Source: an uncultured virus (IMG/VR IMGVR_UViG_3300042908_000623) (taxonomy: Duplodnaviria; Heunggongvirae; Uroviricota; Caudoviricetes). Taken from it: a stretch of 20,000 nt of DNA. The stretch is from the IMG/VR virus record IMGVR_UViG_3300042908_000623. The stretch is one strand, 5' to 3'. Positions 1 to 20,000 of this stretch are shown piece after piece (position 1 is the first letter of the stretch; the number at the start of each line of letters is the position of its first letter). The notes beneath the pieces are model-generated. The model had not been told where the DNA came from. It searched no databases and was given only the letters and a program-made list of their open reading frames with translations. Both the position numbers and the translations under genes were made by a program.

Positions 1-2237
1 CGGGCTACGCCCACCGCAGTTCCGCCGCGATTGTATTCTTTGCGCCAGTCTAACCCGCGCTGCGCCTCGCTCTTCATCCCGCTGGTTGGCTTTAGGTCGA
101 TATCAGTGCCGCGATACATGGCTTTCTGCTCAGTGGCTACTACTGGTATGTGTACACATCGACATTGCGCCCGTCCGTCACACTGCGGATTCGGAACCGC
201 TGGTATCTGACCAAGCTGGCCACCCAGTCCGTCAGATTCGCCGCACGGCATACAGGTTGCGTTATCGAGTACGGCCGAATAGACCAGGTATTCGATAGCA
301 TCCGACGACTCTGTTATCTGTGCCTCTCGGCCCTGAGCCAGTGCGACGTTGGTTCCCTCTGATGCGGCCCTGCCAACATATGCCGTCGATCCGTCGCGGA
401 ATGCCTGCTGTACGGTCTCTTTCACCGGCTGATTGAGCATCGAGGCGGATGATGCCGCGCCAATGCCGCGCGCTTGTACGTCGTTTGCAACCTTGCCCAC
501 AAGCGTGGATGCGATCATCTGGATAAGCTCACGCTTGATAACCTGCGCCGCCGTCATGGTGACGTTGATATCCGGCCCTCGCTGGAGGGCAATTTCACTG
601 GCGATCAGCTTCGCCCCGGCGATAAATATCCCTGCCAGTATTGCGCCGATGATCAGCTTGTCCTGCTCGAGGGGGCGCACAGTTGCTGCGTAGTATTCGG
701 CCAGATCCATGTCGTCCAGCTCCTCAGCGATCTGATCAGCGTACCGCTTGCGAAGCTGTAACAGGTTCGACTCGAGGCCGATTTTGCCTTTCTGATACTC
801 TTCATCGAGGGCCTTGATGCAGCGCATCTCAAGCTCCGTCGGCTGTCGTCTGAGCGTCAGCCCCTGCCAGTCATATGCTTTTATTTGGACGTTGCGGAGG
901 TCGGAGGACGAATTCCCCTCCACAACGTCCGCAGCCTGCGTGGGCACGATTGCAGCAGGCTGATCCGTTGGCGTCGTCGCCGTATCTGTTGCGCTTGCCA
1001 TCGCGTTTGCCGGCATTGTCGGTGTCGCGTTATTGGGTAGCAGGAAGTAGTCACCAGCCGGATCTGGGTCATAACCAAACTGCGCGCGAGTTTCATTAAG
1101 CGATGTGACGCCAGCCTGCCACGCTGCTATCGCGCGCTGCTCCTTCTCGCTCTGGTTCTCCTGAAGTGCGCGAATCTCTGATGTGTCAAACTCGCAATCA
1201 ATCGCGGTGGTATCGCGCTCGAAGTCGATCAGCAGTTGCCGTGCAATCGTGCGCTCAAAGGTTTTCCACGTCGGGATCAGGCATTCCTCGAAGGCACTCT
1301 TCTTCAGGTTGGCAAGGTTGTTATATGTCGAGGAATCCAGCCCTGCCGACAGCCCCGCGACGATAGCAGGGATACCCAGCGCACCGGAGATGCGCGACTC
1401 GGCAAGGTTGGTGATCGACGCAAAGTCCATCTGCTTTGGATCGTAGCCAAGCGGCTTGATGTCTGCCTGAAAGTCAAGGATGAGTGGCTCACCGCGATTG
1501 TCGCCGCCGAATTTCCTTTTCCAGGTTTGCTTGATTTGCTCGGCCTTTTCCATTGTCATGCCGATCGGTTCGGCCGGTGAGACAACGACACCAGGTATCG
1601 CCATATTGCGGCAGAGAGCAGCAACCCATAGTGACACCTCAGTGTCAGTAAAAACTTGCAGCAGAGCGGCTTTAAGCGGGGCAAGGCCATACCTAGGGTT
1701 GGCGGGATTAAGGCCATTCCTGAAATGCACCACGTTCTCAATGGGTACGCGCTCAATCGTGCCATTGATGCGCCGCTCGTAGTAGTCGACGAATGCGCTG
1801 CCATTCTCCGGCCAGTGTGGTTTTATTGACCAGTGCGGTTCATACCAGATCGACGTGGGCACGCCAAAGCCTCGAGCGTTGCGCTCCTTGATCCAGTAGG
1901 CGTTGCCGTCAAGGTGATACGACAGCAGGGTAGCAGCCCATAGCGATTGCGCGTCATATCCGGTGTTGGGCGACTCAATCAGGCTTGTCAGCGGATGCCC
2001 GTCTATCGTCTCGTCTTCGTCGTCGGCAAGCTCTTGGTAAACCTCAAACTCAGCTTGAACAAAATTGCGCTGAATCCACGCAAGCGTATTGATGACTGCG
2101 CTGTTCGAGATTGGGTCGGTGTTCTCGTATGGGAAGGTGCGCGGAGCCATGCTGAGAAACGAGCCGCCGCGATGCGTCATTGACGCAGGATAGCGGAAGG
2201 CGGTGGAGGCTGCTTTGATTCGGTCAAATATTCCCAT
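1..2237 (-). CDS. Portal protein fused to a MuF/SPP1 gp7-like head morphogenesis domain and a further C-terminal domain (3' end beyond window)
   Basis: Manual translation from ATG 2237 (MGIFDRIKAAST...) gives 745 codons with no stop to the window edge. HK97-type portal motifs: HPLTSLIESPN, LDGNAYWIKER, IENVVHFRN, YGLAPL, ISGALGIPAIVAG, SLNETRAQFGYDP. MuF-like motifs: YSAVLDNATCMPC...PNPQCDGRAQCRCVHIP. Lies downstream of terL. Confidence 0.9.
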   Translation of the reverse strand, partial: MGIFDRIKAASTAFRYPASMTHRGGSFLSMAPRTFPYENTDPISNSAVINTLAWIQRNFVQAEFEVYQELADDEDETIDGHPLTSLIESPNTGYDAQSLWAATLLSYHLDGNAYWIKERNARGFGVPTSIWYEPHWSIKPHWPENGSAFVDYYERRINGTIERVPIENVVHFRNGLNPANPRYGLAPLKAALLQVFTDTEVSLWVAALCRNMAIPGVVVSPAEPIGMTMEKAEQIKQTWKRKFGGDNRGEPLILDFQADIKPLGYDPKQMDFASITNLAESRISGALGIPAIVAGLSAGLDSSTYNNLANLKKSAFEECLIPTWKTFERTIARQLLIDFERDTTAIDCEFDTSEIRALQENQSEKEQRAIAAWQAGVTSLNETRAQFGYDPDPAGDYFLLPNNATPTMPANAMASATDTATTPTDQPAAIVPTQAADVVEGNSSSDLRNVQIKAYDWQGLTLRRQPTELEMRCIKALDEEYQKGKIGLESNLLQLRKRYADQIAEELDDMDLAEYYAATVRPLEQDKLIIGAILAGIFIAGAKLIASEIALQRGPDINVTMTAAQVIKRELIQMIASTLVGKVANDVQARGIGAASSASMLNQPVKETVQQAFRDGSTAYVGRAASEGTNVALAQGREAQITESSDAIEYLVYSAVLDNATCMPCGESDGLGGQLGQIPAVPNPQCDGRAQCRCVHIPVVATEQKAMYRGTDIDLKPTSGMKSEAQRGLDWRKEYNRGGTAVGVA

Positions 2238-2249
2238 ACAAGCTACTCG

Positions 2250-2408
2250 TTACACAGAATCGGAAAATAACTTTTTTGAAACGTCGTCCTCATACTCAAT
2301 CGGCCAGCTCGTCAGCTCTCGCTCCAGCTCTGCAATTCGTGCATCCTTTGCGGCAAGCTGCGCTTCCAGGTAGTCGATACGCTTCGCCATTTCTTCAATA
2401 GTTGCCAT
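2250..2408 (-). CDS. Small coiled-coil protein (52 aa) between terL and portal
   Basis: ATG overlaps the terL stop (TGATG); heptad-like IDYLEAQLAAKDARIAELERELT. Confidence 0.6.
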   Translation of the reverse strand: MATIEEMAKRIDYLEAQLAAKDARIAELERELTSWPIEYEDDVSKKLFSDSV

Positions 2409-3619
2409 CAGTATGCCGTCCCCATGTTGCCACGTTGCAAACACTCCCACGCCAGCGCACGCGCGATTACCGTGTCGTCGTGGCCACCCTCCGGGGCAGA
2501 GTAGCTCACACGGCCAGTCGTGCTATTTACGCGCGATTCGTACGATAACAGCTCGACGCGCCCCACTGGGTCAGGCAGGAAATGACACTCTTCCCGCTCG
2601 AGGCACAAGGCCAGTGATTGGATGAGCGGCGGCTTGCTGCTGCCCGTCGTCTCAAAGCCCCTGACGCTCATCCCCTCACGCTGCAAAGCCTCGAGGTTCG
2701 GCGAGCCGATACTGTTGCTCTCAACGATTGTTGATGCCACGATCCAGCGGTCAGCGATGGCCCGAAGACGCGCCCTCTGGAATGCCCACTCAATCTTGTT
2801 AAACCTGTCCAGCTCGACTTCCTGCCGGCACGTACCGCAGATCACGCTGATCACCGTGAAGTCATTCTTTTGCCCCCAATCGACACCGGCAAATAGCTGA
2901 TGGCCTGCATGGTGGCCAGTGTCAGCGCGAAGGCAAGCATCAATGTTGCGAAACACCGCGCCGGAGTTCTGCAGAAACTCGGCCAGATACTCCTGCCGGA
3001 AGATCTGCTCTGGTAGCTCCTGCCGTGCTGCTTCGATCTCTGATGGTTTGATATGGGGATTGTCGAGAGTCGGACTGTGCCACGCTGCCCAGTCTGGTTG
3101 TGTGCCGTCTACGCCTCGAGAATAGCACTCGTGAAAAAAGTTGATCCCCTTCGGAGTGCTTAAAAAGAATGCGTCGCCCTCGTAGTCAGTCAGTGTCGGC
3201 CGAATCGCAGCTTGCCATGCATCGCCCAGGTTCGGCACCATCGCGGCCTCGTCCACAATCACGCGCGCATATTTTCGACCACGCACAGAGTCAGCCGCAT
3301 CGAGAGACCAGCAATCAATGACACCGCCGGTGATCAGCTCGATGCGATGCTCCTGCTTGGCAACGCGCGTCTGCAGCTGCTTTGTCGTCTCAATGATCTC
3401 TTTCCAGACTTCACCAAGCATTTTGTACGTCGGCGAGAACCAACCGACTGGATAGCCATCAAGGGCTTTATCGATGATTAAATCGATGCCCAGCGTCGTC
3501 TTGCCAAACCTGCGCCCACACGCCAGCACGTTGAAGCGTCGCGCTTCGTCGATAATCCGTTGCTGTGCCGGATGCAGAGAGGGCAGCACCAACTCGATTG
3601 TCTTACTTGCGGTCTGCAC
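2408..3619 (-). CDS. terL: Terminase large subunit
   Basis: LHPAQQ Q-motif, Walker A CGRRFGKT, Walker B VIVDEAA, motif III FLSTPKG, FRQEYLAEF, nuclease GVDWG...DFT and HDDTVIARALA. Confidence 0.96.
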   Translation of the reverse strand: MQTASKTIELVLPSLHPAQQRIIDEARRFNVLACGRRFGKTTLGIDLIIDKALDGYPVGWFSPTYKMLGEVWKEIIETTKQLQTRVAKQEHRIELITGGVIDCWSLDAADSVRGRKYARVIVDEAAMVPNLGDAWQAAIRPTLTDYEGDAFFLSTPKGINFFHECYSRGVDGTQPDWAAWHSPTLDNPHIKPSEIEAARQELPEQIFRQEYLAEFLQNSGAVFRNIDACLRADTGHHAGHQLFAGVDWGQKNDFTVISVICGTCRQEVELDRFNKIEWAFQRARLRAIADRWIVASTIVESNSIGSPNLEALQREGMSVRGFETTGSSKPPLIQSLALCLEREECHFLPDPVGRVELLSYESRVNSTTGRVSYSAPEGGHDDTVIARALAWECLQRGNMGTAY

Positions 3620-4001
3620 GTCTGATGATCACCTCGACGGTTCCGGAGTGGCTCTGGTCGGCGCGTTCGATGTATCCGCGCTCCTGACCAATCGTCTTCA
3701 GGGTGAAGCATACCGCCCAGCCTTGCTTCTCACGCACAGCCGACAGGAGCGCGTTCTCGGCCTCGTCCAGCATTGTTTGCCGGGAGTCGTCGAGGATTTG
3801 CTTCAATTCGGGATTTGCGTTGACGTGCGCGTGAATGACGTTGCGTGAGATACCAAGCGATCGAGCAGCGTGTGAGATGTTGCCGTTTGACTCTTCGAGA
3901 GCTTGCTTCAGCTTCTCATCGTTTACACGTGGTGTTGATGGCCGCATCGGGGATTGACGCTTGGCCTTCGATTTCGTTGTAGCCTTCTTCTTTGTTGTCA
4001 T
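3603..4001 (-). CDS. terS: Terminase small subunit (Fis-like HTH)
   Basis: Overlaps the terL start; HTH QALEESNGNISHAARSLGISRNVI; C-terminal WAVCFTLKTIGQERGYIER...SHSGTVEV typical of TerS. Confidence 0.8.
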   Translation of the reverse strand: MTTKKKATTKSKAKRQSPMRPSTPRVNDEKLKQALEESNGNISHAARSLGISRNVIHAHVNANPELKQILDDSRQTMLDEAENALLSAVREKQGWAVCFTLKTIGQERGYIERADQSHSGTVEVIIRRADRK

Positions 4002-4006
4002 ACTTG

Positions 4007-4228
4007 TTATTTATCGATGATCTTGTCGATCTTGTCCTCGATGCGGTCAAGCCTTGCCTGTATGCCGCTCAACTCTTTGTCAAAAGCGCGAGTCGTGACA
4101 AGGTGACGCATCTCTTGCCGGATCTCGTCAACCTCTTTCCGCGATGGAGTGAAGAACGACTTGAGCAGCCACCCACCCATCAGCGCAATGATGCTTGATA
4201 CTGTTACATCTACGTACTCTTTCTCCAT
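4007..4228 (-). CDS. Single-TM plus coiled-coil membrane protein (lysis-associated, holin/XhlA-like)
   Basis: MEKEYVDVTVSSIIALMGGWLLKSFF hydrophobic segment, then IQARLDRIEDKIDKII. Start at 4228 is my choice; the ORF is open to 4288. Confidence 0.6.
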   Translation of the reverse strand: MEKEYVDVTVSSIIALMGGWLLKSFFTPSRKEVDEIRQEMRHLVTTRAFDKELSGIQARLDRIEDKIDKIIDK

Positions 4229-4283
4229 CGGTGTCACTTTCTCGGGGATCATTTTTGGCCTTTGTTGGTGGGGTGTCTGGTCT

Positions 4284-4347
4284 CGCATCTCCCCGGCGCG
4301 AGGCTCTACGCCTGCGAGTAGACACCCCGTATGCCGGGGATATCGCG
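4284..4347 (-). other. Long imperfect intergenic hairpin
   Basis: Minus-strand nested stems UCCCCGGC/GCCGGGGA, CGGGGU/GCCUCG and UCUAC/GUAGA; no U-tract. Confidence 0.55.
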
Positions 4348-4348
4348 G

Positions 4349-4528
4349 TTACTGTTTCAGCCTGGCTATTAGGTCGTTGAGATTTGCGTCATTGATGGCC
4401 GTCTGCTGTTCGGCCTCATCGAGCAGCTCGACGCACGAAAGGCCACGACGCGCGCCCTCTCTGAGCAACTCTTTGATCGCCAGCAGGATAAATTCGTTGA
4501 TGATTGACGGCAGTGAAATGAAGTTCAT
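4349..4528 (-). CDS. Hypothetical protein (59 aa, not in ORF track)
   Basis: MNFISLPSIINEFILLAIKELLREGARRGLSCVELLDEAEQQTAINDANLNDLIARLKQ*; ATGA overlap with the upstream stop, G-rich RBS. Confidence 0.65.
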   Translation of the reverse strand: MNFISLPSIINEFILLAIKELLREGARRGLSCVELLDEAEQQTAINDANLNDLIARLKQ

Positions 4529-4998
4529 TTGCCCCCCTGCGTGTTGTTTTTGCTGTTCACGAACGAAGCAAGCAACTTAAACGTGTCTGACAAGTCGGTG
4601 ACAAACACAACCCACTTCTGTCGCTCAGTGTCGGGCAGAGCAGCGACGCGCGGATCGGTGAGTAGTCCAGTGGTCAGCGTGGTTGCCGTGCCAATCAGCG
4701 CGACATATTTTGACTTGGCATCTTCCGGCAGGGCAAGCGACCCATCCGGCTGGATGTACTGCTTTGATTCAACGATGAGCTGCTGATTGATTGCGTTCAG
4801 CTTGAGCAGCGTTTCGGCGATGGCCAAGCCACTCTCTTTGCTTATCCGGCCTGCCGCAGTCTGACGATCGATTATCTGTGTGCCGGTGTCGATGTATCCG
4901 GCAATTCTGGATGTCGTCTTCGCCAGCTCTTTGCCCTTGTCGCATCCCGCGCCGGCCAAGCACAGCCCCAAGATGGCAGTTAGGAGGAGTGTTCGCAT
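4525..4998 (-). CDS. Lipoprotein (lysis module, possibly spanin-related)
   Basis: Signal peptide with lipobox MRTLLLTAILGLCLAGAG-C; RBS GGAGGTG; translationally coupled to the holin-like gene. Confidence 0.75.
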   Translation of the reverse strand: MRTLLLTAILGLCLAGAGCDKGKELAKTTSRIAGYIDTGTQIIDRQTAAGRISKESGLAIAETLLKLNAINQQLIVESKQYIQPDGSLALPEDAKSKYVALIGTATTLTTGLLTDPRVAALPDTERQKWVVFVTDLSDTFKLLASFVNSKNNTQGGK

Positions 4999-5204
4999 TA
5001 CTTCACCTCCGGTATGGGCGACTGCTTCAGGTATGCCGCGGCAGCAAGGATCGCGCCGACGGTTGCCACTTGAGCCACTTTGCCAATCCCCTCCGCCAAA
5101 TTGAAATTAATCGGATCGACCACGATTACCGTGATCGCATTTGCCGCCCCGCCGACGATGGCAGCGATTAAACCCTTAACCCAAACTGATATACCGTTGT
5201 CCAT
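4998..5204 (-). CDS. Holin-like two-TM protein (68 aa)
   Basis: MDNGISVWVKGLIAAIVGGAANAITVIVVDP...VATVGAILAAAAYLKQSPIP; first gene after the late terminator. Confidence 0.6.
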   Translation of the reverse strand: MDNGISVWVKGLIAAIVGGAANAITVIVVDPINFNLAEGIGKVAQVATVGAILAAAAYLKQSPIPEVK

Positions 5205-5223
5205 TTCCAGTGTCTCCATTGCC

Positions 5224-5253
5224 AAAAAAAAAGACGACCCACAAGAGGTCGTC
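5224..5253 (-). terminator. Intrinsic terminator ahead of the lysis/packaging operon
   Basis: GACGACC-TCTTGTG-GGTCGTC followed by T9 on the minus strand. Confidence 0.85.
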
Positions 5254-5299
5254 AAGTTGGAGTATCATCAAAGCACGACCGCTTAGTCGTACAATAGCT

Positions 5300-5328
5300 A
5301 CACTATCAGCCGAATAACTTTTTTGCAA
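5300..5328 (-). promoter_or_regulatory. Putative sigma70-type late promoter
   Basis: TTGCAA-17 nt-TAGTGT immediately after the thyX stop codon. Confidence 0.5.
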
Positions 5329-5329
5329 T

Positions 5330-6067
5330 TCACGCGCTTTCGCTGTTTTCAATATCGATGATGCCACTGTGCCACAACTCGCGGCGATTATAGGCAAGGT
5401 CAGCATCGACACTCTGCGCCAGTCGATAGATCTGATAGGTCAGCGGGAATTGCGTGGCAAAGATCATCTCCATTGCGTTTGCGTACGTCCGCATCTCGCC
5501 CTGCGCGTCGGGAGCGGTGCGAAGGCGAAGGAAATTCATCAGTGATCGGAGATTGAACTGCGCGTAAAGCTCAGTTTCGGTGCATTGCGGCAATATCGTC
5601 CGCGCCTGCTCTCTGCTCACTCCCATTTCGAGCAGTCGCGTGTAGGCGCGTGTGGCCTCGGTGATAGCGTCAATAAATAGACTGATCGCCGATACCTGGT
5701 CGTCGATCGGCCCCCCGGATACTTGGCGATTGCTATCACCCTGCTTGCGCCACGTGTGGGGACGGTGAAACGTCAATGTCATCTCCACGTACCGCCCGGA
5801 TCGCTGGGAATACGAAGCCATCCGGTGACGCTGCATTTGTGCCACCAAATACAGTGGCATCCGCAGCCGGTAGACGATGCCTGCCAGCTCGAGGGGGGAT
5901 CCGTGGTCGTTTTCGATCAGCGTCCTTAGCAATCGCCGATCTTTGAGCCTGCCCTTATTTTCTGATCCCGTGGAGACTCGGGCACGTCGGGCGATGTCCT
6001 CATCGCTGCCCCACCGCTCTTCGAGTTCCACGCTGCCATATGTTTTGATTTCCGTGTCCTGATCCAT
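5330..6067 (-). CDS. thyX: FAD-dependent thymidylate synthase
   Basis: ThyX signature RHRx7SxR (RHRMASYSQRSGRY), plus ARVS, HGSPLE, REQARTILP, NLRSLMNFLRLR, AQGEMR; RBS GGAGG. Confidence 0.95.
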   Translation of the reverse strand: MDQDTEIKTYGSVELEERWGSDEDIARRARVSTGSENKGRLKDRRLLRTLIENDHGSPLELAGIVYRLRMPLYLVAQMQRHRMASYSQRSGRYVEMTLTFHRPHTWRKQGDSNRQVSGGPIDDQVSAISLFIDAITEATRAYTRLLEMGVSREQARTILPQCTETELYAQFNLRSLMNFLRLRTAPDAQGEMRTYANAMEMIFATQFPLTYQIYRLAQSVDADLAYNRRELWHSGIIDIENSESA

Positions 6068-6085
6068 CTCGTCCTCCAGTTCTGT

Positions 6086-6886
6086 TTATGCAATTTCGTA
6101 ATAGTGCCGGGCTGGCCCCCGTGCCCCCGGCGCGCGCTCCTCGAGGGTCTGCTCGCGGATCGTCAGCACACCCTGCTCAACCAGCCTTGAGAGCCACACG
6201 AACACACGATCACGATCCTGATTGATAGCCTTTGCGATTGCATCAGCCTCGGTGTATCCCTGAGAGATCGTCTGCACAATTCGCTCCTGCACTGACTGTT
6301 CCGGCAATTCAAGGATGTAGCGCACTTCCTCGTTGGCGTAGCTGATCGCCGTGGCTGTCAGTGGCACGATTGCCGCCAGTGCGCTGCCTGCTGCCACGTA
6401 TGCGCCCCATAGGGTTGCCACGTGTGGATCGTGAGAGATCGCGGGAAGGGAAGCGTCGATGGCCGGTGCGGACTCCTCAGACACCAGCCGCCGAAGTTGG
6501 CGAGTCGTCAGGCTCTGCTCTGCCGCCTGTTCGATGAGCTGTTCTGCGTTCGGTGACGACGACGCCACAACAAAATGCGTGAACTCGAGGTTTTCCGGGC
6601 GGTCGGAGAATCTTGTGGCAAGTTGGTAGGCCCGTCGATATTCGTAAACTCGCTGATAGTGGCAACCCACCGAAGCAGCAAACTCTTGGATCGCCCCTTC
6701 CCCGTAATGCGTGACGATCGAGGCGCAGATCGCTGCCTGTTGCCACCGCCGCTCTGTGACTTCCCTCTCTGCGTCATACCACGCTTGCACATGGTCTTCC
6801 CACGCTGAGTGAGTAAAAACGGGCAAGTTCTGGTCGATCAACGCAAAACCTGCCACGATGAGCTTGTTTGATATTGATTCGGCCAT
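6086..6886 (-). CDS. Putative DNA-binding protein: LmbU/ParB-HTH-like N-terminal region plus C-terminal winged helix
   Basis: WQQAAI...HYGEGAIQEFAASVGCHYQRVYEYRRAY...ENLEFTHF...LTTRQLRRLV resembles LmbU-type HTH proteins; ADAIAKAINQDRDRVFVWLSRLVEQGVL...RGPARHYY is a wHTH pattern. Start ATG 6886 chosen. Confidence 0.6.
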   Translation of the reverse strand: MAESISNKLIVAGFALIDQNLPVFTHSAWEDHVQAWYDAEREVTERRWQQAAICASIVTHYGEGAIQEFAASVGCHYQRVYEYRRAYQLATRFSDRPENLEFTHFVVASSSPNAEQLIEQAAEQSLTTRQLRRLVSEESAPAIDASLPAISHDPHVATLWGAYVAAGSALAAIVPLTATAISYANEEVRYILELPEQSVQERIVQTISQGYTEADAIAKAINQDRDRVFVWLSRLVEQGVLTIREQTLEERAPGARGPARHYYEIA

Positions 6887-6888
6887 AT

Positions 6889-7152
6889 TTACGCCACCGC
6901 CGCTGCCACGTGTGGCATTCCATTTTTGATCTGTTGCCACGCAGTTGGGTCAGCTTGTGACACCCGGATGATCGACTCAATGAGTGGCCTGATTCTGTCG
7001 CAGTCGTCGTCATAGGCCAGCTGCCGGATCTCGTAGAGTGCCCCAGGTATCTCCCACGTGTGGGAAATTGGCCCGTATGGTTCGCGTTTGTCGAGGCGGT
7101 TACTGGCCGCCTGCTTGCCACTGCTCGATGATTGCTTTTTTGAAACTGTCAT
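6889..7152 (-). CDS. Hypothetical protein (87 aa)
   Basis: ATG 7152 with RBS GGAGGGG; MTVSKKQSSS...MPHVAAAVA*. Confidence 0.65.
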   Translation of the reverse strand: MTVSKKQSSSSGKQAASNRLDKREPYGPISHTWEIPGALYEIRQLAYDDDCDRIRPLIESIIRVSQADPTAWQQIKNGMPHVAAAVA

Positions 7153-7651
7153 AATCCCCTCCATAAATTGCCTCAAATACTGGTAAGTGCAGCCGCTGCA
7201 GGTAAATCGCTTTGCGGTGACTGCTGCCATCGTCGCGTCTCTCGCTCCACCTTAGCCGAATTGCCACGGTGTTTTTACTGGCCGTGACGTGATCAATGGT
7301 AAGCCTCGCATCGTCCGGAGGCAAGGCTATTGCCACAGACTCATCTTGTTGACTGGTAAGCGGTTCCGGTTCAGTGGCAACGCTTGCCACGTACTCGTTG
7401 CCACCTGTGGCAAGATCCACTCCGCCACGTGTGGCAGTCACTGCACCATCAGTCGCTGAATGATCAGAGCCATCAGCCCGATCGCTACGACTATCAATGT
7501 GAGTCGCGCTTGCGGATCCCACCCGTATTTGTCCTGCCGCATCGTTACCTCCCACGTGTGGCAGATCCTGACCAACGTACTGGTCAGGATTGCCACTGAA
7601 TGACGTCGCTTCGTGCGCCCCGCCTACTCGGTCGGGGCTGAGTCTTTTGGG
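7100..7651 (-). CDS. -1 frame extension of the 7624-8457 membrane protein (predicted 452-aa fusion)
   Basis: The -1 frame has a TGA directly before the slippery heptamer and is then open for 181 further codons (RLSPDRVGG...IRLRWSERRDDGSSHRKAIYLQRL...QAGGQ*). I saw no RBS-linked start of its own. Confidence 0.7.
   Translation of the reverse strand, partial: PKRLSPDRVGGAHEATSFSGNPDQYVGQDLPHVGGNDAAGQIRVGSASATHIDSRSDRADGSDHSATDGAVTATRGGVDLATGGNEYVASVATEPEPLTSQQDESVAIALPPDDARLTIDHVTASKNTVAIRLRWSERRDDGSSHRKAIYLQRLHLPVFEAIYGGDYDSFKKAIIEQWQAGGQ
7438..7542 (-). CDS. Overlapping 34-aa single-TM peptide
   Basis: GGGAGGTAACG-ATG; MRQDKYGWDPQARLTLIVVAIGLMALIIQRLMVQ*. Confidence 0.4.
   Translation of the reverse strand: MRQDKYGWDPQARLTLIVVAIGLMALIIQRLMVQ
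7558..7596 (-). other. Strong hairpin with UACG tetraloop
   Basis: GUGGCAAUCCUGACCAG-UACG-UUGGUCAGGAUCUGCCAC. Confidence 0.7.
7617..7651 (-). promoter_or_regulatory. Programmed -1 ribosomal frameshift signal
   Basis: In-frame X XXY YYZ heptamer C CCA AAA (7651-7645), 6-nt spacer GACUCA, stem GCCCCG/CGGGGC enclosing the 0-frame UAG. Confidence 0.75.
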
Positions 7652-8457
7652 TCAGTGGCAATTGGTGACATTCCAATGCGTTTTGCCACAGGCGCAAGTG
7701 TGGCAGTCCTGCCGATCGACTGGAATAGCTCCTGACGCACTTCCGGATCGGTGATGTTGTTGATTGCCGTTAAACCACGCTGCTTGACGCGCGCAAATTC
7801 CTCGACCGCTTGAACGTATTTTTCCTCGAGAATGACTTTGCGCTTGAAGTGTTCGAGCTTTTCATTCTCAACCAGTGCCTGTGATTCAAGGGCGAGGCTC
7901 TCGGTCATCAGGTGCGCCCGATCCTGCTCAATCGCCATCACAGCGTTGGCTCTCGCCTCATTGATTGCGGTTGACCAGTGGGCATAGTGCAGCACACAAA
8001 CGGCAAAAACCATCGCTCCGAAGAGCAGAGGAAATGCCACGTATTTTGAGTAATTGTAGATGGGTTCAGCGATCGACGGCCCGACTTCTGACAACTGGTA
8101 GAGAGCGGCGCAGCCGTGGACAAACGAAAGCACGGTGAATGAGATTGCGAAGATCCGCAGCCACCGCTGATGATTGCCTGCTGATTTGTTTTGATTGTTC
8201 CAGAAATAGATGGCGCACGCCTCAAAAAGCAGTGCCACGCAACCGAGAGCCACGCCCCACACTCCAGGGATGTGGGAGTAGAAGAGATGAAAGTTGAGGC
8301 TGGCAAGAATTGCAAACACCGCATATTTCACCACGGCCAAGAATCCGCCAGTGCCGGCAAGGTCAAATTTGCCAGCCTCCTCACGCAGCTTCTTTGCGTT
8401 ATTGCCATTGCGCGATTCCTGATTCATCGCATCCCCAAAATTGAAAAGATTGCCCAT
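7624..8457 (-). CDS. Four-TM membrane protein with C-terminal coiled coil
   Basis: RBS GGAGG; four hydrophobic segments (FLAVVKYAVFAILASLNFHLF, WGVALGCVALLFEACAIYFW, IFAISFTVLSFVHGCAALY, VAFPLLFGAMVFAVCVLHY), then a helical charged region. Confidence 0.85.
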   Translation of the reverse strand: MGNLFNFGDAMNQESRNGNNAKKLREEAGKFDLAGTGGFLAVVKYAVFAILASLNFHLFYSHIPGVWGVALGCVALLFEACAIYFWNNQNKSAGNHQRWLRIFAISFTVLSFVHGCAALYQLSEVGPSIAEPIYNYSKYVAFPLLFGAMVFAVCVLHYAHWSTAINEARANAVMAIEQDRAHLMTESLALESQALVENEKLEHFKRKVILEEKYVQAVEEFARVKQRGLTAINNITDPEVRQELFQSIGRTATLAPVAKRIGMSPIATDPKDSAPTE

Positions 8458-8483
8458 TTCGTCCTCCGTTAAACTGGTAAGAA

Positions 8484-9185
8484 TTACTTACAAGTTGATG
8501 TTGTGATTTTCTGCGCTTTTTTTGCAGCGTTTTTGCACGTTACTGAACAATATTTCTGCGGCGCGCGGTTTGCGTGTAGTCGGTACTTGCAGACGACTAC
8601 CCTTTCGCAGAGCTGACAGACGATCGTTGGACGCTCGAGCTTTGGCCGCCCTGCGCCATTGTCCGCAAATGCTCGAGGGTTCCAATCGTACACGCCAAAC
8701 GTGTAGGCATATTGGTTTCGCTCATCCGCAGCACGAGGGCCACGACTCTCGACTTCTTGCCAATTGCGCTGCCTCATATCAGGGAACTTGATGCGCCTTG
8801 TTCCTTTGATAGTCGTGTGTAGGCGCGTCAGGTACAGTCGTTCAGCGTAGGCCATTGCCAGCGCGTACACCTCAGCACCGCCGGCAACAAATAACTCTGT
8901 CTCCCCCTGCTCTCGCGCGTAGTCGATCGCGGAGGTAAGTGACAGCTTGGCGATCGCGCCGGATGCCTCAACCAGTTTGGTGTAGTGCTCCGTCAGGACG
9001 ATCAACGATCGCCCAGGTAGACCCTCAGCTGCCAACGATGCCCACGTCAGCCGCCCCATAATCACGTGATGGCCTTGGGTGAGTCGTGCAAATTCGCGCA
9101 GGTCATCGGCCTGCTTCCATGGCAGCTCGCCATTCTGGCCGATAGTACCAACCTCGTCCATGGCAACGATAATGGAGACCCTCAT
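8484..9185 (-). CDS. folA: Dihydrofolate reductase with C-terminal Cys4 zinc-finger extension
   Basis: IIVAMDEVGTIGQNGELPW..ADDLREF, VIMGRLTW.SL, LPGR..IVLT, FVAGGAEVY, LYLTRL; tail CQLC...KYCSVTCK. RBS GGAGG before ATG 9185. Confidence 0.9.
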   Translation of the reverse strand: MRVSIIVAMDEVGTIGQNGELPWKQADDLREFARLTQGHHVIMGRLTWASLAAEGLPGRSLIVLTEHYTKLVEASGAIAKLSLTSAIDYAREQGETELFVAGGAEVYALAMAYAERLYLTRLHTTIKGTRRIKFPDMRQRNWQEVESRGPRAADERNQYAYTFGVYDWNPRAFADNGAGRPKLERPTIVCQLCERVVVCKYRLHANRAPQKYCSVTCKNAAKKAQKITTSTCK

Positions 9186-9595
9186 GAGATCCTCCAATTG
9201 TCGGCCAGGTAATCAACGAGCGTCTGCCGCGCAGCGTCGAAACCGTAGCAAACAGCGTGGCCGTAACCCTGCGAAATCAGCAGGTCGCGCCAGCGTCGCT
9301 GCTCTGGTGCAAGTGATCCGGACTCGGCCTTCATTTCGACGAATAATCCGTGGTATCCGCATCGAGCAACAGGCAACATCAGATCCGGGATGCCAGCTTT
9401 GACACCTTCGCGCTTCATCGCCACCGCCACCGAAGGCAGGCGATGCCCCCCGTTGGGGATCGCAAAAAGTAGGCCAAGCTCCGGCTGGTTTGGCTGCGCG
9501 AGTGTCGCCCACTGGATCAGCACGCTTTGCTCTTCGTGTTCGGACGGCACGAGGCGGCGCGTTCTGGTTGATGTTTTCCAGCGTCTATTTGTCAT
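9182..9595 (-). CDS. VRR-NUC domain endonuclease (Holliday junction resolvase-like)
   Basis: SEHEEQ, FAIPNGGHR, GVKAGIPDL, GLFVEMKAESGSLAPEQ: PD-(D/E)xK VRR-NUC motifs. Confidence 0.9.
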   Translation of the reverse strand: MTNRRWKTSTRTRRLVPSEHEEQSVLIQWATLAQPNQPELGLLFAIPNGGHRLPSVAVAMKREGVKAGIPDLMLPVARCGYHGLFVEMKAESGSLAPEQRRWRDLLISQGYGHAVCYGFDAARQTLVDYLADNWRIS

Positions 9596-9872
9596 ACATT
9601 CCACCCTCTCCAATGCGCTCGATCTCTTCATCAAGCAGCCAATGAGTGATGGCAATTCGTCGCCCCTCTTGGTCTACGCCCATCCACTCCCCGCAGGCCA
9701 AGCGATGGACGCGCCATTGGGACTGCTGAAAATGAAAATATCCCATCAGGCCTGCGCCGTTGCTGCGCTCTCTGATGGCCTCGACCGTGCCGCGATAGCA
9801 AAAGCGTGATCCGCTGGCCGTCGTGACCTGGATAATCTGGTTGTGTCGATAGGTTGATTGCTGTGGCCTCAT
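9585..9872 (-). CDS. Hypothetical protein (95 aa)
   Basis: ATG 9872 coupled to the upstream stop (TAATG), RBS GGAGGTGG. Confidence 0.6.
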   Translation of the reverse strand: MRPQQSTYRHNQIIQVTTASGSRFCYRGTVEAIRERSNGAGLMGYFHFQQSQWRVHRLACGEWMGVDQEGRRIAITHWLLDEEIERIGEGGMYDK

Positions 9873-10480
9873 TATCGTCCACCTCCCCGCAGGCAAAACG
9901 CACACCGGCATTTCGGCGATACGTCCGGACTCGTGGGAATCCATCGGCCGTAGGCGTCGCGATCCCATCCTTCTGATACTGGTGTAGCCCTGCGCTGATT
10001 AACTGGCGTGGCGGCGCACTGGCAAGCGTATACAGGGTAATGCCACTCGTTACCTGTCGGGCAATACGTAGCAATGCTGGCATATCCGGTGTCACCGCAA
10101 TATTTGCAACCAACGGTATCATCCATGTGGCGCGCTGAATACTGCGCCGTCTGCCGATGCTGGCGATCCTCGAGGATGAGTGCTTTGTATGCCGGAAGAA
10201 TGGCCATCACTGGAAATGACCTCGACCAGTCGTGGTCTTTCGTGGCACGTCGCCAAGCAGGGACAAGCAAATGATCCGGCACTTCGGCCAGAGCGTCGAG
10301 CCAGGTTGATACCGCCAACGTCAGCTCATCACCCGCCGAAAGCGGCAGGGAGCTTAAAGATCGAGTCTGCTGGATCAGGGCGATCATCGCCGCCTTCCTG
10401 TCCTGTGAGTTTTGCGATGAGATTGAAGGTCTCTCGAGCTGCGCGCTCGTTGTGCGATTCGCGTTTATGTCCATTTCCAT
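9872..10480 (-). CDS. Putative helicase loader/inhibitor-like protein with Zn-binding motifs
   Basis: Directly follows and overlaps the initiator; helical W...LAEVP..LL..AW.RA......FP pattern, CKYCGDTGY, CQC, CRCAFC. Start uncertain (10480, 10474 or 10387). Confidence 0.55.
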   Translation of the reverse strand: MEMDINANRTTSAQLERPSISSQNSQDRKAAMIALIQQTRSLSSLPLSAGDELTLAVSTWLDALAEVPDHLLVPAWRRATKDHDWSRSFPVMAILPAYKALILEDRQHRQTAQYSARHMDDTVGCKYCGDTGYASIATYCPTGNEWHYPVYACQCAATPVNQRRATPVSEGWDRDAYGRWIPTSPDVSPKCRCAFCLRGGGR

Positions 10481-11252
10481 TCTTTGCATTGGCCTGATAC
10501 TCCTTGTCTCTAATATCTTGAGTTTCGAAACGATTATACTTGTCAATCATCCCGTGAATGTTGTTGCGGCTGTGCTTGTGATCGCGCCATATCTGCATGA
10601 CCTGTCGCCATATGTGCAACTTGCTGATGTCTGCATTTGCAATCAGCTCCTGTTGCCAGATCCCCATTTGCGGAAAAAAGCTGACTGCAATTGATACAGC
10701 GTCCTCCTCCTGCAGTGTGTGCGGTCTGGCTGGTGTCGTCTCCTGCGAGATCACCAAAGCCTCACGCGCACTCACCCTCTCTGATGTAGTCTCTGTAGTA
10801 GTCTCTGTAGTAGTCTCTGCTAATAAGAATGTATGCCCATTTTGGGCTTGCTTGCTTGCACGTTTTGGGCTTTCTAGTATGTCCATTTCGGGCATACTGG
10901 CTTGACCGTTTTGGACATGCTGATCTGCCGTTAAAAGGCATTCAAGAATGTCCATATCGACTCGATAATAAAGCTTTGCGGGTACGCCACGCAGCTGCTC
11001 ACACCACAATGGTTTGCCCTCAAAGGTGATCTCACGCAGTCGACGACGAGCAGATTCTTGCTCTTTTCGACTCAGCATGGTCTCTTCAAACCATTCATCC
11101 TGAGTCTTCCAAAACCATCCCTGCGGATCTTTCGTCTTCCCCGTCCAGTACACGGCCTGACTGAGCATCAATCCAGATGTCACGGATCCGGCCAGCTCTG
11201 CAAGGCATCGATGGAAGGCAATTGGACTTCCAAGAATTTTAGTCAGCTTCAA
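10329..11252 (-). CDS. Phage replication initiator (replisome organizer, lambda-O-like)
   Basis: N-terminal wHTH PIAFHR...LMLSQAVYW...GWFWKTQDEWFEETMLSRKEQESARRRL...RGVPAKLYYRVD; ETTT linker; internal iterons; TTG start after GGAGG. Confidence 0.85.
   Translation of the reverse strand: MKLTKILGSPIAFHRCLAELAGSVTSGLMLSQAVYWTGKTKDPQGWFWKTQDEWFEETMLSRKEQESARRRLREITFEGKPLWCEQLRGVPAKLYYRVDMDILECLLTADQHVQNGQASMPEMDILESPKRASKQAQNGHTFLLAETTTETTTETTSERVSAREALVISQETTPARPHTLQEEDAVSIAVSFFPQMGIWQQELIANADISKLHIWRQVMQIWRDHKHSRNNIHGMIDKYNRFETQDIRDKEYQANAKNGNGHKRESHNERAARETFNLIAKLTGQEGGDDRPDPADSIFKLPAAFGG
10830..10921. repeat. Four tandem 23-bp quasi-palindromic iterons (probable replication origin)
   Basis: TGTATGCCCATTTTGGGCTTGCT / TGCTTGCACGTTTTGGGCTTTCT / AGTATGTCCATTTCGGGCATACT / GGCTTGACCGTTTTGGACATGCT. 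Confidence 0.8.
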
Positions 11253-11261
11253 GTAACCTCC

Positions 11262-11416
11262 AAACAAAAAGCCCTTTGAGAAAACGGGCAGGTGGGAAAC
11301 TGGTGATAGGTTGACGGCCTATCGGTTGCCTGACCCGCCTTCTCAAAAGGCTCATTGATGTTGATATTGCCCAGTTTCCCATGTGGCCTCCGTTGCCGGG
11401 CGTCACCCCAGCGGCC
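11262..11416 (-). ncRNA. Structured leader RNA of the replication operon (C4/CI-like architecture)
   Basis: 83-nt nested hairpin 11270-11352 (AGCCUUUUGAGAA/UUCUCAAAGGGCU; GAUAGG/CCUAUC) followed by UUUUGUUU and the RBS; upstream UGGGAAACUGG is complementary to internal CCAGUUUCCCA. Confidence 0.55.
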
Positions 11417-11422
11417 AGATAC

Positions 11423-11431
11423 ATTATAGCA
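11423..11431 (-). promoter_or_regulatory. Extended -10 promoter
   Basis: TGCTATAAT (TGn + TATAAT) upstream of the structured leader. Confidence 0.6.
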
Positions 11432-11455
11432 AAAAATTAGGGGGATTGCTCCCCC
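11431..11455 (-). terminator. Intrinsic terminator with GNRA loop
   Basis: GGGGGA-GCAA-TCCCCC-TAATTTTTT. Confidence 0.65.
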
Positions 11456-11504
11456 TTCAGTGGAACCAATTGGAGAAAATAACCATGAAACTCCAACGCA
11501 TTGT

Positions 11505-11554
11505 TGGAAGAGATAGCGGGGAGTTGCACCCCGATTGGCTCGGCCTCTATCCCT
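11505..11554 (-). ncRNA. tRNA-like minihelix (acceptor stem, T-arm, CCA)
   Basis: AGGGAUAG...CGGGG-UGCAACU-CCCCG-CUAUCUCU-U-CCA; no anticodon arm. Confidence 0.45.
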
Positions 11555-11733
11555 GCCGCACCCTGCCCCGGAATGCGGCGATTGACTGGTTGCGGGATCA
11601 CCGCCGGTCGCTCTGTTGTGCTGTAACCAAAATCCCTTGATGCCAAAGCGATAAAAAGAACGGCCCAGTCAAACTGTCAAATAGGATGGGGGGAGGCTCC
11701 GAGTGAGTGATTCCGCCTCCCCGATCCCGGCAA

Positions 11734-12012
11734 TTAGGGTTCGTTAGTTCCCTCGGGCTGCGGGTGAGCGTCCGTTGCCGGTGTCTCTGCGATGTCTGCG
11801 GCTTTGGCTGATCGCAACGCACCCGGACGCGCCGTGGTGTCACGAGCTGTCAGCACAGCCTGCCGGGCAAATAGATATAGTGGGCGACGCTGACCGCCGC
11901 GCAGGACATGCACAGCCGTCAGGTGTCCGGCCTTCAGCCAGACCAATATGTTCTGGCGGGTCGTCCCTGCCAGCTCAGCCGCCTGCGATGATGTCATCAG
12001 TTCGTCGTTCAT
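11734..12012 (-). CDS. Excisionase/MerR-type HTH DNA-binding protein (Cro-position regulator)
   Basis: LMTSSQAAELAGTTRQNILVWLKAGHLTA...RRPLYLF (HTH_17 pattern); probably leaderless from ATG 12012. Confidence 0.75.
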   Translation of the reverse strand: MNDELMTSSQAAELAGTTRQNILVWLKAGHLTAVHVLRGGQRRPLYLFARQAVLTARDTTARPGALRSAKAADIAETPATDAHPQPEGTNEP

Positions 12013-12019
12013 CGCTGCC

Positions 12020-12048
12020 ATCCTACATGTAGATGTCCAATGTGTCAA
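12020..12048 (-). promoter_or_regulatory. Leftward sigma70 promoter
   Basis: TTGACA-17 nt-TAGGAT, with ATG 7 nt downstream. Confidence 0.75.
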
Positions 12049-12115
12049 TAGGAAAATTAGAACAAGGCGGAAAGGCTTACGGTAAATCTTTTTTTAAGGT
12101 ACAGCTATTTTCTTA

Positions 12116-12144
12116 TTGACAACTAAGGTGACTCGGCATATAGT
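12116..12144 (+). promoter_or_regulatory. Rightward early sigma70 promoter 1
   Basis: TTGACA-17 nt-TATAGT with an AT-rich upstream element. Confidence 0.85.
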
Positions 12145-12208
12145 GCATTCATCGACGGGGGCAATGAGGTTCTCGAAGATAACAACGACGGACAATAGGA
12201 GAACGACA

Positions 12209-12664
12209 ATGAAGATGGCAACCAGCAATTACAAAAAAGCGCACAGCAAGATTGTCGTTGGCGGTCAAAACGTAGTGCTGGAGCAGTCAGCCGCCGCCCC
12301 ACTGTTGGGCACTGCGATTGAATGCGATGGTGGCTGGTATCAAATCACTGTCCTTTTCACTCGCCGGATGACGATTTCAAATATGTACGTGCTGGGCGGA
12401 GTCAAAATCTCCGCCAAAAAAGCAAACGAGTTGATGGCCGTCGTTGCCATCAAAAAAGAGTGCGAACGCATCTGGTACACCTGCCCGAGGTTTTCGGGAA
12501 TGCCTGACTCCCGGATTGACGAGGCGCGCGTAGCCTTTGGCGCGGCTGTCGCTCGATTGGCAGCGTTTGATTCAGTACTCGTGACTGACTGCTATCAGGG
12601 CAGTCAGGCAGGCAATAACAGCAAGCCAGTCTGGACGAAGCCAAGCCACTTGCTTGGATTATAA
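12209..12664 (+). CDS. Hypothetical early protein (151 aa)
   Basis: RBS AGGAG before ATG 12209; the ORF-track start at 12116 is the promoter -35 box. Confidence 0.7.
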   Translation: MKMATSNYKKAHSKIVVGGQNVVLEQSAAAPLLGTAIECDGGWYQITVLFTRRMTISNMYVLGGVKISAKKANELMAVVAIKKECERIWYTCPRFSGMPDSRIDEARVAFGAAVARLAAFDSVLVTDCYQGSQAGNNSKPVWTKPSHLLGL

Positions 12665-12678
12665 CGCCTTTATCAGCC

Positions 12679-13045
12679 GCTCGCCGTCGGGCCGCACAAC
12701 CACAGGAGAAAACAATGCGCACGATTAACATTAAATCAAAAGGTCAGCAGTCAAATAGTGGATGGAATCGTACTGGTTGCACCAACTGGTGGGCAGGCTA
12801 TCGCGTCAACGGCAATATGACGTTTCTTCAGATCGCGCCACGTCGCGGTGACCGTCAGCTTGATTGCACTGTCGAGGTTCCCGATAAGGTTACAGAAATT
12901 CTGATCGGTGCTGGCAAAGCTGGCAAAGATGCTCACCGCGAAACGATCGCGGTTCCGGTCGAGACGGTCGAGACGTCAGAGATCGCCTAATTATCCACCA
13001 CAACCAGCAGCTCGCCGTCGGGCCGCATAACGACAGGAGAAAACA
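12679..13045 (+). repeat. 36-bp direct repeat pair containing the RBS (12679-12714, 13010-13045)
   Basis: GCTCGCCGTCGGGCCGCAYAACSACAGGAGAAAACA, 34/36 identical. Confidence 0.85.
12715..12990 (+). CDS. Hypothetical early protein (91 aa)
   Basis: RBS AGGAG; flanked by the 36-bp repeats. Confidence 0.75.
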   Translation: MRTINIKSKGQQSNSGWNRTGCTNWWAGYRVNGNMTFLQIAPRRGDRQLDCTVEVPDKVTEILIGAGKAGKDAHRETIAVPVETVETSEIA

Positions 13046-13695
13046 TGAACCAGATCAACAGCAAGCACATCATCGCAATTTTGAAGCATTTGGGATACGG
13101 CGGATTCGCCGCCAATGTCCCGGAGAATCTGGATTTATTCCAGACTCTGACCAACAACGAAACGTCAATGAGAATTCGTCGCATCGAGCATACTTGCACT
13201 TTCGAGTGGAGCTCTCATGAGCGTCCCCAGCTTTACCGACGCGCGACGCTTGCGCTTGAGGGCGACACGCTGACGTTTACGGAGACATTTGAGCCCCGAT
13301 CCTACTCAGAGCGCAGCCACTGGCGCGCGCTCTACGCAGCCACCCATCAGGGCGACGACGGACTTTTTGAGGGGACTGTATGGTCAGAACTGGCCGCCCA
13401 AATGACCCTGCCGGGAAAGCGCATTTATCCGCCGGGGACGTCCTACCTGCGAGTTCAGGACGAACTACAGACCGCCAACCCATCAGTCTGGCGATGGCTG
13501 AAATTTTCGTGGGCAGTCATATCGCTTCGCCCAGGCCTCTGGACAGGTGACCCACACCTGCCGATGGAGATCGTCGATGAAGATCCTATCGGCCCGTGGA
13601 CGTCATTCGGGCTCATCTACGAGTCGTCCTGTGGCCGGACGACCGGCGCGGCAATGGTCACTCCGTTCCGGCGATGCCGATTGGAGGTGGCATAA
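13045..13695 (+). CDS. Hypothetical protein (216 aa)
   Basis: RBS AGGAG; long ORF within the operon. Confidence 0.75.
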   Translation: MNQINSKHIIAILKHLGYGGFAANVPENLDLFQTLTNNETSMRIRRIEHTCTFEWSSHERPQLYRRATLALEGDTLTFTETFEPRSYSERSHWRALYAATHQGDDGLFEGTVWSELAAQMTLPGKRIYPPGTSYLRVQDELQTANPSVWRWLKFSWAVISLRPGLWTGDPHLPMEIVDEDPIGPWTSFGLIYESSCGRTTGAAMVTPFRRCRLEVA

Positions 13696-13865
13696 TGCGC
13701 ACAATCAATCTTTGGCGGCCAGTCGATGGCACCACCTCTATCGCTATTCGATGGATCGTCGCCTACCAGGTGGACGAGGACATAATCATCGAGACGCTTG
13801 ACGGTGTTACCCGGAGATTCCCGGTAACACCCAGCAATATGGCGGAAATGAAAAAACTTAAGTAA
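13695..13865 (+). CDS. Hypothetical protein (56 aa)
   Basis: TAATG coupling, RBS GGAGGTGG; MRTINLWRPVDG... Confidence 0.65.
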   Translation: MRTINLWRPVDGTTSIAIRWIVAYQVDEDIIIETLDGVTRRFPVTPSNMAEMKKLK

Positions 13866-13879
13866 CTGTTATTTTCTTG

Positions 13880-13908
13880 TTGACAAATAAGGGCGGTAGT
13901 CATAATAT
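13880..13908 (+). promoter_or_regulatory. Rightward early sigma70 promoter 2
   Basis: TTGACA-17 nt-TAATAT; 13858-13892 matches 12094-12128 at 29/35 positions. Confidence 0.8.
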
Positions 13909-13938
13909 CGCCCTGTCAGCAAATACTACAGGAGGACG

Positions 13939-14154
13939 ATGATGATGGACGAACAACCGATTGAAATTCAGCTCGAATACCAGGCGTGGCTTGACTCAAC
14001 GCGCCAGTGCGTTGACGAGGATTGCCTCAATGGCGTGATCGTTGGCCCCACATACTTGGCATTTGACGGCAGCGTCAATTGGTCAGAGACACCGTGCCCG
14101 ATATGCGCACCTGACATCGCGTCAGGGTGCGACGACGAGAACATCCCTTTTTAA
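13939..14154 (+). CDS. Small Cys4 protein with SSB-like acidic C-terminal tail
   Basis: RBS AGGAGG; CVDEDC...CPIC; ends DDENIPF. Confidence 0.7.
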   Translation: MMMDEQPIEIQLEYQAWLDSTRQCVDEDCLNGVIVGPTYLAFDGSVNWSETPCPICAPDIASGCDDENIPF

Positions 14155-14196
14155 CGCAGTTATCAGGGGCTACGGCCCCACAACAGGAGATCACCA

Positions 14197-14646
14197 ATGA
14201 ATCGAATATTGAACCTCACCCAGCACACACCTACTCCAGAGCAGATCGCCGCCGGAGTGACCTGCGGCGACATCAACGATCTCTCACAGCCGAAAGAAAT
14301 TGCGGCACTCCTGACTTTTGATACGCTTCCCACGCCCGTTGAGGTGCGCCATCGGGCCGAGCGGCTGGCGGAGATCGCCAGCAAAGCTACAACGCTCGTC
14401 GATTACGGCGGAGACTCCGGTCTCTGTGCCAACGAGCGATTCCAGTTTGCGATGATCGGCGGCGCGCCGTACCTGATGGCCCCGCTCGAGTCCGCCCTTC
14501 GTGCGCACGGCATCACGCCTGTGTACGCTTTCAGCGTCCGGGAAAGCGTCGATCAGGTGCAGCCGGACGGCAGCGTCCGCAAGGTTGCCGTGTTCCGTCA
14601 CGCTGGATTCGTCGGCTGCGAGGCTGACGAGACGGACAGTTTCTAA
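14197..14646 (+). CDS. Csx20-like (CARF/Rossmann-related) protein, candidate ring nuclease
   Basis: ILNLTQHTPTPEQ ... AMIGGAPYLMAPLESALRAHGITPVYAFSVRESVD...DGSVRKVAVFRHAGF parallels the Csx20 pattern as I recall it (H-x-x-T-x-x-Q; V-L-I-Q-G; G-x-x-P-V-Y-A-T-T-x-R; K-x-S-x-F-x-H-x-R-F). The ORF is solid; the family call is moderate. Confidence 0.6.
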   Translation: MNRILNLTQHTPTPEQIAAGVTCGDINDLSQPKEIAALLTFDTLPTPVEVRHRAERLAEIASKATTLVDYGGDSGLCANERFQFAMIGGAPYLMAPLESALRAHGITPVYAFSVRESVDQVQPDGSVRKVAVFRHAGFVGCEADETDSF

Positions 14647-14652
14647 ATTTTC

Positions 14653-14687
14653 AAGCCACTTCGATGTAGATCGGAGTGGCTTTTCTT
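14653..14687 (+). terminator. Intrinsic terminator
   Basis: AAGCCACTTCGAT-GTAG-ATCGGAGTGGCTT-TTCTT. Confidence 0.7.
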
Positions 14688-14698
14688 GCGTGGAGGAT

Positions 14699-14866
14699 AT
14701 GATGGAATACAGCGACGACGACATCCGCAACGACGACTACGATCTCGATCGTGATTATCCCGAGGATGATGACGATCGAGAAGAACGCGCCCCGGACGAC
14801 GTTATCCGGCGCGACAATGCAGATTTGATAAATGACTGGCTGCGACGCAGCCGCAGCACCTGGTAG
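14699..14866 (+). CDS. Highly acidic small protein (55 aa)
   Basis: RBS GGAGG; 21 of 55 residues are D/E (MMEYSDDDIRNDDYDLDRDYPEDDDDREE...). Confidence 0.65.
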   Translation: MMEYSDDDIRNDDYDLDRDYPEDDDDREERAPDDVIRRDNADLINDWLRRSRSTW

Positions 14867-14873
14867 GAGGACT

Positions 14874-15794
14874 ATGAGCACAGCAATGACAGCACCCACG
14901 ACACCCGGCCAGATCATCGAAAGCGTTATTACGCGCGGTGATCTAGCCAAGCTCACTGCGGAGGAGCGCACTCGGTACTATTCGGAGGTCTGCCGATCGG
15001 TGGGCCTGAATCCCATGACCCAGCCATTCCAATACATTGAATTGGACGGCAAACTCACCCTTTACGCGCGCAAGGATGCCACCGACCAGCTCCGGCAAAT
15101 TCACGGCATATCGCTGACGATTGTCAGCCGTGAGCAGGTCGGTGACGTGTATGTCGTCACCGCACGGGCAACCACGGCCACAGGTCGCGTTGATGAGAGC
15201 ATCGGCGCGGTGCCCCTGACAAAAGAAAACGGTGAATGGAAAACCGCAGAAAAGAGCGGCAAGCGATATTTTCAAACCAATGGCACGAGCAAGCCGCTGA
15301 CCCATGACGCGATGGCTAACGCGCTTATGAAATGCGAGACCAAAGCCAAGCGGCGCGTCACGTTGTCGATTTGCGGCCTCGGTCTGCTGGATGAGACCGA
15401 ACTGGAAACAATACCAGGTGTACAGCCTGAACCGATGCCAGTATTGCCACCCAAAAAAGCACCACGCGCCATTTCTGAGGCTCCTGCGCCTGTTGTGGCC
15501 GCAGTTGACACCGGACTGGTCGAACAGCTTTCGCAGATCCTCGACGGGCTGGCTGGGTACGACGTTGCCGACGCGCTGATCCTGCAAGGCATCGCGAATA
15601 TGACCGGCCAGCAGTTGTCCGATCTCTCCACCGACTCTATCGGGCTGCTCTCGCCGAAGGAGCTGGAGACGCTGATAACGCGCTACGGCAACCGCCTTGA
15701 GCAGCTCGAGGCAGAGCGCGCCGGGCAGCCTGACCGGCATGCATTCGACGAGCCTACCACACCCGCCGATGACATCGCCGGGCCAACTTTTTAA
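14874..15794 (+). CDS. Single-strand annealing recombinase, RecT/Redbeta-like
   Basis: GDLAKLT.EER..YY..VC.SVGLNP, LYARKDATDQLR..HGIS, ANALMKCETKAKRRVTLSICGLGLLDETE; RBS AGGAGG. Confidence 0.75.
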   Translation: MSTAMTAPTTPGQIIESVITRGDLAKLTAEERTRYYSEVCRSVGLNPMTQPFQYIELDGKLTLYARKDATDQLRQIHGISLTIVSREQVGDVYVVTARATTATGRVDESIGAVPLTKENGEWKTAEKSGKRYFQTNGTSKPLTHDAMANALMKCETKAKRRVTLSICGLGLLDETELETIPGVQPEPMPVLPPKKAPRAISEAPAPVVAAVDTGLVEQLSQILDGLAGYDVADALILQGIANMTGQQLSDLSTDSIGLLSPKELETLITRYGNRLEQLEAERAGQPDRHAFDEPTTPADDIAGPTF

Positions 15795-15818
15795 CCATAC
15801 TATCAGGGGAGGGCAATA

Positions 15819-16301
15819 ATGCTAATAAAATCACAAAACGACGTGCGCGAATTTATGCGCACGTCGTTGATAAACGACCCTATCAAAGCAACCGCTACTT
15901 TTCAAAGTTTTCAGCACATGCGCGATCTCAATTACCCCCCGAAAAATGAGTGGAGATCGAGTCGCGTCGAATTTGAAGCCTACCTAGACACTATGACGGA
16001 TCTGGTATTAAAAGCACCAAACGTGCCTTCATTTAATTCAGATTGGTCGCAGTTTTTTACTCGCTTGGATTGGGCAAGGATCTTTTACTGCACTGAGTTG
16101 CATTATAGGCATCTATGCGCTGCTAGGCTGGGATGCAGAGTTTCAGAAATAGCAGACGCACTCATGATGCCTGGTTATTATCGTCAATGTAGCCAAACGG
16201 AATCTGAATCAGATATTAGTCCGACTCCAGCTCGTGCGAAAATACAGCCGCACTACGCATCTGCAAATTCTAATGATGTAGATGACATGATGTATGACTA
16301 A
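15819..16301 (+). CDS. Hypothetical protein (160 aa), AT-richer than neighbours
   Basis: RBS GGGAGG; visibly lower GC. Confidence 0.65.
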   Translation: MLIKSQNDVREFMRTSLINDPIKATATFQSFQHMRDLNYPPKNEWRSSRVEFEAYLDTMTDLVLKAPNVPSFNSDWSQFFTRLDWARIFYCTELHYRHLCAARLGCRVSEIADALMMPGYYRQCSQTESESDISPTPARAKIQPHYASANSNDVDDMMYD

Positions 16302-16554
16302 CAAACAAGCTCACGCAATCTTTGGTCGACACATTGCCAATGGGCGCGCAGTTCAGCTGCCTGTGCCAACTGGCAGGTCGATACAGGATGTCATCGAAGG
16401 TGAACGACTCTATATCGTAGCTGATCACAACGGACTGCTGGAGTGCGAAGCCGTCGCCACTAAAGTCCATGACATGGGCCCATATCACCTGACATGGCTC
16501 GTGGCTTACGATGGTCGCGCGGTGCGCGTTCGCGCAGAGGACGTGACCGATTAA
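16294..16554 (+). CDS. Hypothetical protein (86 aa)
   Basis: Overlaps the previous stop and fills the gap to the next intergenic hairpin. Confidence 0.6.
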   Translation: MTNKQAHAIFGRHIANGRAVQLPVPTGRSIQDVIEGERLYIVADHNGLLECEAVATKVHDMGPYHLTWLVAYDGRAVRVRAEDVTD

Positions 16555-16597
16555 CAATTCACCACCAGGGGAGGGCAACCTCCCCGAAAGGACAAAA

Positions 16598-16942
16598 ATG
16601 ATTGACGCAACAGATTTCACTCAATACGCGCAGTGTCGCCTTATCCTTGAGGCATTGACTCGCGCTGGCAACCGGCAATCGCAGACTGCACAGGACGCAT
16701 TGGTCGCCAACCGGGATGCCGAGCTTGCCAAATACTACGCACTCCTTGATGCCGTAAATCAGGCGCAGATGGAGTGTGATCGCGCACTGCTGGCGATTGC
16801 GCGCGCGATCTTGGCCAGTGAGAATCCTGGTGACGTCGTAGTGGACACGCTGGATGCAATCAGCATGTACAGTCACGCATATATAGCGTTGGCTCCTGAC
16901 ATCGTGACCGAGCTGACCGCTATTGCACAGGAGGCGCGATGA
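16598..16942 (+). CDS. Hypothetical helical protein (114 aa)
   Basis: RBS AAGGA after hairpin GGGGAGG-GCAA-CCTCCCC; ATGA coupling to dcd. Confidence 0.7.
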   Translation: MIDATDFTQYAQCRLILEALTRAGNRQSQTAQDALVANRDAELAKYYALLDAVNQAQMECDRALLAIARAILASENPGDVVVDTLDAISMYSHAYIALAPDIVTELTAIAQEAR

Positions 16943-17565
16943 TCCGCAGTGACAATTGGTGGCATCAGCACGGGCCACAGATCCTCAACGTTTTCCACGC
17001 TGGTCAGGTGCGGGAAGCTCATAGGCCTGATTATACGCATGGTATTAGTCGGCCTTGTCCGGTCGAGGCAAGGCGCGTCATCAGCTATGGCACGTCGTCA
17101 GCAGGATATGACCTGTCGCTGAGCGTGGCAGGTCTGCAGCTGTTTACGGCTGTTGAGAACGTGGTCATTGACCCAAAGCGTTTTGATGATCAATGTTTGA
17201 CGTCGTTAGAAGTAAAGCACGACAATAAATCTAATGCCTACTACACACTGCCGGCGCACTCGTACGCGCTGGGCGTAAGCCACGAGCGCATCACGATGCC
17301 TGATGATCATCTCGGGCTCGTGATTGGCAAGTCAACTTATGCGCGGTGCGGACTCATCCTCAACACGACACCACTTGAACCCGGCTGGACGGGCCAGCTT
17401 GTGCTTGAGCTGTCCAACGCCACGCCTCTACCGATGCGCGTATATGCGCACGAGGGCATCGGCCAGCTGGTGATGATTGCACTCGACGAGCGTCCTGCTG
17501 TCACGTACGGTGACCGGCAGGGCAAATACCAAGATCAGCGCGGCATTGTGACCGCGCGTGCATAG
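16939..17565 (+). CDS. dcd: dCTP deaminase
   Basis: ISYGTSSAGYDL, IDPKRFD, GKSTYARCG, TPLEPGWTGQLVLELSN, YAHEGIGQL, YGDRQGKYQDQRGI. Confidence 0.95.
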   Translation: MIRSDNWWHQHGPQILNVFHAGQVREAHRPDYTHGISRPCPVEARRVISYGTSSAGYDLSLSVAGLQLFTAVENVVIDPKRFDDQCLTSLEVKHDNKSNAYYTLPAHSYALGVSHERITMPDDHLGLVIGKSTYARCGLILNTTPLEPGWTGQLVLELSNATPLPMRVYAHEGIGQLVMIALDERPAVTYGDRQGKYQDQRGIVTARA

Positions 17566-17573
17566 GGGGAGCG

Positions 17574-17855
17574 ATGGCGGAAAAGTGGGAAGTGGTAAAA
17601 CAACCGTTTGAGCGCGAAATAGTGCGCACCGTTGAATATGGCGTCTTTGCGAAAAATGGCAAAAAGCTGGTAGCCAACGTCACGAGCAGCAAAGATGCGC
17701 TGTTATGTGCAGCATCGCCGCTGATGCTGGAGGCGTTGCAGCGATTGCTCTACCTCATTGAGCGTAACGACAGCGTGACTCACAATATCGAGTATGCGGA
17801 TTCGACCATACTCGACCAAGCACGAGCTGCAATCGCAGCTGCGAAGGGGGAGTGA
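17574..17855 (+). CDS. Hypothetical phage protein (AAAPELLEAL-type family)
   Basis: DALLCAASPLMLEALQRLL...ARAAIAAAKGE, a motif common in phage early genes. Confidence 0.7.
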   Translation: MAEKWEVVKQPFEREIVRTVEYGVFAKNGKKLVANVTSSKDALLCAASPLMLEALQRLLYLIERNDSVTHNIEYADSTILDQARAAIAAAKGE

Positions 17856-17956
17856 TGGCGCGCAATTAAACACGTTCGAAATTTCGTGTTTGATTTCGTG
17901 TTTCATTAACGGAGTTTGAAACGCTTTTCAGGCTCCACAAAATCAGGAGGACAATT

Positions 17957-18094
17957 ATGCAGACACAGAACGACAACAACCAGAAACCAGAGCGCGTGAT
18001 TCGCATACAGATGCGCACGTTGATCTGGATTGGCATCATTATCGGCATCATCGCAGGGCAGACGATTCTTGCCACGCTTGGAGGTGTGCGCTAA
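17957..18094 (+). CDS. Small membrane protein (45 aa)
   Basis: RBS AGGAGG; LIWIGIIIGIIAGQTILATL. Confidence 0.65.
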   Translation: MQTQNDNNQKPERVIRIQMRTLIWIGIIIGIIAGQTILATLGGVR

Positions 18095-18252
18095 TGGATT
18101 ACGTGATCATCTATCTACTGGCAACGACGTTTCCACTGGGGCTATTCCTGATAACACGGAAAAGCGAAACCACAGGCTGGAAACTGTTTGCGCTCGTCAC
18201 GATGGCCCTCATCGGTTGGCTGGGCTGGCTCAGATTCGGAGGTGGCGCGTGA
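18094..18252 (+). CDS. Small two-TM protein (52 aa)
   Basis: TAATG coupling, RBS GGAGGTG; MDYVIIYLLATTFPLGLFLI...WKLFALVTMALIGWLGWL. Confidence 0.6.
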   Translation: MDYVIIYLLATTFPLGLFLITRKSETTGWKLFALVTMALIGWLGWLRFGGGA

Positions 18253-18332
18253 CAAAACAAGAGCATCCACTCCCGATCTTTCTCTTTTGCACAGGACTCG
18301 CGCTACTCGTTTATTTTCTGGCTATCTGGTAG
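18249..18332 (+). CDS. Small membrane peptide (27 aa)
   Basis: GTGA coupling, RBS GGAGGTGG; MTKQEHPLPIFLFCTGLALLVYFLAIW. Confidence 0.5.
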   Translation: MTKQEHPLPIFLFCTGLALLVYFLAIW

Positions 18333-18352
18333 ATGGCCACAACAGGAGAACG

Positions 18353-18817
18353 ATGAAACTGATAATTGCTTCAATACTCGTGATAGTCGCACTGGCTATT
18401 CCCGCCCACGCTCAGTCATTCGACGCACCTGGAGGGCCGGTGTGCGTCTATCGGCCAGAGACGATCACCACACAGCAGCCACTGCGCCGATCCGTAATCG
18501 TCCAGGGCAGAGCATACGGATACCTCCAGCCGGTAGACGCTGTGCAATACCTGCGCGTCGTCGGCGGATCGCGTGATGCGTTTTTTCAGCACGAGTCCGC
18601 ATCAGCTGCGGTGCAATACTCGATTGCCGGATCGCCGATCATCGGTGACATTCGGTTGGCAGCGTGGCACGACGACGCGCCGAATATGTCACTGGGTGGA
18701 CTCGTGCGCGCGTACTCGATCAGCGGCAACCCGCAGCAGCGCGCGTATTTCGGATTGTGGCTTGTGCGCGTCGTGGAATCGGCATTTAACGACGGCTGCA
18801 ACGGAGGTGCAAGATGA
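18353..18817 (+). CDS. Secreted/periplasmic protein (154 aa)
   Basis: RBS AGGAG; Sec signal MKLIIASILVIVALAIPAHA-Q. Confidence 0.75.
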   Translation: MKLIIASILVIVALAIPAHAQSFDAPGGPVCVYRPETITTQQPLRRSVIVQGRAYGYLQPVDAVQYLRVVGGSRDAFFQHESASAAVQYSIAGSPIIGDIRLAAWHDDAPNMSLGGLVRAYSISGNPQQRAYFGLWLVRVVESAFNDGCNGGAR

Positions 18818-18897
18818 TTATCGTCGGTGGATTTATCGCTGCGCTTCTGTGGATATGGTGGACGAGAGACGATGGAAGCGACGGCGGAGGATTCTGA
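18814..18897 (+). CDS. Small membrane peptide (27 aa)
   Basis: ATGA coupling, RBS GGAGGTG; MIIVGGFIAALLWIWWTRDDGSDGGGF. Confidence 0.5.
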   Translation: MIIVGGFIAALLWIWWTRDDGSDGGGF

Positions 18898-18932
18898 GGA
18901 TAAGCGCGTGGCCAGTTTGGCCATACTAACCC

Positions 18933-18971
18933 ATAGGACGGCTTGCAATAATCGATTGTAGGCCGTCCTAT
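18933..18971. terminator. Long hairpin between convergent operons (probable terminator)
   Basis: ATAGGACGGCTTGCAAT-AATCG-ATTGTAGGCCGTCCTAT, a 17-bp stem with two G-U pairs on the + strand. Confidence 0.65.
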
Positions 18972-18984
18972 TGCGTTTTAGGGG

Positions 18985-19425
18985 CTATGTCGTGGCAATC
19001 GTGACACCCTGCTGGGCGCAGATAGTCCCAAGTTCAAGCGTGTACGCGCCGCCATTGCTATCAATTGCCACAATATCGTAGACGTACTCCTGCCCCGGTG
19101 TGATTAATGCGGTCTGCGTTTTGCTGGCAATCACTGCCAGCTCGATCGAATTGCCGTTCGTATTGCCGTCGATTATATGGCCGGTTGCGGTCGAGGTGCC
19201 GGTGATCGAAACCTGAAAGATCGCCGCGGCATCCGTATCGGTCGCCGACGCTTTCACCGTCCAGTAAACTTTGCTGATCGTCACGCCTGCCGACAGGCCT
19301 GTGTAAACTCGCGTGATCTCCCAGGTATCACCCGCCACCAGCCGCCACAAATAGACGTTTGATTTTGTCAGCGGTGATAACGCAATGGTGCGCGAGTCTG
19401 CCGCCAGTGTCTGATCGTGTGCCAT
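18985..19425 (-). CDS. Virion-associated beta-sandwich protein (BppU N-terminal-like)
   Basis: AGDTWEI, YWTVK, SKTQTALI...YVYDI...YTLELGTI...GVT pattern; located in the tail gene cluster. Confidence 0.65.
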   Translation of the reverse strand: MAHDQTLAADSRTIALSPLTKSNVYLWRLVAGDTWEITRVYTGLSAGVTISKVYWTVKASATDTDAAAIFQVSITGTSTATGHIIDGNTNGNSIELAVIASKTQTALITPGQEYVYDIVAIDSNGGAYTLELGTICAQQGVTIATT

Positions 19426-19643
19426 TATTCTGCCTCCAGTCTGTACGTGGTGACGATCTCGGGGCTGTACGGATCGGCAATGACAAGCGGTGTGCGCGCT
19501 CGATCGTGCGTGTAGATGTCGTCAGCCTGTTCGCGAGTCAGCCATTTTGTTTTGGTAAGCAACTCCACTTCACGAATAGTCATTGTGCCAGCAATCCACC
19601 GTGCCAACGTGCGACGGTATACAGGGGTCGGATCAATCATCAT
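19425..19643 (-). CDS. Small tail-region protein (XkdX-like position)
   Basis: Coupled to both neighbours; KWLTREQADDI. Confidence 0.55.
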   Translation of the reverse strand: MMIDPTPVYRRTLARWIAGTMTIREVELLTKTKWLTREQADDIYTHDRARTPLVIADPYSPEIVTTYRLEAE

Positions 19644-19870
19644 GCGCCTCCATCCATCAGCATATCAGTCACCAGCTCGAGAGCCTCGAGGCGTTCATCA
19701 AAAGTTGGAAAAACTGGAATGATGGCCTCAACGTCAGGCGGATCGGCAATATTGCCAAGAGCCACCCACGCTAAATAATCCCGATAATCGCCATTCGATA
19801 AATCCATTGGAATCGAGGTTGAACCATCGCGAATAATAAACCCATTTGTAGTCAATTTGTATCGAGGCAT
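19640..19870 (-). CDS. Tail-fibre-associated/assembly chaperone-like protein
   Basis: IPMDLSNGDYRDYLAWVALGN...DERLEALE; follows a gene ending in SAEL. Confidence 0.6.
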   Translation of the reverse strand: MPRYKLTTNGFIIRDGSTSIPMDLSNGDYRDYLAWVALGNIADPPDVEAIIPVFPTFDERLEALELVTDMLMDGGA

Positions 19871-20000
19871 TTACAACTCCGCTGAGACGACAACGTAGGC
19901 AAAAGTACCAGAGTTTGCGTCCTGAAATAGGCCAGCTGTGCCGGAAGTGAGATCGGCGGCTGTTCGAGTTGCCTGCATATGCAAGGCGTTCCGCGATATT
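19871..20000 (-). CDS. C-terminus of probable tail fibre protein (partial)
   Basis: ...AGLFQDANSGTFAYVVVSAEL*, a typical tail fibre ending, directly followed by the next ATG. Confidence 0.55.
   Translation of the reverse strand, partial: ISRNALHMQATRTAADLTSGTAGLFQDANSGTFAYVVVSAEL

Follow-up and report, generated by a model that had tools for sequence, protein, structure and literature searches.

A candidate membrane-anchor cassette with a putative -1 frameshift and lineage-specific palindromes in an uncultured phage

Gene content of the cassette

The window, a 20 kb stretch of a phage contig, contains a cassette at 6086-8457 between a DHFR gene (8484-9197; Pfam DHFR_1, E 6.7e-39) and a ThyX gene (5330-6067; Thy1, E 9e-47). 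All of the listed elements lie on the minus strand. A preliminary description had named here a protein with four transmembrane (TM) helices and a coiled coil, its frameshift extension, an overlapping TM peptide, an 87-aa protein, a helix-turn-helix (HTH) protein and a motif array, and the ORFs, the motif and the flanks are all present as it said. It also had it right that no ATPase belongs to the set; no cassette ORF matches an ATPase family in Pfam or PHROGs. No ParA/ParM/TubZ-type NTPase was found among 18 minus-strand ORFs of the window (Pfam and PHROGs) or 19 further ORFs (PHROGs only), and no cassette protein matches a lysis family in PHROGs or Pfam. None of the window's 4-TM, extension, 87-aa and peptide proteins has a PADLOC family at E<=0.1, and the HTH protein and the extension of relative L033 have matches at chance level only (E 0.015-0.025). 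The replication origin is accounted for by a separate iteron array inside a RepO-like gene. No described counterpart of the cassette was found in the family libraries or the literature searched.

The 4-TM gene (7624..8457, minus strand) encodes a short form of 277 aa ending at a TAG stop. Its AF2 model (pLDDT 78.9) has helices at residues 39-62, 66-89, 94-122 and 126-159, followed by a single long helix at 161-233 and a tail that is below pLDDT 50 from residue 251. Both ends of the four-helix bundle are predicted to be cytoplasmic by the positive-inside rule, and therefore the terminal domain of a long form would hang in the cytoplasm on a long leash. The family consists of 42 clusters: 40 of 246-303 aa, one 166-aa fragment and one of 287 aa. 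Variable sites fall at codon positions 1/2/3 as 16/6/68. A form with the 4-TM part and the extension fused in frame is absent among the 42 clusters (longest 303 aa), and a search of longer proteins also gave none. The relatives compared are uncultured contigs throughout, and the context of the cassette varies among them. In one set it lies between replication genes and lysis/late genes, and in L021, L031, L033 and L034 it is beside the integrase/att region.

A single-TM peptide gene of 34 aa (7438..7542, minus strand; GGGAGG-N6-ATG) lies in the zero frame within the part of the DNA that codes for the linker of the extension. Its product shows conservative substitutions in L001 and L002. The overlap with the extension pointed out in the preliminary description recurs in relatives: 14 of the 20 sequences examined have zero-frame ORFs within their linker DNA, one or two in each, that encode hydrophobic products of 21-52 aa (taking the first ATG/GTG/TTG as the start) and are mostly led by a Shine-Dalgarno-like GGAG or GGAGG. 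The translations inspected contain no lipobox. Next comes the gene of the 87-aa protein (6889..7152, minus strand; GGAGGGG-N4-ATG), which is of no known family and shares about 50 nt with the end of the extension; its variable sites among four close relatives are distributed 5/2/21. Its homologues adjoin the cassette in L008 and L021. Past the extension, every lineage encodes a small protein of its own, and between lineage groups these proteins showed no detectable similarity.

The last gene (6086..6886, minus strand) encodes a two-domain HTH protein with 210 relatives at E<=1e-3 and variable sites distributed 12/4/102. In 8 of 23 homologues the N-domain is similar to DUF1016_N (best E 5.1e-6), and N-domains of this type are fused to DNA methyltransferases in other proteins. 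The C-terminal winged helix gives sub-threshold profile matches to TrmB (E 0.0044) and to ArsR/MarR chains (E 0.007-0.03). The protein had been called LmbU/ParB-HTH-like with a winged helix added. The winged helix is borne out at that sub-threshold level, but no ParB family appears at E<=0.1 or among the 25 families listed for its 22 homologues, and LmbU, a model of which we assume to be in Pfam, is not among its Pfam matches (E<=0.1) or those 25 families. The HTH gene is present in five and absent from six lineages having enough downstream sequence, and as judged from these genomes it is an accessory, not a core part of the cassette. The co-occurrence proposed earlier as a check stands for the 4-TM gene, slippery site and local motif, which are mostly found together, but not for the HTH gene.

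Frameshift signal and -1 frame extension

The slippery heptamer C_CCA_AAA (7645..7651, minus strand) is in phase with the 4-TM frame at Pro270-Lys271 and is kept in relatives. Of 34 relatives of the 4-TM gene, with 42-100% aa identity, 32 carry an in-phase X_XXY_YYZ heptamer that precedes the stop by 0-21 nt, C_CCA_AAA in 28 and G_GGA_AAA in 4; the most distant relatives, L039 and L040, have no canonical heptamer. CCA and AAA are minority codons elsewhere in the 4-TM genes (17 of 97 Pro and 53 of 139 Lys). The chance of C+CCA+AAA per x-Pro-Lys elsewhere in these genes is 0.025, and it is observed at 13 of 13 non-redundant loci, while the residue preceding Pro-Lys varies among Asp, Asn, Gly, Ser and Gln.

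A GC-rich hairpin (GCCCCG...CGGGGC), predicted by folding at 7617..7638 on the minus strand, contains the TAG stop and begins 6 nt past the heptamer, within the 5-9 nt at which the stimulatory structure stands in canonical tandem slippage. It has one compensatory pair within its clade. In our reading of the folds of 18 non-redundant sequences, the strongest MFE stem begins about 5-7 nt past the heptamer, and the stems are unrelated across lineages: GCCCCG/CGGGGC, CCCCCG/CGGGGG, GCCTCG/CGAGGC, CCCCTCCG/CGGAGGGG, CGCCGTTAA/TTAACGGCG and CGCCACTGAG/CTCAGTGGCG. The other sequence marks of canonical -1 frameshifting are there as well, namely an in-phase heptamer within the frame overlap and a -1 frame that is open, conserved and coding-like. 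A second long hairpin or inverted repeat is predicted at 7558..7596 (minus strand), immediately upstream of the TM peptide's Shine-Dalgarno sequence, with its stem kept and its loop variable in L001 and L002. The fold of 7535-7655 has a z of -4.1, and none of 200 shuffles is equally stable.

In the window, the -1 frame opens exactly at the in-frame C_CCA_AAA (7651-7645) and runs to 7100, so that the extension (7100..7651, minus strand, open from stop to stop) has 183 codons and the predicted long form about 452 aa. Only 3 of 1000 dinucleotide shuffles stay open equally long. Complete relatives all have 127-245 open codons in the -1 frame; across 14 lineages, 0-47 of 1000 dinucleotide shuffles are as long, and 3 or fewer in 13 of the 14. 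Homologues of the extension are found in relatives, where gene callers enter them as separate proteins of 132-370 aa. The extension is made up of a variable, probably disordered linker of ~115 aa and a conserved ~60-66-aa domain of three strands and helix. This C-domain, delimited in the window by alignment as 66 aa at 7103..7300 (minus strand; three strands then helices, AF2 pLDDT 81.5), has variable sites distributed 4/3/16 by -1-frame codon position, counted over 7153-7300; the linker past the TM peptide has 7/7/15. Every lineage retains the C-domain, even the distant L039 and L040 with no canonical heptamer. It matches no Pfam family, Arm-DNA-bind included. Fold searches gave a best Foldseek E of 0.2 and a best VIA Z of 3.8, with no arm-type domain among the matches listed, and hhalign to the arm-type N-termini of three neighbouring integrases, a small template alignment, gave ~1% probability. 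By residue count, the window C-domain is not net basic.

A programmed -1 frameshift appears to yield short and long 4-TM forms from one gene, which agrees with the two membrane subunits postulated in the preliminary description. In the literature searched, phage frameshifts are catalogued almost wholly in tail and capsid genes, and few programmed ones are documented beyond tail chaperones and capsid genes. Since the signal is conserved to 42% identity and the heptamer type switches between lineages, this would be a clean new case of recoding.

Palindrome arrays

The sequence CACACGTGG occurs 6 times against 0.21 expected, a count reached by none of 200 shuffles. In the broader form CCAC-NN-GTGG there are seven copies in the 20 kb window, all inside 5750-7561, and the local motif array that had been reported is thus real. 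Site 1 (7552..7561; core CCAC-AC-GTGG) abuts the Shine-Dalgarno sequence of the peptide gene. Site 2 (7425..7434; TGCCAC-AC-GTGGCG) is 24 bp from site 3 (7401..7410; TTGCCAC-AG-GTGGCAA). Site 4 (7054..7063) is within the 87-aa gene, site 5 (6906..6915; TGCCAC-AC-GTGGCA) is 20 nt before the HTH start, site 6 (6418..6427) is within the HTH gene and site 7 (5750..5759) is within thyX. The two palindromes just before or inside the HTH gene could equally be HTH operators.

The palindromes are lineage-specific, for example TGCCAC-NN-GTGGCA, AGTCAC-TA-GTGACT or CTGAG-CA-CTCAG, and relatives have their own arrays, located in the linker DNA of most lineages. Of 14 lineages examined, 13 have nearly all copies of their own 10-bp core in the extension or in the 1.5 kb that follow it. 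The 14 loci, each 2-20 kb long, contain in all four copies of the own core elsewhere and two stray copies of other lineages' cores. The sites share an architecture of 5-7 bp arms around a 2-bp centre, often CAC-TA-GTG, and the spacing between neighbours recurs at 24-25 or 36-37 bp. The palindrome is translated in different frames, as VPLVAQ, CATSGT, PHVA or HTW; therefore, the repeat is a DNA feature and not a peptide feature.

Arrays are present in lineages without the HTH gene (L023, L029, L031, L033, L034 and L038), and in L015, L016 and L022 one or two palindromes lie just upstream of that gene. The C-domain is the only protein element found in every lineage having an array, and for that reason it is a better candidate for the DNA binder than the HTH protein. 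The lineage with the C-domain most similar to that of the window, L021/L008, has the putative frameshift and no obvious array of repeated palindromes.

A possible anchor for phage DNA

The comparison of sequences shows a frameshift signal, a -1 frame that evolves as translated sequence, peptide genes nested within it, and palindromes that are confined to the locus and differ with lineage. That the C-domain binds DNA, that the protein oligomerises and that it tethers the phage DNA, or takes part in its segregation or spreading as the preliminary description suggested, we infer. Together they suggest, and do not prove, that the cassette is a membrane anchor for the phage's own DNA. The reading that we tentatively favour, as possible rather than probable, is a two-form membrane complex made by -1 frameshifting, whose long form binds the palindromes by its own gene, tethering the phage DNA. 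Most ribosomes would make the 4-TM protein to its TAG stop and might then re-initiate on the Shine-Dalgarno-led TM peptide, in the same frame just downstream. A fraction would slip back one base on C_CCA_AAA, aided by the hairpin, and traverse the peptide gene in the -1 frame, adding linker and C-domain to give the long form. The C-domain, paired via the coiled coil, would bind 12-16 bp palindromes in its own linker DNA and the next ~1-2 kb, and this binding would keep that part of the genome attached to the inner membrane. The 87-aa and HTH proteins would be lineage-specific accessories, and the palindromes may also serve the HTH protein as operators. A fuller proposal is more doubtful: an ATPase-free system in which the frameshift sets both the ratio of anchor-only to DNA-catching subunits and the translation of the embedded TM micro-peptides, and the catcher recognises palindromes in the DNA of its own leash, tying the phage chromosome to the membrane. 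If true, one gene would serve at once as message, recoding switch, carrier of nested genes and docking site, and the phage would have the chromosome-membrane tie pictured in the old replicon model.

A membrane-bound transcription regulator in the manner of ToxR/CadC seems rather unlikely to us. Its palindromes would be operators or roadblocks for the downstream genes (87-aa, HTH, thyX, then late genes), with the frameshift setting the regulator dose; sites do stand just before the peptide gene, before the C-domain and before the HTH start here, and just upstream of the HTH gene in L015, L016 and L022, and one set of relatives has the cassette between replication and lysis/late genes. However, most sites are mid-operon in coding DNA, and 4 to 7 sites over 0.4-1.9 kb are unlike a simple operator. 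A scan of 5900-8700, where 1.1 sigma-70-like matches are expected, gave a single one, which is on the opposite strand, and other relatives have the cassette next to the integrase and att region, not late genes. It is unlikely, too, that the palindromes serve other proteins, the HTH protein here and the small lineage-specific ones elsewhere, while the C-domain has a partner other than DNA and brings, for instance, a host or phage protein to the membrane. The HTH protein, with two domains of DNA-binding type, is a credible DNA binder, every lineage has a small protein to offer, and the C-domain matches no DNA-binding fold. Against this, arrays persist in the six HTH-less lineages, and the small proteins are dissimilar across lineage groups, yet the site architecture is common and the C-domain is homologous throughout. 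Exclusion or defence expressed from the prophage, with the leash-borne domain catching incoming related DNA at the membrane and blocking it, we consider improbable. The 4-TM gene of L033 starts 46 nt past a host tRNA-Phe that adjoins a dus gene, at the extreme edge of the prophage, where genes expressed in lysogens are typically located, and in L021, L031 and L034 it follows the integrase; Kiwa and a membrane-bound nuclease provide precedents for membrane complexes acting on entering DNA. But the sites are conserved in the binder's own genome, in a linker otherwise free to vary, where sites that brought only vulnerability should be lost, and no PADLOC model matches at E<=0.01.

Very improbable is the reading without a frameshift, in which the -1 ORF is an ordinary downstream gene, reached from an internal start or by stop-start coupling, and the heptamer is kept only through a Pro-Lys peptide motif. 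In the L015/L016/L020/L027 clades, an ATG or GTG of the -1 frame overlaps the 4-TM stop (ATGA/GTGA), so that some free extension protein could arise by coupling and not slippage; gene callers do list separate extension proteins, and the Asp-Pro-Lys tail is kept at the peptide level. Nevertheless, a start codon at the junction is missing from most lineages, that of the window among them, and the window's -1 frame has no ATG and no convincing Shine-Dalgarno sequence seen before its GTGs. In all lineages the open -1 frame begins at the heptamer itself, and the conservation is at the nucleotide level, in codons that are in the minority elsewhere and after a residue that varies. A hairpin at canonical spacing with stems differing between lineages would otherwise be hard to explain. 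Less probable again is a lysis machinery of a large holin/antiholin pair with embedded small membrane genes resembling Rz/Rz1. Two membrane-protein isoforms and embedded small membrane-protein genes would suit it, and an endolysin lies 2-3 kb downstream of the cassette in L004 and L027, but there it is flanked by other membrane proteins. Other relatives have the cassette by an integrase with no lysis gene recognised in the available sequence, the embedded peptides inspected lack a lipobox, and palindrome arrays have no place in lysis function.

If the long form of the favoured two-form complex binds the sites, a virus would be placing its genome at the membrane sequence-specifically and without a motor. 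The architecture is itself unusual, with a trans-frame linker, membrane micro-peptide genes in another frame and protein-sized palindrome arrays that change with lineage on one stretch of DNA. For annotation, 'hypothetical' ORFs of ~150-250 aa downstream of the 4-TM family should not be taken as free-standing genes.

Among known recoded genes, the lambda tail assembly chaperone G/GT and E. coli dnaX and copA, the last with the heptamer C_CCA_AAG, have like the cassette an X_XXY_YYZ sequence late in the zero-frame ORF and a stimulatory structure downstream of it. As predicted for the cassette, slippage there sets the ratio of two products that have their N-terminal part in common. The cassette gene is unrelated to these tail, polymerase and transporter genes, being a 4-TM gene of an early or accessory region; its heptamer ends in A rather than G, and its -1 frame crosses one or two separately initiated zero-frame genes. 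Rz/Rz1 likewise has a small membrane-protein gene that is nested completely in a longer membrane-protein gene and read in another frame. In the cassette, by contrast, only frameshifting would give access to the outer frame, the inner TM peptides have no lipobox, and half of the contexts have no lysis-gene link. As in ParB/parS, there is a localised array of short palindromes near the genes of the presumed binder, but the HTH protein matches no ParB family at E<=0.1, there is no ParA or ParM, and the arrays persist in HTH-less lineages. ToxR and CadC resemble the proposed long form in that one polypeptide joins a membrane anchor to a cytoplasmic DNA-binding domain and works while tethered. The order is reversed in ToxR, which has an N-terminal DNA-binding domain, a single TM helix and a periplasmic sensor; the cassette lacks the winged-helix OmpR-type domain of ToxR/CadC, and its isoform ratio would be set by recoding.

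The analogy to SpdB2 and phi29 p16.7 drawn in the preliminary description rests on architecture, not homology. Streptomyces TraB is a membrane-anchored DNA binder with short clt repeats in or next to its own gene, and SpdB2 is a four-TM protein. The cassette shares the repeats adjacent to its own gene and the four-TM protein, but it has no FtsK-like ATPase and no family match, its sites are palindromes and not direct 8-bp repeats, and it is carried by a phage, not a conjugative plasmid. The phi29 p16.7 protein has one TM helix and a single form and binds DNA without sequence specificity, and its anchor, coiled coil and C-terminal nucleic-acid-binding part follow one another in the order predicted for the cassette's long form, in which DNA binding would be the role of the C-domain; neither has an ATPase. 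No sequence or fold similarity of p16.7 to the cassette proteins was found. As a membrane organiser of phage DNA replication, p16.7 holds phage DNA at the membrane, the role proposed here for the long form. It is mentioned in PMC4974454 and in other papers. In contrast to p16.7, the cassette family has specific sites by its own gene, together with the putative frameshift.

Genome setting of the cassette and its relatives

The window is a piece of a phage genome. Along the direction of transcription, the minus-strand order is a RepO-like initiator (10329-11267), a VRR-NUC nuclease (9182-9655), DHFR (8484-9197), the cassette (8457-6086), ThyX (6067-5330), small membrane or lipoprotein-like frames, TerS, TerL and the portal gene. 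With a dCTP deaminase (16939-17565) in addition to DHFR and ThyX, the window carries a full dTMP-supply set. The DHFR frame is 237 aa long, and its Pfam domain stops at residue 170; the C-terminal ~65 aa (window 8484-8690) bear a CxxC...C...CxxC pattern like that of a small zinc ribbon, and the whole has the appearance of an unusual fusion. At 12043-12121, 15-nt inverted repeats (TGTCAATAGGAAAAT / ATTTTCTTATTGACA) are found in the divergent region that separates a MerR/Xis-like gene (11734-12048, minus) from a plus-strand frame of 182 aa; this is probably an early control region.

The preliminary description proposed a membrane-tether/DNA-site cassette, and all of the elements it named are present: the 4-TM/coiled-coil gene (7624-8457), its -1 frame extension (7100-7651), a gene for a 34-aa TM peptide (7438-7542), an 87-aa gene (6889-7152), an HTH gene (6086-6886) and the palindromes. 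By blastn, window 5300-9700 had no DNA-level match in 50,697 phage records; over the cassette, two viral contigs show 92% and 88% identity. The 4-TM family forms 42 clusters at 90% identity, nearly all without a name, of which 40 are 246-303 aa long and the other two have 166 aa (a fragment) and 287 aa. The comparison set was 40 loci (L001-L040) drawn from viral, genome and metagenome collections; near-duplicates are numerous among them, so that sequence counts exceed the number of independent lineages, which is about 14.

One set of relatives has the cassette between replication genes (RepO-like, DnaB-like) and HTH/ThyX/endolysin genes, and another has it immediately downstream of the integrase. 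In L033, where the cassette is at a prophage edge, the 4-TM gene begins 46 nt past a tRNA-Phe gene that neighbours a dus gene. Since that host-like dihydrouridine synthase gene and the tRNA-Phe gene (L033 3468-4838) are directly upstream, the cassette is here the outermost gene of an integrated element.

The model of the 4-TM protein has four confidently predicted TM helices, then a helix of 70 residues; confidence is low in the tail. Its top Foldseek match in the PDB is Orai (E 0.046, TM 0.21), but a common outline of four TM helices and a long helix is no evidence of kinship, and the ESM Atlas returned unnamed clusters only. No family was matched at meaningful E-values in Pfam, PHROGs, NCBIfam or PADLOC by the 4-TM, extension, 87-aa or peptide proteins. 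In L008, the 4-TM gene is broken into two frames mid-gene (4992-5830), by either a frameshift mutation or an error in sequencing; the programmed site there is separate and intact.

The HTH protein had been described as LmbU/ParB-HTH-like plus wHTH. Its C-terminal part does weakly match winged-helix families, while no ParB or LmbU family was listed for it. It has 210 relatives at E<=1e-3; the N-domain, which weakly matches DUF1016_N, is recurrently fused to MT-A70, Dam and N6_N4 DNA methyltransferases. The HTH protein alone found no PDB sequence match. The genes had also been expected to travel together. This held for the 4-TM gene and the slippery site (32/34 sequences) and failed for the HTH gene, which lies downstream of the cassette in five lineages (the window clade, L004, L015, L022 and L027) and is absent from six with enough sequence (L008, L021, L023, L031, L033 and L034). 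Homologues of the 87-aa protein are limited to L008 and L021, and different small proteins are found at that place in other lineages.

Predicted frameshift and nested peptide genes

The predicted -1 frameshift is the strongest result of this analysis, and from the sequence comparisons we consider it very probable that a programmed shift takes place. In the window, an in-phase C_CCA_AAA lies 18 nt upstream of the TAG stop, and the -1 frame opens exactly there and continues for 183 codons. An in-phase heptamer 0-21 nt ahead of the stop reads C_CCA_AAA in 28 and G_GGA_AAA in 4 of 34 sequences, these being the window and the 33 loci with a readable gene 3' end (left out were the duplicates L003 and L007, L013, and L014 and L035-L037, which lack the gene 3' end). 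The residue before the heptamer varies among Asp, Asn, Gly, Ser and Gln. Outside the heptamer, the 4-TM genes use CCA for 17 of 97 prolines and AAA for 53 of 139 lysines, so by codon usage the joint chance of the heptamer is 0.025 per lineage; it was observed in 13/13 non-redundant loci. The heptamer is missing only from the two most distant relatives (26-29% identity), which still have the -1 frame and the conserved end domain. These two, L039 (975-1406) and L040 (around 2267-2330), have GGACTGACC in common at the stop, and may shift at a different site or be expressed in some other way.

About 5-7 nt past the heptamer, a GC-rich hairpin is found in 18 non-redundant sequences, with a stem sequence that is wholly different between lineages and with one compensatory pair in the broader clade of the window. 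Wherever the contig permits, the -1 frame continues without a stop for 127-245 codons, a length matched by 0-47 of 1000 dinucleotide shuffles; in the +1 frame, just 13-349 nt are free of stops. Among four close relatives, variable sites by codon position of the -1 frame number 4/3/16 in the end domain and 7/7/15 in the linker, to be compared with 16/6/68 in the 4-TM gene. No relative with the 4-TM part and the extension fused in a single frame appeared among the 42 clusters or in a search of longer proteins.

Just past the 4-TM stop, one or two hydrophobic frames of 21-52 aa (lengths taken from the earliest ATG, GTG or TTG) occupy the zero frame in 14/20 sequences. They sit within linker-coding DNA, and most are led by a Shine-Dalgarno-like GGAG or GGAGG. 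The one in L031 is borderline, and L004, L010, L023, L033 and L034 have no hydrophobic zero-frame ORF of at least 20 aa. Over the peptide stretch in the window clade, codon-position bias is absent (7/6/6), a pattern to be expected from the use of two frames. Because the peptides are in the frame of terminating ribosomes, we infer that ribosomes which have not shifted start again on them and that shifted ones read across. Between the frameshift hairpin and the peptide Shine-Dalgarno sequence, there is a 16-17 bp inverted repeat (window 7558-7596) whose outer arms are GTGGCA/TGCCAC half-sites; close relatives keep the stem and vary the loop. It may act in RNA stability or ribosome pausing, or be another DNA site.

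The end domain and the palindromes

The extension consists of a low-complexity, fast-evolving linker and an end domain of ~50-66 aa with the consensus PGHEWR..GWxLFxR...GKRxSxRKYLRWYTxxAIERIY, the window variant being ...VAIRLRWSERRDDGSSHRKAIYLQRL..FEAIYGG. It is modeled as three strands and then helices (pLDDT 81.5). The end domain had no Pfam, NCBIfam, PADLOC or PDB-sequence match, its profile gave chance matches only against PDB sequences, and there was no notable fold match (Foldseek best E 0.2; VIA-wide best Z 3.8). The idea of an integrase arm-type domain gained no support, with an hhalign probability of about 1%. One extension-type protein, P0202 (370 aa), has the end domain twice, near either end, with an LVTS-repeat-rich linker between.

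The palindrome CACACGTGG has six exact copies in the window versus 0.21 expected, and all seven window copies of CCAC-NN-GTGG fall within 1.8 kb of the 20 kb. The linker peptide repeats VPLVAQ/H, CATSGT, AEHSA and LVTSD are the DNA palindromes translated in different frames. The palindrome sequence is specific to each lineage: TGCCAC-AC/AG-GTGGCA in the window; TGCCAC-TA-GTGGCA (variants -TG-, -AT-) in L004, L010, L015, L016, L022 and L023; CGCCAC-TA-GTGGCG in L027; AGTCAC-TA-GTGACT in L029 and L031; CTGAG-CA-CTCAG in L033 and L038; and CTTTAG-TA-CTAAAG in L034. Each locus has 2-7, nearly all in the extension or <=1.5 kb downstream (four copies over all loci are elsewhere), and the cores of other lineages are almost missing from it (two stray copies in all). 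A spacing of 24-25 or 36-37 bp recurs between neighbouring sites. A repeated palindrome is absent from L021 and L008.

An RNA-level function of the motif was rejected: the six exact window copies share the orientation of the central AC, but the CTGAG-CA-CTCAG lineage has both. Within the RepO-like gene, an iteron-like unit of 23 bp is repeated three to four times at 10831-10921, with one more copy close to 10937, and a 12-bp unit is present as three tandem copies at 10778-10819; these repeats (10778-10959) are in the part of the window where GC is lowest. The site is probably a lambda-type origin inside the initiator gene. Since the RepO-like gene has iterons of its own, the palindrome array is unlikely to be the replication origin.

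Possible function and alternatives

The proposal is a membrane complex in two forms, of which the long form would bind the palindromes adjoining its own gene and keep that DNA at the membrane. The end domain is the candidate binder by elimination, since it is the sole protein element common to all array-bearing lineages; we give DNA binding by it a little less than an even chance, and hold the whole chain, from the two-form complex to DNA kept at the membrane, more tentatively still. The alternatives are a tethered regulator, binding of the sites by other proteins, exclusion, the absence of a frameshift, and lysis. The carrier's own genome keeps the sites even though the linker can change freely in its amino-acid sequence, which points to a benefit to the carrier and thus argues against a purely exclusion role.

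Regarding other ways past the stop, programmed stop-codon readthrough into the TM peptide is rejected, since the stop is TAG, TGA or TAA by lineage, and transcriptional slippage is in our judgement unlikely with an A run only four long. In the L015, L016, L020 and L027 clades, the 4-TM stop is overlapped by a -1 frame start codon (ATG or GTG), so stop-start coupling could add a free form of the extension there; the window and most lineages are without such a start.

In the literature searched, we found no description of the 4-TM family or of any frameshifted phage membrane/DNA-binding protein. For the combination of a membrane anchor, a frameshift, nested genes and lineage-specific sites by the gene, four family libraries and the literature searched gave no counterpart. 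The predicted recoding itself is of the classical -1 frameshift kind, in a new instance.

Follow-up and report, generated by a model that had tools for sequence, protein, structure and literature searches.

The window, by which we mean the whole stretch of 20,000 nucleotides analysed here, comes from an uncultured virus (IMG/VR IMGVR_UViG_3300042908_000623; Caudoviricetes). Its open reading frames (ORFs) include a portal protein, large and small terminase, ThyX, DHFR, a VRR-NUC protein and dCTP deaminase, as well as a replication initiator O-like protein and a MerR/excisionase-like protein, a gene content which bears out the view of an earlier note on this DNA that the locus is phage-encoded. 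The same note had placed the gene of interest outside any cas context, and no cas match is found among the window ORFs scanned (Pfam and PHROGs on 28 window ORFs, and PADLOC on three window proteins). In the rightward, non-structural arm of the window lies a compact unit of two genes. The second of them, the main subject of this study, is a Csx20-type ORF of 149 aa on the plus strand (14197..14646), which starts with ATG, is present in the ORF list with exactly these bounds, and is preceded by the sequence AGGAG 7 nt 5' of its start codon. The first is a Cys-rich ORF of 71 aa (13939-14154, plus strand; C24, C29, C53, C56 and C64). The unit was described as running from a promoter to a terminator, and both ORFs indeed lie between a consensus promoter and a stable hairpin. 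The sigma-70-like promoter (TTGACA-17 nt-TAATAT; 13880..13908, plus strand) has 10 of 12 matches and stands 5' of the two genes; it is to be read as a consensus match only, because the region 11500-17000 holds 6 promoter-like sites compared with 3.8 +/- 1.8 in shuffled sequences. The intrinsic-terminator-like hairpin (14653-14689, plus strand) consists of a 13-bp stem and a 4-nt loop followed by UUUUCUU; its dG is -23.5 kcal/mol (z -4.65), none of 200 shuffles is equally stable, and it is absent from the output of the consensus terminator scan.

The sole sign of regulation in the unit is an inverted repeat across the -10 box, AGGGCGGTA/TATCGCCCT (13890..13914, with no strand assigned), which overlaps the -10 hexamer. 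This pattern occurs once in the window, where 0.03 occurrences are expected, and it is possibly an operator. No Aca-type regulator with a helix-turn-helix (HTH) or ribbon-helix-helix (RHH) fold is detected in the unit with Pfam and PHROGs, and the only partner of the 149-aa gene is the 71-aa ORF. The latter belongs to no family in Pfam, PHROGs, NCBIfam or PADLOC at the thresholds used, and an Atlas search gave leads below 0.9 only, none of them usable. It adjoins the Csx20-type gene only in the close relatives L063 (100% identity) and L064 (46%), while in L078 a homologue of it (34%) is found on the opposite side of the Csx20-type gene. Directly 3' of the terminator there is an acidic ORF of 55 aa (14699-14866, plus strand) with 21 D/E and 9 K/R residues, which is 100% conserved in L063 and in part in L064 and which matches neither a Pfam nor a PHROGs family; that it encodes a small protein of the DNA-mimic type is only a guess. 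A further ORF of 306-320 aa (14832/14874-15794, plus strand) also lacks a Pfam or PHROGs family, and its homologues are located one or two genes 3' of the Csx20-like gene in three loci including the window.

Four motifs had been quoted for the 149-aa protein, and all four are located in its translation: LTQHTPTPEQ (aa 7-16), AMIGG (aa 85-89), GITPVYAFSVRES (aa 105-117) and DGSVRKVAVFRHAGF (aa 124-138). They are not chance resemblances, because they are conserved throughout the family as represented by an alignment of 98 sequences (A1). Five residues are invariant in this alignment (N6, T8, Q9, H10 and G137), and at least 90% conservation is seen at L7, Q16, G20, M86-P91, S113, R115, D124, G125, K129, F133 and H135. 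The family is a large one: among candidates of near length, 2,771 proteins are recovered at E <= 1e-3, and clustering at 50% identity gives 1,724 clusters at this threshold, of which 1,237 also reach E <= 1e-10. Many of the closest homologues (P0001, P0002, P0007, P0008, P0013 and others), up to 95% identical, are about 235 aa long owing to an additional domain of about 86 aa at the C-terminus, which is missing from the 149-aa form and from P0006 and P0011 (148 aa). This extension has no family in Pfam or PHROGs and no usable Atlas match, and a Pfam search on 24 long or fused relatives returned DUF4116 in one of them and nothing else. The 71-aa ORF, the spacer and the 149-aa gene lie in one frame (71 + 15 + 149 codons); the longer relatives were considered as a fusion of the two genes, an explanation that was rejected given that their extension is C-terminal. 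Two phage-type copies are found close together at L004, L029 and L076, as tandem or near-tandem paralogues.

Csx20, for which NCBIfam NF040559 and PADLOC PDLC01384/PDLC01659 are the references, is known as a stand-alone cA4 ring nuclease of type III CRISPR loci. The canonical enzyme is reported to degrade cA4 fully in a buffer with EDTA, and to degrade cA3 as well when the enzyme is ten times more concentrated (PMC12409355). A likeness to this family had been proposed for the window protein by the earlier note, and profile comparison supports it at several levels. The NCBIfam model CAS_Csx20 (NF040559) matches the 149-aa protein with 26.8 bits (E 5.3e-6) over aa 101-138 only, and two PADLOC Csx20 models match it at E 4.3e-7 and 9e-7. 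When the A1 family is compared with canonical Csx20 by hhalign, the two are aligned over 114 columns, nearly their full length, at a probability of 95.5% and E 1.4e-8. At E <= 1e-3 the CAS_Csx20 model recognizes 95 of the 98 family members, the best at E 2e-10, and in one relative of the window protein (L143) positions 2-121 of the 124 in the Csx20 profile are matched. No PHROGs family and none of the Pfam families at E <= 1 is assigned to the 149-aa protein with a Pfam copy that lacks PF27247; this family is the precomputed Pfam label on all 120 of the homologues listed. By these comparisons the protein is a true but distant homologue of Csx20, so the homology part of the proposed family reading stands. 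Membership in the curated equivalog does not, as the score of 26.8 bits falls under the cut-off of 70 bits.

The two groups share a size of about 125-150 aa, a predicted dimer and a common order of motifs, in which a first strand followed by x-H and T..Q leads to a glycine loop, P-x-Y-x-x-S/T-x-R, D-G and finally F-x-H-x-x-F. In the joint alignment the residues kept in both clades (window/canonical) are H10/H7, T13/T10, Q16/Q13, L39/L33, G89/G72, P108/P91, Y110/Y93, R115/R98, F133/F116, H135/H118 and F138/F121, with S113 opposite T96. Eight residues are invariant in canonical Csx20 (H7, Q13, G72, Y93, T96, R98, F116 and H118), and each of their window equivalents (H10, Q16, G89, Y110, S113, R115, F133 and H135) is kept in 86-100% of the 98 members. 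This retention bears on the idea that the protein acts as a sponge for cyclic oligoadenylate (cOA) in the manner of Csx15, binding its ligand tightly with slow or no turnover. Csx15 binds cA4 well and is a very slow nuclease (PMC13148439), and the PADLOC Csx15/20 model does match aa 51-138 of the window protein (E 1.2e-4). We nevertheless regard such a sponge as very unlikely, for the two histidines, the arginine, the Ser/Thr and the tyrosine of active Csx20 are conserved to the extent just given; moreover, the Csx15 study argues that sequestration would serve poorly given how much cOA type III systems produce, and reports that Csx15 was not seen in phages (PMC13148439).

The groups also differ. 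The window clade has N-L-T-Q-H and M-I-G-G-A-P where canonical Csx20 has L-I-F-S-H and Q-G-D-F-G-A; the window protein in addition contains a variable central insert of about 20 residues, and its setting is phage DNA, as opposed to the CRISPR locus of canonical Csx20. In order to compare them quantitatively we assembled a canonical set (A2) of 10 Csx20 proteins, each scoring at least 142 bits on CAS_Csx20; they were sampled from the bacterial class of genome G002, in which 26 of 40 genomes have such a protein (142-171 bits). Scored with A1, 96 window-type genes reach a median of 172 bits (minimum 70) and stay at or below 30.7 bits on the canonical profile, whereas the 10 canonical proteins have a median of 213 bits when scored with their own profile and do not exceed 29.8 bits with A1, a comparison in which the canonical profile is narrow because A2 was drawn from one bacterial class. 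The genome G002 itself carries both types, a canonical Csx20 (157 bits) and a window-type copy (36 bits). At L159 and L169 open frames of 582-587 aa end in a canonical Csx20 domain, and fused canonical forms therefore exist as well. Full-length profile homology combined with a clean two-way separation of scores places the window protein in a sister clade of Csx20, outside the curated equivalog.

The polar residues N6, T8 and Q9 are invariant in the clade, where canonical Csx20 has L3, F5 and S/N6, and the pocket and substrate may therefore differ from those of the canonical enzyme. Two alternative explanations build on this point. According to one of them, the clade would be a separate, mainly virus-borne ring-nuclease family in its own right, as opposed to a set of phage-borne Csx20 copies, with a pocket remodelled by these polar residues in place of hydrophobic ones and with different or broader substrates than cA4, members of which were recaptured into type III-D loci such as L039; we think this rather unlikely. 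According to the other, which we consider unlikely, the window protein would still be a counter-defence enzyme but would target another or broader signal, be it cA3 (from CBASS or type III), cA6 or some further nucleotide that is cyclic or bears a 2',3'-cyclic phosphate. The clade-specific N6, T8 and Q9 are in its favour, and against it stands the preference for cA4 of the only characterised relatives (PMC12409355); the neighbouring genes, which bear on it from both sides, are described below.

Comparison with the nearest viral record (G001/L063) adds an evolutionary aspect to this picture. The two DNAs are 99.87% identical over 14449-20000 of the window and 92.7% identical over 13692-14267, and the stretch between them (14268-14448), the central third of the gene, is unalignable. 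At the protein level, 20 of 21 residues are identical in aa 1-21 and all 65 in aa 85-149, with 22 identities in the 71 columns spanning aa 22-84. The alignment places a recombination breakpoint inside the 149-aa gene, at the conserved AMIGGAP codons. If the clade were indeed a separate family with altered substrates, the swapped aa 22-84 would be the trace of an arms race fought over the surface of the protein.

An AF2 model of the 149-aa protein (pLDDT 90.5, pTM 0.82) has an alpha/beta fold with a long terminal beta-hairpin. The earlier note had suggested a comparison by Foldseek, in which the PDB yields no match at E <= 0.001, and the Crn1 ring nuclease Sso2081 appears at a probability of 0.82 with E 0.32. 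A structure search of BFVD gives three matches at E <= 0.001, all of them uncharacterised viral proteins. A PDB sequence search with the single protein produces one chance match (E 0.75), and a search with the family profile produces none. No AcrIII-1-like entry is present among the structural matches listed. DUF1874 is the Pfam family of AcrIII-1. The window protein differs from AcrIII-1/Crn2 (DUF1874) in having no sequence relationship to it, and with no Pfam family reached at E <= 1 and only uncharacterised viral homologues in BFVD, the assignment to a family other than AcrIII-1 made beforehand holds.

The structural matches as a whole are generic, in that CARF scores the same Z as racemases, kinases and periplasmic binding proteins do. 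This is what one would expect if the protein lay outside defence signalling, with a part in the metabolism of RNA ends or nucleotides or in the regulation of phage genes, for example, and its Csx20 likeness reflected nothing but a small Rossmann-like fold. The likeness is more than one of fold, however, because the homology is found at the level of sequence profiles, spans the protein from end to end and takes in the invariant residues. The genes around the window copy and its relatives weigh on both sides of this explanation as well, and we shall come back to it after describing them.

Prediction of the homodimer gives a score of 0.78, against 0.01 for the best control. Among proteins of solved structure, 20 of 30 pairs and one of 23 single chains attain the mark used for a dimer, a calibration that is only rough here because AMP was included in the job together with a custom alignment. 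Contacts are 100% concordant across three runs, the partner chain has a pLDDT of at least 86, and the predicted symmetric interface comprises residues 41-51, 87-98 (the GGAP loop and the next helix), 110-114 and 136-148. Of the dimer with bound ligand that had been envisaged, the homodimer is the part supported by prediction (0.78), and it was modelled with AMP. The published model of Csx20 is likewise a dimer, its conserved residues cluster at the modelled AMP sites, and it matches Sso2081 (PMC12409355). The 149-aa protein is probably a small homodimer, with a putative CARF-like fold.

Members of the clade are mostly found in viral or anonymous contexts. In IMG/VR, two peptide patterns lead to 205 confirmed matches in viral contigs, and 59 matches are obtained in species-representative genomes of many phyla, including many metagenome-assembled genomes (MAGs) of Saccharibacteria and Paceibacterota. 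Among cultured-phage records, tblastn finds three copies: full-length ones in Rhodothermus phage RM378 (43% identity) and Fusobacterium phage JD-Fnp4 (30% identity), and one in Pasteurella phage Pm86, a member of the same clade with 56% identity over aa 85-139 and an ORF of only 66 aa. A published survey reports Csx20 in 4 of 28,114 phage genomes (Hoikkala et al. 2025, PMC12409355). Clustering of 666 flanking ORFs from 93 loci reveals no conserved partner gene. In a PADLOC context scan of 132 flanking proteins, two genes per side at 42 bacterial loci, type III cas genes lie beside a clade member at one locus (L039). In this Hyphomicrobium MAG (L039:5518-10372) a phage-type copy is located about 300 bp from a divergent cas10 (E 1e-102), and a Cas7/Cas5 type III-D fusion gene comes after this cas10; the copy is of the window type, with 171 bits on A1 and 4 bits on A2. 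In two Saccharibacteria-type MAGs (L026:9998-12059 and L033:1332-3457) a 500-aa Csx3-AAA protein (E 1e-45) is encoded next after the gene, so that two ring-nuclease-like genes adjoin each other. At L021 an RtcR-like CARF-AAA-HTH gene adjoins the clade member, and in a Thauera MAG (L014) a Cas5f homologue (E 2.6e-13) does so. The other PADLOC neighbours are single occurrences (viperin-like, MzaA, methyltransferase, mad3 and HIT-family proteins), and the remaining flanking proteins among the 132 have no PADLOC match.

The Thauera locus can be related to that of Pm86. In both (L014:10004-12133 and L001:309-2446) the gene is directly 5' of homologous proteins of 406-407 aa, which are 30% identical (E 5e-61), and the intervening small ORFs are unrelated. 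In Pm86 an Arc/CopG-like RHH gene (E 3e-6) comes next after the 66-aa ORF, with the 406-aa ORF farther along, and this csx20-like/RHH/406-aa layout equals the csx20-aca14 layout published for P. multocida, which is described beside AcrIF6 and a Cas5f-homologue operon (PMC13551039). As far as homology can tell, the Cas5f-homologue anti-CRISPR operon neighbour thus recurs in phages or prophages of two unrelated hosts. The csx20-aca14 type represented by Pm86 has an RHH partner, while the window unit is without an RHH or HTH gene and has the unrelated Cys-rich 71-aa ORF upstream instead.

These neighbourhoods also bear on the alternatives raised above. Cas10 model matches are present in two of five genomes, that of L039 as the adjacent gene and that of L014 on another contig, and Cas10 was not found with this single model in the two 0.8-Mb Saccharibacteria genomes (L026 and L033). 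The presence of the clade where Cas10 was not found, by one model, would fit a different or broader signal than cA4; set against this, the sole cas genes beside a clade member are of type III-D, and no CBASS gene is found among the 132 neighbours scanned. A role outside defence would fit the mostly anonymous neighbours and the want of a conserved partner, the RtcR-like CARF-AAA-HTH regulator beside one member, and the nucleotide-metabolism set of the window (ThyX, DHFR and dCTP deaminase). What speaks against it is the recurring adjacency to cas10, to Csx3-AAA and to the Cas5f-homologue anti-CRISPR operon, and we consider this role quite improbable.

On balance we think it probable, from homology, modelling and analogy taken together, that the 149-aa protein is a ring nuclease which cleaves cA4 without metal and serves the phage as an anti-CRISPR against type III systems. 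What weighs against this reading is the score below the Csx20 cut-off, with a single-sequence match confined to aa 101-138, the clade-specific N6, T8 and Q9, the occurrence of type III cas genes at just one of the 42 bacterial loci, Cas10 matches in no more than two of five genomes, and the lack of an Aca-type regulator in the unit by Pfam and PHROGs. If the reading is right, the two-gene unit would be transcribed from its own promoter in the non-structural region of the phage, perhaps early in infection. The protein would bind cA4 in a pocket on the two-fold axis of the dimer, with T8-Q9-H10 in the loop that follows strand 1, the G88-G89-A90-P91 loop and the residues Y110, S113, R115 and H135 of the C-terminal hairpin as its lining. 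Cleavage of cA4 would proceed without metal and give linear products with a 2',3'-cyclic phosphate end. Metal-independent cleavage at the dimer axis is the most likely chemistry because the residues invariant across both clades are kept and a like dimer is predicted. The type III CRISPR effectors activated by cA4 would then remain off, so that the phage may escape. That the phage gene probably blunts type III defence follows from its being a distant relative of Csx20.

Among the closest known systems are the Crn1 ring nucleases (Sso2081 and Sis0455) and the CARF sensors (Cam1 and Csm6). With AcrIII-1/Crn2, for which this role is described in PMC12409355 and PMC13551039, the window protein would share the role of a small viral dimeric protein that destroys cA4 to counter type III immunity. 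The only validated viral ring nucleases named in the literature that we found are AcrIII-1 and the SAVED protein AcrIII-2. The idea that phage Csx20 serves counter-defence is already published (PMC12409355 and PMC13551039), and csx20 homologues in acr-type operons have been proposed as co-opted counter-defence genes (NAR 2026, PMC13551039); our full-text search of the literature for Csx20 retrieved no test of a phage copy as an anti-CRISPR. The present analysis adds a clean division between the clade and canonical Csx20, a list of the residues that the two have in common, the cas10-adjacent member, the Cas5f-homologue neighbour in a second unrelated host and the intragenic recombination breakpoint. 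With the concept already published, the contribution of this locus is a compact, well-conserved candidate together with the definition of a sister clade.

Viral ring nucleases are a means by which phages silence type III CRISPR signalling, and the clade described here is widespread, as shown by its 1,724 clusters (50% identity) and by the 205 viral contigs recovered with just two peptide patterns. Most of it escapes the curated Csx20 model, so that counts of phage ring nucleases which rely on this model would be too low. If its members are active, the clade would represent a third, CARF-like family of viral ring nucleases.
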